A stretch of 64,000 nucleotides of DNA. Origin: Spirochaetia bacterium. Its GTDB lineage: Bacteria > Spirochaetota > Spirochaetia > CADAEX01. This document shows positions 1 to 64,000 of this stretch, piece after piece. The notes beneath the pieces were generated by a model, which saw nothing but the letters and a program-made list of their open reading frames with translations, was not told the DNA's origin and made no database searches. The DNA is taken from contig JAZURI010000007.1 of NCBI GenBank assembly GCA_045606105.1, forward strand, positions 37,554 through 101,553, given 5' to 3'. A program made the position numbers and the translations under genes. The stretch's first letter is position 1; each line of letters begins with the position of its first letter.

Positions 1-210
1 CTCCTGGATTCCGTATCTGTTGAATTCGTTGTGGACAAGCCCCTTTACCTGTTCTATTTTCTGTTTTTCCCGTACCTTGTCAAAGACCTTCCTGCCATTG
101 GCAATCTTGTATTCCGCAACACGGCGGGAAATTTCCATTCTCTCCTCGTAAAGGGCTGCAATCTCCCTGTCTACCTTATCAATCTGTTCCCTGAGTTCGC
201 TGAGTTCCAT
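1..210 (-). CDS. chorismate mutase (AroQ class), N-terminal part; gene runs off the left edge
   Basis: Minus-strand ATG at 210-208. My own translation is MELSELREQIDKVDREIAALYEERMEISRRVAEYKIANGRKVFDKVREKQKIEQV..., which fits the AroQ chorismate mutase helix pattern. It is absent from the ORF track because there is no stop inside the window. Confidence 0.6.
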   Translation of the reverse strand, partial: MELSELREQIDKVDREIAALYEERMEISRRVAEYKIANGRKVFDKVREKQKIEQVKGLVHNEFNRYGIQE

Positions 211-219
211 GTTTTACCT

Positions 220-1368
220 TCAGTTTTTGTATAGATGAACAAGACATTCCATATCCGGTGTCTGCGGATAGAAGTCAAACATATGTATGGTATCAATCCT
301 GTAGCTTTCCCGGGTCAGTTTTCCCAGGTCCCGTGCCAGGGTAGTGAAGTTGCAGGAGAGATAAAAAATTTCCTTTGCATCGGAGCCGGTCAGGTAATCG
401 GCCACCTTTTCCGATATTCCCGTTCTTGGCGGGTCCAGGAATATGGTATCCGGCTTTATTTTCTTTTTAGGCGATTTTATCCAGGCCTCGGTTTTCATGT
501 TGAAGAACCTGCACCGGCCGGCTCCGGCTGTGTTTGCGGCGCCGTATCGGGCTGAAAAAGGGTTTTCCTCCACAAAGAAAAGCTCCCTGTACCGGTCTGT
601 AAAGAAAATACCCGGCAGTCCGATTCCGGAGTAAAGGTCAAGCCAGATATCGCCCCCCTTTACCATGCATTCCAGTGTCTCCAGCATTTTTTCGAAAACC
701 AATCTGTTGCTCTGGAAAAAACAGAGGGAATTGGTTCTTATATCCTTTCCCTTGAGGCGGATGACAATATCCTCCGTACCGTTTCCCAGAGCCGGTGAGA
801 AGACCTTTTTATCAGGGGCAAAGAATACAGTTCTCTCCCTGAGCTTCAGCTTGCCTCCTCCCTCCAGCATTCCGTTTATTTCCTCAGAGCATACGGGACA
901 GCTTTTTACCGGAAGAACATTGTTGGTAGCTCCCGACATGAAGCCCGGATTTCCGTCCGGTGCCGGATGAAACTGAGTCCTTATCCTGTAGCCGTAAGGC
1001 CGGGAAGGAATTACCTTTATATCGGAAAAATCTATCCGTCCGGTTCTTTTCAGGGCCTCTGTAAGCATCTCTTTTTTCAGTTCAAGCTGTCTTTCGTATT
1101 TTATATGCTGGAGGGAGCATCCCCCGCATCTGCCGAAAAGAGGGCAGAGTGGTTGTGTACGGTCCGGGCTGTAATCTGAAATCCCGGTTATTTCCCCGGT
1201 AAGATACCCTTTTTTCTGGTCTGTTATCCTGATTTCTGCTGTCTCTCCCGGTATTCCGAAAGGGACAAATAGAGCCATCCCGTCCGCATGGGCGAGACAG
1301 CTGCCGTTTGAAAGAAGCTTTTCAAATCTGACTGTGTATTTATCAGATAGAAAGTCTCTGGTGTCCAT
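220..1368 (-). CDS. RumA/RlmD/TrmA-family RNA (uracil-5)-methyltransferase with Fe-S cluster
   Basis: The ORF track gives 220..1494. I trimmed it to ATG 1368 (MDTRDF...) because the upstream part lies inside the ABC-F gene. Motifs: Cys cluster CPLFGRCGGCSLQH, and SAM-MTase motifs LDLYSGIG and LDPPRTG. Confidence 0.8.
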   Translation of the reverse strand: MDTRDFLSDKYTVRFEKLLSNGSCLAHADGMALFVPFGIPGETAEIRITDQKKGYLTGEITGISDYSPDRTQPLCPLFGRCGGCSLQHIKYERQLELKKEMLTEALKRTGRIDFSDIKVIPSRPYGYRIRTQFHPAPDGNPGFMSGATNNVLPVKSCPVCSEEINGMLEGGGKLKLRERTVFFAPDKKVFSPALGNGTEDIVIRLKGKDIRTNSLCFFQSNRLVFEKMLETLECMVKGGDIWLDLYSGIGLPGIFFTDRYRELFFVEENPFSARYGAANTAGAGRCRFFNMKTEAWIKSPKKKIKPDTIFLDPPRTGISEKVADYLTGSDAKEIFYLSCNFTTLARDLGKLTRESYRIDTIHMFDFYPQTPDMECLVHLYKN

Positions 1369-2980
1369 TGTAGAGAGAATCCCTGAGTGCCTGAACATCC
1401 TCGGAAAGAAGATATTCGTCAAAGCCCATTCTCTTATCGATAATCTTGTTGTCAGGACAGAACTCGATGATTCTGTTGGCAACAGTTTCTGCAAACTGAT
1501 GGTCGTGTGTATTCATGAGAATAACACCGGTAAAATCGGTAAGACCTGAGTTGAGAGACTGGATGGATTCCAGGTCCAGGTGGTTTGTCGGCTCATCGAA
1601 GATCAGGGTATTTGCACCGCTGAGCATCATCTTTGCCAGCATGCAGCGTACCTTTTCACCACCGGAAAGGACATTTACCTTTTTCAGGGCCTCTTCTCCT
1701 GAGAAAAGCATTCTTCCCAGGAAACCTCTGATATAGCTCTCATCCTCTACAGCTGTATACTGCCTCAGCCATTCAACAAGATTTACCTTGTCTGTGAAAT
1801 ACTCGCTGTTATCCTTAGGATAGTATGCCGGAGTAATTGTTACACCCCAGTTATATGTACCTTCATCCGGATCCAGTTCTCCCGCAATGATCTGGAAAAG
1901 GGTAGTCTTGGCCAGGTGGTCAGGTCCTACGAAGGCAATCTTGTCTCCGTGCTGTACCTGCAGATTAAAATCTTTGAGAACCTGGATACCGTCCACATTC
2001 TTGGAAATTCCTTTGATATCCAGGATGTTTCTTCCGCATTCTCTTTCAGGCTTGAAGGCAACATAAGGGAATTTTCTTGAGGTTGAAGGCATTTCTTCCA
2101 GGGAGAGCTTGTCAATGATCTTCTTTCTGGAGGTTGCCTGCTTTGATTTTGCGGCATTGGATGCAAATCTCTGGATAAACTCCTTAAGCTCTGCAATCTT
2201 GTCCTCTCTCTTTTTCTTTTCATCCTTTCTCTGCTTTGCAGCAAGCTGGCTGGCCATATACCAGAAGTCGTAGTTACCGGCATAAAGCTTGATCTGACCG
2301 AAGTCAATATCTGCCACATGGGTACATACCGTGTTAAGAAAGTGTCTGTCGTGGGAAACTACGATAACTGTGTTGCTGTAGTGTGAAAGGAAATCCTCCA
2401 GCCAGTTGATAGACTCCAGATCCAGGTGGTTGGTAGGCTCATCAAGGAGAAGAATATCAGGATTTCCGAAAAGGGCCTGTGCCAGAAGTACGCGGACCTT
2501 GTCACCACCCTCAAGCTCCTTCATCTTTTTTTCGTGCATCTCCTCAGGAATACCCAGGCCGGCAAGAAGGGTAGCTGCTTCAGGCTCTGCTTCCCATCCG
2601 TTCATGTCTGCAAAATCGCTTTCCAGGGCAGAGGCTCTGATTCCGTCCTCTTCCGTAAAGTTTTCCTTTGCATAGAGTGCATCCTTTTCTATCATAACAT
2701 CATAAAGCTTCTTATGCCCCATGATGACTGTATGCATTACTGTATATTCATCAAATTCAAAGTGGTTCTGCTTGAGAACCGACATTCTTTCTCCAGGAGT
2801 AATGGTTACCACGCCGTCGCTTGCTTCGATTTCTCCCGAAAGGATCTTGAGAAATGTTGATTTACCGCTTCCGTTGGCACCGATAAGGCCGTAACAGTTG
2901 CCCGGAGTAAATTTAAGATTCACATCCTTGAACAGGATGCGTTCTCCATATTTAAGAGTTATACTGCTTGTACTGATCAT
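1343..2980 (-). CDS. ABC-F family ATPase (two ABC cassettes, no membrane domain)
   Basis: Walker A GANGSGKST, Walker B LLLDEPTNHLD and LIFDEPTNHLD, and signature-like LSGGEKVR. There is a charged inter-domain linker (KQRKDEKKKREDK). Length is 545 aa. Confidence 0.9.
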   Translation of the reverse strand: MISTSSITLKYGERILFKDVNLKFTPGNCYGLIGANGSGKSTFLKILSGEIEASDGVVTITPGERMSVLKQNHFEFDEYTVMHTVIMGHKKLYDVMIEKDALYAKENFTEEDGIRASALESDFADMNGWEAEPEAATLLAGLGIPEEMHEKKMKELEGGDKVRVLLAQALFGNPDILLLDEPTNHLDLESINWLEDFLSHYSNTVIVVSHDRHFLNTVCTHVADIDFGQIKLYAGNYDFWYMASQLAAKQRKDEKKKREDKIAELKEFIQRFASNAAKSKQATSRKKIIDKLSLEEMPSTSRKFPYVAFKPERECGRNILDIKGISKNVDGIQVLKDFNLQVQHGDKIAFVGPDHLAKTTLFQIIAGELDPDEGTYNWGVTITPAYYPKDNSEYFTDKVNLVEWLRQYTAVEDESYIRGFLGRMLFSGEEALKKVNVLSGGEKVRCMLAKMMLSGANTLIFDEPTNHLDLESIQSLNSGLTDFTGVILMNTHDHQFAETVANRIIEFCPDNKIIDKRMGFDEYLLSEDVQALRDSLYNGHQRLSI

Positions 2981-3021
2981 ATATATAGTTATAGTTTTTT
3001 AAGGAAAAAATTACAATAGTA

Positions 3022-3052
3022 AGAAAAAAAAAGCTCCTCTTCCGAGGAGCTT
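3022..3052 (-). terminator. rho-independent terminator downstream of the porin-like gene
   Basis: 9-bp stem aagctcctc/gaggagctt with loop ttcc. On the minus strand it is followed by a run of 9 T (plus-strand A-run 3023-3032). Confidence 0.8.
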
Positions 3053-3078
3053 TTATTAATCTTTAACTAATGGTTAGA

Positions 3079-4212
3079 TTAGAAATCGATTTTTGTTACG
3101 AAGTAAAGTCCGCCTTCAGCTGCTGTAACTGTGTCTGTGTTAAGAGTCTTGAAGAAATGTCCCTTTTCAGCATCTTCGTTGAAGTAGATGTAACCGAGCT
3201 TGTAGCATACACCCTTTTCAGGTTTTGCAACGATACCAACTTCGAATGTCTGGAATGCTTCGTCTCCACATGTGTTCTCTTTGTAGTCACCGAATGCGAA
3301 CTGTGCACCAGCGTTAACTCCGAGCCAATCGAGGAAGAAGTATTCAGCATCGATACCCATTGCTGAGAATGGTGAGTACTTGTCTTCTCCCCAGTAATCT
3401 TCACCGAAAGCACCTGCAGCAGAAACGCCGATCTTAGCTCCGAAAGCTTCGAATGCTACACCAGCTCCCCACCACTGTCCTCTGTCTTCACCGTTGTCTT
3501 TAGAGATAACGTGTCCACCGATTGTGAAGAGGTAGTCTGCGATTGCGAGTTCGTACATTGCTTCAACACCGAACATGTTTGCATCTTCGGCAGCTTCCTT
3601 GAAGAAGTAACCTTCTACCCAGAGAGGAAGTTCCATTGCAGCAAAGTCAAGTCCAACACCGAGGAGGTACTGTGCATCGTTGTCGTATGCTGTACCAGCG
3701 TCTGTTGTGTCAAAGTTGAGTGCAGCGTATGGCTGTACAAGACCGTCAGCGAATGAAAGGTTCAGTTTTGCACCGAAGTCCTTATCTGTTGCTGGGTTAT
3801 CGATGTCGTCGGAATATTCATATGCGAATCCTGTGAAAGATACGTTGTCGAATGTTTCCCATGAGTTGAGACCGATGTCTGTTGAGATTCCGATTCCTTC
3901 AAGACCGAAGAATTTTCCCCAGTCAGAGATTACTCTGAAGTAATTGAAAGAAGGTGTTCCTTCTCCCTTAGTTCCTGTTGATTTGTTCCATGAACCGTCT
4001 TCTTCAATTTCGATAGCCATCTTTGTGTAGTCACCGATAGCTCCCTTGATGTCTACTTCACCCTTGTCCCATTTGTCAGCAAATTCTGCTGAATCACTGT
4101 CATCGAAACCATTAACCATGTAATAGTCGAATTCGCCGCTGATTGTGAGTTCTGAGAAAACAGGCATAGCAGCAAAAACCAAAACCATAGCCAAAACTAA
4201 AAGTTTTTTCAT
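3079..4212 (-). CDS. putative outer-membrane beta-barrel porin-like protein
   Basis: Signal peptide MKKLLVLAMVLVFAAMPVFS. The sequence is acidic and Gly/aromatic-rich with alternating strand pattern, and the C-terminus ...YFVTKIDF ends in Phe. It has a consensus promoter, a strong terminator, and codon usage like the ribosomal protein genes. Confidence 0.6.
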   Translation of the reverse strand: MKKLLVLAMVLVFAAMPVFSELTISGEFDYYMVNGFDDSDSAEFADKWDKGEVDIKGAIGDYTKMAIEIEEDGSWNKSTGTKGEGTPSFNYFRVISDWGKFFGLEGIGISTDIGLNSWETFDNVSFTGFAYEYSDDIDNPATDKDFGAKLNLSFADGLVQPYAALNFDTTDAGTAYDNDAQYLLGVGLDFAAMELPLWVEGYFFKEAAEDANMFGVEAMYELAIADYLFTIGGHVISKDNGEDRGQWWGAGVAFEAFGAKIGVSAAGAFGEDYWGEDKYSPFSAMGIDAEYFFLDWLGVNAGAQFAFGDYKENTCGDEAFQTFEVGIVAKPEKGVCYKLGYIYFNEDAEKGHFFKTLNTDTVTAAEGGLYFVTKIDF

Positions 4213-4288
4213 TTTTTGTTCTCCTTTGTTTTTTTAGGGCCCCGATCAACAACCGAGGTACTCCCCTAAAATAATATAATTCTATTAT

Positions 4289-4317
4289 ATTATAGCAATC
4301 TTAAAATCTGCTGTCAA
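4289..4317 (-). promoter_or_regulatory. consensus sigma-70 promoter for the porin-like gene
   Basis: The minus strand reads TTGACA (4317-4312), a 17-nt spacer, then TATAAT (4294-4289), about 75 nt upstream of the ATG at 4212. Confidence 0.65.
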
Positions 4318-4347
4318 CAAAAATTTTTTAAATTTTAACATACAGGT

Positions 4348-5541
4348 TTATCTCAGACCGTAGTTGTCAATTACGAAATCCAGGTCCTTGTCTCCCCGGC
4401 CCGAAAGATTTACCAGAATTGACTTTCTCGGATTTTCCTTTGCATACTTCATTCCGTAGGCCACTGCATGGGCGCTTTCCAGTGCAGGGATGATTCCCTC
4501 TGCCTTAGGCAATGTATAGAAGGCATCCAGACATTCCTCGTCATTTACGGTTGTGTATCTTACTCTTCCCAGGTCCTTCAGCAGGCAGTGCTCAGGTCCG
4601 CTTCCCGGATAGTCGAGACCGCTGGCAATGGAATATACCGGAAGTGGTTCTCCGTTCTTGTCCTGGAGCATGTAGGATCTGAAGCCGTGGAGGATTCCCG
4701 GTGTTCCGTAGGAAAGGCTGGCTGCGTGGTCTCCGATCTGAAGTGAACGACCTGCCGGCTCAACACCGATAAGCTCTGTTTCTTCGTCATCCAGGAAGCC
4801 TGTGAACATACCGATGGCATTGGATCCGCCGCCCACACATGCTGTTACCGCATCAGGAAGCTCTCCTGTCATTTCAAAGAACTGCTCTCTTGACTCTATT
4901 CCGATAACTCTCTGGAAATCCCTTACAAGCAGAGGGAACGGATGCGGTCCCAGAACGCTTCCGATACAATAGAGGGTATTTACCGGATCTTTCAGGTATG
5001 CCTCAAAAGCTGCATCAACTGCCTCCTTCAGGGTCTTGAGTCCGTGGGTTACAGGTATTACGTTTGCTCCCAGGAGCTTCATTCTCATTACGTTAGGGTG
5101 CTGCTTTGCAATATCCACCTCTCCCATGTAGATGTCACATTCCAGGCCGAAATATGCTGCTGCGGTAGCTAGTGCCACTCCGTGCTGTCCGGCCCCTGTC
5201 TCTGCTATGATCTTTTTCTTCCCCATGTATTTGGCCAGGAGTCCCTCTCCCATGCAGTGATTCAGCTTATGGGCACCTGTATGGTTCAGGTCCTCTCTCT
5301 TGAGGTAGATTCTTCCGCCGCACATTTCCGAAAGCTTCTTGCAGAAATAGACCGGTGTAGGTCTTCCCTGGAAGTGCTTTCTTATGCTTCTGAGCTCTGA
5401 AATGAACTCGTGGGATTTGCTGATTGAGTAATATGCATCATTTATCTTATTCATTTCGTTCTGAAGTTCGTCTGAAATGAAGGAACCGCCGTATTCTCCG
5501 AAAAAGCCTTTTGCATCCGGATATGTCTTGAAGTATTTCAT
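4348..5541 (-). CDS. trpB: tryptophan synthase beta chain (stand-alone, no trpA nearby)
   Basis: Motifs: [16 protein letters not shown] (PLP lysine region), [11 protein letters not shown] and GGGSNAIG. The start was moved to ATG 5541 (MKYFK...), which has SD AAGGAG 8 nt upstream. Confidence 0.9.
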
Positions 5542-5543
5542 CT

Positions 5544-5602
5544 GTGTTTCTCCTTGTAGAAACACTTTATACTTCCCGCGGTGTTTCTGTCAATAGAAAC
5601 AT
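5544..5602. promoter_or_regulatory. trpB promoter flanked by and overlapping two 22-bp palindromic operator-like sites
   Basis: Site 1 is GTGTTTCT-CCTTGT-AGAAACAC (5544-5565) and site 2 is GTGTTTCT-GTCAAT-AGAAACAT (5581-5602). On the minus strand, -35 TTGACA (5593-5588), a 16-nt spacer and -10 TATAAA (5571-5566) lie between and within them. Confidence 0.55.
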
Positions 5603-5689
5603 CAAAAAATTTTTATTTATTTTGAATTTCTCATTTTGAAGCGTAAATCGGCTCTGCCCGTTAATAGTGTTTGAACGCGGAGGTAAGAT

Positions 5690-6526
5690 ATGGAAGATTA
5701 TTCACTTTCTCAGCTTGTTGCCGCATACAGGAATAAAGAACTTTCGTACGAGGAAATAGAAGAGCGACTTTCAATTTTTGTTTATGAGTATCCGAAAAGA
5801 ATCCATAGGTGGAATCCGGATCTGTGCAGTGAGTTTTTCGAGTTTTTTTACCCCAGGATAAAGCTGGCTGCCGACAGGTTCACCGACAGGGGAATCCCCT
5901 TTGAGAATTATCTGGGCAGTATTGTCTTTTATCAGATGAAGACCTTCATGCTCAGGAAACGGGAGGCAGAGGAAAAGGAAAACATGCTTGCCGTTGCCGA
6001 TTATCACAACAACAGCGATTTCTACGAGAGCCGGGAGGGGGAGCCGTTGATTTTCCATGCCGGGGAGATCAATGCCCCGTACCGGGGAACCAGAAGGAGG
6101 AAGAAAGGAAAGAAACGGATTTTCTATATGGCCATGACCGATCCCGACCGGCTGGATGAGGAAAATATCGAGAAGCTGGCCGACTTTACCGGGTACAGGG
6201 CGGAATATATCCGTAAGTGCCGTGATGCCCTGAGCCGGCGGGTATCGGAAAAGAGAGAAAAGGCTGCCGCTATGGCAGAGAGGAGAAACAGCTGTTATTT
6301 CAGGTATCTGATGCTTGAGGACCGGCTCAGGAAGGAAAGCGATCCCGAGGTAAGGGGCAGGCTGGAGCGGAAAGCCGGGGAGCTGCATTATAAGATAGAA
6401 AGAATCAACAGAAAAATGGCCGGAAAGCATATTAAGGTGACCCATAAGGATATAGCAGAGGTACTTGAGATTCCAAAGGGAACGGTGGATTCCAGCCTTT
6501 ATTATCTGAAAAGAACCCTTGAATGA
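5690..6526 (+). CDS. divergent sigma-70/ECF-like protein with long charged linker (putative)
   Basis: The N-terminus resembles sigma region 2 (LVAAYRNKE...EEIEERLSIFVYEY...FENYLGSIVFYQMKTFMLRKRE). The C-terminus resembles the region 4 HTH (VTHKDIAEVLEIPKGTVDSSLYYLKRTL). About 150 aa of Arg/Lys/Glu-rich sequence lies between them. Confidence 0.45.
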   Translation: MEDYSLSQLVAAYRNKELSYEEIEERLSIFVYEYPKRIHRWNPDLCSEFFEFFYPRIKLAADRFTDRGIPFENYLGSIVFYQMKTFMLRKREAEEKENMLAVADYHNNSDFYESREGEPLIFHAGEINAPYRGTRRRKKGKKRIFYMAMTDPDRLDEENIEKLADFTGYRAEYIRKCRDALSRRVSEKREKAAAMAERRNSCYFRYLMLEDRLRKESDPEVRGRLERKAGELHYKIERINRKMAGKHIKVTHKDIAEVLEIPKGTVDSSLYYLKRTLE

Positions 6527-6590
6527 CCGCTGTTTTATTACTATTATTTACATGTAAACCAAATTGTAAACCAAATAACGGAGATTTTAT

Positions 6591-7190
6591 ATGGATATAA
6601 TAGTAGCAACAGGAAACAGAAACAAGATCAGGGAATTTTCCCAGCTCATGCCGGAGCACAATTTTCTGACACCGGCCGATCTCGGAATGGATTTTGATTT
6701 TGAAGAAAACGGAAGCACATATTTTGAAAATGCACTGGGAAAGGCCATGTATATACATAAGAAGCTGGGAAAGCCGGTTATCGGTGAGGATTCAGGACTT
6801 TCCGTACCGGCCCTGGGTGGAGAACCGGGAATCTATTCTGCCCGTTACGGTTCCGTGGATGGAGTGAAGCTGGGTGACAGCGAGAGAAATGCCTACCTTC
6901 TTGACAAGATGAAAAACATTGAGGACAGGAGAGCCTTCTTTGTATGCTCCATGGTTCTGGTTCTGGGAGAGTATAAATTCTATGCAATCCAGGAGACCAT
7001 GGACGGCGAGGTGACACTGGCTCCTGCGGGAGAGGGGGGCTTCGGTTACGACCCTGTATTTTTCCACAAGGGTATGGGAAAGACTGCCGGCGAGATGACA
7101 CCGGATGAAAAAAATTCCATATCCCACAGAGGAAAGGCCTGTGCAAGGATGAAGCTTCTTATCGGTGCTCTTGCAGAGGAGATGAGATGA
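6591..7190 (+). CDS. rdgB: non-canonical purine NTP pyrophosphatase (RdgB/HAM1 family)
   Basis: Motifs: IVATGNRNKIREF, GEPGIYSARY, GFGYDPVF and ISHRGKA. Confidence 0.9.
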   Translation: MDIIVATGNRNKIREFSQLMPEHNFLTPADLGMDFDFEENGSTYFENALGKAMYIHKKLGKPVIGEDSGLSVPALGGEPGIYSARYGSVDGVKLGDSERNAYLLDKMKNIEDRRAFFVCSMVLVLGEYKFYAIQETMDGEVTLAPAGEGGFGYDPVFFHKGMGKTAGEMTPDEKNSISHRGKACARMKLLIGALAEEMR

Positions 7191-8995
7191 TGGCTGCAGA
7201 AAGGATACCTCTCAGAAGCGAGATCCGTGCAGAAGACAAATGGGATCTTTCCTCCCTTTTCGTATCTGAGGAGGAATGGACAGCAGGACTTGAAAAGCTT
7301 AAGGGGATGATTCCTGTGCTGGGCTCCTTCAGGGGAACCCTGGGTAAATCGGCCGCCGCTCTCGCAGAATGTCTCGATTTCGTTTCCGGATATGAGCTTC
7401 TTGCAGAAAGACTGGGCAGCTATGCCATGCTCATGTTTTCCGGAGACGGCGGAGATCCTGAAAACCAGAAGCGGTACGGACTCTATATTTCCGCGGCGGT
7501 GGAGGGAGAAGCCTGTCTGAGTTATCTTGTACCTGAAATACAGGCTATACCTGACGATAAAATAGAAGAATTCATGAAGGATGATTCCCTTTCGGAATAC
7601 AGGATCTATCTTTCCAGGCTTCTCAGGATGAAGCCCCATGTCCTTTCCGAGAAGGAGGAAAAGCTTATGGCTCTCGGTTCCGAGGCAAACATGGCCTCAT
7701 CCAAGGCTTTTTCCGCCCTTACCGATATTGACATGGAATTCGGTACCGTTGAGGAAAACGGTACGGAAAAGGTTCTCAGCCAGTCCACCTTCACCTCTTT
7801 TCTCCTGAGCAGGGACCGCAGTATAAGGGAAAAAGCCTACAGACAGTTCTATGAGGGCTTTGATAAACATAAGAATACTATTGCCGCCCTTTATGCAGGC
7901 AATGTTCATCTTGATATTTTCAGGGCTAAGGCCAGAAATTATCCTTCATCCTTGGAGGCGGCCCTGTTTCCGGACAATGTTCCCGTAAGTGTGTACGAAA
8001 ATCTGATTGCTGCTGTTCATGACCGTTTTCCGGTTCTTCACCGCTATTATGAGCTTAAAAGGAAGGCCCTGGGAGTGGAAAGGCTTGCCCATTATGATGT
8101 TTACATGCCTTTTACCGATGCGGTGGAGGTAAGACATACCTATGATCAGGCTGTGGATACCGCAGTTGCCGCCCTGGCTCCTCTGGGAACCGAGTACTGC
8201 TCTGTCCTTAGACAGGGGCTGAAAGGGGGATGGGTAGACAAGTACGAAAACAAGGGAAAAAGATCCGGAGCTTTTTCTGCCGGTGTCTATACGGGAAATC
8301 CGTATATCCTTCTCAATTATAAAGAGGACAGGCTCAGGGATCTGTTTACACTGGTTCATGAGGGAGGCCATTCAATGCACTCCTGGTACAGCGTGAAATC
8401 CAACAGCTTCAGAAACTACGATTATACCATCTTTGAAGCCGAAACCGCCTCTACCTTCAATGAACAGCTGCTGGCCCGCTACCTTACCGACATGAACAGC
8501 GACAATCCGGACATGCTCCTTTACCTTGCAGGAAAGCAGGCTGATGATTTCGTGGCTACCGTTTTCAGACAGACCATGTTTGCCGAATTCGAAAAGAATA
8601 TACATGAGGCGGGAGAGAAGGGAATTCCCCTTACCCTGGAGCTTTTCAGAAGCGAATACAGGAAGCTGCTTGAGGCCTATTTCGGTCCGGATGTGCTCCT
8701 TGAGGATGTAAGCGATCTGGAGGGGCTCAGGATTCCTCATTTCTACAGGGCTTTCTATGTCTACAAGTATGCCACCGGTCTTTCTGCCGCAGTGGCCCTT
8801 TCCGGCAAAGTTCTTGACGGAGAAGAGGGTGCTGTAGAACGTTACCTCGGTTTCCTCTGTTCGGGCGGGACAAAATTTCCTCTCGATTCACTGAAGACTG
8901 CCGGTGTGGACATGAATTCTGCCGATCCCGTGAACCGTGCCATCGATTATTTTGAGAAACAATTGGATCTGATAGAAAAATTAATGAAAAAATAA
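7187..8995 (+). CDS. pepF: oligoendopeptidase F (M3B metallopeptidase)
   Basis: 602 aa with HEGGHSMH zinc motif and the typical M3B layout. The ATGA start overlaps the rdgB stop. Confidence 0.9.
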   Translation: MMAAERIPLRSEIRAEDKWDLSSLFVSEEEWTAGLEKLKGMIPVLGSFRGTLGKSAAALAECLDFVSGYELLAERLGSYAMLMFSGDGGDPENQKRYGLYISAAVEGEACLSYLVPEIQAIPDDKIEEFMKDDSLSEYRIYLSRLLRMKPHVLSEKEEKLMALGSEANMASSKAFSALTDIDMEFGTVEENGTEKVLSQSTFTSFLLSRDRSIREKAYRQFYEGFDKHKNTIAALYAGNVHLDIFRAKARNYPSSLEAALFPDNVPVSVYENLIAAVHDRFPVLHRYYELKRKALGVERLAHYDVYMPFTDAVEVRHTYDQAVDTAVAALAPLGTEYCSVLRQGLKGGWVDKYENKGKRSGAFSAGVYTGNPYILLNYKEDRLRDLFTLVHEGGHSMHSWYSVKSNSFRNYDYTIFEAETASTFNEQLLARYLTDMNSDNPDMLLYLAGKQADDFVATVFRQTMFAEFEKNIHEAGEKGIPLTLELFRSEYRKLLEAYFGPDVLLEDVSDLEGLRIPHFYRAFYVYKYATGLSAAVALSGKVLDGEEGAVERYLGFLCSGGTKFPLDSLKTAGVDMNSADPVNRAIDYFEKQLDLIEKLMKK

Positions 8996-9006
8996 CATTA
9001 CGGTTA

Positions 9007-9035
9007 TTGACAAACTTCAAGCTTATTTTTATAGT
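9007..9035 (+). promoter_or_regulatory. sigma-70 promoter for tRNA-Leu
   Basis: TTGACA (9007-9012), 17-nt spacer, TATAGT (9030-9035), 12 nt upstream of the tRNA 5' end. Confidence 0.6.
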
Positions 9036-9047
9036 GTTTCTATCAAT

Positions 9048-9131
9048 GCGGCGATGGTGAAATTGGTAGACACGTTAGCTTGAGGGGCTAATGGGAGTAT
9101 TCCCATGGAGGTTCAAGTCCTCTTCGCCGCA
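9048..9131 (+). tRNA. tRNA-Leu (anticodon GAG), long variable arm
   Basis: Hand-folded cloverleaf. Acceptor stem is gcggcga/tcgccgc, anticodon stem ttagc/gctaa with loop ttGAGgg, variable-arm hairpin ggga/tccc, and T arm ggagg-ttcaagt-cctct. Confidence 0.9.
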
Positions 9132-9132
9132 A

Positions 9133-9162
9133 AAGGTTCTGTTTAACAGAACCTTTTTTTTT
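9133..9162 (+). terminator. rho-independent terminator after tRNA-Leu
   Basis: Stem aaggttctg/cagaacctt with loop tttaa, followed by a 9-nt T-run. Confidence 0.85.
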
Positions 9163-9177
9163 GCTTAGGCGGTAAAC

Positions 9178-10521
9178 ATGAAAAGTGCAGATCTGATTCT
9201 TAAGAATGCGGCAGTGGTTACAATGAACTCCTCCATGGAGCTTTTCCTGAAGGGGGCTGTTGCCGTTACCGGAAATAAAATTATTGCAGTGGGGCCGGAA
9301 GAGGTTATCTGTGGGGAATATGCTGCAACCGAAACCCTGGACTGCGGCGGAAAGGTTCTCATGCCGGGTCTGGTAAACACCCATACCCATCTTCCCATGA
9401 ATCTTCTCAGGGGGATTTCCGATGACAGGGCCCTGGATGAATGGCTGGGCAAGTACATAATGCCTGCCGAAAGGATTTTCGTGAACAGGGAATTCTGCCG
9501 TATCGGAACAGAAATGGCCTGTGCCGAGCTTATCCAGGGGGGAGTCACCTCCTTTGCCGACATGTATTATTTCGAAGATACCGTTCTTGAGGCTGCAGCT
9601 TCTGCCGGTCTCAGGGGAATCGGTGCTGCCTCTGTCCTCATGTTTCCTACACCCGATGCCTCCGGTGCGGAGGAGGGGCTCCGTATTGCCCGGGAGCTGA
9701 TAGAGAAGTTCAGGGAGCATCCTCTGGTTGTTCCTGCAGTGGGTCCTCATGCTCCGTATACCACAACTCCGGAGATACTTAAAAAATGTGCCGGTCTTGC
9801 ACGGGAGTACGATGTGCCGGTTCTCATGCACCTGGCCGAAACCAAGGGTGAAAGAGAAAACGTGATCAGGGAATACGGCAAGGGGGTTATTTCCTATGTC
9901 TGTGACTGCGGTCTTCTTGCTGCAAAGCTTGTGGGAGCTCATCTGATTCATGTGGATGAGGATGAAATAAAGCTTCTGGCTTCAAAGGGGTGCGGTGCCG
10001 CGTTTAATCCCGGCTCGAACCTTAAGCTGGTTTCCGGCTTTCCGAAAATAACTGAATTTGCCGACAGAGGTGTCAGATGCGGTCTGGGTACCGACGGTGC
10101 CGCTTCCAACAATGATCTCGACATGTTTGAGGAAATGAGACTTGCCTCCTTTGTAGGGAAGCTCATGACCGGAAGTCCTGTTTCCCTTCCGGCGGTACAG
10201 GTTCTCCGTATGGCCACCATCGGAGGTGCCGAGGCTCTTTATATGGACGGTATCACAGGCTCGCTGGAGCCGGGCAAGAGGGCGGATCTTATCCTGGTGG
10301 ACATTTCAACTCCTCACAATGCCCCTTCCTTTGTCCATAATGACGAGAATATCTATTCAAGGCTGGTATATGCAACCAAGGCAAGCGATGTTACCCATGT
10401 CATGACAGAGGGAAAATGGCTTATGAAGGACCGTGTGCTGCTTACCCTGGATACAGACCGGATTCTGGCCGAGGCAGAAGGATGTGCCGGGGCCATCAGC
10501 CGGTATTTCCTGGAAAACTAG
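9178..10521 (+). CDS. mtaD: amidohydrolase, 5-methylthioadenosine/S-adenosylhomocysteine deaminase-like
   Basis: Metal-binding VNTHTHLPM, HLAETK and GTDGAASNN motifs. Length is 447 aa. Exact substrate was not determined. Confidence 0.7.
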   Translation: MKSADLILKNAAVVTMNSSMELFLKGAVAVTGNKIIAVGPEEVICGEYAATETLDCGGKVLMPGLVNTHTHLPMNLLRGISDDRALDEWLGKYIMPAERIFVNREFCRIGTEMACAELIQGGVTSFADMYYFEDTVLEAAASAGLRGIGAASVLMFPTPDASGAEEGLRIARELIEKFREHPLVVPAVGPHAPYTTTPEILKKCAGLAREYDVPVLMHLAETKGERENVIREYGKGVISYVCDCGLLAAKLVGAHLIHVDEDEIKLLASKGCGAAFNPGSNLKLVSGFPKITEFADRGVRCGLGTDGAASNNDLDMFEEMRLASFVGKLMTGSPVSLPAVQVLRMATIGGAEALYMDGITGSLEPGKRADLILVDISTPHNAPSFVHNDENIYSRLVYATKASDVTHVMTEGKWLMKDRVLLTLDTDRILAEAEGCAGAISRYFLEN

Positions 10522-11339
10522 AAGTTAAGATCCACCCCTTCAGGGAGAAGCTTCTCATCCTTTGTCTTCAGGTACTCTATAAGGATAGGGTATTCCGTAA
10601 GGAGTGCCCCGTATTTTTTAAGGGTTTCTATTCTCTTTTCTATCTCTGAAGTATAGACTGCGCTGTCCTTTTCCTGTGTCAGCACCAGCTCCTTCTTTGT
10701 TTCAAGCATTTCCAGGTACTGCTTTTTGCCCTCTGCATAAAGCTCTGTATCGGGAAAGCTCAGCGAAACAGCTTCAATGCCGATAATTTCTGCCTCTTCA
10801 AGGGAAGAAAGCCTTTCCATGATTTTTCCTGCAAGTGCCTCTCCCGATGCTGCCGGCCGTTTTTCCCTCAGGGCATTGCCGGTCTCCTCTGCCAGGACTG
10901 ATGAACAGATACCGGTTATCTTCTCTTCGGCATCCTTCAGTATATCCTCTGTCCCCTTGTCACCCATGAGTCCTGCCACAGCCAGGTTGTAGAGGCATTC
11001 TTCCTTTATTTTATAGGTAACCCTGAACTCGCAGCTGTAGGAAAAGTCGGGATTTCCCTCAAGCACGGTACTGTAGACACTTCCGGAAGGGTATTCTCCC
11101 GAAACCGAAATGCGGGAATCGGCTGTTTCGGTGCTGAAAATCCTTATTGTATGGTTATTGGGAATAAGCTTCTGCCATTTCCAGTTGATCTGTCCCGGCT
11201 TCATGAGGGAGCTGTCATAGCCGGCGATGTCGGAGTAGATGAGTCCGACGCTGTTCTCCGGAATCCTGACCCAGCCGAAGTAGAACACCGTACCGGAGAG
11301 AATAAGTAAAAGAATCAAAAAAACGATAAATTTCTTCAT
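10518..11339 (-). CDS. membrane-anchored protein, possibly SPFH/Band-7-like
   Basis: Start moved to ATG 11339 (MKKFIVFLILLLILSG...), which has SD AAGGTGG. It has one N-terminal TM helix followed by VRIPENSVGLIY...MKPGQINW, resembling the start of an SPFH domain, and a coiled-coil C-terminus. Confidence 0.4.
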   Translation of the reverse strand: MKKFIVFLILLLILSGTVFYFGWVRIPENSVGLIYSDIAGYDSSLMKPGQINWKWQKLIPNNHTIRIFSTETADSRISVSGEYPSGSVYSTVLEGNPDFSYSCEFRVTYKIKEECLYNLAVAGLMGDKGTEDILKDAEEKITGICSSVLAEETGNALREKRPAASGEALAGKIMERLSSLEEAEIIGIEAVSLSFPDTELYAEGKKQYLEMLETKKELVLTQEKDSAVYTSEIEKRIETLKKYGALLTEYPILIEYLKTKDEKLLPEGVDLNF

Positions 11340-11596
11340 TGACACCACCTTTTCTACAATTATATATAAAATTCGCAGGTTGGCAACCGAAATATAACCT
11401 CAAGTTCTGCTATGTATGACAATTTGTATATTATGTTATCGGAATGATAAACTAAGGTTATTGAAAAAATAAAATACAGTAAAATTAATGATGAAAAAAT
11501 TCTATTTCTTCCCGAATGCCGGGAGCTTTTTGGGAAGAAACCTAAAAAGTTATCGAAAAATTATTTTTTTTAATCTGAATACCGAGAAAAAAAATA

Positions 11597-11624
11597 TTGA
11601 CACTTGAGGAATTTGAAATATAAT
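11597..11624 (+). promoter_or_regulatory. sigma-70 promoter for the TRAP operon
   Basis: TTGACA (11597-11602), 16-nt spacer, TATAAT (11619-11624), 30 nt upstream of ATG 11655. Confidence 0.6.
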
Positions 11625-11654
11625 TAAAGAACATAAAAAAATAAAAGGAGAAAT

Positions 11655-12866
11655 ATGATGAAAAAAAGATGTGTTCTTACTACACTGCTTTTAATCGTTG
11701 TTCTGCTCGCAAGCTGTGGTGGAAATTCTGCACCAGCAGCAGCTGAAGCTGCACCTGCAGCAGCAGCCGCTCCGGTTGAAACATTCAACTGGAAGATGGT
11801 TTCATGTTGGTCACCACAGTATCACCTTGGAGACCAGGACCGTGAATTCATGGTTCGTCTTGATGCTCTCGTTGGCGATCAGATGAAAGTTGACTACTTC
11901 GTAGAAAACGCACTCGTAGGACCAAAAGAGGTTTTCGATGCAGTTAAAGACGACGTTGCTCAGTTTGGTTCCGACTATCCAGGATACTGGGCCGGAAAAG
12001 ACACAGCATTCAACCTGCTCTCTTCATGGCCAATGTGGATGGATGCATATGACTACATTAACTGGATCTACTACGATCCAAGTTTCGCTGGTCGTATGAA
12101 CGACGAAATCGCAAAACCAGGTAACAGCGTTGGACAGGGTATGAAAGAGTACAAGAGAGTATACGGAAACTTCGGAATCGAAGCATTCCCATTCGGACCT
12201 ATCACAATCGAATCTGGTCCTAGAGGTACAAAGCCTATCAAAGGTCTTGCTGACTACAAAGGACTCAAAATCAGAATGTCTGGTTCATCACAGGGACAGA
12301 TCCTGAAGAAACTCGATGCAGCTCAGGTTGGTATCCAGAGCTCAGAAGTTTATCAGGCTATGCAGACCGGTGTTATCGATGCAGCTGAATCTTGTACACC
12401 TTACCTCGACTGGGGTCTCGGATACAACGAAATCACAAAGTACTCATCACACCCAGGTTGGCACCAGCCAGGTTCTATGTGTTCTCTTCTCGTAAACAAG
12501 GCTAAATATGATGCTCTCCCACAGAACATCAAGTCAGCTATCGAAATTGCAGCTCAGGCAACAGCTCTGCAGACACTCGCAATGGAAGACAGAACATCAG
12601 GTATCTACACAAACAAATTCAAGAGCGAAGTTGGCGTACAGTCATTCAAGCTTCCTGAAGCAGACCTCAAGATTCTTGCTGGTTACAGTGTAGAAATTAT
12701 GTACGAATTTGCTGCAAAGAACCCTTCTTTCGCACAGACAGCTTACTCAATGGCTTCTTATATGCATGAGTATCAGGCTTGGAGACAGCTCAATGACATC
12801 TACGGTCATGGATGGGCAGATCTTCCACTTCCTGACCTTGCTAAGCTGAAAAGCTACATCAAATAA
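11655..12866 (+). CDS. dctP: TRAP transporter solute-binding lipoprotein (DctP family)
   Basis: Lipobox LLASCGG followed by an Ala/Pro linker. DctP-type fold sequence features are present. The Q and M permease genes follow. Confidence 0.8.
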   Translation: MMKKRCVLTTLLLIVVLLASCGGNSAPAAAEAAPAAAAAPVETFNWKMVSCWSPQYHLGDQDREFMVRLDALVGDQMKVDYFVENALVGPKEVFDAVKDDVAQFGSDYPGYWAGKDTAFNLLSSWPMWMDAYDYINWIYYDPSFAGRMNDEIAKPGNSVGQGMKEYKRVYGNFGIEAFPFGPITIESGPRGTKPIKGLADYKGLKIRMSGSSQGQILKKLDAAQVGIQSSEVYQAMQTGVIDAAESCTPYLDWGLGYNEITKYSSHPGWHQPGSMCSLLVNKAKYDALPQNIKSAIEIAAQATALQTLAMEDRTSGIYTNKFKSEVGVQSFKLPEADLKILAGYSVEIMYEFAAKNPSFAQTAYSMASYMHEYQAWRQLNDIYGHGWADLPLPDLAKLKSYIK

Positions 12867-12892
12867 GATTGCTTTTTGACGGAAGTTTCCGT

Positions 12893-12970
12893 AAAGTCTG
12901 TCGGGTAACCGGCAGACTTTATCAGGAGGCGCAAGCGGGCATCGGGCTAAAGCCTAATGCCCTTACTTTT
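12893..12970 (+). terminator. intra-operon stem-loops after dctP (partial terminator/attenuator or mRNA stabiliser)
   Basis: Hairpin B (12893-12920) has a 12-bp stem aaagtctgtcgg/ccggcagacttt with loop gtaa. Hairpin C (12937-12962) is gggcat...atgccc, followed by ttacttttt. Confidence 0.5.
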
Positions 12971-13099
12971 TGTAAAAAAAGAGCTTGTGTTTATTGGTTT
13001 GGAAACTATTAATTCTTGGTAAAATAATTTTCGAAAATCATTTAGATTTTCTTGCGAATAAAATAAATAGAGCTATTTATTTAGGAGAAATATTTTAAA

Positions 13100-13630
13100 A
13101 TGAGAAATTTGGCGCATAAGTACTGTTTTCTTGCCGACACTCTCAGTGACTGGGTAGGAAAAACATGTATGTGGTCTGCGGCAATTGGTATGCTTATCAT
13201 GATTTACGAAGTATTCACAAGATACGTATTCCACATGGCTAATGACTGGGTTTTTGAAACCACAATTATGATTTATGCTTTCCATTTCTGTATGTGTGCT
13301 TCTTATGCACTCAAAAATGGTGCGCATGTTGCTATTGACATCATTTCCGGAAGATGCAGCCTCAGAACACAGGCTATCCTGGATATGATTTCATACATTA
13401 TCTTTTTCTTTCCTTCTGTTGGTGTTGTATTCTTCAGAGGAATCAAGTTCGCAGCTGACTCATGGAGGATCAAAGAGGTTTCATGGTCAGAGTTCCCTGC
13501 ACCTATCTATCTTCAGAAGACTATCATTCCTGTAATGTCAGGTCTTCTCCTTATTCAGGGTCTTGCTATCTTCATCAGAAGAATTGAACAGGCAATTGAC
13601 GGTGACAACTACAAAAAGGAGGCAAAATAA
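13100..13630 (+). CDS. dctQ: TRAP transporter small permease (DctQ family)
   Basis: 176 aa with about 4 hydrophobic helices. It lies between dctP and dctM. Confidence 0.8.
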   Translation: MRNLAHKYCFLADTLSDWVGKTCMWSAAIGMLIMIYEVFTRYVFHMANDWVFETTIMIYAFHFCMCASYALKNGAHVAIDIISGRCSLRTQAILDMISYIIFFFPSVGVVFFRGIKFAADSWRIKEVSWSEFPAPIYLQKTIIPVMSGLLLIQGLAIFIRRIEQAIDGDNYKKEAK

Positions 13631-14994
13631 TGGGATTTGAAGGTTTTGTAATGACTCCTGGGTTCGTAGCCGTTGCTATGTTCATAGGTCTTTTGGCTGG
13701 TCTTTTCCTTGGCCACCCACTTGCATTCGTTCTTGGTGGACTTGCTGTTATTTTCGGTTTCTTCAGCCAGAAATATCACGTGGCATTCCCATCACTTATG
13801 ATGAATAAATTCAATGCGCAGATGTCCAACTACACCTATGTAGCCATCCTATTCTTTATATTCATGGCGAACTTTATGGGTGAGTCGGGTATGGCGGACG
13901 GTCTCTTCAAGTCTGTACAGTATCTGTTCGGACCGGTAAGAGGTGGTATTGCAGTTGCAGTAATCGTAGTATCTACACTCCTTGCTGCATGTACAGGTAC
14001 AACTGGTGCTTCCTGTGTAACAATGGGTGTACTCGCTCTTCCTGTAATGAAAGCTAACCATTACTCAATGAAGCTTTCCTGTGGTGCTATTGCCGGTTCA
14101 TCTGCTCTTGGTATTCTTATCCCGCCTAGTATCATGCTCCTCGTACTTGCTGAGCTTTCAGGTTGTACAGTAGGACAGCTCTTCGCAGGTTCTATCCTTC
14201 CTGGTATTCTCCTTGCTGTAATGTATATCATCTACGCAGTTTACCAGTGCTGGAGACACCCTTGGAAAGGTCCTGCTCTTCCTCTCGAAGTAAGAAGACA
14301 GGTTACAAGAGGTCAGCTTGCAAAAATGCTCATTATCAACCTCTGTCCTCCTCTTCTCCTTATCGGTGCCGTACTTGGTGTACTCTTCACAGGTGTTGCT
14401 ACACCTACTGAAGCATCTGCTACAGGTGCTTTCTGTGCACTCGGTCTTTACATCGGTTACGGAAGATTCTCATGGAAGGGTCTTGTAAAGATCATGGAAG
14501 ACACAGCTAACACAGTATCTATGGTACTTATCGTTATGACAGGTGCCGGATTCTTCACAGCTATCTTCATGGGTCTTGGTGGTGGAGACGTTATCCAGGG
14601 TATGATCCTTGGTTGCGGTCTCGGAAAATGGGGTACATATGCCGTAATGATGCTTATCTGCTTCTTCCTCGGTATGTTCCTCGACTGGACAGCTATCGTT
14701 ATGATTACTCTTCCAATCTACCTCCCAATCGCAGACCAGATGGGAATGGACAGACTTTGGTTCGTAGTATCTATCGCAGTAATGCTCCAGGACTCTTTCT
14801 GTACACCTCCGTTCGGATACAACCTGTTCTACCTGAAAGGTATTGCTCCGGAAGGTGTTACTACAGAAGATATCTATCTTGGTACTATTCCATATTGGGC
14901 AATCATGGAGTTGGGACTCGTTCTCTGCTGTGTATTCCCACAGCTCGTTACTTGGCTCCCAAGCGTTGCAGTTAAATTGCCTAACGCACAGTAA
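13630..14994 (+). CDS. dctM: TRAP transporter large permease (DctM family)
   Basis: 454 aa polytopic membrane protein. Its start overlaps the dctQ stop (TAATG). Confidence 0.85.
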   Translation: MGFEGFVMTPGFVAVAMFIGLLAGLFLGHPLAFVLGGLAVIFGFFSQKYHVAFPSLMMNKFNAQMSNYTYVAILFFIFMANFMGESGMADGLFKSVQYLFGPVRGGIAVAVIVVSTLLAACTGTTGASCVTMGVLALPVMKANHYSMKLSCGAIAGSSALGILIPPSIMLLVLAELSGCTVGQLFAGSILPGILLAVMYIIYAVYQCWRHPWKGPALPLEVRRQVTRGQLAKMLIINLCPPLLLIGAVLGVLFTGVATPTEASATGAFCALGLYIGYGRFSWKGLVKIMEDTANTVSMVLIVMTGAGFFTAIFMGLGGGDVIQGMILGCGLGKWGTYAVMMLICFFLGMFLDWTAIVMITLPIYLPIADQMGMDRLWFVVSIAVMLQDSFCTPPFGYNLFYLKGIAPEGVTTEDIYLGTIPYWAIMELGLVLCCVFPQLVTWLPSVAVKLPNAQ

Positions 14995-15016
14995 GAGCTG
15001 AAACAGTTATCAATAA

Positions 15017-15047
15017 GGTTGTCCCTCAGGGGGCAACCTGTTTTTTT
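15017..15047 (+). terminator. rho-independent terminator after dctM
   Basis: Stem ggttgtccc/ggggcaacc with loop tcag, followed by a 7-nt T-run. Confidence 0.8.
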
Positions 15048-15080
15048 CTAAAAATTTTCAACTAAAAGAAGGTAAAAAAA

Positions 15081-16181
15081 ATGGGATGTTGTTGTAAAGC
15101 TGCTATCTTTGAAGAAACAGGAAAACCAATCGAAATCAAAGAATTCGAAATTCCTCAGACAATTGAAGAAAATGCAATGCTTGTAAAGGTTACATTCGCT
15201 ACAATCTGCGGTTCTGACCTTCATACAATCACCGGTAAGAGAAAAGAGGCTGCTCCTCTTATCCTCGGACACGAGATTATCGGAACTATTGCTAAGCTCG
15301 GATCACCTAACCTTAAAGACGGTTACGGAAACGCTCTTAAGATCGGAGACAGAATTACTTGGACAATTATGGCTTCATGCGGTGAATGCTTCTACTGCCA
15401 GAAGGGTATTCCACAGAAGTGTGTAAAGCTTAAGAAATATGGTCATACATGCTGCTATGACAAGGAAATCAAGTCAGGACTGGTTGGCGGTTACGGCGAA
15501 TATGTATATATTCTCCCTGGAACAACAGTTTTCAAGCTTTCTGACAAGCTTTCCGACGAAGTTGCAACACCTGCTAACTGTGCTCTTGCTACAGTAGTAA
15601 ACGCTGTTGAAACAATCGGTGTAGAGAAGGGCGATGCAGTTCTTATCCAGGGTGCAGGTCTTCTCGGACTTAACGCATGTGCTCTTTCCGCAGCTGCAGG
15701 TGCAAAGGTAATCATCATCACAGACGTTGTTGATTCCAGACTTGAAGATGCAAAGAGATTCGGTGCAACACACACAATCAACCTCAAGGATGTTGCTGAT
15801 ACAGCAGACCTTGTAAACAAGATTAAAGAAATCGCTCCTTACGGAATCGATGCTGCTCTTGAATTCTGCGGACGTGCAGAAGCTGCTACACAGGCTATCG
15901 CTGCTCTCAGAATCGGTGGAAGATACATGATCGCTGGTATGGTTAACCCTACACCACTGGACATGGATGCAAACAACATCACAAGAAAGTGTCTTACAAT
16001 CAAGGGTATCCACAACTATGCTCCACAGCATCTCGGAATTGCTCTTAAGTTCCTTGAAGAGAACCAGGACAAATTCCCATACAAAGAGCTTGTTGGCGAA
16101 ACATTCCCACTGGAAAAGATTAACGAGGCTGTTGAAGTTTCCAAGTCTCAGAAATACATCAGAGTTGCTATCAAATACTGA
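15081..16181 (+). CDS. zinc-dependent medium-chain dehydrogenase/reductase (alcohol/polyol dehydrogenase-like)
   Basis: Catalytic Zn motif GHEIIGTI, structural Zn cysteines CGECFYCQKGIPQKC, and Rossmann motif GAGLLGL. Confidence 0.8.
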   Translation: MGCCCKAAIFEETGKPIEIKEFEIPQTIEENAMLVKVTFATICGSDLHTITGKRKEAAPLILGHEIIGTIAKLGSPNLKDGYGNALKIGDRITWTIMASCGECFYCQKGIPQKCVKLKKYGHTCCYDKEIKSGLVGGYGEYVYILPGTTVFKLSDKLSDEVATPANCALATVVNAVETIGVEKGDAVLIQGAGLLGLNACALSAAAGAKVIIITDVVDSRLEDAKRFGATHTINLKDVADTADLVNKIKEIAPYGIDAALEFCGRAEAATQAIAALRIGGRYMIAGMVNPTPLDMDANNITRKCLTIKGIHNYAPQHLGIALKFLEENQDKFPYKELVGETFPLEKINEAVEVSKSQKYIRVAIKY

Positions 16182-16195
16182 TTCTGATTTTTATT

Positions 16196-16224
16196 CCCTC
16201 CCCTCCCGGGAGGGATTTTTTTTC
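16196..16224 (+). terminator. rho-independent terminator after the dehydrogenase gene
   Basis: Stem tccctccc/gggaggga with loop tccc, followed by a 9-nt T-run. Confidence 0.8.
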
Positions 16225-16230
16225 TGAAAT

Positions 16231-18531
16231 ATGAAACATAACGCCGACTCCGAAGACTTAAAAAATAATTTATTCCCGCGCAAAATCATAATCAACTTCA
16301 CAATTCTTGCACTTATTGCCGCAGTTTTCTTTTTCTTTGCCACCTTCTATGTGAACAACAAGGCCAAGGAGAGAAACGAGCGCATGTACAGGACCCAGCA
16401 GATTCTTCAGTCCAGGGTTTCAACCCAGGCTATTGAGGAGAATCTTGATGCCATATTCTACAATATAGATATTCTGAGGATTTACTGCCGTGATCTGTTC
16501 AATGAGGAACGGACAGTTTCCAACAGCTTCTTCCAGCTGGTTCAGACAGGGCGTCAGGAGGTGGCGGCCTTCATGCTGATTGATAACAACGGTAATATCA
16601 GGTACAGGAATATTGCCCTGGGAGATATCGGTGAAAGCGCACAGAAAAAGGTTCTGGAGTATCTGGATCTGTACGGACCGGAAATAAAGGGAGGAATCAG
16701 CTATATACCGCCGCTGTATATTGACAGGGACATGCAGCTTGTAATCAAGCTTCTCCCGGCATGGCAGGATGGCAGGAAGGCCGGTGTAATGGCTGTGGCT
16801 ATAGATATCGGTAATCTTATAAAGAAATACAGCTTTATCAGCAAGCTCGGCTTTTCGGGAACCGAGTTATTTCTTGATAAGAACGGTACCGTTATCATGG
16901 ATTCCAATATCAGGAATATCGGAAAGAATATAAATGATATAATGCTGGAAAATATAAATACCAAGAGCTTTCCTACGGAGGATATCCTTTCACAGCCCAA
17001 CGGCAGCAGGAAATACAAGCTTTTCGATACCAGCAGGAATCCTCATAATGTCCTTGTGGCCTGGGATTCCGTAGAGATAATGGGTGAAAAGATAATCGTG
17101 GTTACAGGAGCTTCTGAAAGGTTCATCAACCGGGCCATCCGGGAGTTCCATAAGCAGTCTGTAATACTGGGTATCATGGTTGCCTTCATCATCGGTGTGG
17201 TATGTGTGCTCCTTATCCTTTCCAGGAGGGCCGTGGTAAGACGAAGCCTTATAGTCCTGGAGGATACTATCAATGAAAGGACCAGGGAGCTGAATCTCAG
17301 CGAGAAGAAATATCAGGCCGTATTCCAGGGTGTCAGCGATGCCCTTGTGGTGGTTCGTGAAGGGCATATCAGCTATTTCAATGAAAGTACCCTTACTCTT
17401 CTGGGATATACTGCCGAGGAGCTTATTGGCAAGAGTCCTCTGGATTTTGTTTTTGAAGCCTATGAGGAGGGAATGGACAATGTGGCACCGTACCGGGAAT
17501 ATGCCAGGGATGCGCTGGAGGGAAAGCCTGTATCCTTTGAGGCAATCCTGATATGCAGGGACGGTTCCCTTATATATGCGGATGTGGCCATGGCCGACCT
17601 GGAGACCAAGGAATCTCTTATCCTTACCCTCAGGGATATAACCTCCAGGAAGAAGGCGGAGAAGGCCCTGGCAGAGCTTAACGCTCAGCTGGAGAAAAGA
17701 GTTCAGCTCCGTACCAAGGAGCTGGAGCAGGCCAATACAGCATTGAAGGATACCCTGGAAACCCTTAAGAAGACACAGCAGAGCCTGGTGGAGGCCGGAA
17801 AGATGGCATCCCTGGGAGTACTTGTGGCAGGAGTTGCCCACGAGGTGAATACGCCGGTGGGGATCGGTGTTACGGCGGCATCGTATCTTCAGGAGCAGAC
17901 TGTACAGCTGGAGCAGAAGTACAGGGGAAACCAGATGAAGAGATCGGATCTGGAATCATATATCGGTACTGCAGTCGATACAGCAAAGGTAATACTCAAC
18001 AACCTGGAAAGGGCATCGGAAAGGATATCCAGCTTCAAGCAGGTGGCGGTGGACCAGACCAACCAGGAGGTAAGGCGGTTCGTCCTCAGACCGTACATAG
18101 AGGAGGTTCTCATCAGCATCCAGCCGGCATACAAGAAGACCCGGCATAAGGTTGAGATCGAAGGAGATGATACTGTTGAGGTTACATGTTCACCGGGTGC
18201 CATTTCGCAGATCATAACGAACCTTGTGATGAATTCCCTGAAGCACGGCTTTGAAGGCATCGAGGAGGGTTCGGTGAAAATCGACATCCGCCGGGCCGGA
18301 AGCAGCGTGGAAATCGTTTACTCGGACAATGGTATAGGAATGAATGAAGAGATTGTATCCAAAATCTATGACCCGTTCTTCACAACCAAGAGAGGCAGCG
18401 GAGGAAGCGGTCTGGGAATGAATATTGTATACAATCTGGTAACAAGAACCCTGAAGGGAGATATCTCTGTAAAGAGCAAGGTAGGCGAGGGTACGGTTTT
18501 TTATATAAAATTTCCTTGTGAAATTAGATAA
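16231..18531 (+). CDS. sensor histidine kinase (periplasmic Cache-like domain, PAS, HisKA, HATPase)
   Basis: It has two TM segments flanking a roughly 270-aa extracytoplasmic domain, a PAS-like segment and a coiled coil. Kinase boxes: H-box GVAHEVNTPVG, then NLVMNSLKHG, DNGIGM and GSGGSGLGM. No response regulator is adjacent. Confidence 0.85.
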   Translation: MKHNADSEDLKNNLFPRKIIINFTILALIAAVFFFFATFYVNNKAKERNERMYRTQQILQSRVSTQAIEENLDAIFYNIDILRIYCRDLFNEERTVSNSFFQLVQTGRQEVAAFMLIDNNGNIRYRNIALGDIGESAQKKVLEYLDLYGPEIKGGISYIPPLYIDRDMQLVIKLLPAWQDGRKAGVMAVAIDIGNLIKKYSFISKLGFSGTELFLDKNGTVIMDSNIRNIGKNINDIMLENINTKSFPTEDILSQPNGSRKYKLFDTSRNPHNVLVAWDSVEIMGEKIIVVTGASERFINRAIREFHKQSVILGIMVAFIIGVVCVLLILSRRAVVRRSLIVLEDTINERTRELNLSEKKYQAVFQGVSDALVVVREGHISYFNESTLTLLGYTAEELIGKSPLDFVFEAYEEGMDNVAPYREYARDALEGKPVSFEAILICRDGSLIYADVAMADLETKESLILTLRDITSRKKAEKALAELNAQLEKRVQLRTKELEQANTALKDTLETLKKTQQSLVEAGKMASLGVLVAGVAHEVNTPVGIGVTAASYLQEQTVQLEQKYRGNQMKRSDLESYIGTAVDTAKVILNNLERASERISSFKQVAVDQTNQEVRRFVLRPYIEEVLISIQPAYKKTRHKVEIEGDDTVEVTCSPGAISQIITNLVMNSLKHGFEGIEEGSVKIDIRRAGSSVEIVYSDNGIGMNEEIVSKIYDPFFTTKRGSGGSGLGMNIVYNLVTRTLKGDISVKSKVGEGTVFYIKFPCEIR

Positions 18532-18634
18532 ATCAGGTAGACTAAAAATAATTTTTGGATTATATTAAATAAAATTATTGACAAAAGTCGGCATATCTGA
18601 TAATTTTCTACATTGTTTAGAATGTGTGTGATAT

Positions 18635-18707
<73 letters not shown>

Positions 18708-18724
18708 TTAGGAGGATTATATAT

Positions 18725-18901
18725 ATGGCATCAAAGAAGAAAGGAAATGTAGAACTTGTAGCTCTGCAGTGCACAGAATGCAAGAGAAAAAATTATACAA
18801 CCTCAAAAAACAGAAAGAATATCCAGGGAAAGATGGAATTCAGCAAATACTGCAGTTTTGACAAAAAGCACACAATTCACAAAGAAACAAAAATTAAATA
18901 A
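18725..18901 (+). CDS. rpmG: 50S ribosomal protein L33
   Basis: Not in the ORF track (58 aa). My translation is MASKKKGNVELVALQCTECKRKNYTTSKNRKNIQGKMEFSKYCSFDKKHTIHKETKIK. SD GGAGG is upstream. The position before tRNA-Trp/secE is the conserved one. Confidence 0.9.
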   Translation: MASKKKGNVELVALQCTECKRKNYTTSKNRKNIQGKMEFSKYCSFDKKHTIHKETKIK

Positions 18902-18916
18902 TATTTTTATATTATT

Positions 18917-18990
18917 AGGGTAGTAGCTCCAACGGCTAGAGCGCTGGTCTCCAAAACCGGATGTTGTAGGTTCGAATCCTACCTGCCCTG
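18917..18990 (+). tRNA. tRNA-Trp (anticodon CCA)
   Basis: Hand-folded. Acceptor agggtag/ctgccct, anticodon stem ctggt/accgg with loop ctCCAaa, and T arm gtagg-ttcgaat-cctac. Confidence 0.9.
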
Positions 18991-19016
18991 TTCTTTTTTC
19001 ACCTTAAGGAGAATAT

Positions 19017-19196
19017 ATGGACAAGTTAATGCTTTTTTTCAAAGAAAGCTATGCTGAACTCAAAAAGGTCGTATGGCCTAGCCGCCAGGAAGTTATCTCA
19101 TCAACATGGGTTGTTATCGTTTCTGTAACAATCTTTGCTGTTGTACTCGGCTTGGTTGATTTTCTTCTTATTCTTGGAATGGATTTGATTTTCTGA
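19017..19196 (+). CDS. secE: preprotein translocase subunit SecE
   Basis: Not in the ORF track (59 aa). My translation is MDKLMLFFKESYAELKKVVWPSRQEVISSTWVVIVSVTIFAVVLGLVDFLLILGMDLIF. It has the conserved ELKKVVWP.RQE motif plus one TM helix, and lies directly upstream of nusG. Confidence 0.85.
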   Translation: MDKLMLFFKESYAELKKVVWPSRQEVISSTWVVIVSVTIFAVVLGLVDFLLILGMDLIF

Positions 19197-19212
19197 TCGG
19201 AGTTAAGGGTAT

Positions 19213-19767
19213 ATGGCAAGAGAATGGTATATTCTTTCTACATACTCCGGGTATGAGAACAAGATAGAAAAGCACATCAGGAAATTCATGGAAGATCCCT
19301 CATTCGCAGAGATCGTACTCGATATCAAGGTTCCCACAGAAGAAGTTATAGAAGTTAAGGATGGAAAGAAAAAGACTGTAAAGCGCAAGTTTCTTCCGGG
19401 TTATGTTCTCCTCGAAATGGATCTTTCAGAAACAAACTGGAAGGAGCCATGTTCCAGAATCAAGAGGATTGACGGGGCTTCAGGCTTCGTAGGTGTTGCC
19501 GGCAACAAGAAGCCGTGTCCTATTCCTGCAGAGGAGGCCAAGGCTATTCTCCAGAAGACAGGAGAAATCAAGGCAGACAAGCACGCCAAGTTCAAGCAGA
19601 CTTTTGATGTGGATGAAAAGGTCAAGATTATCGACGGTGCTTTCACCGATTTTGAAGGCGTTGTTGAAGAAGTAAATGTCGAAAAAGGCAAAATAAGAGT
19701 CGTAGTTAGTATTTTCGGTCGTCCGACCCCTGTAGAGCTTGACTTTGCACAGGTTGAGAAGATCTGA
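19213..19767 (+). CDS. nusG: transcription termination/antitermination factor NusG
   Basis: N-terminus WYILSTYSGYENK, KOW region KVKIIDGAFTDFEGVVEEV, and the expected position after secE. Confidence 0.95.
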   Translation: MAREWYILSTYSGYENKIEKHIRKFMEDPSFAEIVLDIKVPTEEVIEVKDGKKKTVKRKFLPGYVLLEMDLSETNWKEPCSRIKRIDGASGFVGVAGNKKPCPIPAEEAKAILQKTGEIKADKHAKFKQTFDVDEKVKIIDGAFTDFEGVVEEVNVEKGKIRVVVSIFGRPTPVELDFAQVEKI

Positions 19768-19845
19768 TCATAACCGGTAAGTTTTACCGTCTTGATGGGA
19801 GTTTTCCGGCATACGGGAAACGGTATTACCACAAAGGAGAAAAAA

Positions 19846-20277
19846 ATGGCAAAGAAAAAAATTGTTGCTTACATTAAATTGCAGATTCCTGCTGGGAAAG
19901 CAACTCCGGCACCTCCGGTCGGTCCTGCTCTCGGACCTCACGGTGTAAGTGCTCCGCAGTTTGTTCAGCAGTTTAATGATAAGACCAAGGGAATGGAACC
20001 GGGCCTTGTTGTACCTGTAGTTATTACAGTTTACGGCGACAAGACTTTCAGCTTCGTTCTGAAGACACCTCCTGCAGCTGTTCTTATCAAGAAAGCATGC
20101 GGAATTAACAGTGGATCGGCAGAACCTCACAAGACAAAGGTTGCCAAGCTTTCACAGGCTGATCTTAAAAAGATTGCAGAGACTAAGATGCCTGATATCA
20201 ATGCAAACGATATCGATGCTGCAATGAAAATTATTGCTGGTACTGCACGCAGTATGGGTGTTGAGGTGGAGAAGTAA
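19846..20277 (+). CDS. rplK: 50S ribosomal protein L11
   Basis: Start trimmed to [30 protein letters not shown] (ATG 19846, SD AAGGAG). Sequence is conserved L11. Confidence 0.95.
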
Positions 20278-20279
20278 GA

Positions 20280-20951
20280 ATGAAAAAAGGTAAAAAATTC
20301 CAGGAAGCTGTAAAAAAATACAACAAACAGGAAGTTTATGCTTTTGAAGATGGAGCAAAGCTTGCTAAGGAAATTGCATTTGCAAAATTCGATGAAACAA
20401 TCGACCTTTCAATCAGACTCAATCTTAAAAAGGGGCAGAGTGTAAGAGATACCCTCGTTCTTCCTAACCAGTTCAAGGGCGAAAAGAAGATTCTCGTATT
20501 CGCCAAGGGTGAAAAGGCTGAAGAAGCAAAGGCTGCCGGTGCGGCATATGTCGGAGACACAGACCTCGTTGAAAAGATCAGAGGCGGATGGCTCGATTTC
20601 GATGTAGCAGTTGCAACACCTGACATGATGAAGGATGTAGGTAAGCTCGGTCCGGTTCTCGGTAGAAGAGGACTCATGCCTAACCCAAAGACACATACAG
20701 TAACTTTTGATGTAAAGGAAGCTATTGCCGAACTCAAGAAGGGTCGTACAGAGTACAGATCTGACAAGACAGGTATCGTAAGTGTTTCCGTAGGTAAAGT
20801 ATCAATGGATGCTGCACAGATTGTAGAGAACATCAAGGTTGTTGTTTCAGAGGTTGAAAGAAAGAGACCTGCTGATGCAAAGGGTGATTTTGTTCTTTCT
20901 CTGGCCATCTCATCAACAATGGGACCTGGTATCAAGGTTAAGAAGGCTTAG
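20280..20951 (+). CDS. rplA: 50S ribosomal protein L1
   Basis: Conserved L1 sequence and operon position. Confidence 0.95.
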
Positions 20952-20962
20952 GAGAGTAGAAA

Positions 20963-21469
20963 ATGGCAGAATATGTAGTAAAAGTACAGGAAAACAAGAA
21001 AGAGGCAGTTGCAGACCTCAGAGCAAAGTTCGAAGGTGTTTCAAACTTCATTTTTGCAGACTACAGAGGACTGACAGTAGCTCAGATTACAGAAATCAGA
21101 AAGAAGCTCCGTGAAAGCGATGCAGATTTCAAGGTTGTAAAAAACAGATTTGCAAAGATTGCAATGAGAGATCTGGGATTCACAGAAGTTGATGATTTCC
21201 TTAAAGGGCCTACAGCTGTTGCTGCTGTTCCTGAAGAATCAAACGCAGTTGCAAAAGCACTTTTCGATTTCAAGAACGGTGGTATGCCGCTTGCAGTAAA
21301 GGGTGCCTATGTTGACGGTATGCTCTTCGATGCAGCTCAGATTGAAGCATTCTCAAAGCTTCCTTCAAGAGCTCAGCTCATTGCTACGTTGATGGGTATG
21401 ATGAAGTCTCCGGTACAGAAGCTGGCAGGAACACTTCAGGCTATCGTGGATCAGAGCGAAGGAAAATAA
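20963..21469 (+). CDS. rplJ: 50S ribosomal protein L10
   Basis: Conserved L10 sequence. It lies between rplA and rplL. Confidence 0.95.
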   Translation: MAEYVVKVQENKKEAVADLRAKFEGVSNFIFADYRGLTVAQITEIRKKLRESDADFKVVKNRFAKIAMRDLGFTEVDDFLKGPTAVAAVPEESNAVAKALFDFKNGGMPLAVKGAYVDGMLFDAAQIEAFSKLPSRAQLIATLMGMMKSPVQKLAGTLQAIVDQSEGK

Positions 21470-21562
21470 CCGTTTATTCGGTATTTTATATTAATGCAGC
21501 TTTAGTCTTATTAGTCATGCTACAGCTGCTGTAAAAAAATTTATTTATAAGGAGAAGTTAAT

Positions 21563-21937
21563 ATGGCTACACAGGAAGAAATTCTTGAATCAATCGCAAA
21601 AATGACAATTATGGAGATCTCTGATCTCGTAAAGGCAATGGAAGAAAAATTTGGTGTTTCCGCAGCAGCACCTGTAGCAGTTGCAGCAGCAGGCGCAGCA
21701 GCAGCTCCGCCTGAAGAGGAAAAGACAGAATTCGACGTTATCCTTGCAGCAGTTCCTGCAGACAAGAAGATTGCAGCTATCAAGGTTGTAAGAGAAGTTA
21801 CAGGACTCGGACTCAAGGAAGCAAAAGAACTTGTTGAATCAGCTCCAAAAGCAATCAAGGAAGGCGCTTCCAAGGAAGATGCTGATGCTCTTAAGGCAAA
21901 ACTTGAAGCAGCTGGTGCACAGGTTGAAATTAAATAA
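21563..21937 (+). CDS. rplL: 50S ribosomal protein L7/L12
   Basis: Ala-rich hinge and a conserved C-terminal domain ...[12 protein letters not shown]... Confidence 0.95.
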
Positions 21938-22070
21938 TCACGCACTGATTATAACAAACATTTAAAAATTTTTTTCACGTTATAAGGGTTGGACTAATTT
22001 TTTAGTACAGCCCTATGTTTATCTATAGAATGTTATAAAATTAACATTTTGATCGAGGGAGGTATGACGA

Positions 22071-25000
22071 ATGCTTGATAGAAAAAAAGCTATTAAGCGC
22101 CAATATGTAGGACGCGATTATCATGAGGTTATGGAAGTACCGAATCTTATCGATATCCAGTTGTCCTCCTATGAGAACTTTTTACAGCTTGATAAGATCA
22201 GAAAGGGTGAGAAGCTTGAGCTCAAGGGTCTGGAAGATGTTTTCCGGAGTGTTTTCCCTATAGAGAGCCAGGACGGAACAATGACTCTTCACTACGAGAA
22301 CTATATTCTCGACGAAAAAAGTATCAAGCTTGATGAATTTGGGTGCAAGCAGAAAGGTGCTACCTATTCAATCCCTCTGAAAGCCAGAATCAGTCTCGAG
22401 AAAAGAGGCGGTATAGAAGACGGCGTTTTACAAGAGAAAGTTATTTACATCGGCGATATCCCGCTGATGACAGATAGAGGAACTTTTATCATCAACGGTG
22501 CGGAAAGAGTTGTTGTCAGCCAGATCCACAGAGCACCGGGTGTAGTTTTTTCCGATGAGAAGGGTGTATATTCTTCAAGAATCATCCCTTACAGAGGTTC
22601 ATGGCTTGAGTTCGAGATCGAGAAAAAGAAAGAGCATATCTATGCCAGAATCGACAGGAAGAAAAGGATCCTCGGTACAATTTTCCTCAGAGCCCTGGGG
22701 TTTGAGACCAGAGAAGAGATCATAAAGCTTTTCTACAAGACTGAAAAAGTCAAGATTTATACAAAATCAGCAAAAAACGAACATTTGGAAGGCAAGGTAC
22801 TTGCCAAGGCTATATACACAAAAGAAGAGGATGAAAACGGCAAGAAGAGGAAGCTCTACAGGGCAGGAGAGAAAGTAAAGCTTCATGATATCGACGAGCT
22901 CAAGCAGCTTGGTTTCAATGAAATCGAAATCATCGATTTCGAACATGAAGATTCACTTGATTCCACAATGATTCTCAAGTGCTTTGAATGGGAAGACCTG
23001 AAATACATAAACGATGAATCAGGTTCCGACGAGCTTACAAAGGACGAAGCCCTCAACATCGTATACTCAGTTCTCATGCCGGGCGAGCCTATGACTGTGG
23101 AAAATGCAGCCAAGGACCTCAATGCCATGTTCTTCTCAACCAGAAGATACGATCTCGGAAAGGTGGGCCGCTACAAGCTCAACATGAAGTACAAGAAGCC
23201 TTCCGACATTGCAGACGGACAGAACAACGACGGCAGGATTGACGATTCCGGTGAATCCGTTCTTACAAAAAACGACATCATCGAGACAATGAAGTTCCTT
23301 ATCAATGTCTTTATCGGCAAGGAAAAGTTTGATGATATCGACCATCTCGGAAACAGACGCGTAAGATCTGTAGGCGAGCTTCTGGCCAACCAGCTGAAGG
23401 TTGCTTTCACAAGAATGGAGAGAATTGCCAAGGAGAGAATGTCCCTGAAGGATACAGACACAATCAGACCTCAGGATCTTATCTCCATCAAGCCTATCGG
23501 AGCTGCAGTCAAGGAATTCTTCGGTTCCAGCCAGCTTTCACAGTTCATGGATCAGGTAAACCCTCTTTCCGAGCTTACACATAAAAGAAGACTCAACGCT
23601 CTCGGTCCGGGAGGTCTTTCAAGAGACAGGGCAGGATTCGAGGTCAGAGACGTTCACTTCACACACTACGGAAGAATGTGTCCTATCGAGACTCCTGAAG
23701 GTCCGAACATCGGTCTTATCGTTTCCCTTGCCAACTATACCAAGGTAAATGATTACGGTTTCCTTGAGACACCTTACAGAAAGGTCATAAACGGAAAGGC
23801 AACAAAAGAGGTTCAGTATCTCAATGCCATGGAAGAGGAAAAATTTGTCATTGCCCAGGCCAACGCCCCTCTCAACGAGGACGGAAGCTTTGTCAACGAC
23901 CAGGTTTCCATCAGGAAGGCCGGCGACTATTCCGCAAGATCTCCTGAAGAAATCAGATACATGGACGTATCTCCTAAGCAGGTAATTTCCGTATCAACCT
24001 CCCTGGTTCCTTTCATCGAGCATGACGATGCCAACAGAGCTCTCATGGGTTCCAACATGATGAGACAGGCTGTTCCGCTTCTTTTCCCTGAAGCACCAAT
24101 TATCGGTACAGGTATGGAGGGAAGGACTGCTTATGACTCCGGAGTTGTGGTAAAGGCAAAGAGACCGGGAACTGTTTCCTATGTTTCCTCCACAAGAATT
24201 GAGATTACTCCTGAAGAGGCATCTGAAGAAAGAGATCTGTACAGACTTCAGAAATACCAGAGAACAAACCAGGATACATGCTTTTCACAGCGCCCTGTGG
24301 TTTCTCTCGGTGAAAAGGTTGAAGCCGGCGAGGTAATTGCCGACGGACCTGCTACAGACAACGGAGAACTGGCTCTCGGAAGAAACGTTCTGGTAGGATT
24401 CATTCCATGGAACGGATACAACTACGAGGATGCTATCCTGATTTCCGAAAAGGTAGTAAAGGAAGATATTTTTACTTCCATTCATATAAAAGAGCTTGCA
24501 GTAGAGATCCGCGAAACAAAGCTGGGTCCTGAAAAGCTTACAAGAGATGTTCCTAATACAAGTGAGAAGGCTCTTGAAAACCTGGATGAGGAAGGTATCA
24601 TCAGAATCGGCTCCAGTGTCGATTCCAACGATATTCTGGTAGGAAAGGTAACTCCTAAGTCCGAAACAGAAACCACACCTGAATTCAGGCTTCTCAATTC
24701 CATCTTCGGTGAAAAATCCAAGGATGTAAGAGATACTTCCCTCAGGGTTCCGCACGGAACAAGCGGTATCGTTATTGATATCCAGCGTCTCAAGAGATCC
24801 GAGGGTGATGATCTCAGCCCGGGTGTCGAAGAGGTGGTGAAGATTCTCGTTGCAACAAAGAGAAAGCTCCGCGAAGGAGACAAGATGGCAGGACGCCACG
24901 GAAACAAGGGTGTTGTTTCCAGAATCCTTCCTGAAGAGGATATGCCGTTCCTGGCAGACGGTACCCCTATGGATATCTGTCTTAACCCTCTCGGTGTACC

Positions 25001-25622
25001 TTCCCGTATGAACCTGGGACAGCTCATGGAGGCCAGCCTCGGACTTGCAGGATGGGCTCTTGATGAAAAATATGCGGTACCTGTATTCCAGTCCGCAACC
25101 CATGAGATGATTTCCGAAAAACTGAAGCAGGGCGGAATGCCTGAGAACTCAAAGGCAATCCTTTACGACGGTCTCACAGGCGAGCCGTTTGAAAACCCTC
25201 TCATGATCGGATGTGTATATATGCTCAAGCTCCATCACCTTGTTGATGACAAGATGCATGCCCGTTCAACCGGTCCTTACTCACTGGTTACTCAGCAGCC
25301 TCTCGGAGGAAAGGCCCAGTTCGGTGGTCAGCGTCTCGGAGAAATGGAGGTATGGGCACTGGAGGCTTACGGTGCAGCCAACACACTGCAGGAGTTCCTT
25401 ACAATCAAGTCTGACGACATGAACGGAAGAACAAAGACCTATGAAAATATCGTCAAGGGAGAACCGACTACACAGGCCGGTGTTCCTGAATCCTTCAACG
25501 TTCTCGTACAGGAGCTCAGAGGTCTTGCACTTGACATGTCTATCTGGGACGACAGGGAAAGACAGATTCCTCTTACCGAAAAGGATGAGGAAATTATCAA
25601 TCAGCAGGGAACCAATTTTTAA
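22071..25622 (+). CDS. rpoB: DNA-directed RNA polymerase subunit beta
   Basis: 1183 aa with conserved blocks such as [15 protein letters not shown] and NMMRQAVP. Confidence 0.98.
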
Positions 25623-25630
25623 CGGAGTGG

Positions 25631-28600
25631 ATGTTTATGATTAAAGATATGAATAATTTTGATAAGATTCTGATTAAACTTGCTTCTCCGGAGCTGATAA
25701 GAAAATGGTCATACGGTGAAGTAAAGAAGCCGGAAACTATAAACTACAGAACACTCCGTCCGGAAAGAGACGGTCTCTTCTGCGAGAAGATTTTCGGAAC
25801 CACAAAGGAATGGGAATGCTACTGCGGAAAGTTCAAGTCTATCCGTTACAAGGGTGTTGTCTGTGACCGCTGTGGTGTAGAGGTTACACATTTCAAGGTC
25901 AGAAGAGAGAGAATGGGACATATCGAGCTTGCTTCTCCTGTTTCCCATATCTGGTACTACAAATCCGTTCCTTCAAGAATGGGAGTTCTTCTCGATCTTA
26001 CAGTAGCTGCCCTCAGATCCGTACTTTACTATGAAAAGTACATTGTAATCGACGAGGGTGATACAGACCTCAAGAAAATGCAGCTTCTTTCAGAGGATGA
26101 ATACAATGATGCCCAGGAGCTCTACGGCCAGAGATTTACTGCCGGTATGGGAGCCGAGGCAATAAGAACACTTCTCGAAGGACTTGACCTCAACGCGCTG
26201 GCAGATGAGCTTCGTGCAAAGATGGCCGGAAAAGGGGCAAAGGCTGACAAGAAATTCCTCAACAGACTGGAAATTGTTGAGCATTTCAGGGACTCCGGAA
26301 ACAAGCCTGAATGGATGATCCTGAGTGTTATTCCTGTAATTCCGCCTGAGCTTCGTCCTATGGTACAGCTGGAGGGAGGCCGTTTCGCCACATCAGACCT
26401 TAACGATCTCTACAGGAGAGTCATCAACAGAAACAACAGACTCAAGAGACTCCAGGGACTTCTTGCTCCGGATATTATCATCAGGAACGAAAAGAGAATG
26501 CTCCAGGAAGCTGTTGATGCCCTTTTCGATAACTCAAAGAAGAAAAAGGTGGTAAAGGGCTCTGCAAACAGACCTCTTAAATCACTTTCCGACATGCTTA
26601 AAGGTAAGCAGGGACGTTTCCGTCAGAACCTGCTGGGTAAGAGAGTTGACTATTCAGGCCGTTCCGTAATCGTGGTAGGACCTGAACTTAAGCTCCATCA
26701 GTGCGGTCTTCCTGCAAAGATGGCTCTTGAGCTCTACAAGCCGTTCATTATCAAGAAGCTTGTTGAAAAGGAAATAGTATATAACATAAAGAAAGCCAAG
26801 ACCCTTGTGGAAGAAGAGGCTGAAGAGGTATGGGGAGTACTTGACGAGGTAGTCAAGGAGCATCCGGTACTTCTGAACCGTGCCCCTACACTCCATCGTC
26901 TCGGTATCCAGGCCTTTGAGCCGGTACTGGTTCAGGGAAAGGCTATCAAGCTGCATCCTCTTGCATGTCATGCTTACAACGCTGACTTCGACGGAGACCA
27001 GATGGCTGTCCATCTTCCTCTTACCCAGGCTGCACAGATTGAGTGCTGGACTCTCATGATGTCCATCAACAACCTTCTGAACCCTGCAAACGGTATGCCT
27101 GTGGTATTCCCGTCACTTGATATGGTACTCGGTATCCACCAGCTTACCTCCATCAAGCCTAATGCAAAGGGAACAGGAAAGTATTTTACCTCATTTGATG
27201 AAGTTCTCATGGCTCTTGATGCAAAATCGGTAGAGTATCAGGCCCTGATCAACATCAAGATTGACGGAAAATATATCGAAACCACACCGGGCCGTCTTAT
27301 TTTCAACGAGCGTCTCCCTAAGGAAGTGGGTTATCTCAACAAGACAGTAAGGGACAGTAACGGAAAGGTTATCAGCGAGGGCTACAAGGATAAGGAAATC
27401 AAGAAGCTTATCTTTGACTGCTACAAGGAGCACGGACCTGCAGTTACGGTTCAGTTCCTGGACGAGGTAAAGGCTCTCGGATTCAAATATGCAACAAAAT
27501 TCGGTTCTACAATCAGTATGGCCGATATTCTCGTTCCTCCTGAAAAGAAGGATATCATCGAAAAATCCAACAAGGAAGTGGAAGATATCTACAAGCAGTA
27601 CAATGACGGTGCAATCACTCAGGAAGAGCGTTACAACAAGGTTAAGGATATCTGGGGTAAAACCACAGAGGAACTTACAGACGTACTTATAGAAAGACTC
27701 AGGGAAGACAGACAGGGCTTCAACCCGGTTCACCTGATGACAAACTCAGGAGCCAGAGGTAGCCGTGCCCAGCTTCGTCAGCTGGCTGCAATGAGAGGTC
27801 TCATGCAGAAGCCTTCCGGAGAAATCATTGAGCTTCCTATCAAGTCAAACTTCAAGGAAGGACTTTCCATCATCGAGTTCTTCATCTCCACCAGCGGTGC
27901 AAGAAAGGGTCTTACCGATACAGCCCTCAAGACAGCAAATGCCGGTTACCTTACAAGACGTCTCGTCGATATCGCACAGGATGTGGTAATCAATGAAGAT
28001 GACTGCGGTACAATCAACGGCAATGTAATCAGCGCCCTGAAGAAAGGAGACGAAGTAATTGAATCCCTCGCAAACAGAATTGTGGGAAGATTCACTCTCG
28101 AAAGGGTAAAGCATCCTATTACAGGTGAAATCATCATTGATGTAAACAAGGAGATCACAGAGGATAAGGCAAAGGAAATCGAAGATGCCGGAATCGAATC
28201 TGTAAGGATCAGAAGTGTACTCACCTGCGGTGCAAGATTCGGAGTCTGCAGAAAATGCTACGGAAGAAACCTTGCAAACAACAGAACTGTAGAAATCGGT
28301 GAAGCTGTAGGAATTATCGCTGCCCAGTCAATCGGTCAGCCTGGTACACAGCTTACAATGAGAACCTTCCATATCGGTGGTGCTGCACAGAAGGCAGGTG
28401 AGGACAACAGAGTCTGCCTGAAATACGATGTATATATAAGGAAGGTAAGTGGTAATACAGTCAAGCTTGAAAACGGAGATGTTCTCTTTACAAGAAAGGG
28501 AAGTCTTATCGTAAATAAAATTCTTATTGCCAGAGAACTGCGTGACGGTGATAAGCTCCTGGTTGAAGACGGACAGATGGTTATTCCGAATACACCTCTT

Positions 28601-29905
28601 ATTCAGCGCGGCAAAGAGACAATATGTGCAACCAACAAGGCATATATCCATGTATTCGGCAATCAGCTCCTGTCATTGGCACATGAACAGAAGATCGAGA
28701 TCAAAAACGGTTCTGAGCTGTTGAAAAATGAAGACACCTGTGTACCTGCAGGGGAGACAATAGCTAAGTTTGATCCGTTCTCTGAGCCTATCATTGCCGA
28801 ATACAGCGGAACAATCAAATTCTCGGATATTATCCTCAATTCCACATTGAAAGAAGAAATCAATGCAGATACAGGAAATACAGAGAAGAAGATTCTTGAC
28901 GGAGCTTCGGAGTCACTTCAGCCACGTATCACCATTGTTGATAAGAAAGGGACAGAACTTGCGGTTTATTACCTGCCGGGCGGAGCCTATCTCCAGGTTG
29001 AAGACGGCGACAAGGTAAAGGCAGGAAAAATGCTTGCCAAGCTGCTTAAGGAAAGCATCAAGTCATCCGGAGACATCACCGGAGGTCTTCCTAGAGTTGA
29101 AGAGCTTTTTGAGGCAAGAATTCCGAAAAACCCTGCTGTTCTGGCTCAGATTACCGGATTGGTAAAGTTCGGTCAGCTCAGCAAAGGCAAGAGAACAATC
29201 ATTGTTACAGATGACAGAGGCAGGGAGTTCAAGCATCTTGTTCCTCTCAGCAAGCATCTTCTCGTAAGGGACGGTGACCTTGTGGAGGCAGGAGACGAAC
29301 TGTGTGAAGGAGAAAAGGATCTCCATGACATTCTCGATATCCTGGGAGAAAATGCTCTCCAGTCATACCTTATGAATGAGGTTCAGGCTGTGTACAGGAA
29401 TCAGGGTGTAGGAATCAATGACAAGCACCTGGGAGTTATCATCCACCAGATGATGCGCAAGGTTGAGATTGTCCATGTCGGCGATACAAAATTTATCCAG
29501 GGTCATTATGAAGACAAGTTCTCTTTCCAGAAGGAAAATGAGCGTGTTATCGCCGAAGGTGGTGAACCTGCCATTGCAAAACCTCTGCTTCTCGGTATAA
29601 CAAAGGCAGCTACTACAGTAGATTCATTCCTTTCTGCAGCTTCATTCCAGGAAACCACAAAGGTTCTTACAAATGCAGCTATTGCAGGAAAATCCGACTA
29701 CCTCAGAGGTCTCAAGGAAAACCTCCTTATCGGACATCTGATTCCGGCCGGAACAGGAAACAAGACCTACCGGAAGATCAAGCTGTATGATGACCAGAAT
29801 GAAGATCTGGATGTTACAGTTCAGAATATCATCGAGGCCAGGAAAAGAGCTGAACAGGAAGCAGCTGAAAAAACTCAGGTACAGCTGCCTGTGGAAGAGC
29901 TTTGA
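25631..29905 (+). CDS. rpoC: DNA-directed RNA polymerase subunit beta prime
   Basis: 1424 aa with Zn finger [20 protein letters not shown] and catalytic NADFDGDQM. The alternative start ATG 25637 has better SD spacing. Confidence 0.98.
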
Positions 29906-29915
29906 TAAAACTATT

Positions 29916-29945
29916 GTGGGGTATTTTTGCCCCACTTGACTTTTT
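29916..29945 (+). terminator. hairpin plus T-run after rpoC, overlapping a candidate rpsL promoter -35
   Basis: Stem gtgggg/ccccac (29916-29935), then TTGACT (29936-29941), whose last T starts a 7-T run (29941-29947, tttttt). A possible -10 taatct lies 17 nt further on. Confidence 0.45.
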
Positions 29946-30010
29946 TCGGATGGATTGTTAATCTAAAGTTCGGAAAATAACGAAATTATATATAGGAGAA
30001 TTGTTGCTAA

Positions 30011-30385
30011 ATGCCTACAATAAATCAGTTAATCAGAAAAGGCAGAAAGACGGTTAATAAAAAGACCAAGTCCCCTGCTCTTGAAAGCTGTCCTCAGAAA
30101 AGAGGCGTATGTACAAGAGTTATGACTGTAACACCTAAAAAGCCTAACTCAGCTTTGAGAAAAGTTGCCAGAGTAAGACTTTCCAATGGTATCGAAGTTA
30201 CAGCTTATATCCCTGGTATCGGACATAACCTGCAGGAACACTCCGTTATCCTCCTGAGAGGCGGTAGAGTAAAGGACCTTCCTGGAGTTAGATATCACAT
30301 CATCAGAGGTGCTAAAGATACTCTCGGTGTTGAAGACAGAAAAAGATCACGTTCTAAGTACGGAACAAAGAAACCAAAGGCTTGA
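30011..30385 (+). CDS. rpsL: 30S ribosomal protein S12
   Basis: Starts [12 protein letters not shown]... Conserved S12 sequence. Confidence 0.97.
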
Positions 30386-30400
30386 TAAAAGGATTTATAG

Positions 30401-30871
30401 ATGTCTAGAAGAAGTGGTGCTACAAAAAGGGATTTTATTCCGGATCCAAGATACGGAAGTACTGTTGTTGCAAAATTCATTACACGCATGATGTTTGACG
30501 GAAAGAAGTCAATCAGCACAAAAATCATGTACGATGCAATGGATTTTCTCGGAAGGAAAACTGATAAGGCTCCTATGGAAGCATTGGAAACAGCATTGGA
30601 AAATGTTAAACCTATGGTTGAAGTTAAATCAAGAAGAGTCGGCGGTTCAACATATCAGGTTCCGATGGAAATCAGAGAGTCAAGACGCGAGGCTCTTGCC
30701 ATGAGATGGCTTATCCAGGCTTCAAGATCCAGAAACGGAAAAACAATGGGCGATAAGCTCGGTGCTGAGCTGCTTGATGCATTCAACTCAACAGGTACAG
30801 CATACAAGAAAAAAGAAGATACTCATAAGATGGCAGAAGCCAACAAGGCATTCTCCCATTACAGATGGTAA
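30401..30871 (+). CDS. rpsG: 30S ribosomal protein S7
   Basis: Conserved S7 sequence, following rpsL. Confidence 0.97.
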
Positions 30872-31177
30872 ATTATTGATTTTCTCACAGTTGGTCTTGT
30901 CAAAAAAGACCGATTGTGTTAAAACATTAATAATATGGTCGCTTTGTGGAGCGACTATTATGCATTTGGTTGATCCAAACCAATTGCTCAAAACTATTGA
31001 ATGATAGTTGACGAGTGGTAAGGTGGTGAACCGCTTCTAATTTATTGCTTTTGTTATTAGCGTCGTTCATCATTATTACACCTCAAAATCAAAACAACTG
31101 TTTTCTGTTCGTGGTCAGGTGAATCTGCCGACAGAAACCGGAATTATAGTTTTATTTATCTTTAAGGAGGAAAACTA

Positions 31178-32362
31178 ATGGCAAAAGAGAAGTTTGAAAG
31201 GTCAAAACCCCACATTAATGTCGGAACAATCGGACACGTAGACCACGGTAAGACCACACTCACAGCAGCGATTTCCATGTACTGTGCTGCAAAACAGGGT
31301 GGAAAAATAATGAATTACGATGATATCGATAATGCACCGGAAGAAAAGGCTAGAGGTATCACCATCAATACAAGACACATCGAGTACGAATCAGCAAACA
31401 GACACTACGCTCATGTAGACTGTCCGGGCCATGCTGACTATGTTAAGAACATGATCACAGGTGCTGCACAGATGGACGGTGCTATTATCCTTTGTGCTGC
31501 AGACTCCGGTCCTGAACCACAGACAAGAGAGCACATCCTTCTTGCAAGACAGGTAGGTGTTCCAAAACTTATCGTATTCCTTAACAAGATGGACCTTGCT
31601 GACCCAGAACTCGTAGACCTCGTAGAAATGGAAGTTCAGGAACTCCTCGAAAAGTATGATTTCGATCCAGAATGTCCTATTATCAGAGGATCCGCTTTCG
31701 AAGCTATGTCAAACCCATCAGATCCTGAAAAGACAAAATGTATCCAGGAGCTCCTCGATGCAATGGACACATACTTCCCTGTTCCTGAAAGAGCTATCGA
31801 CAAGCCTTTCCTTATGCCTGTTGAGGATATCTTCTCTATTTCAGGTAGAGGTACAGTAGCTACAGGTAGAATCGAAAGAGGTATCATCAAGGTTGGTGAT
31901 GAAATCGAAATCGTAGGTATCAGAGAAACAAAGAAGTCTGTTGTAACAGGTGTTGAAATGTTCAACAAGACAATGGATCAGGGAGAAGCAGGAGACAACG
32001 TAGGTATCCTCCTCAGAGGTGTTGACAAGAAAGACATCGAAAGAGGACAGGTTGTCGCTAAGCCTGGTACAATTACTCCACATAAGAAGTTCAAGGGAAC
32101 AATTTACTGCCTTACAAAGGAAGAAGGTGGACGTCACAACCCATTCTTCACAGGATACAGACCACAGTTCTATTTCAGAACAACTGATATCACAGGTACA
32201 GTAACACTTCCTGCAGACAAACAGATGGTTATGCCTGGTGACAACGTAGAGCTTACTGTAGAGCTCATTTACCCAATCGCTATGGAGAAGGGACTTAGAT
32301 TCGCTATCCGTGAGGGTGGTAAAACTGTAGCATCCGGCCAGGTAACTGAAGTTATCGAATAA
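31178..32362 (+). CDS. tuf: elongation factor Tu
   Basis: Motifs [18 protein letters not shown] and NKMD. Length is 394 aa. Confidence 0.98.
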
Positions 32363-32370
32363 TTGAATCG

Positions 32371-32399
32371 CCCTCCGTCAAGGCGGAGGGTAATTTTTT
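32371..32399 (+). terminator. terminator/attenuator hairpin between tuf and rpsJ
   Basis: Stem ccctccg/cggaggg with loop tcaagg, then taattttttt. The rpsJ ATG follows 15 nt later. Confidence 0.7.
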
Positions 32400-32414
32400 C
32401 AGGAGAAAGTAATA

Positions 32415-32723
32415 ATGGCTGAAGAAAGGATTAGAGTAAGGCTCAGGGGATTCGATATCGAACTCATTGATCAGAGTGCAAAATCAATTGTACAGACAGT
32501 TGTAAAAGCCGGTGCAAAAGTTGCCGGACCGATTCCGCTGCCTACAAAAATCAGTAAATATACTGTTCTTAAATCTCCGTTTGTAAACAAGAAGTCTAGA
32601 GAACAGTTTGAAATGAGAACTCACAAAAGATTGATTGATATTTATGAACCTACAGCACCGGTAATGGATGCACTCATGAAGCTTGAGCTCCCTGCAGGTG
32701 TAGATGTAGAAATTAAACAGTGA
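32415..32723 (+). CDS. rpsJ: 30S ribosomal protein S10
   Basis: Conserved S10 sequence. First gene of the S10 operon. Confidence 0.97.
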
Positions 32724-32739
32724 TTGGGGTGATGAGATT

Positions 32740-33357
32740 ATGATCGGGTTGATAGCAGAAAAAGTTGGAATGACTCAGGTATTTGATGAAAACGGAGTAC
32801 TCACACCTGTTACAGTAGTTAAAGTTGACGAAAATACAGTTGTTGGCGAAAGAACAGCTGAGAAAAACGGATACAATGCAATTGTACTCGGATACGGCAA
32901 TATCAAGAAAAACAAAGTTACAAAGCCTTATGCGGGACAGTTTGCCGAAGGAATTGAACCTACAAAAAAACTTATTGAAATCCGTGACTACGAAATTGAA
33001 TGCAAAGCCGGCGATAAGCTCGGCATCGAAGTTTTTGCCGATATTGATATGGTTGATGTAATCGGCACTTCCAAAGGTAAAGGATTCCAGGGTGTTATGA
33101 AACGTCACAATTTCGGTGGCGGTAGAGCGACACATGGTTCAAAATTCCACAGACAGAACGGTGGTATCGGTATGTCATCTACTCCTTCTAAAATTCTGAA
33201 GGGCCTTAAGATGGCGGGAAGAATGGGCAGTGACAGAGTAACTGTTCAGAATCTTAAAGTTGTTAAAGTTGACGCTGAAAAGAAAGTGATTCTTATTGCT
33301 GGAGCTGTTCCGGGTGCAGCAAAAAGTTTGGTACTTGTCAGAAAATCAATAAAGTAG
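32740..33357 (+). CDS. rplC: 50S ribosomal protein L3
   Basis: Conserved sequence and operon order. Confidence 0.97.
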   Translation: MIGLIAEKVGMTQVFDENGVLTPVTVVKVDENTVVGERTAEKNGYNAIVLGYGNIKKNKVTKPYAGQFAEGIEPTKKLIEIRDYEIECKAGDKLGIEVFADIDMVDVIGTSKGKGFQGVMKRHNFGGGRATHGSKFHRQNGGIGMSSTPSKILKGLKMAGRMGSDRVTVQNLKVVKVDAEKKVILIAGAVPGAAKSLVLVRKSIK

Positions 33358-33373
33358 ACGAAGAGGAATAAAC

Positions 33374-33997
33374 ATGGAAGCTAAGGTCTTCTCAGTAAAA
33401 GGTGAAGAATTACGGACAATTGAACTTGATGACAATGTTTTTAAGTGCGAAATAAGTGACGGAACTATTTATTACGCAATCAATAATGAACTTGCCAATT
33501 TGAGAGTTGGATGTGCTTGTACAAAGGGCAGATCCGAGGTTAGCGGAAGCACATCAAAGCCATGGAGCCAGAAGGGAACAGGCCGTGCCAGAGCTGGTCG
33601 CAAAAGAAGTCCGTTGTGGGTTGGCGGTGGAGTTGTATTTGGTCCAAAACCAAGAGATTACAGCTACAAAATGCCTAAAAAGATGAAAAGACTTGCAATG
33701 AAATCTATTCTCAGCATGAAAGTGCTCGAAAACAGATTTAAGATTGTAGAAGATTTTACTGTTGAAAGTGGAAAGACAAAGGACATAGTTTCAGTTCTTA
33801 AAAATCTTGTTCCTGCAGAAAGAACAGTTGTTATTCTGAAGGATGATGATGCCATGATCAAAAGAGCTGGAAGAAACCTCCCTTGGGTTTCATTTCTTTC
33901 ATATAACAGATTAAGAGCACATGATCTTTTCTACGGAAAGAACGTGCTTGCACTTGAAACTGCTGCTCTTGAACTGAACAATTTTTTCAAGGACTAA
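33374..33997 (+). CDS. rplD: 50S ribosomal protein L4
   Basis: Conserved sequence and operon order. Confidence 0.97.
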   Translation: MEAKVFSVKGEELRTIELDDNVFKCEISDGTIYYAINNELANLRVGCACTKGRSEVSGSTSKPWSQKGTGRARAGRKRSPLWVGGGVVFGPKPRDYSYKMPKKMKRLAMKSILSMKVLENRFKIVEDFTVESGKTKDIVSVLKNLVPAERTVVILKDDDAMIKRAGRNLPWVSFLSYNRLRAHDLFYGKNVLALETAALELNNFFKD

Positions 33998-34009
33998 GGG
34001 GTAGCATAT

Positions 34010-34312
34010 ATGGTATTAGAAAATATTCTTATTGAGCCTGTTGTTACAGAAAAAACTAACATCATGAGAGAAGAGAATGCAATGAAATATGCATTCAAGG
34101 TTCTTCCTGATGCAAACAAGCTCCAGATCATGGAAGCTGTTGAGAAGGTTTTCGGTGTTAAGCCTACCGCATGCAACGTACTGTGGGTTAAAGGCAAGAA
34201 AAAGACAACAAGAACAAGATCAGGCTACAGAATCGGTGAAAAATCATCATGGAAGAAAGCCATCGTAACACTGGCTCCTGGTGACAAGATAGATATGTTT
34301 GAAGGTGTGTAA
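34010..34312 (+). CDS. rplW: 50S ribosomal protein L23
   Basis: Conserved sequence and operon order. Confidence 0.95.
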   Translation: MVLENILIEPVVTEKTNIMREENAMKYAFKVLPDANKLQIMEAVEKVFGVKPTACNVLWVKGKKKTTRTRSGYRIGEKSSWKKAIVTLAPGDKIDMFEGV

Positions 34313-34328
34313 ATAAAGGGGCATATAG

Positions 34329-35153
34329 ATGGGCATTAAGAAATATAAACCTATTACACCGGGTTTGCGTTTTAAAGCAACACTTGATTTTTCAGAACTT
34401 ACAACAGACAAGCCTGAGAAATCACTTACATCCGGCTTTGCTGGCAAGGCCGGTAGAGGTGCTTCCGGCAGAATCAGCGTAAGACGCAGAGGCGGCGGAC
34501 ACAAAAGAAGATACAGAGTTATCGATTTCAGACGCGACAAGTACGGCGTTCCTGGAAAGGTAGCTACAATTGAATATGATCCAAACAGAAGCGCTAACAT
34601 CGCTCTTATCAACTATGCTGACGGAGAAAAGAGATATATTCTTGCTCCTAAAGGACTTGCATGCGGAGATACAGTACAGAGCGGAAGCACAGCTCCTATC
34701 AAGGTAGGAAACGCACTTCCACTTGAAAACATCCCACTCGGTGTTGCAATCCACAACGTAGAGCTTGTTTACGGAAAGGGCGGACAGCTTGTAAGATCAG
34801 CCGGAATGAGTGCTCTGGTTGTAGCCAAAGAGGGTGACTATGTAACACTCAGACTTCCTTCTTCGGAAATGAGAATGGTATTCAAGAAATGTATTGCCAC
34901 AATCGGAGAAGTAGGAAACGAAGAGCACATGAACATCTCTCTCGGTAAGGCCGGAAGAAGCAGATGGCTGGGTAGAAGACCAAAGGTAAGAGGTGTTGTA
35001 ATGAACCCTGTTGACCATCCACACGGAGGTGGTGAAGGTAAGACAGCATCCGGTCGTAATCCTGTTACACCATGGGGTCTTCCTACTAAGGGTTACAAGA
35101 CCAGAAAGAAGAGAAAGCTTTCCGGTAAATTTATAGTAAACAGACGTAAGTAG
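34329..35153 (+). CDS. rplB: 50S ribosomal protein L2
   Basis: Conserved sequence ([12 protein letters not shown]) and operon order. Confidence 0.97.
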
Positions 35154-35162
35154 GAGTAAGTT

Positions 35163-35435
35163 GTGTCTAGATCAATAAAAAAAGGACCATTCATTGAGAA
35201 GAAACTCTATAAGTTGGTTGAAAATGGAAAATCATCTGACAAGAAGATGATCAAGACATATTCCAGATGTTCAACTATCATTCCTGAAATGGTTGGTTTT
35301 ACAGTATCGGTTTACAATGGAAAAACATGGGTTCCTGTTTATGTAACAGAAAACCTTGTTGGTCATAAACTTGGAGAATTCTCCCCTACAAGAATCTACC
35401 GGGGACATTCTTCCGATAGTAAAGCAAAGAAATAA
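35163..35435 (+). CDS. rpsS: 30S ribosomal protein S19 (GTG start)
   Basis: Starts SRSIKKGPF... Conserved S19 sequence and operon order. Confidence 0.96.
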
Positions 35436-35457
35436 GCGGCTGTGGAGATAGATTGAT

Positions 35458-35820
35458 ATGGAAGAGAAAAAAGGATACAGAGCTGTCGGTAAATACCTCA
35501 TGGCTTCACCAAAAAAGGTTCGCCCGATAGCAGATCTGATCAGAAGAAAACCTTACACTGAGGCTCTCGCAAAGCTTGAAGTTATCCCTAACAAGGGTGC
35601 AAGAATGCTTAAGAAGGTTCTTATGTCTGCAGCAGCAAATGCACTGAATCAGAATAAGAAACTTGATGAAGAGATGCTTTACGTAAAAGAGCTCCAGGTA
35701 AATGAAGGACCTAGACTTAAGAGAGTCTGGGCAAGAGCAAAAGGTAAAAGAGATATTCTTTTGAGAAGAATGAGTCATATTATCGTTGTTGTTGATGAAG
35801 TAGCTAAGGTGGGGGAATAA
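35458..35820 (+). CDS. rplV: 50S ribosomal protein L22
   Basis: Conserved sequence and operon order. Confidence 0.95.
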   Translation: MEEKKGYRAVGKYLMASPKKVRPIADLIRRKPYTEALAKLEVIPNKGARMLKKVLMSAAANALNQNKKLDEEMLYVKELQVNEGPRLKRVWARAKGKRDILLRRMSHIIVVVDEVAKVGE

Positions 35821-35821
35821 G

Positions 35822-36529
35822 TTGGGACAGAAAGTTAATCCAGTTGGCTTGAGACTCGGAGTAAATAAAACCTGGAAGTCTAAATGGTATGTTGATCCTC
35901 GTGAATATGCTCAGACACTTCATGAAGATCTTATTATAAGAAAAGAGCTTGAAAAATGTCCTGAAACAAAGGGAGCTGAAATTTCAGAGGTTGAAATTAT
36001 CAGACAGCCACAGAGAATTACAGTAGTGATTGAAACATCAAAGCCTGGAGTTCTCATTGGTGCAAAAGGAGCTACAATCGAGAAAATCGGTGAAAGGCTT
36101 CAGAAAGTTGCAGGAAAGAAAATCCAGCTCAAGATTAAAGAGCTTAAAAAGCCTGAAGTAAATGCACAGCTTATTGCTTTCAATGTAGCAAGACAGCTTA
36201 AGTCAAAAAGTTCTTTCAGAAAAGTTCTGAAACAGTGCGTAAGCGGAGCTATGAGAGGCGGCGCTCAGGGAATCAAGATCAGAATTGCGGGAAGACTTGC
36301 CGGAGCAGAAATGGCAAGAGTTCAGCAGCATAAGGAAGGTCGTATTCCACTGCATACATTCCGTGCCGATATCGATTACGGTTTTGCTGAAGCAAATACA
36401 ACTTTCGGTCTTATTGGTGTAAAAGTCTGGGTTTTCAACGGCGAAATACTCAAGAGAGATATGAAAGAAGATGCAGGTCAGGTTCTTGTTAAGAAAAAAG
36501 CAAGAAAAGCTGTAGGTCAAGGAGAGTAA
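35822..36529 (+). CDS. rpsC: 30S ribosomal protein S3 (TTG start)
   Basis: Starts GQKVNPVGLRLG... Conserved S3 sequence and operon order. Confidence 0.96.
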   Translation: MGQKVNPVGLRLGVNKTWKSKWYVDPREYAQTLHEDLIIRKELEKCPETKGAEISEVEIIRQPQRITVVIETSKPGVLIGAKGATIEKIGERLQKVAGKKIQLKIKELKKPEVNAQLIAFNVARQLKSKSSFRKVLKQCVSGAMRGGAQGIKIRIAGRLAGAEMARVQQHKEGRIPLHTFRADIDYGFAEANTTFGLIGVKVWVFNGEILKRDMKEDAGQVLVKKKARKAVGQGE

Positions 36530-36532
36530 GTC

Positions 36533-36958
36533 ATGCTTAGTCCAAAACGTACTAAATATAGAAAAAGAAACCGCAGCAGCGGAAGCTTGACTGGAAATGC
36601 ACACAGAGGAAATACAATTTCATTCGGCGACTTCGGTCTGGTTGCACTTGAACCAAAGTGGATCACAAACAGACAGATTGAGGCAGCCCGTGTTGCAATG
36701 ACCAGAACTATCAAGAGAGGTGGTAAGGTCTGGATCAGAATTTTCCCTGACATGCCTTACACAAAGAAACCTGCCGAAACCAGAATGGGTAAAGGTAAGG
36801 GATCCCCTGAACATTGGGTAGCAGTTGTAAAGCCTGGAATGGTAATGTTTGAAATGGGCGGCGGCGTTTCTCCGGAACTTGCAAGACAGGCTATGGAGCT
36901 CGCAGGAGATAAATTGCCGATAAAAACAAAATTTGTAGAAAGAAGGGACATGGAGTAA
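36533..36958 (+). CDS. rplP: 50S ribosomal protein L16
   Basis: Conserved sequence and operon order. Confidence 0.97.
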
Positions 36959-36961
36959 ACT

Positions 36962-37156
36962 ATGAAAAACAGCTATAAAGAACTTACACATGAAGAACTT
37001 CTTGCTAAATATGAAGAACTGAAAAAGAAATATATGGATTTGAGATTCAAGACAGTTCTTGGTCATCTAGAGAATCCTGTTGAAAAAAGGACTATCAGAA
37101 GACAGATTGCCAGGATTAAGACACTTATCCATGAAAAAAATCTTGGAATAAGGTAG
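36962..37156 (+). CDS. rpmC: 50S ribosomal protein L29
   Basis: 64 aa, helical, in the conserved position after rplP. Confidence 0.93.
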
Positions 37157-37166
37157 GAGAACTGAC

Positions 37167-37427
37167 ATGGAAAATAAAATTATCGGCAAGAAAATTTATA
37201 CAGGTCTTGTTGTCAGCGATAAAATGGAAAAGACAATCGTTGTTGCTATTGTTACTAAGACACTTCACAGATTGTACAAGAAATATGTCGTTAGAACCAA
37301 GAAAGTTAAAGCTCATGATGAACTGAACGAAGCACATATCGGAGATACTGTAAGAGTTATTCAGTCAAGACCGATCAGTAAGGAAAAGTGCTGGAAGCTT
37401 CTCGAAATTGTAGAGCGGGCTAAATAA
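37167..37427 (+). CDS. rpsQ: 30S ribosomal protein S17
   Basis: Conserved sequence and operon order. Confidence 0.95.
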   Translation: MENKIIGKKIYTGLVVSDKMEKTIVVAIVTKTLHRLYKKYVVRTKKVKAHDELNEAHIGDTVRVIQSRPISKEKCWKLLEIVERAK

Positions 37428-37459
37428 TCAAGGTTGATGTTAAGGAGTGTATTTAAGAT

Positions 37460-37828
37460 ATGATACAGATGCAGACATATCTGAATGTAGCAGATAATAG
37501 CGGAGCTAAAATCGTACAGTGTATCAAGGTTCTTGGCGGAAGCCACAAGAATACAGCCGGAATCGGAGAGATCATTGTAGTAGCTGTAAAAGATGCTATT
37601 CCTAATTCACCTATCAAGAAGGGTGATGTGCATAAGGCAGTTATTGTCAGAACAACCAGTAAGATCAGAAGAAATGACGGAACTTACATCAGATTTGATG
37701 ACAATGCCTGTGTAATTCTGGATGCAAGTCTTGCACCTAAGGGTAAGAGAATTTTTGGACCAGTTGCGAGAGAACTCAGAGATGTAGATCAGATGAAGAT
37801 TATTTCTCTTGCTCCGGAAGTACTTTAG
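37460..37828 (+). CDS. rplN: 50S ribosomal protein L14
   Basis: Starts [17 protein letters not shown]... Conserved L14 sequence. Confidence 0.97.
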
Positions 37829-37837
37829 GAGATTTGT

Positions 37838-38155
37838 ATGGAAACAGCTAAATATAAATTGAAGAAGGAAGATCAGGTTAAGGTTATTGCCGGAAAGGAA
37901 AAAGGAAAATCCGGTAAGATTCTTAAGATTGACCGCGAAAAAGGAAAGGTTGTAGTAGCCGGTCTTAACATGGTTAAGAAAGCTCAGAAGCCAAGAAAGC
38001 AGGGCGACAAGGGCGGTATCATCGACATCGAGGCTCCAATCGCAATTTCCAATGTAATGATTGTTTGTAAAAAATGCGGACCTACCAGAATCGGACTTGA
38101 AGGTGAAGGTAAACAGAAAGTGCGCAAGTGCAAAAAATGTGGGGAAGTACTGTAA
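37838..38155 (+). CDS. rplX: 50S ribosomal protein L24
   Basis: KOW motif and operon order. Confidence 0.95.
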
Positions 38156-38703
38156 TGAGCAATAAAGAACCTAATCTTAAGATTAAATATAAAAAGGTTG
38201 CTGAAGAGCTTTTTAAGGAGTTCGGCTACAAGACAGTAATGCAGATTCCAAGAATCGAAAAAGTAGTTGTAAGCATCGGATGCGGAGACGCTATCGAAAA
38301 CAAGAAGCTTCTCGATGCTGCAGTACAGGAGCTTGGACTGATTACCGGCCAGAAGCCTATCAAGACAAAAGCAAAGAAATCTATTGCAAACTTCAAGTTG
38401 AGAGAAGGCTACGAAATCGGAGCTAAGGTTACTCTCAGAAGTCAGTATATGTGGGAGTTCCTTGACAGACTTCTTAACGTTGCTCTGCCACGTGTAAAAG
38501 ACTTCAGAGGTGTTAATCCTAACGCATTTGACGGCCGCGGTAACTACTCACTGGGAATCAAAGAGCAGATTATTTTCCCTGAAATCGACTTCGACAAGAT
38601 CGAAAGAGTCAGCGGACTTAATATTGCTATTGTTACTACAAGCAATACAGACCAGGAAGCTAAGAGCTTGCTGACCAAGCTTGGAATGCCTTTTAGGAAG
38701 TAG
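38155..38703 (+). CDS. rplE: 50S ribosomal protein L5
   Basis: Start trimmed to ATG 38155 (MSNKEPNLK...), which overlaps the rplX stop (TAATG). Conserved L5 sequence. Confidence 0.95.
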
Positions 38704-38712
38704 GGGTTATAG

Positions 38713-38898
38713 ATGGCTAAAAAATCAATGATCGTTAAGGCTCAGAGACAGCCGAAATTTATGACTAGGAAAGTAAACAGATGCCTCATTTGCGGTAGAC
38801 CGAGAGGCTATATGAGAGATTTCCAGATGTGTAGAATTTGCTTCAGAAAACTTGCAAGCAAAGGTTTAATACCTGGTGTAACAAAATCGAGTTGGTAA
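38713..38898 (+). CDS. rpsN: 30S ribosomal protein S14, short zinc-binding type Z
   Basis: 61 aa with [20 protein letters not shown] zinc ribbon. Confidence 0.95.
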
Positions 38899-38910
38899 GG
38901 GAGAAAGTAG

Positions 38911-39309
38911 ATGGCAGTATCGGATCCTGTTGCAGATATGCTTACAAAAATAAGAAATGCCAGTCGTGCAGGTTTTGAAAAAGTAGATGTTGTTCCTTCA
39001 AAACTTAAACTTGAAATAGTTAAGGTTCTCAAGAACGAGGGATATATCAAGAATTTCAAGAAAGTACAGCAAGACGGTAAGAATTTTATAAGACTCTTTC
39101 TTAAATATGATGAAATGGAAAATCCAATCATTCATGATATTGAAAAGATCTCAAAGCCCGGAAGAAGAATTTATTCCGGCTATAAGAAAATGCCTAGAAT
39201 CAAGAACGGCTACGGAACAGTTGTGGTTTCTACTTCCGCAGGTGTAACAACCGGAAAGAAGGCTACAGAAAAAATGGTCGGCGGAGAGCTGATCTGTTCA
39301 ATTTGGTAG
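38911..39309 (+). CDS. rpsH: 30S ribosomal protein S8
   Basis: Conserved sequence ([13 protein letters not shown]) and operon order. Confidence 0.97.
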
Positions 39310-39319
39310 GAGTTGGGAT

Positions 39320-39859
39320 ATGTCACGTATTGGAAAATTACCGATTCAGTTGCCAGCCGGCGTTAAGGTTACAACAGCAGACAACATTGTAACTGTAGAA
39401 GGCCCAAAGGGTAAGCTGAGTCAGAGTTATGCACCTCAGATCACTATTACTGTAAATGACAACATGGTTGTTGTTGAAAGAGCTGATGAACTGAAGGAAA
39501 CAAGATCATATCATGGACTTTACCGCAGCCTCGTAAAGAATATGGTTATCGGAGTATCAGAAGGTTACAAGAAGACCCTGGTTATCACCGGTGTTGGTTA
39601 CAAGGCTGAAGTTCAGGGAAAGATTCTCCTGCTCAACCTCGGCTATTCCACACAGATCATGTACTCAATTGCAGACGGTCTTACAATCGCATGCGATGGT
39701 CCTAACAAGATTATCGTATCTGGAATTGACAAGCAGCTTGTAGGACAGACATGTGCCGAAATCAAGTCTCTCAGACCTGTTGAACCTTACAAAGGAAAGG
39801 GAATCAAGTTTGAAAATGAGTTCGTAAGACGCAAGGTCGGAAAATCAGGTACAAAATAG
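39320..39859 (+). CDS. rplF: 50S ribosomal protein L6
   Basis: Conserved sequence and operon order. Confidence 0.97.
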   Translation: MSRIGKLPIQLPAGVKVTTADNIVTVEGPKGKLSQSYAPQITITVNDNMVVVERADELKETRSYHGLYRSLVKNMVIGVSEGYKKTLVITGVGYKAEVQGKILLLNLGYSTQIMYSIADGLTIACDGPNKIIVSGIDKQLVGQTCAEIKSLRPVEPYKGKGIKFENEFVRRKVGKSGTK

Positions 39860-39870
39860 GATAGGATGAT

Positions 39871-40230
39871 ATGAAGAAGTTAATTGAGGGAAATAAAAGA
39901 CGCATTCGCCGCAAGAAAAGCATCCGTGCCAAGATCAGCGGTACTTCGGAAAGACCAAGACTTTCCATCTTCAAAAGCAATTGCCATATCTATATCCAGG
40001 CTATTGATGATGTAGAAGGAAGAACATTGGTTTCTGTTTCCAACCTGGAAAAGGATCTTCTCGAGGTTAAATCCACCGTTGAAGGTGCAAAGAAACTCGG
40101 ACAGATTGCCGGTGAAAGATTGAAAGAGAAAAATATTGGAACAGTAGTTTTCGACAGAGGTGGATATATCTACCACGGAAAGGTGAAGGCTATTGCAGAC
40201 GGTGCCAGGGAAGCCGGAATCATTTTCTAG
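39871..40230 (+). CDS. rplR: 50S ribosomal protein L18
   Basis: Conserved sequence and operon order. Confidence 0.96.
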   Translation: MKKLIEGNKRRIRRKKSIRAKISGTSERPRLSIFKSNCHIYIQAIDDVEGRTLVSVSNLEKDLLEVKSTVEGAKKLGQIAGERLKEKNIGTVVFDRGGYIYHGKVKAIADGAREAGIIF

Positions 40231-40239
40231 GGGGACGAT

Positions 40240-40728
40240 GTGGATCAGGAAAAAGAATTTGTAGAAAAACTGATAAAGCTGAACAGAGTTGCCAAGGTAG
40301 TAAAGGGTGGTAGAAGATTCTCATTCTCAGCCCTGGTTGTTGTCGGAGACAAGAACGGATCTGCCGGATATGGTTTCGGAAAGGCAAACGACGTTTCAGA
40401 TGCTATTAGAAAAGCTGTTGATAAGGCCAAGAAAAACCTTATCAAGGTTCCTTTGAAGAATAACACAATTCCACACTCAGAAATGTGTGAATTCAAGAGT
40501 GCCAAGGTTATTATCAAACCGGCTGCTCCCGGTACAGGTGTAATTGCCGGAGGTCCGGTAAGAGCTGTAATGGAAGCTGTTGGTGTACATGACATTCTCA
40601 GCAAGTCACTCGGTTCAAAGAACAGCATTAATATTGTAAAGGCAGTATTCAGCGGACTTGAAAATCTCATGGATGCTAAGAAGATTGCCAATGACAGAGG
40701 CAAGACTCTGAAAGATATGTGGAGTTGA
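40240..40728 (+). CDS. rpsE: 30S ribosomal protein S5 (GTG start)
   Basis: Conserved sequence ([10 protein letters not shown]) and operon order. Confidence 0.96.
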
Positions 40729-40730
40729 CA

Positions 40731-40913
40731 ATGGCTGGTAAAATCAGAATTGAATTAATCAAAAGTACAATCGGCAAAAAGCCTAACCAGGTTAAGACAG
40801 TTAAGGCTCTCGGACTCAATAAGATCAACTCTTATGTAGTTCTCGATACCAACCCTGCAATCCTCGGTATGGTAAGAACTATCAGTCATCTTGTTAAGGT
40901 TGAGGAGATTTAA
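40731..40913 (+). CDS. rpmD: 50S ribosomal protein L30
   Basis: Start trimmed to ATG 40731 ([12 protein letters not shown]...). Conserved position after rpsE. Confidence 0.93.
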
Positions 40914-40916
40914 GCT

Positions 40917-41375
40917 ATGTCTGATATTATGATCAAGGTTCCTTACGGAGCAAACAAAAACAGAAAGAAAGTCGGACGCGGCCCGGGCAGCGGTCTCGGC
41001 AAGACATCAGGCAAAGGACATAAGGGTCAGAATGCAAGATCCGGCGGCGGTGTACGTCCTGGATTTGAGGGTGGACAGCTCCCACTGTACAGAAGAATCT
41101 CCAGAAGAGGTTTCTCTAACTACCCATTCAAGAAAACCTTTACAGTCGTTAACGTTGCAGATCTTGATGTTAAATTCAACGACGGAGAGACAGTTACATG
41201 GGAAGGACTTGTTGAAAGAAGACTTATCAAGGCTTCAGATGTTCTCGTAAAGATTCTCGGTGACGGAGACGTTACAAAGAAGCTTACAATTGAAAATCTC
41301 GACATGTCTGCATCCGCAAAAGAAAAAATTGAAAACGCAGGTGGAAAAGTAATTCTGGAAGAATTAGGTAGGTAA
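40917..41375 (+). CDS. rplO: 50S ribosomal protein L15
   Basis: Gly/Lys-rich N-terminus and operon order. Confidence 0.96.
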   Translation: MSDIMIKVPYGANKNRKKVGRGPGSGLGKTSGKGHKGQNARSGGGVRPGFEGGQLPLYRRISRRGFSNYPFKKTFTVVNVADLDVKFNDGETVTWEGLVERRLIKASDVLVKILGDGDVTKKLTIENLDMSASAKEKIENAGGKVILEELGR

Positions 41376-41376
41376 T

Positions 41377-42705
41377 ATGGCTGGCAATCCACTTGTAGAT
41401 GTATTCAGAATTAGAGATTTACGGCAGAGACTCATTTTTACTTTTGCTGTCCTGATTGTATTCAGAATCGGAGCAACAATTCCAATTCCTGGAATTAATG
41501 TAAATGCTCTGCAGTTGTACTATCTGACAGCACAGAGCTCCGCTAGCGGAGTTATCGGCTTTGCTGATTATATCGATTTTTTTGCTGGTGGTGGTTTTAA
41601 AAACTTTTCCGTATTCATGCTTGGAATTATGCCATATATTTCCATGTCAATTATCATGCAGCTTCTTATTCTTGTTTTCCCGAAACTCAAGAAGATTTCA
41701 ATGGAAGACGGCGGCAGAAAGAAGATTGCAAGATATACAAGATACGGAACAGTTATCGTATGTCTTATTCAGTCCTATGCGGCAACAGTTTATGCAAGAC
41801 AGATTCCTGATGCGGTTACAATGTCAAGACTGGCATATTCGCTTATCGCGATTGTAACAGTAACAACAGGAAGTATGCTCCTTGTATGGATGGGTGAGCA
41901 GATTACCCAGCGCGGTGTAGGAAACGGTATCTCTCTCCTGATTTTTGCCGGTATCGTGGCAAGAATGCCTGAAGCATTCATCGTCCTTTTCGGCAGGATC
42001 AGAACCAAGGATATCAACCCTGTATTCATGATTGTTGTGCTTGCAATGTTTGTCGTTGTAATAGCTCTGGTCATCTACGAACAGCAGGGACAACGAAAGA
42101 TTCCTGTGCATTATGCAAAGAGAGTAGTCGGAAGAAGGATGTACGGCGGACAGAATACATATATTCCGTTCAAAATTAACCCATCAGGTGTTATTCCGGT
42201 TATTTTTGCATCTTCAGTAATGACATTCCCACTCCAGATTCTCGGAGGCTTAGGTGTAAAGATCAGATGGATGGGCACATTGGCCTATTGGTTCAGACCT
42301 TCAGGCTGGCTCTACCTTACAGTGTACACACTGCTTATTATCTTTTTTGCTTATTTCTATACTCAGGTAACACTGAACCCTACAGAAATTTCAAAACAGA
42401 TCAGAGAGAACGGAGGTTCTATTCCAGGTATCAGATCTGAGAAAATGGAAGCTTATCTTCAGAGAATTTTGAACAGGATAGTTCTGGCCGGTTCATTATT
42501 CCTTGCTTTTATCGCACTTATCCCTACACTGGTGCAGATAATTTTCAACTTTCCGAGTCAGGTTGCGATGCTTATGGGCGGAACATCATTGTTGATTATG
42601 GTTGGAGTCGATCTTGACTTTATGTCCCAGATTGAAGGTCATATGAAAATGCACCATCATGACGGAATCGTAAAGAAGGGCAGGATCAGGTCCAGAAATT
42701 TATAA
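41377..42705 (+). CDS. secY: preprotein translocase subunit SecY
   Basis: 442 aa polytopic protein with conserved SecY blocks (GIMPYISMSIIMQLL) and operon order. Confidence 0.97.
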   Translation: MAGNPLVDVFRIRDLRQRLIFTFAVLIVFRIGATIPIPGINVNALQLYYLTAQSSASGVIGFADYIDFFAGGGFKNFSVFMLGIMPYISMSIIMQLLILVFPKLKKISMEDGGRKKIARYTRYGTVIVCLIQSYAATVYARQIPDAVTMSRLAYSLIAIVTVTTGSMLLVWMGEQITQRGVGNGISLLIFAGIVARMPEAFIVLFGRIRTKDINPVFMIVVLAMFVVVIALVIYEQQGQRKIPVHYAKRVVGRRMYGGQNTYIPFKINPSGVIPVIFASSVMTFPLQILGGLGVKIRWMGTLAYWFRPSGWLYLTVYTLLIIFFAYFYTQVTLNPTEISKQIRENGGSIPGIRSEKMEAYLQRILNRIVLAGSLFLAFIALIPTLVQIIFNFPSQVAMLMGGTSLLIMVGVDLDFMSQIEGHMKMHHHDGIVKKGRIRSRNL

Positions 42706-42749
42706 ACCATTTTAAATGGTAGATTGAAGGATTTTCAAAGAGGAGTGAT

Positions 42750-42863
42750 ATGAAAGTCAGAGTGAGTGTAAAACCTTTGTGTGAAAAATGCAAAGTAATC
42801 AGAAGAAAAGGTGTTCTGAGAATTGTTTGTCAGAATCCAAAACATAAACAAAGACAGCGCTAA
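42750..42863 (+). CDS. rpmJ: 50S ribosomal protein L36
   Basis: Not in the ORF track (37 aa). My translation is [45 protein letters not shown] is upstream. Confidence 0.93.
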
Positions 42864-42879
42864 GGGGAGAAATTAAAAG

Positions 42880-43245
42880 ATGGCAAGAATTGCGGGTATT
42901 GACCTTCCCAACAAGAGTGCAAAAATTGCACTGACATATATTTATGGTATCGGCAGAACTTCAGCAGTAGAAATCTGCGAAAAGACTGGTATTGATAAGG
43001 ACATCAAGATCAACGATCTTACACCTGAACAGGTAAACAACCTCAGAAAGGTTATTGAAACCGAATACAAGGTTGAGGGTCGTCTCAGATCAGAGATTGC
43101 TCTTAATATCAAGCGTTTGATGGATATCGGATGTTACCGCGGTCTCAGACACAGAAAGGGACTCCCGGTAAGAGGCCAGAGAACAAAGACCAATGCACGT
43201 ACAAGAAAAGGCAAGAAGAAGACTGTTGCCGGAAAGAAGAAGTAA
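42880..43245 (+). CDS. rpsM: 30S ribosomal protein S13
   Basis: Starts [10 protein letters not shown]... Conserved S13 sequence. Confidence 0.97.
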
Positions 43246-43261
43246 GGATTGGAGGAAGTAA

Positions 43262-43642
43262 GTGGCTACTGTAAAAAAGAAAAAAGATAAAATTTCAGTA
43301 TTCAGCGGAAATGTATACATCAAGGCAAGCTTTAACAACACAATTGTTACAGTAACTGACCTGATGGGAAATGCAATTTCATGGGCAAGTGCCGGCGGAC
43401 TCTCTTTCAGAGGAGCTAAGAAATCTACTCCTTACGCTGCTCAGACAACAGCTGAAACAGCTGCAAAGAAGGCAATGGACTACGGTCTCAGAGAAGTAAA
43501 CGTTTTCATCAACGGACCTGGTGTTGGAAGAGAATCAGCTATCAGATCTTTGGGTGGACTGGGACTTAAGGTACTTTCAATCAGAGACGTTACACCGATT
43601 CCACACAACGGATGTCGGCCTAAGAAAACCAGAAGAGTGTAA
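43262..43642 (+). CDS. rpsK: 30S ribosomal protein S11 (GTG start)
   Basis: Conserved sequence and operon order. Confidence 0.96.
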
Positions 43643-43657
43643 TTGAGGTAAAATCAG

Positions 43658-44293
43658 ATGGGAAGATATATAGGACCAACCTGCAGATTGTGCAGAACAG
43701 AAAAGAGAAAACTTATGCTTAAGGGTGAACGCTGTAACTCAGCAAAATGCCCTATAGCTAAGAAAAAAGAGGCTCCTGGAAAAGCAGCAAAGGCAAGAAG
43801 CGGAAAGCTTTCCGACTACGGTCTGCAGCTCAGAGAGAAACAGAAGCTCAGAAAGATTTACGGTATGCTTGAGAAGCAGTTCAAGCTTACATTTGACGAA
43901 GCTAACAGAGAAAAAGGTAAGACAGGTGAAAACCTTATTACTCTTCTCGAAAGCAGACTGGACAACATTGTTTACAGACTCAGATTTGCTTCTTCCAGAA
44001 ATCAGGCAAGACAGCTTGTAAACCACGGGCATATTCTTGTAAACGGAAAGAAGACAGATATTCCTTCTTATCTCGTTAAGGCAAATGACGTGATTGAAAT
44101 CAAGGAATCAAGCAAGAAATCTGAAGTTATTAAGGAAAGTCTCAAGGAATTCTCAAAATCAGGCGTTATGCCTTGGTTGGAAGTAGATCCTGATAATATG
44201 AAAGGTGTAGTAAAGGCACTGCCGCTTAGAAGCGAAGTTGTTGACTTGGCTGATATTAACGAGCAGTTGATCGTCGAACTTTATTCGAGGTAA
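43658..44293 (+). CDS. rpsD: 30S ribosomal protein S4
   Basis: Zn-ribbon-like N-terminus CRLCRTEKRKLMLKGERCNSAKC, an S4 RNA-binding domain, and operon order. Confidence 0.96.
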   Translation: MGRYIGPTCRLCRTEKRKLMLKGERCNSAKCPIAKKKEAPGKAAKARSGKLSDYGLQLREKQKLRKIYGMLEKQFKLTFDEANREKGKTGENLITLLESRLDNIVYRLRFASSRNQARQLVNHGHILVNGKKTDIPSYLVKANDVIEIKESSKKSEVIKESLKEFSKSGVMPWLEVDPDNMKGVVKALPLRSEVVDLADINEQLIVELYSR

Positions 44294-44297
44294 TTAG

Positions 44298-45347
44298 ATG
44301 GCAAGAAAAAACCTTTTAAAGGGATTCAAGAAGCCTTCAGGTTTATCACTGGAACCGGGTGAGGTAACCCGGGACTACGGAAAATTTATTGCCGCTCCGT
44401 TTGAGAGAGGATATGCCGCCACAATCGGTAACTCCATGAGACGCATTCTCCTCTCCTCAATCCAGGGATATGCTGTTGTTGCTGTTTACATCACTTGTTA
44501 TAAAGATGGCACACCGCACATCATTTCAAGTGAGTTTGAATCTATCCCCGGCGTAGTTGAGGATACTCCTGAAATTATCAACAACCTCAAGGAGCTCTGC
44601 ATAACTCTTACTGATGATTCAGAAGACAGAGTTATCTTTCTCCCTGACCTTACAAACAGGGTAATTACAGGAAAGGATCTGGAAATTGACTCAAATATCA
44701 GAGTTGAGAACAAGGATCTCAAAATCGCTACACTGATGGAAGATGCTCATATCGATCTTGAAATCCAGGTGTCCCTCGGAAGAGGTTATATTCCTGCCGA
44801 AGTGAATGAAAAGTATATCGAAAAAATAGGAACAATTCCAATCGACGGAATTTTCTCACCGGTAAAAAGGGTACGCTACTCCTGGGAAAATACAAGAGTC
44901 GGCAGCAGAAATGATTATGAGAAGCTTATTCTTGAAGTTTGGACAGATGGAACCATTGCACCGATAGATGCTGTAGCGGAAGCTGCTAAGATAGCTAAGG
45001 ATCATTTTACTATTTTCATTAACTTTGATGAGAAAGAAATCGGATGTGATGAAGAAGTCGATGAAAATGAAGAAAAAATCAGGCAGTTTTTGGCAACACC
45101 TGTAAGTGAACTTGAGCTTTCCGTAAGAGCAAGCAATTGTCTCAACAAGGCAAAGATTGCTACACTGGGAGAATTGACTGTTAAGACTGAGGAGGATATT
45201 CTCAAGACAAGAAACTTCGGAAGAAAATCTCTTGCTGAAATCAAGGGTAAACTTGCTGAATGGGGTCTTACTCTCGGTATGACAGATTACAGCAATTTAA
45301 AAATTAAACCAAAAACACCACAGAAGGAAAACAAAGATGAAGCATAA
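44298..45347 (+). CDS. rpoA: DNA-directed RNA polymerase subunit alpha
   Basis: 349 aa with a conserved NTD and a CTD motif (LELSVRASNCL...NFGRKSL). Confidence 0.97.
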   Translation: MARKNLLKGFKKPSGLSLEPGEVTRDYGKFIAAPFERGYAATIGNSMRRILLSSIQGYAVVAVYITCYKDGTPHIISSEFESIPGVVEDTPEIINNLKELCITLTDDSEDRVIFLPDLTNRVITGKDLEIDSNIRVENKDLKIATLMEDAHIDLEIQVSLGRGYIPAEVNEKYIEKIGTIPIDGIFSPVKRVRYSWENTRVGSRNDYEKLILEVWTDGTIAPIDAVAEAAKIAKDHFTIFINFDEKEIGCDEEVDENEEKIRQFLATPVSELELSVRASNCLNKAKIATLGELTVKTEEDILKTRNFGRKSLAEIKGKLAEWGLTLGMTDYSNLKIKPKTPQKENKDEA

Positions 45348-45765
45348 ATCAGGTTTTAATGCACTTAACATGAAAAGTGCCCGCAGAAAAGCGGTAAAGA
45401 GAAGCATGGTTACCTCTGTTTTTAAATATGAAAGAATCAAGACAACTAAGGCAAGAGCTCTTGAAATCAGAAGAATGGCTGAAAAGATGATTACCAGAGC
45501 AAAAGCTGATTCTGTTCATAACCGCAGAGTTATTGCTGAAGATATCAAGGATGAAGCAGTACTTGCAAAGCTGTTTGTAGATATTGCTCCTAGATTCGCA
45601 ACAAGAAACGGTGGTTACACAAGAATCATCAAACTTGGCAGAAGAAACAACGATGCTGCAGAAGTAGTTCTTCTTGAGCTTGTAGACAGAAAAGTAAAAG
45701 AGAAGAAAGAAAAAAAAGAAAAGGCTAAGAAGCCTGAAGCAAAAGCTCCTGCAAAAGAGAACTGA
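45337..45765 (+). CDS. rplQ: 50S ribosomal protein L17 with Lys-rich C-terminal extension
   Basis: Conserved L17 core (GGYTRIIKLG.R..D). It overlaps the rpoA end by 11 nt. Confidence 0.95.
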   Translation: MKHKSGFNALNMKSARRKAVKRSMVTSVFKYERIKTTKARALEIRRMAEKMITRAKADSVHNRRVIAEDIKDEAVLAKLFVDIAPRFATRNGGYTRIIKLGRRNNDAAEVVLLELVDRKVKEKKEKKEKAKKPEAKAPAKEN

Positions 45766-45770
45766 TATTG

Positions 45771-45799
45771 AGGGGAAGTTAAGGCTTCCCCTTATTTTT
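45771..45799 (+). terminator. rho-independent terminator closing the ribosomal supercluster
   Basis: Stem aggggaag/cttcccct with loop ttaagg, followed by tattttta. Confidence 0.75.
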
Positions 45800-45807
45800 A
45801 TCTGCCT

Positions 45808-46584
45808 ATGGACTATACATCATTACGCAGAACCCGCCTTGAAAAAATCAAAGGACGTTATGTTCCGGGAAGCAGCCTGAAGGTCTTTACCGCACCTCCG
45901 CTGGATTCCGCAGTCAGTCTCGGTCATAAGCTGATGACACTGGAGGATGACAATGCCCTGGAGATCCTGGAATACCATGAACTGGTAAACGGAACCGATG
46001 ATGCCATTATATTTGAAAACGGAATATTTGAAATAAGAAACGAGCTCTACGACAATGGACCCTTTGTTCCGGACGAAGGGATGAAGGCTGTTTTCGACGA
46101 GGCAATGGGTAATGATGATGCCAATGAGGAAAGAAGCACTGCTGCCGGAACCGTAAGGATCGATTTTCCCGAAACTTCCGGAGAAAGGGCTCTTTATCTT
46201 TCATCCCTTCTCAGGGAAACCGCATCTCCCTTTGCAGCATTGCTGAGAGAGGATGACCGTTCATTGAAATCAATCTATTCCGTTGGTTTTACATCGGGAA
46301 AGGGAAATCCGGTTTTTGATTTTGATCCTGAAAGCGACCTTTACAAGGAGATCTTTTCCCCAAGGAGAACCCTGCTGTTCAACGAGACACCGGAACGGCT
46401 TTCCGAACTCTGGGAAAATGTGCCGGAAGCAGACCTGGGAAGAATATACGGCTGCTGCTTTGTACCTCTCGGAAACATCACCGGCGGGGACTATCTTTTC
46501 TTTGCCTTTGCCCCCTCTTTAATACAGGGAGAGAAGGTCCTTTCCATACTAAAAAAATTAAACAATATCCTTGATTTTGCTTGA
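45808..46584 (+). CDS. hypothetical protein
   Basis: 258-aa ORF with no antisense competitor of comparable quality. I recognise no motif in it. Confidence 0.5.
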   Translation: MDYTSLRRTRLEKIKGRYVPGSSLKVFTAPPLDSAVSLGHKLMTLEDDNALEILEYHELVNGTDDAIIFENGIFEIRNELYDNGPFVPDEGMKAVFDEAMGNDDANEERSTAAGTVRIDFPETSGERALYLSSLLRETASPFAALLREDDRSLKSIYSVGFTSGKGNPVFDFDPESDLYKEIFSPRRTLLFNETPERLSELWENVPEADLGRIYGCCFVPLGNITGGDYLFFAFAPSLIQGEKVLSILKKLNNILDFA

Positions 46585-46634
46585 CACCTCAAAAAGATTA
46601 CTAGTATTATTAAATGATAATATCGGAGGAAGTC

Positions 46635-48167
46635 ATGATAAATTACATTTGGTTTTTTATTCTTCCTCTCGTAGGCTTGATAATAGGCTGGACCATACGT
46701 TGGCTGTATGCTAAATTTCAGCTTTCCTCTTCGGAGCAGAAGGCGGAAAGAATAAAGCAGGATGCAGTTAAAGAGGCCGAAGCTATAAAGAAAGAACTGG
46801 TGCTTGAAACCAAGGATCAGCTCTTAAAAGAGCGGAATCAGCAGGAACGGGAATTCAGGGACAGAAGAGCTGAGCTCCAGAAACAGGAGAGAAGGCTTAT
46901 CCAGAAGGAGGATAACCTTGACAACAAGCTCGGAGTAATTGAAAAACAGACACAGGCTATTGCAGATCGAGAGAAAGAAATCAAGAACAGGGAAGCATCC
47001 CTTGTAGAGCAGGAATTCATCTGGAAGGAAAAGCTTGAAAAAATCTCGGAGCTTACATCCGAGGAAGCAAAGCAGCTCATTATCCAGACCATGGAAAACG
47101 AGGCCAGACACGATGCCCAGGCCCTTCTGAACAAGATTGAACAGGAGGCTCAGGTTACGGCAGAGAAGAAGGCCAGAGAGATTCTTGTCACAACTATCCA
47201 GAGAGTTGCTACAGAGGTTACATCTGATGTGACAGTTACATCTGTCAGCCTTCCTACAGACGAGATGAAGGGAAGAATCATCGGTCGTGAGGGAAGAAAC
47301 ATCAGGGCACTGGAAACTCTTACCGGAGTAGATGTCATTATTGACGATACACCTGAGGCAGTGGTTATCTCCTGCTTCGATCCGGTCAAGAAGGAAATTG
47401 CCAAGGAAGCACTGGAGCGCCTTATCATGGACGGTCGTATCCATCCTGCACGTATCGAGGATGTGGTACAGAAGGTAACAAAGGATATCAACCAGATAAT
47501 ATACGAGGAAGGTGAGAAGGTTCTTTTCGATGTGGGTATCCACAACATGTCACAGGAAGGAATCAGGGCACTGGGAAGACTTCATTTCAGGACAAGCTAC
47601 GGACAGAATGTTCTTCAGCATTCGAAGGAAGTAGCCGTTATTGCAGGTCTTATTGCATCTGAAATCGGAGCCAACAGGTCACTTGCCCACAGGGCGGCAC
47701 TTCTCCACGATATCGGAAAGGGAATTGAATCCGACGGCGAAGGAAACCATGCTGAGGTAGGTATGGAGGTGGCCAGAAAGATGGGAGAGGATCCGCGCAT
47801 CGTTAATGCAATCGGAGCTCACCACAACGATATCGAGCCATGCTGTATCGAATCCATCATCGTTCAGATTGCCGATGCCATTTCTGCAGCCAGACCGGGT
47901 GCAAGAAAGGAAACAATTGACAATTATATCAAGAGATTGGAAAATCTTGAGAATATTGCTCTTCAGTTTGAAGGAATCGATAAGGCTTATGCTATTCAGG
48001 CCGGCAGAGAGCTCCGTATTCTTGTAAACAGCGAGCAGGTTAATGACGAAAGAGCATCAGAGCTGGGACGTCTTATTACCAAGAAGATCGAATCTGAATT
48101 ACGGTATCCGGGCAGGATAAGAGTAACAATTATCCGGGAAACCAGAGTAGTTGAATATGCCCGCTGA
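46635..48167 (+). CDS. rny: ribonuclease Y
   Basis: N-terminal TM helix, long coiled coil, KH domain (GRIIGREGRNIRALE) and HD domain (LLHDIGK). The start is taken at ATG 46635, which has SD GGAGG. The ORF track starts at 46614. Confidence 0.93.
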   Translation: MINYIWFFILPLVGLIIGWTIRWLYAKFQLSSSEQKAERIKQDAVKEAEAIKKELVLETKDQLLKERNQQEREFRDRRAELQKQERRLIQKEDNLDNKLGVIEKQTQAIADREKEIKNREASLVEQEFIWKEKLEKISELTSEEAKQLIIQTMENEARHDAQALLNKIEQEAQVTAEKKAREILVTTIQRVATEVTSDVTVTSVSLPTDEMKGRIIGREGRNIRALETLTGVDVIIDDTPEAVVISCFDPVKKEIAKEALERLIMDGRIHPARIEDVVQKVTKDINQIIYEEGEKVLFDVGIHNMSQEGIRALGRLHFRTSYGQNVLQHSKEVAVIAGLIASEIGANRSLAHRAALLHDIGKGIESDGEGNHAEVGMEVARKMGEDPRIVNAIGAHHNDIEPCCIESIIVQIADAISAARPGARKETIDNYIKRLENLENIALQFEGIDKAYAIQAGRELRILVNSEQVNDERASELGRLITKKIESELRYPGRIRVTIIRETRVVEYAR

Positions 48168-48936
48168 TACAATCAAAGTCCTGTTTCTCGGGGATGTCAT
48201 CGGACAGCCGGGAAACAGGGCCGTTTTTTTCAACCTTAAAAATCTTATAAAAAAATATAATGCCGACTTTACCATAATCAACGGAGAAAACTCTGCTGAC
48301 GGCTTCGGTATTCTCCCTGCAGCTGCAGACCAGTTCTTCCAGAACGGGGCAGATGTAATAACCAGCGGAAACCATATCTGGCAGAAGCCTGAGATATTTC
48401 CTTATATGGAGGAGCATGAGAATATCATCAGACCTGCAAACTTCCCGCCGGGAGCACCGGGACACGGTTATTGTACCGTGGAGAAGAAAAACGTGAAGCT
48501 TGCGGTAATCAACCTCCAGGGACGGGAGAACATGGTCTCCATCGATTGTCCCTTCAGGACTGTCAAGGATATTCTCAAGAAGGTAAGGAAGGAGACACCT
48601 CTTGTTTTTGTGGATTTCCATGCCGAGACACCTACGGAAAAGGAAGCTCTGGCCTGTTATCTGGACGGACAGGTAAGCGTGGTGGCAGGAACTCATACCC
48701 ATGTACAGACTGCCGATGAAAGAATCCTTAAAAACGGAACAGCATACATTACCGATGTGGGAATGACCGGTGCCGAAGAATCGGTAATCGGAACCATCAA
48801 GGAAATAGCTATTGAAAGGGTACTTACCCAGATGCCTCTGAAAATGGAAATTGCCGATCTTGAGGTCCGTATTTCAGGTATTCTGGTGGAGCTTGATACA
48901 GCAACAGGAAAGGCCCTCTCCATCGAAAGAATATGA
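48157..48936 (+). CDS. ymdB: YmdB-family metallophosphoesterase (2',3'-cyclic-nucleotide phosphodiesterase-like)
   Basis: Motifs LFLGDVIG, GENSADG and DFHAE. It shows the conserved pairing downstream of rny. ATG 48157 is preferred over TTG 48151. Confidence 0.88.
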   Translation: MPADTIKVLFLGDVIGQPGNRAVFFNLKNLIKKYNADFTIINGENSADGFGILPAAADQFFQNGADVITSGNHIWQKPEIFPYMEEHENIIRPANFPPGAPGHGYCTVEKKNVKLAVINLQGRENMVSIDCPFRTVKDILKKVRKETPLVFVDFHAETPTEKEALACYLDGQVSVVAGTHTHVQTADERILKNGTAYITDVGMTGAEESVIGTIKEIAIERVLTQMPLKMEIADLEVRISGILVELDTATGKALSIERI

Positions 48937-49700
48937 AAAAAATCCCGCTTCTGCAGCTTTTAAGACAGAAATATCCGGAAACCGACAGTGACAGGCTCTA
49001 CTCCTCGGTTCTCTGCGGCGATGTTTTTGTGGAGGGTGAAAAGGTTCGGAATCCAAAGGAGCTTTTTCCGCAGGACAGCATGGTAATCATCGAAAGCAGG
49101 AAGTTTGTCTCCCGGGGTGGCTTCAAGCTTGAAAAGGCACTGAATGAATGGAATATAGATGTAACCGGAAAAACAGTCCTTGATGCAGGCTCCTCTACAG
49201 GGGGCTTTACCGATTGTCTCCTTCAGCGGGGGGCGGAAATAGTTCATGCTGTGGATTCAGGCTTCAATCAGCTGGATTTTACCCTCAGACAGAATCCCCG
49301 TGTCAGGGTCCATGAGAAGACCAATATCATGGATGTGGAGCATCTGGAACCGGGTCCTCACATGGCAGTTGCAGATCTCTCCTTCCGTTCCATAACCGGG
49401 GCTGCAGCCAGGATTCTTTCCCTGACGGAGGATAAGTTCCTTATCGCGCTTATAAAGCCGCAGTTCGAGGAAAGGGGTCTGGTAAAGGATTTTGACGGCA
49501 TAATCCGCAACACCGGAGATCTGAAAAAAGTGCTTCTGGAAACAGTTCGCCTCCTTTTTGAAGAGGGCTCCTATATTGCAGACATCACCGAATCACCCTT
49601 CCGCGGTACCAAGGGAAACCGTGAGTTCCTGTGCATGATTACAGGCCGGGAGCTGGTATCTTTGGAAGAAATCTCAGAAAAGATCAATAATATCAGATAA
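48933..49700 (+). CDS. tlyA: TlyA-family rRNA 2'-O-methyltransferase (hemolysin A-like)
   Basis: S4-like N-terminus, FtsJ-type MTase motif LDAGSSTGGFTD, and GNREF near the C-terminus. Confidence 0.88.
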   Translation: MKKIPLLQLLRQKYPETDSDRLYSSVLCGDVFVEGEKVRNPKELFPQDSMVIIESRKFVSRGGFKLEKALNEWNIDVTGKTVLDAGSSTGGFTDCLLQRGAEIVHAVDSGFNQLDFTLRQNPRVRVHEKTNIMDVEHLEPGPHMAVADLSFRSITGAAARILSLTEDKFLIALIKPQFEERGLVKDFDGIIRNTGDLKKVLLETVRLLFEEGSYIADITESPFRGTKGNREFLCMITGRELVSLEEISEKINNIR

Positions 49701-50309
49701 TTCATCAAGGGAATCTATTATAGGTGCGCCGGTTTTTTCCAGGGCTTTTCTGTTCTGGTGGCCGCCGGAGAAAAGGATGCATTCTCCCTTCAGTGCCTCA
49801 GCTGTTTCCCAGTCGTGGGTTGTATCGCCTATAACCAGCTTTCTTCCGTTATCATTGCTTCCGAAAAAGGCTTCTGCCCTTTCTGTCTTGGATTCTGCCC
49901 TGAAGTCGGAGGCACCAAGTACGGCACTGAAATATTTTTCCAGACCGAAGCGTGAAAGAAGCCTGTTGATTTCGGCTGTGTTTGCGGCTGAAAGGATAAT
50001 CTGGGGTATTCCTGCCCTGCAGACACTATCCAGGGCACTGACAGCACCCTGCATCAGCTTCACCCTGTTTTCGTACCTGATATAGCTTTGGGTGAATTCC
50101 CTGACAATGGTATCAAAGGGAACCTTTTTAAGATCAAATATATGCTCATAGAATCTGATTATGGGAATATCCACATAGCTTCTGTATCTTTCCAGGTCAA
50201 TCAGTTCCATTTCCCTGGAGCGCAGCATGTCATTCACGCAGTCCATGCAGATTCCGGTATCGTCAAGAAGGGTTCCGTTCCAGTCCCATATTATGCAAGA
50301 GTATTTCAC
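49674..50309 (-). CDS. HAD-superfamily hydrolase (phosphoglycolate phosphatase-like)
   Basis: Motif I IIWDWNGTLLDD, with later SAAN and GDTTHD motifs. Confidence 0.8.
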   Translation of the reverse strand: MKYSCIIWDWNGTLLDDTGICMDCVNDMLRSREMELIDLERYRSYVDIPIIRFYEHIFDLKKVPFDTIVREFTQSYIRYENRVKLMQGAVSALDSVCRAGIPQIILSAANTAEINRLLSRFGLEKYFSAVLGASDFRAESKTERAEAFFGSNDNGRKLVIGDTTHDWETAEALKGECILFSGGHQNRKALEKTGAPIIDSLDELSDIIDLF

Positions 50310-50361
50310 AGCTCCACTTTAACTGTTTACAAAATTTACATCAAGTCGTATTATTTTCCTG

Positions 50362-50766
50362 ATGAACATTATCCGGAGATATAAAAAAAGAATATCGGTT
50401 CCCATGAATGCAATGTGCGATATTGCCTTCCTCCTTTTTATCTTTATCATGGTCATTTCCATCATCAACAACGAAAAGCCTGAGAATTTCGAATATGCGG
50501 TTTCGGCAGAGGGGGAGGAACAGGTTCCGGCTCTGGAGTTCTTCGTATCGCCTGACGGTACTGTTTTCAACGGCGGCATGGTTGATGATGCGGCGGTTAT
50601 GGCCATGGCTGCAGAGGCAGTAAGGAAAAACAGCGAAGCATTGATTGCGGTTTCGGCTCACAGGGATTGTGAATACAGGCATGTGGACCGTCTTGTCTCC
50701 CTGTTGAAAAAAGGGGGATGCATAAATTTTTTATTCTCTGCAGAAAAATTTTCAAATAGCTATTGA
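50362..50766 (+). CDS. ExbD/TolR-family protein (putative), no ExbB/TolQ partner nearby
   Basis: 134 aa. One N-terminal TM helix is preceded by the characteristic segment NAMCDIAFLLFIFIMV, and a periplasmic domain follows. Confidence 0.5.
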   Translation: MNIIRRYKKRISVPMNAMCDIAFLLFIFIMVISIINNEKPENFEYAVSAEGEEQVPALEFFVSPDGTVFNGGMVDDAAVMAMAAEAVRKNSEALIAVSAHRDCEYRHVDRLVSLLKKGGCINFLFSAEKFSNSY

Positions 50767-50804
50767 CTTTCTTTGTATGATTTAATATTCTAAACGAGGT
50801 TGAT

Positions 50805-50878
50805 GCCATCTTAGCTCAGCTGGCCAGAGCACGTGACTTGTAATCTCGGGGTCGTCAGTTCGAATCTGACAGATGGCT
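50805..50878 (+). tRNA. tRNA-Thr (anticodon UGU)
   Basis: Hand-folded. Acceptor gccatct/agatggc, anticodon loop ctTGTaa (one U-U mismatch in the stem), and T arm gtcag-ttcgaat-ctgac. Confidence 0.85.
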
Positions 50879-50898
50879 TTACAACTTTTAGTTGTTAT

Positions 50899-50980
50899 GG
50901 GGAGATTCCCGAGCGGTCAAAGGGGGCAGACTGTAAATCTGTTGACTAAGTCTTCGAAGGTCCGAATCCTTCTCTCCCCA
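50899..50980 (+). tRNA. tRNA-Tyr (anticodon GUA), long variable arm
   Basis: Hand-folded. Acceptor ggggaga/tctcccc, anticodon stem gcaga/tctgt with loop ctGTAaa, variable hairpin gact/agtc, and T arm gaagg-tccgaat-ccttc. Confidence 0.88.
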
Positions 50981-50983
50981 GCT

Positions 50984-51018
50984 TGCCTTCTGAATTTTTT
51001 TCAGAAGGCATTTTTTTT
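50984..51018 (+). terminator. rho-independent terminator after the tRNA pair
   Basis: Stem tgccttctg/cagaaggca followed by an 8-nt T-run. Confidence 0.8.
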
Positions 51019-51035
51019 GTTTATCGAGGTGTTTT

Positions 51036-51503
51036 ATGTTTGAACCTTTTTACAAGGATGGACTGAATTTTGAATGTCAGCGCTGTTCCGGCTGCTGCAG
51101 ATATGACAGCGGATATGTTTTTCTTTCGGAAGAGGATATAAGCAATCTTCTTGAGGTGCTGGGTATATCCAGGGAAGAACTGCTGGAAAAGTATTGTACA
51201 GAGGTAAACATAAGCGGAACCTACCGTATAAGTCTTCAGGAAAAGGAAAATTTTGACTGTATCTTCTGGAGCGACGGAGGCTGCAGCGTATACAAGGGGC
51301 GCCCTCTTCAGTGCCGCAGCTTTCCCTTCTGGGCTCCATACCTGGAATCCAGGGAGGACTGGGACGGTCTGGGAGAATCCTGTCCGGGTGTAAACAAGGG
51401 AAAGCTTCATTCCAGGGAAGAGATAGAGGAGTGGCTTTACAGAAGAAGAGCCGAAAAGCTCATATCGGTTAAACCGGATCTTAAAGAAGTCCTTGATAGC
51501 TGA
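51036..51503 (+). CDS. YkgJ-family cysteine-cluster protein (CxxCxxCC)
   Basis: N-terminal FECQRCSGCCR and a later C.....C pattern typical of the putative Zn/Fe-chelating domain family. Confidence 0.7.
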   Translation: MFEPFYKDGLNFECQRCSGCCRYDSGYVFLSEEDISNLLEVLGISREELLEKYCTEVNISGTYRISLQEKENFDCIFWSDGGCSVYKGRPLQCRSFPFWAPYLESREDWDGLGESCPGVNKGKLHSREEIEEWLYRRRAEKLISVKPDLKEVLDS

Positions 51504-51529
51504 CCTTTCTTATAATATAATAAATTACG

Positions 51530-52468
51530 ATGAAGATTAAATTCTGGGGTGTGTGCGGCTCCGTACCGTCCCCTCTTACCACAGAAAAATTCAGGCGGAA
51601 GGTTTCATCCATAGTTCAGCGTATTACCCCTGAGGATCTTGAAACACCGGAAATGAGGGAGAAATTCCTTGCACAGCTGCCGGTATCCCTTTTTTCCGTA
51701 ACGGGAGGAAATACCCCATGCATTGAGATCAGACCTGATGACGATACCCTGATCATTGTAGACGGGGGAACAGGGCTCCATGAGCTGGGACGACACCTGG
51801 AGGAGAGCTGCTCCGGTATCAGGGAATGCCATATATTCCTTACCCATTTCCACTGGGACCATATCCAGGGAATCCCTTTCTTCAGGCCTGCCTTTGACCG
51901 GGAATGGAAGATAACCTTCTACAGTCCGGACGAAAAGCTTGAATCAATTCTCAGGGAGCAGATGAAAATGCCCTACAGCAGCGTAGAAATGTCTGAGATG
52001 AAGGCTGATATCCGGTTTGTGGTACTGCGGCACAAGATAAGCTTTTCCGGCTGCGATGTAAGCTTCCGGAAGATACTTCATCCGGGGGGCTGCTATGCCT
52101 ATCGTTTTTCTGAAAACGGAAAGAATCTTATTGTAGCTACCGATATGGAGCTCAGAGAAGAGGATTTTGCCGATACCGATGAGAATTCCGAATTTTACCG
52201 CAGTGCGGATATGATAATACTTGATTCCCATTACGGTCCCAATGAAACGGCCGGAATCAGGGAACGGGGACATTCCTCCAACTGTCTGGGGGTGGATTTT
52301 ACAGGCAAATGGGGAATCCGCAATCTTGTCCTTTTTCATTACAATCCCGATTTCAACGATACCAGGATTTCCGATCTTCTTACATCGGCACAATGGTATT
52401 CCAGACATATTCCGGGCTTCGGTGCCGGCATAATACTGGCCAGGGAAGGGCTGGTGCTGGAGGTCTGA
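51530..52468 (+). CDS. MBL-fold metallo-hydrolase
   Basis: HxHxDH motif (THFHWDHIQG) and a downstream His/Asp pattern. Confidence 0.8.
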   Translation: MKIKFWGVCGSVPSPLTTEKFRRKVSSIVQRITPEDLETPEMREKFLAQLPVSLFSVTGGNTPCIEIRPDDDTLIIVDGGTGLHELGRHLEESCSGIRECHIFLTHFHWDHIQGIPFFRPAFDREWKITFYSPDEKLESILREQMKMPYSSVEMSEMKADIRFVVLRHKISFSGCDVSFRKILHPGGCYAYRFSENGKNLIVATDMELREEDFADTDENSEFYRSADMIILDSHYGPNETAGIRERGHSSNCLGVDFTGKWGIRNLVLFHYNPDFNDTRISDLLTSAQWYSRHIPGFGAGIILAREGLVLEV

Positions 52469-52656
52469 TGAATATAGAGCTTGACGAAAAAGGGTGCGAG
52501 GAGCTTTATTTTCTCCTTTCCCATAACGAAACATCACTGTCGGGACAGCTTTATTCACTGAAGATACTGCTGGAAAAGCCTCTTTTTAAGAAATACAGCT
52601 TTGAGGAAATCATGAAGCTGAAAGCAGATGCAAGGAGAAAATACAGCCTGGGATGA
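52468..52656 (+). CDS. small hypothetical protein (62 aa), translationally coupled on both sides
   Basis: The ATG overlaps the MBL stop (TGATG) and the stop overlaps the mltG start (ATGA). The sequence is MNIELDEKGCEELYFLL... Confidence 0.4.
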   Translation: MNIELDEKGCEELYFLLSHNETSLSGQLYSLKILLEKPLFKKYSFEEIMKLKADARRKYSLG

Positions 52657-53666
52657 AAAAATTCATAATTCTTTTGTTACTGGCTGCCGTCATTGCCGGC
52701 GGCGGTGGTGCCTATGCGTTTCATTATTTCAATCTTCCTGCTGCTCCGGAAACAGCCGGCAGTTCTGTTTTTGAAATCAGGAAAGGGGAGAGCCTGAGTG
52801 TCATAGCCGGCAATCTGGAAAAGGACGGCTTTATCAGGTCCGGTCTTTACCTGAGGCTGCTCAGCAGAAAAAACGGTACCGGCAACAGCTTCAAGACCGG
52901 TCAGTATGAAATCAGTCCTGCCATGACAGCAACGGAAATCCACGATCTCCTTGTTTCAGGCAAGGGTATAATGATAAAGGTAACCGTGCCGGAGGGAATA
53001 ACCCTCAGGAAAACGGCAGCCATACTGGAGGAGGCCGGAATTGTGTCTGCAGGTGATTTTATCGCCGCCGCCTCCGACAGGAAAATCCTGGACCGGTACG
53101 GTATAAAGGGTGAGACTGCAGAGGGCTTCATATTTCCCGATTCCTACCTGTTCCAGAAAAATGTTTCCGCCGGTTCGGTGCTGGATATCTTTCTGAAGAC
53201 ATTCTTCGGTAAATTGGGAAAGGTTTGTCCGGGATATGCCTCTCTCAGCAGTGAGGAGCTTTACGACAAGGTTATCCTGGCCTCCATTGTGGAGCGGGAG
53301 TACAGAAGGGCTGAGGAGGCTCCTCTTATTGCTTCGGTTTTCACCAACAGGCTGAAGATAGGGATGAGCCTTGCTTCGTGTGCCACCATCGAATACATTA
53401 TTACCGAAATCCAGGGGAAAAAGCATCCGGAATACATAACCTATGCCGATCTGGAAATAAAATCACCCTATAACACCTACAGGAACAAGGGGCTTCCGCC
53501 GGGTCCCATATCGAATCCGGGTATAATAGCCCTGGAAGCGGCCGTAAAGCCGGCTGAAAGCGATTATCTCTTCTTCCTGCTCAAGGACAGGGAGACAGGA
53601 GAGCATTTTTTCTCGAAGCGGTTTTCGGACCACAGCAACGCCAAGATTCTTTATCTTAAAAAATAA
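52653..53666 (+). CDS. mltG: endolytic murein transglycosylase MltG (YceG-like)
   Basis: N-terminal TM helix and the YceG signature near the C-terminus (SPYNTYRNKGLPPGPISNPG). Confidence 0.9.
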   Translation: MKKFIILLLLAAVIAGGGGAYAFHYFNLPAAPETAGSSVFEIRKGESLSVIAGNLEKDGFIRSGLYLRLLSRKNGTGNSFKTGQYEISPAMTATEIHDLLVSGKGIMIKVTVPEGITLRKTAAILEEAGIVSAGDFIAAASDRKILDRYGIKGETAEGFIFPDSYLFQKNVSAGSVLDIFLKTFFGKLGKVCPGYASLSSEELYDKVILASIVEREYRRAEEAPLIASVFTNRLKIGMSLASCATIEYIITEIQGKKHPEYITYADLEIKSPYNTYRNKGLPPGPISNPGIIALEAAVKPAESDYLFFLLKDRETGEHFFSKRFSDHSNAKILYLKK

Positions 53667-53719
53667 GCTGATTCTTGAAAAATCGTGAAATATATAATAT
53701 ACTATAATTGGGTTATTAT

Positions 53720-55486
53720 ATGTTTCTTCCTGATGACGTTATAAAAGAAATTTCAGACAGAACCGATATCGAAGCGCTGGTGAGCCGTTATGTAACCCTG
53801 CAGAGGGTAGGTGGCAGGCTTAAGGGATTATGCCCGTTTCATCAGGAAAAGACACCATCCTTCACCGTATCTCCCGACAAGGGGGTATTCCATTGCTTCG
53901 GCTGCAAGAAGGGGGGCAATGCCTTCACATTCCTCATGGAGATGGAAAAGCTGACCTTTCCGGAGGCAGCGGAGCAGTTGGCTAAATCTGCGGGAATCTC
54001 CCTGGAGCAATATAAATACAGGGGCAGTCCCGAAGGTGTTTCCGAAAAACAGAAGCTGACAGAGCTCAACGACAGGGTGGCAAAGGCCCTGCACTATATC
54101 CTGATATCTACCCCGGAGGGAAAGGGGGCGCTGGATTATCTGCTGGGAAGGGGCGTAACCATGGAGATGATAGAAAAATTCTGTCTGGGTTACATGCCTG
54201 ATGACAGGACCTGGCTCCACTCATTCCTTGTCCGGAAGAACTATTCTCCCGATTTCCTGGCAAAAAGCGGTCTTTTTTCGGTCCGGTATCCAAGGATTTC
54301 ACTGTTTTCGGGCCGTGTGATTTTTCCGGTATTTTCCAGACACGGAAATGTGATAGCCTTCGGAGGCAGGACCATGAAGAAGGATGAGCAGCCCAAATAT
54401 ATCAACTCTCCCGAAACTGCGGCCTTCAGGAAGCATGAAGAGCTTTTCGGTCTGAATATCGCACTGCAGGCCATGAGAAAAAGCGAATTCTGCTATGTGG
54501 TTGAAGGGTACATGGATGTGATAGCCATGAACCAGGCGGGAATAGAGAATGTGGTGGCTCCTCTGGGAACAGCCCTTACCGAGGATCAGGCCAGGATGAT
54601 AAAGAGAAATGCTCCCCGGGTGGTGCTTCTTTTCGACGGAGATGCGGCCGGTGTCAAGGCGGCGGAAAGGGGAAGCTTCATATGTGAGAAGGAAAATCTC
54701 ATCTGCGATATCGTCAAGCTGCCGGGGGACAATGACCCTGCCGACATTCTGCGGAGCGAGGGAAAGGATGCCTTGACAAAACATCTCGGAAATGTTATAA
54801 ATTGCTTTGATTTTATATTGGGTAACTCTTGCCGTAACTATGACATAAAGCATTTTGAGGGAATAAAAAAGCTGTACGAAAAGATATTTCCTCTTCTTGA
54901 CATTACGGACTCGGAGGTACGCAAGGAACAGCGTCTGAAATCTGTAGCAGACAGTTTAAATGCCGATTACAGATCAGTTTACAATGATTATTATAAAAGT
55001 CGTAAAGGGGGAATCGGAAACACGTTAAGCAGTGCGGCTGCGGTTCAGGAAAACAAGATTTCCGGGGAACTGTATCTGCTGATTGCGGCACTGGTTAATG
55101 ATAACTGTTTTGAAGAGGTAAGGAACGAGCTTACCGTTGATGATTTTCTTGACAGCAGGGCAAGAGAGCTGTTTATTGTCATGGAAGAATGCTTCAGGAA
55201 GAGAGTTTTCAAGGTTGATGTCATTCAGGAACAACTAAAGAACGAAAAACTCAGGGAAATGATAATGCAGAAGTTTTTTTCCGATGAATTCAGACTTAAT
55301 CCGGAGAAAATTATCAGGGACAGTATCAATAATGTAAAAATGAACAATCTTCTGATGAAAAGGCAGAAGGTGGAACGTGTTCTGCGCAGGTCTGCGGAGA
55401 CGGATGCCGCTCAGCTGGAGGAACTTATAGCTGACAAGGCATATTATGACAAAGAAATTGAAAAACTAAAAGGAATGATAAATTAA
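53720..55486 (+). CDS. dnaG: DNA primase
   Basis: Zn ribbon [29 protein letters not shown] and TOPRIM motif (VVEGYMDV...LFDGDAAG). ATG 53720 is preferred. The ORF track starts at TTG 53708. Confidence 0.93.
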
Positions 55487-57222
55487 TGATGGATCTGGAG
55501 AATAATTCTGCCATTAAAAAACTGATTGAATACGGAAAATCAAAGAAAAAGCTTTCTTATGAAGATATAAACGAAATACTTCCTGCCGATATTGTCTCTT
55601 CCGAAAAAATCGATGAAATCATAATGCTTCTGGAAAAAAACAACATTCTTATCGAGGGTGATAAGGATTTTGAAGAGGAAGACGATGAGGATGAGGACGA
55701 TGAGGATGAGGACGGAGAATCAGGGAAAGTCCTGACAGGTGACAAGGACGGTACCATAGATGACCCCATCAGGCTCTATCTCCGTGAAATAGGACGGGAA
55801 AGCCTTCTTTCCGCAGATCAGGAGGTAGACCTTTCCAAAAAGATGGAAGATGGTGAAAACATTCTCAAGAGGGTAATCAGGGAATCGGGAATCATTATTC
55901 CTGAATTCTACAAGCTTTCCCAGAAGACCTTCTCCAAGGTGGATCCCAAGGACCCTGAAATGTCCAAGAAGGAGCTTTCCGATTTCATGGCTGAAAGAAG
56001 AAGGCTTAACCAGTTCTACAAGGATTCACTCAAGGATGTGACCCCGGCTCTCAAATCATATATCGAGCTCAAGAACAAGATTCTGACCATGGGAGGGAAT
56101 ATACTTGAAGATCCGACTCTCAGGAAAAAGGCAAAGAACATTACAGCCCATCTCAGGGATATTGAGCTTCATACCGAAGAGATAACAAAGTTTTCGGAAA
56201 AGTTCATTTCCACAGCGAAGAAAATAGAAAAGTGCATGGGAGAGCAGAAAAAGCTGGAAAAATGCCTCCACATCAAGGATATCAAGGAGCTCAGGAACCT
56301 GGGACGCTGCCTTGCCACTGCCTCAAAGAGACGCGAGATCGAGGAAAGCCTGGGAATGCCGTCTGAGGAGATCAAGGAAAAGATAAGGATTATCCAGGTA
56401 AACGAGAAGAAGCTCCGCACCATCGAGGCCGATTTCGAGAACTCCATCGATGACATCATGAAGATGGCAGAAGAGATTGAAAAAGGCATGTCCATGATGA
56501 AAAATGCCAAAAATAAGCTTATAAAGGCAAACTTGAGACTTGTAGTAAGTATTGCCAAGAAGTATACTAACAGAGGACTTCAGTTCTTCGACCTGGTACA
56601 GGAAGGAAATATAGGTCTTATCAAGGCTGTTGAGAAATTCGAATACCGCAAGGGATACAAGTTTTCAACCTATGCCACATGGTGGATCAGACAGGCTATT
56701 ACCAGATCCATTTCAGATCAGGCCAGAACCATCAGGGTTCCTGTTCACATGATTGAGCAGATAAACAAGGTGGTGCGTGAATCCAGGCAGATGATGCAGC
56801 TTCTGGGCAGGGAGCCTACCGATGATGAAATTGCGGAAAGGCTGGGCTGGGAAGTAAAGAAGGTAAAGTCTGTCAAGAGCGTGGCCAGAGAGCCTATTTC
56901 CCTGGAGACACCGATCGGAGAGGAGGAGGATTCCCTTCTCGGAGACTTTATCGAGGACAAGGATGCCGAGAACCCGGCAACAAATACTGCATACAAGATG
57001 CTGCAGGATAATATGAGCGAGGTTCTCAAGGAGATTCCGCCGAGAGAGCAGGAGGTTCTTAAAATGAGATTCGGTCTGGAGGACGGATATCCTCTGACAT
57101 TGGAAGAGGTGGGTCTCTATTTTAATGTAACCCGTGAAAGAATAAGACAGATTGAAGCCAAGGCCCTCAGAAGGCTCAGACTTCCTCAGAGAAGCTGCCG
57201 TCTTAAGGACTATATTGAGTAA
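55486..57222 (+). CDS. rpoD: primary RNA polymerase sigma factor (sigma-70)
   Basis: Acidic region 1 insert and conserved regions 2-4 ([46 protein letters not shown]). TAATG overlap with dnaG. Confidence 0.95.
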
Positions 57223-57236
57223 GGAGTATAAGGATT

Positions 57237-58304
57237 ATGATGCAGGATGTTTTTGAAAAATTGCAGGCTTTACAGGAAGTACTTGAATGCAAGTACAATG
57301 TTGAAAGAGAGCTTGAAGAAATTCCTAAGGCAATAAATACAAAAAAAGAGCTTGTTGCAAGACTCAAGAAGCAGTTTATCGAGAAGAGTGAGCTTCTTGA
57401 AAAGAAGCAGCTTAAGGTAAAAGATCTTAAATCCAGACTCAAGGATGCTGAGGAAAGACGTGGCAAATACGAAAGGGATATGGATATAATCAAGACCCAG
57501 AAGGAATATGAGGTTCTTGACAAGGCAATCAAGGATACAATTCTCGAAGAGCAGCAGCTCCGCAAGGAACTTCTCAAGGAAGAGAAGGAGACTGAAGAGC
57601 AGAATCTTACAGTAGAAAGGGAACAGAATCTTATCAACAGCCAGGAGGAGGAACTCAGGGCCGAAGAGGAAAAGATTGCTGCCGAAAGCGATACAAAGAA
57701 GGCTGAGCTTGAAGAGCTCAACAGAAAGAAGGATGAAATCAGCGAAGGTCTTGATGATGAAATTCTTTTCAAGTTTGAAAGAATCATCAAAAGCAAGGAG
57801 GGAGGACACGGTATTGTTCCTGTAAAGGGACTTGTTTGTTCAGCCTGTCACATGATTCTTCCTGCACAGTTCGTAAATGATGTACGCCAGGGCAATTCCA
57901 TCATGTTCTGCCCATACTGCAGCAGAATTCTCTTCTATGTTGAATCTGAAAACGAAGAAGAAATGACATTCAGCTATAATGAAGACCTCGGTTTCTTCGA
58001 GGATGATGAGGAAAATTCATACGAAGACGAAGAGAATCCATACGATGATGAAGACAGCTATTCTGAAGATGGAGAGGATGAGGATACTTCAATCGACACC
58101 GAAAACGAAGATGATTACTACGACGATGAAACTGCCGAAGAGCAGGATGAAATGCTCGAAGGCGAAGAATTCGGCGATGATTTCGATGAAGAATACGGTG
58201 AAGAAGACGAAGAAGACGAAGACGGTTTCGATGATGATAGCCTCGATGAAATGGGCGAAGACGAGGATGAAGACGACGAAGAGGACGAGGACGACGAGGA
58301 GTAA
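57237..58304 (+). CDS. coiled-coil C4 zinc-ribbon protein (COG1579/DUF164-like) with 120-aa polyacidic tail
   Basis: About 200 aa of coiled coil, then CSACHMILP...FCPYCSRIL, then 120 residues of almost only D/E/Y/G (57942-58301). Confidence 0.7.
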   Translation: MMQDVFEKLQALQEVLECKYNVERELEEIPKAINTKKELVARLKKQFIEKSELLEKKQLKVKDLKSRLKDAEERRGKYERDMDIIKTQKEYEVLDKAIKDTILEEQQLRKELLKEEKETEEQNLTVEREQNLINSQEEELRAEEEKIAAESDTKKAELEELNRKKDEISEGLDDEILFKFERIIKSKEGGHGIVPVKGLVCSACHMILPAQFVNDVRQGNSIMFCPYCSRILFYVESENEEEMTFSYNEDLGFFEDDEENSYEDEENPYDDEDSYSEDGEDEDTSIDTENEDDYYDDETAEEQDEMLEGEEFGDDFDEEYGEEDEEDEDGFDDDSLDEMGEDEDEDDEEDEDDEE

Positions 58305-58308
58305 ATCT

Positions 58309-58662
58309 GAGCAGGTCCTGTTATCGCCGGCATGAGAATGCGGGAGGAAAGTCCGGGCTCCGCAGAGCATGATGCCAGTTAACGGCTGGATGTATCTCCG
58401 GTATCTGCCGGAGGTGCAATAGAGAGTGCCACAGAAAATATACTGCCCCGGTGCTTCGGTTCCGGGGTGAGGGTGAAAAGGCGAGGTAAGAGCTCACCGG
58501 GCAGATGGCAACATCTGCCGCATGGTAAACCTCATCAGGAGCAAGGCCAAACAGCGGAGAACTGCTCGTTCATATCCGCGGGTAGGCTGCTTTAGTAAAC
58601 CGGCAACGGTTTTCATAGATAGATGATAGCATAGAACAGAACCCGGCTTACGGACCTGCTTT
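58309..58662 (+). ncRNA. rnpB: RNase P RNA, bacterial type A
   Basis: Universal motifs GGAGGAAAGTCCGGGCTCC (near the 5' end), GGTAAGAGCTCACC, and ACAGAACCCGGCTTA (near the 3' end). The P1 helix is agcaggtcc (58310-58318) pairing with ggacctgct (58652-58660). A T-run follows. Ends are accurate to +/- a few nt. Confidence 0.9.
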
Positions 58663-58667
58663 TTTAT

Positions 58668-59582
58668 ATGAAGAAATTTAAGATAAACCTATCCAGGAAG
58701 ATTATTGCAGTTTCGGCATTTGTTGTATTAGCGGCCGTTTTATGCATACTTGTTTTCAGGTTCACAAGCGGCTCCATATCCTTTGCCGATGACAATGAAA
58801 ACACATCTTTTTCCGCACTGTGGGAAAGCCGGCAGTACACAAGGCTTATTGAAGCCGGTAATAATGAACTGAAAAAAAATCCCATGAACAAGCATGCCCT
58901 TGTCTTTACCGGTTTTGCAAACTTTTATCACGGTATTTCCATTCTCATTCCCGAAGAGCGTACCGAATATATGGAAGAGGCGGTAAAGCTTCTCAGAAAG
59001 GCTCTTCTTACCGACGGTGAGGTCAATTCCTCCGTAAAGTATATCCTGGGAAAAGCCTATTATCATAAGGGGCGTCATTACAGCAACCTTTCAGTAAAAT
59101 ATCTTACCGAAGCATTGGATGAAAACTATCCAGCAAGGGATATCCATGAATATCTGGGACTGGCTTATTCCGCCATGGGAAACAGGGCCGGTACCATAGA
59201 AAACTTTGAAAAGGCGGCGGAGCTGAATCCCGGTTCACCGCTTCTGCTTCTCTCTCTGGCAAATGCCTACATTGAAAACAATGAAAACGAGAAGGCAGCC
59301 CTGGTTCTCGGTAACATGGGAGGTACCGGGGATAACGAGGTTATAAACGAAAAGAGATACCTGCTGGAGGGGCGTGTCCGCATCTCCATAGGAAATCTGA
59401 AGGAGGCTGAAGCTTCCCTGAAGAAGGCTCTGGAAATAAATCCTGACATGGTTGATGCCTATTTCTATCTCGGTCTGGTCTATGAGGCTGAAGGGGATAA
59501 ATGGAAGGCCAGGAAACAATGGGAAAAGGGTTACAGAACCGATCCCGACTATGCTCCCATCAAGGACAAGCTGTTCAGATAG
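58668..59582 (+). CDS. membrane-anchored tetratricopeptide (TPR) repeat protein
   Basis: N-terminal TM helix and several TPR-like repeats (e.g. AEASLKKALEINPDMVDAYFYLGLVYEAEGD). Confidence 0.7.
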   Translation: MKKFKINLSRKIIAVSAFVVLAAVLCILVFRFTSGSISFADDNENTSFSALWESRQYTRLIEAGNNELKKNPMNKHALVFTGFANFYHGISILIPEERTEYMEEAVKLLRKALLTDGEVNSSVKYILGKAYYHKGRHYSNLSVKYLTEALDENYPARDIHEYLGLAYSAMGNRAGTIENFEKAAELNPGSPLLLLSLANAYIENNENEKAALVLGNMGGTGDNEVINEKRYLLEGRVRISIGNLKEAEASLKKALEINPDMVDAYFYLGLVYEAEGDKWKARKQWEKGYRTDPDYAPIKDKLFR

Positions 59583-59591
59583 CGGCGGTTT

Positions 59592-60290
59592 TCAGTCTGT
59601 ATTCCTGAGCTTCAGTGGGATGCCTGCATCCCTGACAATTTCTGCCATGGCTTCCAGCCTTGACAGCGGATAAGGGTGTTCTGCAAAGCCTTTGTCCAAT
59701 GTATTTCCAGGAACATATCCTGCCAGTACATAAAGTTCGGTTCCTTTTACAAGAGTACAGATCTTTCTTATGTCATCCTCATCCACGATACCCGGAACCA
59801 CGGTGGTCCTGAACTCATGGCTTATTCCCGAAGCCTTTATGATATCCACGGAGCTGATTATCTTCTCCTGCAGTATTTTTCCTGCACCCTCTTCTCCCGG
59901 CAGCAGCAGACCGTACTTTTCAGGAGAGGTCTTAATATCCATGGCAATATAGTCAGGCTTTATTTCAAGTATTTTTTCGGGAAATGTACCGTTTGTATCC
60001 AGCTTGATCAGATATCCCATTTTCCGTATTTCGGAAACCAGGTCTCCCAGATCGTTGTGAACCAGGGGCTCTCCTCCGGATATACAGACTCCTTCGATGA
60101 CATTCTTTCTTTTTTCAAGGTATGAAAGTACGGAATCAATATTCTCCAGATCATCGGCCCGGTTCAGGACCAGCTCCGGATTATGGCAGTAAGGACAGCG
60201 CAGATTACAACCGGGGAGAAAAATCACGGATGCGACTCTCCCCGGATAATTGATAAGTGTGGTTTTTATAAAACCGGCTCTGGTAATCAC
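59592..60290 (-). CDS. nrdG: anaerobic ribonucleoside-triphosphate reductase activating protein (radical SAM)
   Basis: CNLRCPYCHN radical-SAM cluster motif. The GTG start is 1 nt after the upstream TAA. Last gene of the nrd operon. Confidence 0.88.
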   Translation of the reverse strand: MITRAGFIKTTLINYPGRVASVIFLPGCNLRCPYCHNPELVLNRADDLENIDSVLSYLEKRKNVIEGVCISGGEPLVHNDLGDLVSEIRKMGYLIKLDTNGTFPEKILEIKPDYIAMDIKTSPEKYGLLLPGEEGAGKILQEKIISSVDIIKASGISHEFRTTVVPGIVDEDDIRKICTLVKGTELYVLAGYVPGNTLDKGFAEHPYPLSRLEAMAEIVRDAGIPLKLRNTD

Positions 60291-60291
60291 T

Positions 60292-60771
60292 TTACACTAC
60301 AGCAGCTTCGGCGATACCGAGCTTTTCCTTGATGTCCCTGATGTTATAGGCTCTTGAAAGCTCCTTGCCGTCAGCATTGTAGAAGATGACTGTAGGAACA
60401 GCAAAGATGTTGCTGCCTCTTGCCTTGTCGAGACCTTCCTTGTCGTCTACGGAACAGAAGATTCCGTCCAGGCCTGTTGATGCAATGAAATCCTTTACTG
60501 CAGGACAGTTTGGACAGGTTTTCTTTGTAAAGCATACAAATGAAGCAGGGGCGTTTTCATCGGCCGGAGCTGCGGCTTCCTTGTTTTCAGGATCAAAGCA
60601 TACTCTCTGCTTGAATTCTGATTTTTTACCCTTGTTCCAGTTCTTTACAGATCTGTAGTAGCCTACGATTCTTGTATAAACCTCGGTTTCCTTTCCTTTT
60701 ACATTGCGGAGTTCCTCTCTGCATTCAGCCAGTTCCTTGTTGATTACATCTATATTTCTTTCCTGTGTCAT
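60292..60771 (-). CDS. NrdD glycyl-radical tail fused to a thioredoxin-like CxxC domain
   Basis: Residues 28-60, ETEVYTRIVGYYRSVKNWNKGKKSEFKQRVCFD, match the C-terminal glycyl-radical segment of class III RNRs. A linker PENKEAAAPADENAPA follows. The thioredoxin-like fold has CPNC and the cis-Pro motif AVPT. SD AAGGAG lies 6 nt upstream of the ATG. Confidence 0.75.
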   Translation of the reverse strand: MTQERNIDVINKELAECREELRNVKGKETEVYTRIVGYYRSVKNWNKGKKSEFKQRVCFDPENKEAAAPADENAPASFVCFTKKTCPNCPAVKDFIASTGLDGIFCSVDDKEGLDKARGSNIFAVPTVIFYNADGKELSRAYNIRDIKEKLGIAEAAVV

Positions 60772-60783
60772 AATATTCTCCTT

Positions 60784-62901
60784 TCAAATAAGTGTTACTT
60801 CCGAAAGCTCTGCTTTCTCTTTTTCCAGTGCTGCAATCTTTTCACGCAGCAGCTCTTCCTGCTCCCTTCTGCACTTCTCGCAGGTGAAATGCTCTCCCTT
60901 CAGGTAGCCGTGGATAGGACATACCGAGAAGGTAGGTGAGATTGTGAAGTACGGAAGCCTGTAGTTATAGGCAATGGACTTGACCAGATTCCTGCAGGCC
61001 TGCCAGTCGTCGATGGCCTCACCGATGAAGCCGTGGAATACTGTTCCGCCTGTGTAGAGGGTCTGGAGATCATCCTGGTGATCCAGTGCCTCAAAAATAT
61101 CGGTTGTATAGTTTACCGGAAGCTGTGTGGAGTTTGTGTAGTAAGGATCTGCCTCTCCCGAAGCTATGATTTCAGGATATGCTTCCTTGTCATGCTTTGC
61201 CAGTCTGTAGCTTGTGCTTTCGGCTGGTGTTGCTTCAAGGTTGAAGAGATCTCCTGTTTCCTCCTGGAATTCAGAAAGCTTGTTTCTCATGAAATTGAGG
61301 ATTTCCACCGCAAAGTCCTTTCCTTCCTGTGTGGAGATATCCTTGCCCAGGAAATTGAGGAGACATTCGTTCATACCGCAGATACCGATGGTAGAAAAGT
61401 GGTTGTTGAGGTGCTGCAGGTATCTTTTTGTGTATGGGAAAAGTCCTGTGGTCATGAGACGGTTGATAACCTTTCTCTTGATTACCAGAGATCTGGCTGC
61501 CAGCTTCATGAGGTTTTCCAGTTTCTTGAAAAATTCTTCCTTTGAACCGGAAAGATATCCGATCTTAGGGAGATTGATGGTTACTACACCGATGGAACCG
61601 GTAAATTCGTCTGAGCCGAAAAGTCCTCCGCCCCTTTTTCTGAGCTCTCTCTTGTCCAGCTGGAGTCTGCAGCACATGGAGCGTACATCTCCCGGATTGA
61701 GATTGCTGTTGATGAAGTTCTGGAAGTATGGAGTTCCGTACTTTGCTGTCATTTCGAAAAGAAGTCTTGCATTAGGGGAGTCCCAGTCAAAGCTTCTGGT
61801 GATGTTGTATGTAGGGATAGGATACTGGAAGCCTCTTCCGTTTGCATCTCCGTCCAGCATGAGCTCGATGAAGCACTTGTTGATGATATCCATTTCCCTC
61901 TGACAGTCGCCGTAGGTGAAGTCCATTTCCTTTCCGCCTACAACTGCAGGCTTGTCCTTGAGGTCGTCAGGTACAACCCAGTCCAGGGTAATGTTTGTGA
62001 ACGGTGCCTGTGAACCCCATCTGGATGGAGTGTTTACACCGAAAACAAAGCTCTGGAGCCCCTGCTTTACCTCTTTTTCTCCCAGGTTATCCACCTTTAC
62101 GAAAGGAGCGATATATGTGTCAAAGCTTGAAAGAGCCTGTGCACCTGCCCATTCGTTCTGCATGATTCCCAGGAAGTTGACAATCTGCTGGATCAGTGTA
62201 AGGAGGTGTTTTGCCGGCTTTGATGTGATTTTGTCCGGAACTCCTCCCAGACCCTCTGCAATGAGCTGTCTCAGTGACCAGCCGGCACAGTAGCCGGAGA
62301 ACATTGAAAGGTCGTGGATATGGAAATCTGCGTTCTTGTGGGCATTGGCGATTTCCTCCGGATAGATATTCTTAAGCCAGTAGTTTGCGGTAATGGTTCC
62401 GGAATTGTGGAGAATGAGACCACCCAGTGAGAAGTTCACGTTTGCATTCTCATTTACTCTCCAGTCCGACTGGGACAGATAGCCGTCCATGGTGTTGTTG
62501 ATGTCCAGGATAAGCTTCTTGCTGTCTCTCATGGCCTCGTGCTGGGCTCTGTAAAGGATATATGCCTTTGCAATCTTTGGAACCGATTCCATCATCACCA
62601 CTTCGATGATATCCTGGATTTCCTCGATAGCCGGGGCTGAATTCGGGTGTCTTCCCTGCATGAACTCCCTGAGCTTATCCTCTGTCTTTTCTGTAAGCTT
62701 TTCTGTCAGGTCCTTGTCTTCCATTCCCTGAACCGCACTTACTGCCCTGCTTATGGCACTTGCAATCTTCCATCTGTCATATTTTTCAATGGAGCCGTCT
62801 CTCTTGACAATACGCTTTACAACAAATGAGCTTGCTGTGTTGTCTTCTTCTGATTCAAGATGGAGAAACTCCTTCCAGTCGTTTGTATTTCCCAAAGCCA
62901 T
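60784..62901 (-). CDS. nrdD: anaerobic ribonucleoside-triphosphate reductase catalytic chain, lacking its own glycyl-radical segment
   Basis: ATP-cone-like N-terminus (VVKRDGSIEKYD..KI) and a large NrdD core (RSMCCRLQLD finger-loop region). The C-terminus has CPIHGY...CEKC followed by a coiled-coil tail and TGA. The start is taken at ATG 62901, after GGGAGGAGG. The ORF track starts at TTG 62913. Confidence 0.88.
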   Translation of the reverse strand: MALGNTNDWKEFLHLESEEDNTASSFVVKRIVKRDGSIEKYDRWKIASAISRAVSAVQGMEDKDLTEKLTEKTEDKLREFMQGRHPNSAPAIEEIQDIIEVVMMESVPKIAKAYILYRAQHEAMRDSKKLILDINNTMDGYLSQSDWRVNENANVNFSLGGLILHNSGTITANYWLKNIYPEEIANAHKNADFHIHDLSMFSGYCAGWSLRQLIAEGLGGVPDKITSKPAKHLLTLIQQIVNFLGIMQNEWAGAQALSSFDTYIAPFVKVDNLGEKEVKQGLQSFVFGVNTPSRWGSQAPFTNITLDWVVPDDLKDKPAVVGGKEMDFTYGDCQREMDIINKCFIELMLDGDANGRGFQYPIPTYNITRSFDWDSPNARLLFEMTAKYGTPYFQNFINSNLNPGDVRSMCCRLQLDKRELRKRGGGLFGSDEFTGSIGVVTINLPKIGYLSGSKEEFFKKLENLMKLAARSLVIKRKVINRLMTTGLFPYTKRYLQHLNNHFSTIGICGMNECLLNFLGKDISTQEGKDFAVEILNFMRNKLSEFQEETGDLFNLEATPAESTSYRLAKHDKEAYPEIIASGEADPYYTNSTQLPVNYTTDIFEALDHQDDLQTLYTGGTVFHGFIGEAIDDWQACRNLVKSIAYNYRLPYFTISPTFSVCPIHGYLKGEHFTCEKCRREQEELLREKIAALEKEKAELSEVTLI

Positions 62902-62914
62902 ACCTCCTCCCAAA

Positions 62915-63379
62915 TTACCAGGCTTTTTCGCTTAGCTTTTCAATTTCGCTGACAAATTCGTCAACGTTGTCAAAATGTCTGTAAACTGACGCAAATCTGA
63001 TATAAGCCACCTTATCCAGCTTGAAAATGCTCCGGAGCACCAGTTCTCCCAGCTCTTCGGTGGATATGTCGTTGGTCAGCTGACATCTGAGATAAACCTC
63101 ACTCTCGATCTCTCTCAGGATCTCTCTCAGCCTCTCCTCCGGCACGGCCCGCTTCTCCAGGGATTTGCGTATTCCTCTCTCTATTTTTCCCATATCAAAG
63201 AGCTCCCTGCTTTTATCACGCTTTATTACAGTAAGAGGCGTTTCCTTGATATGCTCGTAGGAGGTGAAGCGATAATGACATGCAAGACATTCCCGTCTTC
63301 TTCTTATGGAAGATCCGTCTACATTCTGCTTGCTTTCAATAACCTTATCGTCAATGCTGCCGCAGGCCGGACATTTCAT
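62915..63379 (-). CDS. nrdR: transcriptional repressor NrdR
   Basis: Zn ribbon MKCPACGS...RRRECLACHYRFT and an ATP-cone domain. SD GGAGG is upstream. Confidence 0.93.
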   Translation of the reverse strand: MKCPACGSIDDKVIESKQNVDGSSIRRRRECLACHYRFTSYEHIKETPLTVIKRDKSRELFDMGKIERGIRKSLEKRAVPEERLREILREIESEVYLRCQLTNDISTEELGELVLRSIFKLDKVAYIRFASVYRHFDNVDEFVSEIEKLSEKAW

Positions 63380-63562
63380 AATGTTCCTCCATTATTACAT
63401 TCGTCAGATATATACCACATATTTAGGGGTATTTTCATTTTTTTTAAAGTTAACACATTATATGAAGGACTGCAACATTAAATTGTAATAAAATGAAAAA
63501 TAGTTTATATTTATTTAGGGCATAAGAATATATACTGCCCCGTACAAGGAAAGAAAGGGAAA

Positions 63563-64000
63563 ATGCTTCTTATTTTAAGTGCTTTAGACAAGGAAATATC
63601 CAGGATTACTGCCTCCCTGTGCCGCAGGAAGGGTATAGATATGGGGGGGAGAACCTTTGTCAGGGGCTTCCTGGAGGGGCAGGAGCTGGTAATGGGAAGT
63701 ACCGGTATGGGTCCCGATGCGGAAAAGGTATGCCTGGAGGCGCTGAAAACCTTCAGACCTGATTATTTTATATTTCTTGGGACGGCAGGGGCCCTTGCTC
63801 CCGGTCTGGTGCAGGGAGATTTCGTGGCAGCCGGAAAAACAGTCTGCCGGGGCGGCGACGGACTGCCTGCCCTTGAGCCGGACAGGAGGCTTCTGGATGC
63901 AGCCCTTTCCTACGACGGGGAGGAAAGATGCCTGGAAGGGACTGTGGTTACAAGTACTGAGGTAATAGACAATCCGGCAGTCAGGGCAGAGCTTTATGAA
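63563..64000 (+). CDS. nucleoside phosphorylase-family protein (MTA/SAH nucleosidase- or futalosine hydrolase-like), runs off the right edge
   Basis: My own translation from ATG 63563 is MLLILSALDKEISRITASL...MGSTGMGPDAEKVCLEALKTFRPDYFIFLGTAGALAPGL..., which fits the PNP_UDP_1-type pattern. It is open to the window end (146 codons). Confidence 0.55.
   Translation, partial: MLLILSALDKEISRITASLCRRKGIDMGGRTFVRGFLEGQELVMGSTGMGPDAEKVCLEALKTFRPDYFIFLGTAGALAPGLVQGDFVAAGKTVCRGGDGLPALEPDRRLLDAALSYDGEERCLEGTVVTSTEVIDNPAVRAELYE

Follow-up and report, generated by a model that had tools for sequence, protein, structure and literature searches.

We report here a ribonucleotide reductase locus of a Spirochaetia bacterium that very likely encodes a conserved, naturally split class III enzyme made of two separately translated chains. 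Class III reductases are anaerobic, oxygen-sensitive enzymes that supply the building blocks of DNA. In the glycyl radical enzymes known to us, a single polypeptide holds both the catalytic cysteine and the radical glycine; GrcA is the known departure from this rule, and it serves as an emergency replacement and not as a subunit. Our literature search found no paper describing a two-gene NrdD with a small protein that combines the glycine segment and a thioredoxin domain.

The locus lies on the minus strand of the window, i.e., the whole stretch of 64,000 nt that was analysed (contig JAZURI010000007.1, positions 37,554 to 101,553). On this strand the order is nrdR, a 705-aa NrdD, TGA, AAGGAG, ATG, a 159-aa ORF and nrdG, and the cluster thus opens with the gene for the transcriptional repressor of ribonucleotide reductase genes. 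Its features are the following:

62915..63379, minus strand: nrdR (TIGR00244, 1.5e-49; Pfam Zn_ribbon_NrdR and ATP-cone)
60784..62901, minus strand: nrdD large chain, 705 aa plus TGA (NF006126, PF13597)
62536..62814, minus strand: ATP-cone of the large chain (PF03477, 5.3e-17; residues 34-126 in 709-aa numbering)
61663..61677, minus strand: finger-loop motif MCCRL, residues 409-413, with the double cysteine at residues 410-411
60871..60921, minus strand: ribbon C-x2-H-x9-C-x2-C (CPIHGYLKGEHFTCEKC), kept on the large chain; predicted to bind metal
60787..60870, minus strand: amphipathic helix tail at the large-chain C terminus (RREQEELLREKIAALEKEKAELSEVTLI), 28 residues; proposed docking helix
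60784..60786, minus strand: TGA stop of the large chain, also present in seven assemblies of the closest strain and in relative L001
60778..60783, minus strand: AAGGAG Shine-Dalgarno sequence for the small chain, 6 nt 5' of the ATG
60292..60771, minus strand: small chain, 159 aa plus TAA stop (PF13597 tail and Glutaredoxin/Thioredoxin_2)
60706..60753, minus strand: amphipathic helix at the small-chain N terminus (residues 7-22), proposed to pair with the tail of the large chain
60595..60696, minus strand: glycyl-radical segment, residues 26-59, with Gly37 at 60661-60663
60319..60543, minus strand: thioredoxin-fold domain, residues 77-151, with CPNC at residues 86-89 (60505-60516)
59592..60290, minus strand: nrdG, radical-SAM activase (TIGR02495 (NrdG2), 3.5e-55), starting 1 nt past the small-ORF stop

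The large gene probably starts at the ATG at 62901, which is preceded by a Shine-Dalgarno sequence (GGGAGGAGG) and gives 705 aa; an alternative TTG start at 62913, on which the 709-aa numbering is based, is less likely. The large ORF scored 1087 bits against NF006126 (cut-off 548; model positions 2-657 of 684) and 2.3e-178 against PF13597 (model positions 1-532 of 562), and the large chain matched the Thermotoga maritima NrdD chains at 2e-38. The MCCRL finger loop was identical in 142 of 142 related loci examined. The motif [FY]NLEATPAE was also conserved in related loci, its structural match to the glutamate described for formate-independent reduction being a candidate one, and the C..H...C..C ribbon pattern is common to unsplit relatives. 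The ORF ends in ...FSVCPIHGYLKGEHFTCEKCRREQEELLREKIAALEKEKAELSEVTLI-TGA, and a motif search for R-[IVL]-x-G-[YF] over its entire length returned no match. Judged by barrel, ATP-cone, ribbon, glycine motif and NrdG, the pair of large and small chains belongs to the class III ribonucleotide reductases.

The glycyl-radical segment is carried by the next ORF (60771..60292) as ETEVYTRIVGYYRSVKNWNKGKKSEFKQR (RIVGYY), and the domain order of this small chain is N-terminal helix, glycyl-radical loop, linker and thioredoxin-like domain. Both profile models break at the junction and continue on the small ORF, PF13597 at positions 531-562 (small-chain residues 27-59) and NF006126 at positions 648-682. 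The Pfam matches of the small chain were the NRDD tail and Glutaredoxin/Thioredoxin_2 alone, with none to the PFL-type Gly_radical domain. Among 109 small-chain homologues, G26, E30, Y32, R34-I35-V36-G37-Y38-Y39-R40, W45, N46, G48 and K49 were invariant. When AlphaFold2 modelled the small chain by itself, residues 27-54 (RIVGYY included) were drawn as one helix, unlike the beta-finger that the glycine loop forms in solved glycyl radical enzymes. Homologues of the small chain numbered 1119 at 90% clustering, the best 120 of which were all 127-243 aa long; at 50% identity the family had at least 158 clusters (E below 1e-30), and its best 150 representatives were all short (125-345 aa). As far as reading frames can tell, the glycyl-radical segment is thus on a separate, independently initiated polypeptide.

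These results bear out most of what a sequence-only reading of this DNA had proposed, namely an NrdD ORF that keeps a metal-site-like CxxH...CxxC ribbon and has no glycyl-radical segment, followed by a separate ORF with the radical tail and Gly37, and nrdG 1 nt behind it. That reading had also suggested aligning profile models across the stop and checking whether the large chain retains its own loop; the models divide between the two ORFs, and the motif is found neither in the window's large chain nor after the ribbon in its 120 closest homologues. It made no mention of the thioredoxin-like domain, of the paired helices at the break or of the unsplit NrdD-thioredoxin fusions found in sister lineages, all described below.

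The split is widely shared. Nearly all of the best 80 related genome loci belong to Spirochaetia or Treponema (including the cultured Treponema lecithinolyticum, T. berlinense and T. bryantii), and in all 80 a stop lies in frame with RIVGYY, 34-129 codons upstream of it. Upstream sequence was long enough to judge the large ORF in 71 of them, and in 71 of 71 the small gene is closely preceded by the end of a ~700-aa NrdD ORF without the motif. In 75 of 77 related loci, a CX3CX2C ORF (nrdG) lies 3' of the small gene. Identity to the large chain of the window was 74-97% among its 120 closest homologues; the sole regex match among large-chain homologues (P0206) lies upstream of the ribbon. Unsplit NrdD proteins with a C-terminal CPNC thioredoxin/glutaredoxin-like domain occur in Sediminispirochaeta, many Lachnospiraceae and other Firmicutes, with nrdG downstream of the fusion in at least one locus (L081). 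In a rough neighbour-joining tree, the unsplit Sediminispirochaeta sequences were nested on short branches inside the split spirochaete groups. Annotation pipelines label the small protein as "hypothetical" or as a partial reductase.

The C-terminal half of the small chain has the features of a thioredoxin. Pfam Glutaredoxin/Thioredoxin_2 matches span residues 72-140, the Glutaredoxin score (22.4) being slightly below the cut-off (22.9), and C86, C89, P90, P126 and T127 were invariant among the 109 homologues, as were the CPNC motif and a cis-Pro-type PT motif. AlphaFold2 predicted a beta-alpha-beta-alpha-beta-beta-alpha fold for residues 77-151 (block pLDDT ~79-90), for which the top Foldseek matches in the PDB were thioredoxins (probability 1.00), and a profile search matched small glutaredoxin and thioredoxin chains (7c10, 1fo5). 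The linker between glycine loop and thioredoxin-fold domain is long, variable and of low confidence in the model. Finger loops with a double cysteine have been associated with thioredoxin-type reduction, and the finger-loop methionine with formate chemistry in single-cysteine enzymes (PMC9669993); the MCCRL loop of the window retains this methionine beside its double cysteine. The double cysteine would suit the NrdD2-type, thioredoxin-dependent subclass.

Each chain carries an additional helix where the chain is broken. The large-chain tail was present in 66 paired loci and in the 120 closest large-chain homologues; across 83 paired loci, its positions 8, 12 and 15 were Leu/Ile in 100% and position 19 was Lys/Arg in 99%. 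On the small chain, AlphaFold2 predicts a helix at residues 7-22, and across 83 loci six positions with heptad spacing hold Leu/Ile/Val, with an invariant Gly after them. Both helices were absent from all 68 unsplit relatives examined, in which the ribbon joins the loop directly as C-P-x-C-G-x-x-x-E-V-Y. In charge, the two helices complement each other weakly (the tail averages a net +0.5 and the N-terminal helix -2.8; in the window the values are -2 and -1, respectively). The two amphipathic helices probably hold the chains together.

We propose the following mode of action. The large chain would contribute the ATP-cone, the catalytic barrel with MCCRL and the metal ribbon, and the small chain the glycyl-radical loop. 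NrdG, encoded directly downstream, would abstract a hydrogen from Gly37, and we infer that the radical resides on the small chain. The small-chain loop would then enter the large-chain barrel and generate the thiyl radical, the lost covalent link being replaced by the helix pair (the 28-residue tail and small-chain residues 7-22). After each turnover, the CPNC thioredoxin-fold domain would re-reduce the active-site disulfide, so that the small chain would deliver both radical and electrons; this reductant role is the most likely one in view of the domain fusion and the motif conservation. A benefit such as swapping only the small chain after oxygen damage may be envisaged. In a bolder version, which we regard as possible but rather doubtful, the small chain would be a diffusible, exchangeable cartridge holding radical and electrons, activated by NrdG off the enzyme and docked through the helices, and the 18-kDa piece would be replaced after oxygen cleavage at Gly37.

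Several other explanations need to be weighed, two of which concern the junction itself. The minus strand reads GTA ACA CTT ATT TGA AAG GAG AAT ATT ATG in a single frame throughout, as the sequence-only reading had described, with 12 nt between stop and ATG. It had taken the single in-frame TGA as a meaningful design, and since the junction is in one frame, rare readthrough would indeed give an 869-aa fusion. Programmed recoding, in which readthrough of the TGA, or its decoding as selenocysteine or tryptophan, would yield a single fused NrdD and the Shine-Dalgarno-ATG would be incidental or secondary, draws on this one-frame arrangement but appears extremely improbable. TGA is an ordinary stop in this window, where it terminates 13 of 33 open frames of at least 250 codons. 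The seven closest assemblies have TGA directly followed by TAG, a 13-nt spacer and the ATG in frame +1, and the next closest relative (MAG L001) likewise has its ATG in frame +1 behind a spacer of 13 nt. Across the 71 related loci, the large gene stops at TAA in 53, TGA in 10 and TAG in 8, and a conserved in-frame UGA for readthrough or selenocysteine was rejected on these counts; the relative frames 0/1/2 of stop and ATG number 25/22/24, and spacers range from a 28-nt overlap (-28) up to +346 nt. Many spacers contain promoter-like sequence and NrdR-box-like palindromes, often on either side of TTGACA (35 palindromes in 5,963 nt of spacer vs. 0 in 139,560 nt of coding DNA), which also speaks against recoding. 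We therefore reject readthrough as the mechanism because the relatives mostly use TAA, all three frames and variable spacers, and because the nearest strains have TGA-TAG with a +1 ATG; the occasional fused form that the earlier reading had considered loses its footing with it. Of the arrangement that reading wished to see compared among orthologues, the upstream stop is kept, as is a GGAGG-like sequence 5' of the small-gene ATG in most related loci, whereas TGA identity, frame and spacer vary. By this comparison, the in-frame relation of stop and ATG is no more than chance, and the large and small genes are independent cistrons. It is hardly credible that the stop is an error of sequencing or assembly, or that nonsense mutation has recently inactivated nrdD and turned it into a pseudogene: one stop does interrupt what profile models treat as a single protein, but the identical stop recurs in seven independent assemblies of a strain with a 98% identical small protein and in MAG L001, and the architecture is kept in at least 71 species-level genomes. 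The strong identity of the large chains across families with MCCRL intact, the invariant catalytic residues of the small chains and the dedicated helices gained by the split forms also argue against decay. On this comparative evidence the split is conserved and is neither a private lesion nor an assembly error, in line with the earlier view that it is no random nonsense lesion; no uninterrupted ORF was found among the best 80 loci.

The other two explanations accept the two genes but assign them different roles. It is highly unlikely that the small protein serves as a spare part in the manner of GrcA/YfiD, rescuing an intact NrdD whose gene lies elsewhere, with the adjacent large ORF as a truncated paralogue that has another role or none. 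GrcA offers a precedent for an autonomous glycyl-radical repair protein (PMC8683613), a stand-alone NrdD C-terminal piece with no large gene nearby occurs in Pacebacteria, and at one locus (L057) the small gene is present without an upstream nrdD. Nonetheless, the large chain never has its own loop within the clade (the 120 closest homologues) and yet is very strongly conserved, large gene, small gene and nrdG adjoin in almost all loci, matching helices are found on both chains exclusively in split forms, and the small chain matches the NrdD tail (PF13597) and not the PFL-type Gly_radical. Somewhat less remote, though still unlikely, is a two-subunit enzyme whose thioredoxin-like domain acts as a redox sensor, as a protector of radical or activase, or as a docking module, the electrons coming from free thioredoxin or formate. 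No thioredoxin reductase gene adjoins the cluster within the window, the linker is long, variable and predicted with low confidence, and MCCRL keeps the methionine that is tied to formate chemistry in single-cysteine enzymes (PMC9669993). Against these points, all 109 sequences have the CPNC and cis-Pro motifs unchanged, Firmicutes as well as spirochaetes have homologous domains fused to a double-cysteine NrdD, and a fused glutaredoxin has proven an efficient reductase reductant in a glutaredoxin-NrdB protein (PMC6187632).

If the split two-chain enzyme is real, an obligately two-chain class III reductase has become fixed in a large clade, and the radical domain works in trans as a normal subunit. 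Such an NrdD would be a natural system in which NrdG activation can be separated from catalysis. It would permit a direct test of the radical domain leaving and re-entering the barrel and, for double-cysteine NrdDs, a test of the route by which thioredoxin-type reductants gain access to the buried active-site disulfide. In evolution, it would be a counterpart of the alpha/beta arrangement seen in class I reductases. If the cartridge version were true, catalysis and radical storage would fall to separate subunits in a class III reductase, following a class-I-like alpha/beta logic; this might help spirochaetes living at oxic-anoxic interfaces, and many Treponema could make cartridge in excess from the putative separate NrdR-controlled promoter of small gene and nrdG. 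Surveys that demand near-full-length profile coverage (e.g., PMC6187632) would miss the small protein, while the large partner without a radical site would still count as an ordinary NrdD.

When compared with known systems, the split enzyme is closest to the single-chain double-cysteine (NrdD2-like) NrdD with its NrdG (e.g., Thermotoga maritima, PDB 4COI and 4U3E; NF006126). Common to both are the ATP-cone, barrel, MCCRL, metal ribbon, R-I-V-G-Y-Y motif and an adjacent NrdG2-type activase. The split form differs in having the glycine loop on a second polypeptide, two added helices at the break and a thioredoxin-fold domain behind the loop. The unsplit NrdD-CPNC fusions of Sediminispirochaeta and Firmicutes have the core family and the glycine motif in common with the split enzyme, as well as a homologous CPNC domain C-terminal to the loop, but they are one chain in which the ribbon runs straight into the loop and the helices are lacking.

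GrcA/YfiD and phage T4 Y06I, the "spare part" of PFL, are likewise small free-standing proteins with a radical glycine, and GrcA can repair the oxygen-cleaved enzyme (PMC8683613). As proposed here for the small chain, GrcA is activated by the activase of the enzyme and inserted into a large catalytic partner. GrcA, however, originates from the C-terminus of PFL and acts with a partner that retains its own loop, whereas the small chain derives from NrdD (PF13597), has an added thioredoxin domain and is paired with a large chain without any loop, and therefore would be obligatory.

Catalytic subunits encoded as two genes are also found in other classes, e.g., NrdA-a/NrdA-b of Aeromonas phage Aeh1 (PMC3045599) and NrdJa/NrdJb of Pseudomonas aeruginosa (cited in PMC9669993), which reassemble non-covalently, as we propose for the spirochaete NrdD. 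In Aeh1 the split was caused by a mobile endonuclease, and both activity and assembly require the novel tails that the two chains have at the break, C-terminal on one and N-terminal on the other (PMC3045599); these tails parallel the spirochaete helix pair. These enzymes belong to class I and class II, respectively, and are broken inside the catalytic core, whereas the spirochaete break isolates the radical-storage element, has no evident mobile element at the locus and is fixed across a large bacterial clade. With regard to the added reductant, the Grx::NrdB of Facklamia ignava, whose fused glutaredoxin was shown to be an efficient reductase reductant (PMC6187632), also has a redoxin fused to the subunit that holds the radical, provided that the radical does reside on the spirochaete small chain. 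The Facklamia protein is of class I, its radical subunit being of the tyrosyl/metal kind and its glutaredoxin N-terminal, whereas the spirochaete protein is of class III and would combine a glycyl radical with a C-terminal thioredoxin-like domain.

The two NrdD chains of the window are encoded in a minus-strand cluster that opens with nrdR and in which nrdG directly follows the small ORF:

63379..62915, minus strand: nrdR, first gene of the cluster
62901..60784, minus strand: large nrdD ORF
12 nt, minus strand: spacer between the large and the small gene
60771..60292, minus strand: small ORF, 159 aa
60290..59592, minus strand: nrdG, directly after the small ORF

For the large gene, the ATG at 62901, preceded by GGGAGGAGG, is the most likely start codon and yields 705 aa; the TTG at 62913, placed directly after the nrdR stop by a mechanical ORF list, is the less likely start. 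On the minus strand the junction reads GTA ACA CTT ATT TGA AAG GAG AAT ATT ATG, exactly as given in the sequence-only reading. A motif scan of the whole large chain found no R-x-x-G-[YF] anywhere, and RIVGYY is on the small chain (Gly37 codon at 60661-60663), which agrees with the earlier statement that the NrdD ORF lacks a glycyl-radical segment. Both profile models that were aligned break at the stop between the ORFs: PF13597 covers the large ORF with positions 1-532 and small-ORF residues 27-59 with positions 531-562, and NF006126 matches the large ORF at positions 2-657 and the small ORF at 648-682. TGA is an ordinary stop in the source genome, and among the window's 33 open frames of 250 codons or more, 13 end with it. 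Convergent with nrdG, and ending 10 nt from its end, is a gene for a 304-aa TPR-repeat protein (58668-59582, plus strand); this neighbour is also present in the closest strain (loci L082 and L085).

The stop between the chains is neither an assembly error nor a strain-private lesion. P0001, a small protein with 98% identity to that of the window, is found on seven contigs from seven independently assembled sequencing runs, the large ORF stops at the same place in all seven assemblies and in the MAG L001, and the split is kept across relatives. Our genome scan for relatives of the small protein, with one genome per species, returned at least 572 loci; the best 80 of these all have an in-frame stop 34-129 codons upstream of RIVGYY. 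Nearly all of the 80 are from Spirochaetia or Treponema, with T. lecithinolyticum ATCC 700332, T. berlinense ATCC BAA-909, and T. bryantii NK4A124 as cultured members. In 71/71 loci with enough upstream sequence, the small gene is closely preceded by the end of a large ORF (~700-740 aa when full length), and nrdG follows the small gene in 75/77. Linkage of the large and small genes is not universal: at locus L057 (around position 3967) the small gene has no upstream nrdD large gene, and a 1287-aa ORF ends 101 nt before it.

The proteins themselves show the same division. None of the 120 closest large-chain homologues (74-97% identity, 677-729 aa) carries a glycine motif downstream of the metal ribbon, the sole regex match among them (P0206) being positioned upstream of it, and 119 terminate in a short helical tail of ~22-36 residues; the exception, P0220, has a longer, divergent tail. 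The small chain belongs to a family of 158 clusters at 50% identity (E <1e-30; exhaustive profile search of 1.84 billion representatives), the best 150 of which are 125-345 aa long. The case for a two-chain architecture is strong, and the core of the sequence-only reading, a two-piece NrdD, is supported and widened to a whole clade.

That reading had also seen in the single in-frame TGA a possible route to a fused protein through readthrough. As a conserved feature this is refuted by the comparison of 71 loci, in which the large ORF ends in TAA (53), TGA (10), or TAG (8), the small gene starts in frame 0, 1, or 2 relative to the large ORF (25, 22, and 24 loci), and the genes overlap by 28 nt at one extreme and lie 346 nt apart at the other. 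In the seven closest assemblies, set apart from the window by a 1-nt indel, the order is TGA TAG GAGAAATATT ATG, with two adjacent stops, a 13-nt spacer, and the ATG in frame +1; L001, the next closest, likewise combines a 13-nt spacer with a +1 ATG. Judged from these sequences, the in-frame relation of TGA and ATG in the window is a coincidence, and readthrough cannot be a conserved route to the enzyme. Rare readthrough may occur in the window's own strain, and nothing suggests that it is important there. Selenocysteine or an alternative genetic code was rejected, given the stop-codon usage of the window together with the comparative data.

Since stop identity, relative frame, and spacer length all vary, and NrdR-box-like palindromes occur in many spacers, the two genes are independent cistrons, and in many species they are probably separate transcription units. 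Many Treponema spacers are 100-190 nt long and contain such palindromes (ACACTAWATWTAGTGT; among loci L012-L078, e.g., L074, L032, L065, L072), which often come in pairs ~42 bp apart with TTGACA between them. We counted 35 in 5,963 nt of spacer against 0 in the large-gene coding sequence (139,560 nt), which suggests that in many Treponema a separate promoter under NrdR control drives the small gene and nrdG. A search of the window for NrdR boxes gave one weak match at 32551, distant from the operon, and none in the 12-nt junction. The 346-nt spacer (locus L055) contains a directly repeated unit of ~45 nt (cccccttcgagggcgagaagttcgggtcagcatat.gggtagcc, twice), possibly the result of a small repeat element inserting here.

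The large chain contains the ATP-cone and barrel, an MCCRL finger loop (Cys410-411; identical in 142/142 related loci), the metal ribbon CPIHGYLKGEHFTCEKC, and the tail, which has 28 residues in the window. Across 83 paired loci the tail follows a strict heptad pattern, with Leu/Ile at positions 8, 12, and 15 (100%), Lys/Arg at position 19 (99%), and hydrophobic residues at positions 22-23. In the same pairs the small-chain N-helix (residues 7-22 in the AlphaFold2 model) carries Leu/Ile/Val at heptad spacing, followed by an invariant Gly. Charge complementarity of the two helices was weak, and it was dropped as support for their pairing.

Within the glycine loop of the small chain, G26, E30, Y32, R34-R40, W45, N46, G48, and K49 are invariant across 109 sequences. 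The isolated AlphaFold2 model draws residues 27-54 as one single helix; the glycine of solved glycyl radical enzymes sits on a beta-finger, and the helix is taken to be a consequence of modelling the small chain without its partner. A variable linker, predicted with low confidence, leads to a thioredoxin-fold domain that is absent from the sequence-only reading. Its CPNC and cis-Pro-type PT motifs are invariant (109 sequences), and it was modelled at a block pLDDT of ~79-90. The top PDB matches were thioredoxins (Foldseek probability 1.00), and a profile search matched small archaeal and bacterial redoxins.

Unsplit relatives separate what belongs to the split from what does not. Searching with the unsplit junction peptide returned no full-length unsplit proteins, only short fragments (≤167 aa), and these confirmed an uninterrupted junction across many phyla. 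P0355, cut off by the contig end, represents the unsplit form and runs ...CPNHGYLAGEHFTCPHC-GADA-EVYSRIVGYYR..., linker, CPNC domain, and then nrdG. Full-length unsplit proteins came from a genome scan with P0355, which returned 80 loci: 52 encode an unsplit NrdD with a C-terminal CPNC domain, 16 are unsplit without this domain, and a few others are split spirochaete forms. The fusions occur in spirochaetes (Sediminispirochaeta and other Spirochaetaceae; L089-L097, L101, L103) and in Firmicutes (Roseburia, Pseudobutyrivibrio, other Lachnospiraceae, Oscillospiraceae, and others; L108-L167). The CPNC domain is common on unsplit NrdD, compared with the single grx::nrdD fusion that we found mentioned in the literature (PMC6187632). 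Because unsplit relatives also carry it, the thioredoxin fusion is not specific to the split and is probably older. In every unsplit sequence the ribbon joins the loop directly, typically as C-P-x-C-G-x-x-x-E-V-Y, without helices, and both helices are present in every split pair examined. As far as these alignments go, the split-specific features are the break between ribbon and loop and the two helices.

A rough tree of the core, built by neighbour joining, grouped all spirochaete sequences together, with unsplit Sediminispirochaeta nested on short branches among split groups and the Firmicutes fusion clade as sister; it does not tell one fission followed by re-fusion from several fissions. 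Two loci of the split type, each with both helices, bear non-spirochaete labels. L060 (labelled Paratractidigestivibacter) falls within the Treponema clade, which suggests mis-binning, and L107 (labelled Candidatus Marinamargulisbacteria) lies outside the spirochaete group, pointing to transfer or to an earlier origin. In Candidatus Pacebacteria, a free-standing 152-aa ORF (P0464; L169-L171, 4001-4459; at least 10 contigs) encodes the C-terminal part of NrdD alone, with a YYTNS motif, metal ribbon, and glycine loop. Its neighbours are prfA on one side and ftsE/ftsX on the other, a large nrdD is missing from the surrounding 4 kb, and the ORF may represent either a relic or an autonomous radical protein of the NrdD type. 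P0357 (L172, 501-1463), known from one short contig, and P0272 combine glycine loop, thioredoxin-like domain, and NrdG activase in single ORFs; these may reflect genuine fusions of substrate and activase, or else frameshift artefacts.

Both chains are conserved and separately initiated, with the catalytic cysteine loop on the large chain only and the radical motif on the small chain only; the activase gene nrdG adjoins, the small chain has a conserved redox-type CxxC domain, and the helices are present only where the chain is broken. From these features we infer that NrdG would place the radical on the small chain's Gly37, and that the glycine loop would enter the large-chain barrel like the covalently attached domain of ordinary NrdD. 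The tail and the N-helix would pair and hold both chains together, and the CPNC domain would re-reduce the active-site disulfide. Glycyl radical enzymes exposed to oxygen are cut at the glycine, and such damage would plausibly cost the split enzyme only the 18-kDa chain. The proposed reductant role of CPNC fits the finger loop with its double cysteine, a feature linked to reduction of the thioredoxin type (PMC9669993), as well as a known case in which a glutaredoxin joined to NrdB acts as reductant (PMC6187632).

The small protein is annotated in its sources as 'hypothetical protein' or 'anaerobic ribonucleoside-triphosphate reductase', and it would be missed by the survey in PMC6187632, which accepted only profile coverage of 90% or more. 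Split class III enzymes go unmentioned in a June 2026 review of glycyl radical enzymes, and the freely accessible full-text literature that was searched does not describe any NrdD divided so that the glycine loop forms its own subunit. Compared with class III reductases, the window enzyme fits every sequence criterion but one, that glycine and cysteine loop share one polypeptide. It is not of the GrcA type, as the small chain has no PFL-type domain and its large partner has no loop of its own. Loss of the small chain alone to oxygen would be a built-in likeness to GrcA logic (PMC8683613). Phage reductase genes are split through introns, inteins, or endonucleases (PMC3653736). Neither in these, nor in the split class I NrdA of phage Aeh1, nor in the class II NrdJa/b of Pseudomonas is a glycyl-radical module separated, unlike in split NrdD. 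Aeh1 NrdA relies on tails created at its break (PMC3045599), and these are an analogue of the helix pair proposed here.

Follow-up and report, generated by a model that had tools for sequence, protein, structure and literature searches.

On the minus strand of the window (the whole 64,000-nt stretch of Spirochaetia bacterium DNA that we analysed) lies a class III ribonucleotide reductase (RNR) cluster encoding the repressor NrdR, a NrdD large subunit, a small protein and the radical SAM activase NrdG (Table 1). The small protein combines the glycyl-radical domain (GRD) of NrdD with a thioredoxin-like (Trx) domain. The order nrdR, nrdD-large without radical domain, small GRD-Trx gene, nrdG is the usual one in nearly all related loci: nrdR has the equivalent place in most of those having upstream flank, and the position of nrdG, whose GTG start lies 1 nt past the small-ORF stop in the window, is kept. 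The small ORF of the window shares the reading frame of the large one and lies 12 nt beyond its single TGA. No thioredoxin reductase or other reductase gene was found in the spirochaete operon, and a search of the window for NrdR boxes gave results at chance level, with none near the operon.

Table 1. Genes, domains and residues of the split NrdD locus, in window coordinates
Feature	Position	Strand	Basis or remark
nrdR	62915..63379	(-)	transcriptional repressor of RNR genes, first cluster gene; TIGR00244 NrdR E 1.5e-49, Pfam Zn_ribbon_NrdR + ATP-cone
nrdD large subunit, 709 aa	60784..62913	(-)	ends at TGA 60784-60786
C209, beta-A active-site cysteine (GYCAGW)	62287..62289	(-)	aligns with T. 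maritima NrdD C125
Finger loop M413-C414-C415-R416	61666..61677	(-)	aligns with T. maritima S328-C329-C330-R331
E560 (FNLEATPAE), candidate proton source	61234..61236	(-)	aligns with T. maritima E495 (FNIEQVPAE)
Zn-ribbon ligands C665, H668, C678, C681 (CPIH...CEKC)	60871..60921	(-)	sequence and alignment to T. maritima Zn site
Large-subunit C-terminal helix, RREQEELLREKIAALEKEKAELSEVTLI	60787..60870	(-)	split-specific
Shine-Dalgarno AAGGAG	60778..60783	(-)	6 nt upstream of small-ORF ATG
Small subunit, 159 aa	60292..60771	(-)	helix, glycyl-radical domain, linker, thioredoxin-like domain
Small-subunit N-terminal helix, residues 1-27	60691..60771	(-)	split-specific; AF2 helix 7-22
Glycyl-radical domain, residues 28-59, ETEVYTRIVGYYRSVKNWNKGKKSEFKQRVCF	60595..60690	(-)	Pfam NRDD; TIGR02487 and NF006358 C-termini
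G37, glycyl-radical site (motif RIVGYY)	60661-60663	(-)	
Low-complexity linker, residues 60-76, DPENKEAAAPADENAPA	60544..60594	(-)	pLDDT 52-68
Thioredoxin-fold domain, residues 77-151	60319..60543	(-)	AF2, Foldseek and PDB profile search
Redox motif C86-P87-N88-C89	60505..60516	(-)	codons TGT CCA AAC TGT
P126, cis-Pro (VPT)	60394..60396	(-)	directly before strand beta3, residues 127-131
nrdG activase (radical SAM)	59592..60290	(-)	TIGR02495 NrdG2 E 3.5e-55

A class III NrdD divided between two subunits

The large subunit comprises an ATP-cone (residues 34-126), a catalytic barrel and a Zn site; it has no glycyl-radical domain and covers only positions 1-532 of the 562 in the Pfam NRDD model (NF006126, 1087 bits). 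Homologous large subunits, including that of Marispirochaeta aestuarii, likewise end before this domain. The glycyl-radical tail is instead found in the small subunit, residues 27-59 of which match model positions 531-562 of 562 (E 2.9e-9), and the motif RIVGYYR is invariant in small-subunit homologues and related loci. Only the two ORFs together make up a class III NrdD of the PRK08270 type, adjoined by NrdG2.

Two helices distinguish the split enzymes from single-chain forms. The C-terminal helix of the large chain occurs in each of the six split sequences that we read (M. aestuarii among them) but is missing from single-chain relatives, which read CPKCKAQTEVYARIVGYY (L036/P0311) or CPTCSTDTEVYSRIVGYY (L090) at this point, while the N-terminal helix of the small subunit is missing from the single-chain forms too; the two helices presumably pair with one another.

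The split is genuine. Large and small parts are separate ORFs in 78/79 loci, and the large ORF has TAA (60 loci), TGA (13) or TAG (6) as its stop codon. Frames differ between the two ORFs in 56/79, the gaps ranging from -4 to 357 nt, and most of the 78 split loci have a GGAGG-type ribosome-binding site upstream of the small ORF. Read-through or recoding of an in-frame TGA is ruled out by the mostly-TAA relatives, the differing frames and these ribosome-binding sites.

In Treponema and other Spirochaetia, the split GRD-Trx layout is the rule. Small GRD-Trx proteins form 159 clusters at 50% identity, and the exact 159-aa protein of the window occurs on 11 contigs, its 90% cluster having 12 members. 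Matches were found in 307 species genomes, of which the best 80 are almost all from Treponema or other Spirochaetia; our loci come from these best 80 of the 307 only, so the range beyond Spirochaetia is under-sampled. Outside the class, the same best 80 include a MAG labelled Woesearchaeota and a 2.4-kb contig labelled Oscillospiraceae. Cultured hosts include Treponema bryantii, T. lecithinolyticum and Marispirochaeta aestuarii.

The modules also occur in other combinations. Besides the large / GRD-Trx layout of the window and most loci, we found a single 885-aa chain running NrdD-GRD-linker-Trx (P0311, on 123 contigs), a three-ORF layout of large subunit, GRD and free Trx (L088), and an unsplit NrdD next to a free CPNC protein of 79 aa, the ORF of which overlaps the nrdD stop and precedes nrdG (L090). 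These four layouts form a Rosetta-stone pattern that marks the redoxin as a dedicated partner of NrdD. The preliminary description had supposed that the C-terminal extension would not prove to be a feature of ordinary single-chain NrdDs; this is borne out by the best 150 representatives, all of which are of 125-345 aa, and needs amending for the natural 885-aa chain.

Stand-alone small-subunit genes are found on mobile elements, two of them phage-like (L004/L005) and two plasmid- or ICE-like (L086/L087), with no large-subunit gene in the 5-10 kb of flanks read. A scan of IMG/VR for the domain returned one pattern match and no relative, so no curated viral record supports the phage-like label of contig L004. 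The stand-alone copies suggest that radical subunits are exchangeable.

A predicted thioredoxin fold behind the radical domain

The span of interest, 60292-60549 (-), corresponds to residues 75-159 of the small ORF and its stop (residue 75 begins at 60549; stop TAA, 60292-60294). The linker string PENKEAAAPADENAPA (residues 61-76) and the strings SFVCFTKKTCPNCPAVKDFIAS and NIFAVPTVIFYNADGKELS, on which the preliminary description was based, are all present in this ORF, and its proposal that one polypeptide bears both the NrdD glycyl-radical motif and a redoxin domain holds: a disordered linker joins the Pfam NRDD tail to the CxxC domain. Across the family this linker is rich in A, E, S, D, T and P and ranges from 16 to 178 aa (median 39), that of the window being the shortest (16-17 aa). 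Its disorder and highly variable length fit the expectation for a swinging arm.

By profile search and structure prediction, the C-terminal stretch of the small subunit is a thioredoxin-superfamily fold with both the CxxC and the cis-Pro, as the preliminary description had read it. The AF2 model (pLDDT ~90) has the order beta-alpha-beta-alpha-beta-beta-alpha, with strands at residues 77-82, 102-107, 127-131 and 137-141 and helices at 89-99, 111-119 and 144-151; C86 and C89 are placed at the N-terminus of helix 89-99 and P126 immediately ahead of strand 127-131. Searching the PDB with this model in Foldseek gave 114 matches (E<=1e-3); all of the 50 that were listed have a thioredoxin fold, at probability 1.00. 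A profile of 19 homologous domains matched 130 distinct PDB sequences at E<=1, the 60 listed again being all thioredoxin-fold, with best matches to glutaredoxin 7c10 (7e-7) and the M. jannaschii thioredoxin 1fo5 (1.7e-6). Single-sequence Pfam matches to Glutaredoxin (PF00462, E 1.4e-4, 22.4 bits against a cut-off of 22.9) and Thioredoxin_2 (PF13098, E 1.2e-3, 19.6 bits against 27) fell below threshold; many homologues have precomputed matches to one or other model, which places the family at the edge of both.

Conservation is concentrated on the redox residues: C86, C89, P90, the cis-Pro P126 and T127 do not vary among 25 homologues that are 41-79% identical. All 250 proteins bearing both motifs have a CxxC (CPNC in 230, other CPxC in 18, CANC and CRNC in one each), with no monothiol or Cys-less variant among them; judged on these sequences, its conservation in the family is far beyond chance.

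The domain belongs to none of the familiar redoxin types that we compared. Classical glutathione-dependent glutaredoxins have a CPYC-type motif together with TVP and GGxdD glutathione-binding motifs; on inspection of the homologue alignments, the spirochaete domain has CPNC, a cis-Pro context of (A/S/V/T)PTV and no GGxdD. NrdH redoxins have CVQC and WSGFRP motifs, neither of which is present, and E. coli NrdH (1h75) matches the family profile at E 0.024 only. A score of 15.5 bits against a cut-off of 92.75 for TIGR00411, the MJ0307-family thioredoxin, puts the domain outside that equivalog.

Active-site residues of the large subunit

We compared the active site with those of redoxin- and formate-type enzymes. 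The beta-A cysteine, the second finger-loop cysteine and the glutamate of redoxin-type NrdDs are all present, and the Met-less loop (SCCR) is not. These features are shared by almost every related locus: GYCAGW is found in 76/79, FNLEATPAE in 78/79 and MCCR in 78/79, the window included, so that Met413 is kept. At the position of E560, the formate-type P. copri NrdD has Leu in the alignment. The corresponding glutamate of Neisseria bacilliformis NrdD, Glu438, has been proposed as the base (PMC4390871, PMC9669993), and according to Burnim et al. (PMC9669993) most double-cysteine (MCCR-type) enzymes are in principle equipped for formate or thioredoxin.

The preliminary description had predicted a disulfide-forming, formate-independent subtype. 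Its first half agrees with the alignment of C209, C414-C415 and E560 to T. maritima C125, C329/C330 and E495; its second half, formate independence, is not established, Met413 being kept. T. maritima NrdD is unable to use E. coli thioredoxin (PMC4493059), so these residues alone cannot generalise redoxin use.

A probable tethered reductant and its alternatives

From the architecture and gene context, we consider it probable that the CPNC domain is the tethered turnover reductant of this split class III RNR. NrdG would activate the glycyl-radical loop (G37) supplied by the small subunit; turnover would then join C209 to one of the finger-loop cysteines (C414 or C415) in a disulfide, E560 acting as proton source, a step that we model on the chemistry described for the N. 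bacilliformis enzyme. The tethered domain would swing in and re-reduce the disulfide by thiol-disulfide exchange, after which a system general to the cell, most likely NADPH-thioredoxin reductase, would reduce the domain itself again. The tether would thus supply a dedicated reductant 1:1 and at high local concentration; because Met413 is kept, formate may stay an alternative reductant.

The scheme has precedents. N. bacilliformis NrdD is reduced by thioredoxin (PMC4390871, PMC9669993), NrdD3 is served by an NrdH-like redoxin (PMC9176816), and a glutaredoxin fused to NrdB is an efficient RNR reductant (PMC6187632). The linker of the window, as the shortest in the family, limits the reach of the domain, and this counts against the tethered-reductant role, as do the kept Met413, the lack of a reductase gene in the operon, the activating function of thioredoxin in E. 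coli NrdD and the inability of T. maritima NrdD to use E. coli thioredoxin. An AF2 model of the natural single chain P0311 (on long sequences only) was uninformative on docking, with a mean pLDDT of 63.5 and residues 704-885 below 50.

It is possible, if doubtful, that the domain serves activation or maintenance: CPNC would keep the Zn-site, finger-loop or beta-A cysteines reduced for radical installation by NrdG, or after oxidative stress, with formate as turnover reductant through Met413 and C209. For E. coli NrdD, thioredoxin is reported to have an activating function apart from turnover (Padovani 2001, as cited in PMC4390871), and the near-universal Met413 is in keeping with such a role, as are the location of the domain on the chain that is the substrate of NrdG, nrdG starting 1 nt downstream, and the many hosts that are gut or rumen spirochaetes with transient oxygen exposure. 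An activation-only role would, however, leave the strictly conserved disulfide-type set of second cysteine and glutamate unexplained; occasional maintenance is normally done by the general thioredoxin of the cell, and covalent tethering at 1:1, kept across hundreds of species, better fits a stoichiometric need at every turnover.

A role outside electron supply to the active site strikes us as improbable, be it in docking or assembly, where the domain would fasten the small subunit to the large one or recruit NrdG, or as a thiol-based radical quencher or protector on oxygen exposure. A split enzyme needs added interfaces, thioredoxin folds are often reused for binding, and the short linker of the window would suit docking; yet the essentially invariant cysteines and cis-Pro are typical of catalytic dithiol redoxins and not of scaffolds, a free form of 79-88 aa beside unsplit NrdD means that the domain is not needed to assemble split halves, and assembly is more readily assigned to the split-specific helices. 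That the locus is merely a pseudogenised or mis-assembled nrdD, with an erroneous or read-through TGA and a chance CxxC tail, is scarcely credible: the in-frame position of the small ORF behind a single TGA would allow it, but the identical protein recurs on separate contigs and in its 90% cluster, most relatives have TAA stops, differing frames and a ribosome-binding site, and the protein is strongly conserved over the 159 clusters.

We raise more tentatively, as a rather unlikely extension of the tethered-reductant reading, that this is an obligate two-subunit enzyme whose small subunit is a replaceable cartridge of 17-25 kDa holding the oxygen-labile radical and its own reductant, and that mobile copies plug into the large subunit of the host. 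If so, cleavage of the radical site by oxygen would require replacement of the small subunit only, and the GrcA-like rescue principle would extend to ribonucleotide reduction and be exploited by mobile elements.

The tethered-reductant reading bears on how electrons are delivered to the buried active site of redoxin-dependent class III RNRs, and on which reductant is used by the large group of NrdDs with MCCR plus Glu. To the latter, genetics gives a partial answer, in the form of a dedicated redoxin placed 1:1 on the radical domain of an MCCR-plus-Glu enzyme in hundreds of species. The locus is a self-contained experimental system in which the variable linker length is a natural ruler, and a radical on a 17-kDa chain is convenient for EPR and structural work.

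Comparison with known systems

Our literature search found no paper describing a redoxin on a split NrdD radical subunit, although the supplementary genome-context tables of Wei et al. 2014/2015 (PMC4246965, PMC4697749) might mention spirochaete redoxin neighbours; nor did we find in the literature a described RNR with its glycyl radical on a separate 17-kDa polypeptide. The novelty claimed in the preliminary description therefore stands for the literature and is qualified for the databases, where such proteins are already annotated automatically as 'Glutaredoxin', 'thioredoxin family protein' or 'anaerobic ribonucleoside-triphosphate reductase' and the layout is standard in Spirochaetia.

Among redoxin-dependent enzymes, N. 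bacilliformis NrdD2, which works with thioredoxin and its reductase (Wei et al. 2014, as presented in PMC9669993 and PMC4390871), shares the double-Cys loop, the beta-A Cys and the active-site Glu, and its turnover disulfide is reduced by a thioredoxin-fold protein. As presented there, it is a single chain with SCCR that uses the free general thioredoxin, whereas the spirochaete enzyme is split, has MCCR and carries a fused CPNC domain of ~80 aa behind the glycyl-radical domain. Methanosarcina barkeri NrdD3 (Wei et al. 2015, as cited in PMC9176816) resembles the spirochaete system in that a small dedicated thioredoxin-like protein is encoded with nrdD. That NrdH-like redoxin is, however, separate and has a dedicated ferredoxin:disulfide reductase, and the NrdD is described as QCCR/A without Glu (PMC9669993); the spirochaete operon has no reductase gene.

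The fused glutaredoxin of F. ignava (PMC6187632) likewise sits on the radical-harbouring RNR subunit and has been shown to be an efficient reductant. Such fusions are N-terminal and involve bona fide GSH-type glutaredoxins, in F. ignava on a class I enzyme, in contrast to the C-terminal spirochaete fusion; neither spirochaete proteins nor C-terminal NrdD fusions are listed in the survey of that paper. By sequence, the solved proteins nearest to the domain, the minimal archaeal thioredoxins MJ0307 (1fo5, E 1.7e-6) and Mt0807 (1nho, 5e-3) and glutaredoxin 7c10 (7e-7), match it in size (~80-85 aa), CPxC motif and four-stranded beta-alpha-beta-alpha-beta-beta-alpha order, but are free proteins.

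Division of a catalytic chain between two genes whose products reassemble is known from the split class II NrdJa/NrdJb and the genes-in-pieces NrdA of Aeromonas phage Aeh1 (PMC5704485, PMC9669993, PMC2988022). In NrdJa/NrdJb, the separated C-terminal piece bears a cysteine-rich domain that relays reducing equivalents. Both cases belong to other RNR classes, and their separated pieces have neither a radical site nor a thioredoxin fold. A small autonomous glycyl-radical protein is known in GrcA/YfiD, which inserts into the large barrel of pyruvate formate-lyase and has no redoxin. GrcA is a spare for an enzyme with its own radical domain, whereas the spirochaete small subunit carries the only one.

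The radical domain and barrel of this NrdD lie on separate polypeptides

Four tightly packed genes in the window encode NrdR, a 709-aa NrdD, a 159-aa protein and the radical SAM activase NrdG. The 709-aa protein matches only positions 1–532 of the 562-position NrdD model (Pfam, NCBIfam), and residues 27–59 of the small ORF, with glycyl-radical motif RIVGYY and G37, map to its last 32 positions; the large chain thus carries the barrel and the small chain the radical domain. Every peptide quoted in the preliminary description was found in the window translation. A degenerate NrdR-box consensus, allowing 3 mismatches, had no match in front of nrdR/nrdD (63380–63620); its two matches in the window lie elsewhere, at chance level.

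Positions of features in the window and in related loci
Feature	Locus	Positions	Strand	Remarks
nrdR	window	62915-63379	-	four-gene cluster
nrdD, large subunit	window	60784-62913	-	four-gene cluster; stop TGA 60784-60786
small ORF	window	60292-60771	-	four-gene cluster
redoxin part of small ORF	window	60292-60549	-	residues 75-159 and stop
nrdG	window	59592-60290	-	four-gene cluster
split-specific helices	window	60769-60870		end of large, start of small subunit
zinc site	window	60871-60921		CxxH...CxxC
RNase P RNA	window	58308-58666	+	bacterial class A
zinc-ribbon protein gene	window	57237-58304	+	355 aa
unsplit NrdD-GRD-linker-Trx (P0307/P0311)	L036	1577-4246		mouse-gut Treponema MGBC126140
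separate radical domain and redoxin	L088	4736-5267		beside large subunit and nrdG
unsplit NrdD, free redoxin	L090	3845-6240		MAG labelled Woesearchaeota
stand-alone GRD-Trx gene (P0027)	L004/L005	5001-5447		phage-like contig; 176 member sequences
stand-alone small-subunit gene (P0082)	L086	10001-10471		plasmid- or ICE-like region, Treponema MAG
stand-alone small-subunit gene (P0082)	L087	1625-2095		plasmid- or ICE-like region, Treponema MAG

The large ORF's TGA is followed by AAGGAG, 6 nt before the small-ORF ATG, which itself lies 12 nt past the stop in the same frame. Read-through of this in-frame TGA was rejected, the shared frame being a coincidence given the relatives: separate reading frames encode large and small subunits in 78 of 79 loci, the large-subunit stop is mostly TAA (60; TGA 13, TAG 6), and the two frames differ in 56 loci. 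The gap ranges from -4 to 357 nt, with a GGAGG-type ribosome-binding site ahead of the small ORF in most loci; this comparison, together with conservation across 159 clusters, excludes an artefact. Large-subunit homologues at 75–97% identity all end in CxxC and a helix, without a radical domain, and the split is therefore clade-wide; Marispirochaeta aestuarii has such a large subunit and the same small ORF. Because single-chain relatives run straight from zinc ribbon to radical motif (CPKCKAQTEVYARIVGYY and CPTCSTDTEVYSRIVGYY), a ~28-aa helix ending the large subunit and a ~27-aa helix opening the small one are specific to the split, and these probably pair, holding the halves together. The zinc site of the window's NrdD clade (C665, H668, C678, C681) has His at one ligand position; four cysteines are expected there in other NrdDs.

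On the opposite strand, one gene from nrdG, is a full-length RNase P RNA (272 bits) flanked by a Zn_ribbon_9 gene and a TPR gene. The zinc-ribbon protein has a coiled-coil N-terminal part, a CxxC...CxxC ribbon and an extremely acidic, D/E-rich tail of ~120 aa; Pfam assigns Zn_ribbon_9 to the syntenic gene in L001 and L002. In the window, as in these two, rpoD lies upstream and dnaG further on.

The C-terminal domain is a minimal redoxin

Searched as a single sequence, the small ORF gives marginal Pfam matches (Glutaredoxin, 22.4 bits, cut-off 22.9, E 1.4e-4; Thioredoxin_2, E 1.2e-3); family-level evidence settles the fold. A domain-only profile matched 130 different PDB sequences at E<=1; the 60 listed are without exception thioredoxin-fold proteins, with glutaredoxin 7c10 (7e-7) and Methanocaldococcus jannaschii thioredoxin 1fo5 (1.7e-6) as best matches and Escherichia coli NrdH at 0.024. 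AlphaFold2, given the family alignment, modelled residues 77–151 as beta-alpha-beta-alpha-beta-beta-alpha (pLDDT ~90), with CPNC opening helix 1 and P126 immediately before strand 3; confidence was low over the linker (residues 60–76). Foldseek returned 114 PDB matches at E<=1e-3, and the 50 listed, Treponema pallidum thioredoxin among them, were all thioredoxin-fold proteins at probability 1.00. The preliminary description, which had proposed a thioredoxin-like domain on the same chain as the glycyl-radical tail, is thus borne out on both fold and placement.

Motif inspection rejected a classical glutaredoxin (no GGxdD, and PTV instead of TVP), NrdH (neither CVQC nor WSGFRP) and a 105-aa WCGPC thioredoxin, where we take TVP/GGxdD and CVQC/WSGFRP to define the first two. 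The domain is a minimal redoxin of ~80 aa, nearest the MJ0307 type, and scores far below that type's NCBIfam cut-off. C86, C89, P90, V92, K93, D109, G113, A117, P126, T127 and R140 are invariant among 25 aligned homologues (41–79% identity). All 250 proteins that have the two motifs keep the cysteine pair (CPNC 230, other CPxC 18, CANC 1, CRNC 1), and none is a monothiol variant. Linkers are rich in A/E/S/D/T/P and span 16–178 aa (median 39), the window's being the shortest of the family; this variability and composition are as expected of a flexible tether.

Four gene layouts keep the redoxin with this NrdD

Four gene arrangements combine the barrel, radical domain and redoxin. In the window, as in most loci, the large subunit is followed by radical domain–redoxin. 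On 123 contigs a single chain of 885–889 aa carries all modules and clusters with split large subunits at >=90% identity; as the L036 chain and 705-aa split large subunits share one 90% cluster, the fusion or fission in this case happened recently in evolution. L088 encodes the large subunit, an 84-aa radical domain, an 88-aa free redoxin and NrdG, and L090 an unsplit 719-aa NrdD, a free 79-aa CPNC redoxin and then NrdG; in L090 the nrdD stop and the redoxin start overlap, and the redoxin shares 48% identity with the domain in the window. Through fusion, fission and adjacency alike, the redoxin stays with this NrdD, a classical Rosetta-stone pattern that we take as evidence, at the level of gene arrangement, that the two probably belong together functionally.

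Relatives of the small ORF number 1119 at E<=1e-3, the best 120 all being 127–243 aa long. When 1.84 billion representatives were searched exhaustively with a profile, 159 clusters (50% identity) passed E<=1e-30, and the best 150 representatives all measure 125–345 aa. A motif scan of one genome per species yielded 307 loci; nearly all of the best 80 come from Treponema/Spirochaetia, among them the cultured strains T. lecithinolyticum ATCC 700332 and T. bryantii XBD1002 as well as a T. berlinense MAG, and the order nrdR, large, small, nrdG holds in related loci wherever flanks are present. The only non-spirochaete bacterial label among these 80 (Oscillospiraceae) belongs to a 2.4-kb contig with a P0027-like stand-alone gene, probably mis-binned or mobile because it is so short.

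No large-subunit gene lies near the stand-alone copies in the 5–10 kb flanks read. The phage-like copy, with neither nrdD nor nrdG within 5-kb flanks and no counterpart found in IMG/VR, neighbours an RNA ligase (phrog_968), an HNH homing endonuclease and an Ig-domain structural protein. P0082 neighbours TrbL, Replicase/PriCT_1, ParA-like, SSB, WYL and PDDEXK genes and possibly serves as a mobile spare for the radical subunit. GrcA is a comparable exchangeable part for pyruvate formate-lyase; by that analogy the stand-alone copies and the split suggest, speculatively and rather doubtfully, that the small subunit could be an exchangeable radical-plus-reductant cartridge.

Active-site residues and a proposed role for the tethered redoxin

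Aligned to Thermotoga maritima (Tm) structure sequences, C209 corresponds to the beta-A cysteine Tm C125, M413-C414-C415-R416 to Tm S328-C329-C330-R331, and E560 to Tm E495, which is Leu in the formate-type Prevotella copri enzyme; C209, MCCR and E560 are kept in 76–78 of 79 loci. According to Burnim et al. (PMC9669993), single-cysteine MGCR enzymes use formate via a Met–Cys thiosulfuranyl radical, in Neisseria bacilliformis NrdD (SCCR and Glu) a disulfide arises and is reduced by thioredoxin, and double-cysteine enzymes retaining Met have components for either reductant. By its residues, the window's enzyme is this double-cysteine type with Met, plus Glu. Of the disulfide-forming, formate-independent subtype first proposed, the disulfide-type residues are present; the formate-type Met is present too, and formate may remain an alternative reductant.

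From the observed anatomy, fold, conservation, association and active-site residues, the best-supported reading, which we consider reasonably probable, is turnover with a tethered reductant. With the small subunit docked in the barrel of the large one, NrdG would make the glycyl radical at residue G37 of the small chain; we infer that in turnover C209 would be oxidised to form a disulfide with a finger-loop cysteine, E560 serving as the proton source, and that the tethered CPNC domain would reduce this disulfide directly. The domain might then be re-reduced by a general system, for example thioredoxin reductase; the nrdR–nrdD–small–nrdG operon encodes no reductase. The main rival, to us an unlikely one, has the redoxin act in activation or maintenance, like the role reported for thioredoxin with E. 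coli NrdD (cited in PMC4390871), and formate as turnover reductant. A structural or radical-protecting role is more improbable still: it fits poorly with the invariant dithiol and leaves the free-standing redoxin beside an unsplit NrdD unexplained.

Comparison with known systems

In the literature searched, with two primary Stubbe-lab papers outside its reach, we found no description of a class III RNR with its radical domain on a small subunit of its own, or of a redoxin fused C-terminally to that domain. Public automated names for these proteins are 'Glutaredoxin', 'thiol reductase thioredoxin', 'thioredoxin family protein', 'anaerobic ribonucleoside-triphosphate reductase' and 'hypothetical protein'. 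The 2018 RefSeq survey of Grx–RNR fusions contains no spirochaete protein (PMC6187632), likely owing to the small protein's ~32 NrdD residues and a redoxin under the Pfam cut-off. Individual elements have precedents: thioredoxin as class III reductant in N. bacilliformis (PMC9669993), an NrdH-like redoxin encoded in the operon of Methanosarcina barkeri NrdD3 (PMC9176816), glutaredoxins fused to RNR components, one of them an N-terminal grx::nrdD from a Lachnospiraceae genome (PMC6187632), and split RNRs such as NrdJa/b, phage Aeh1 NrdA and intron- or intein-split phage nrdD.
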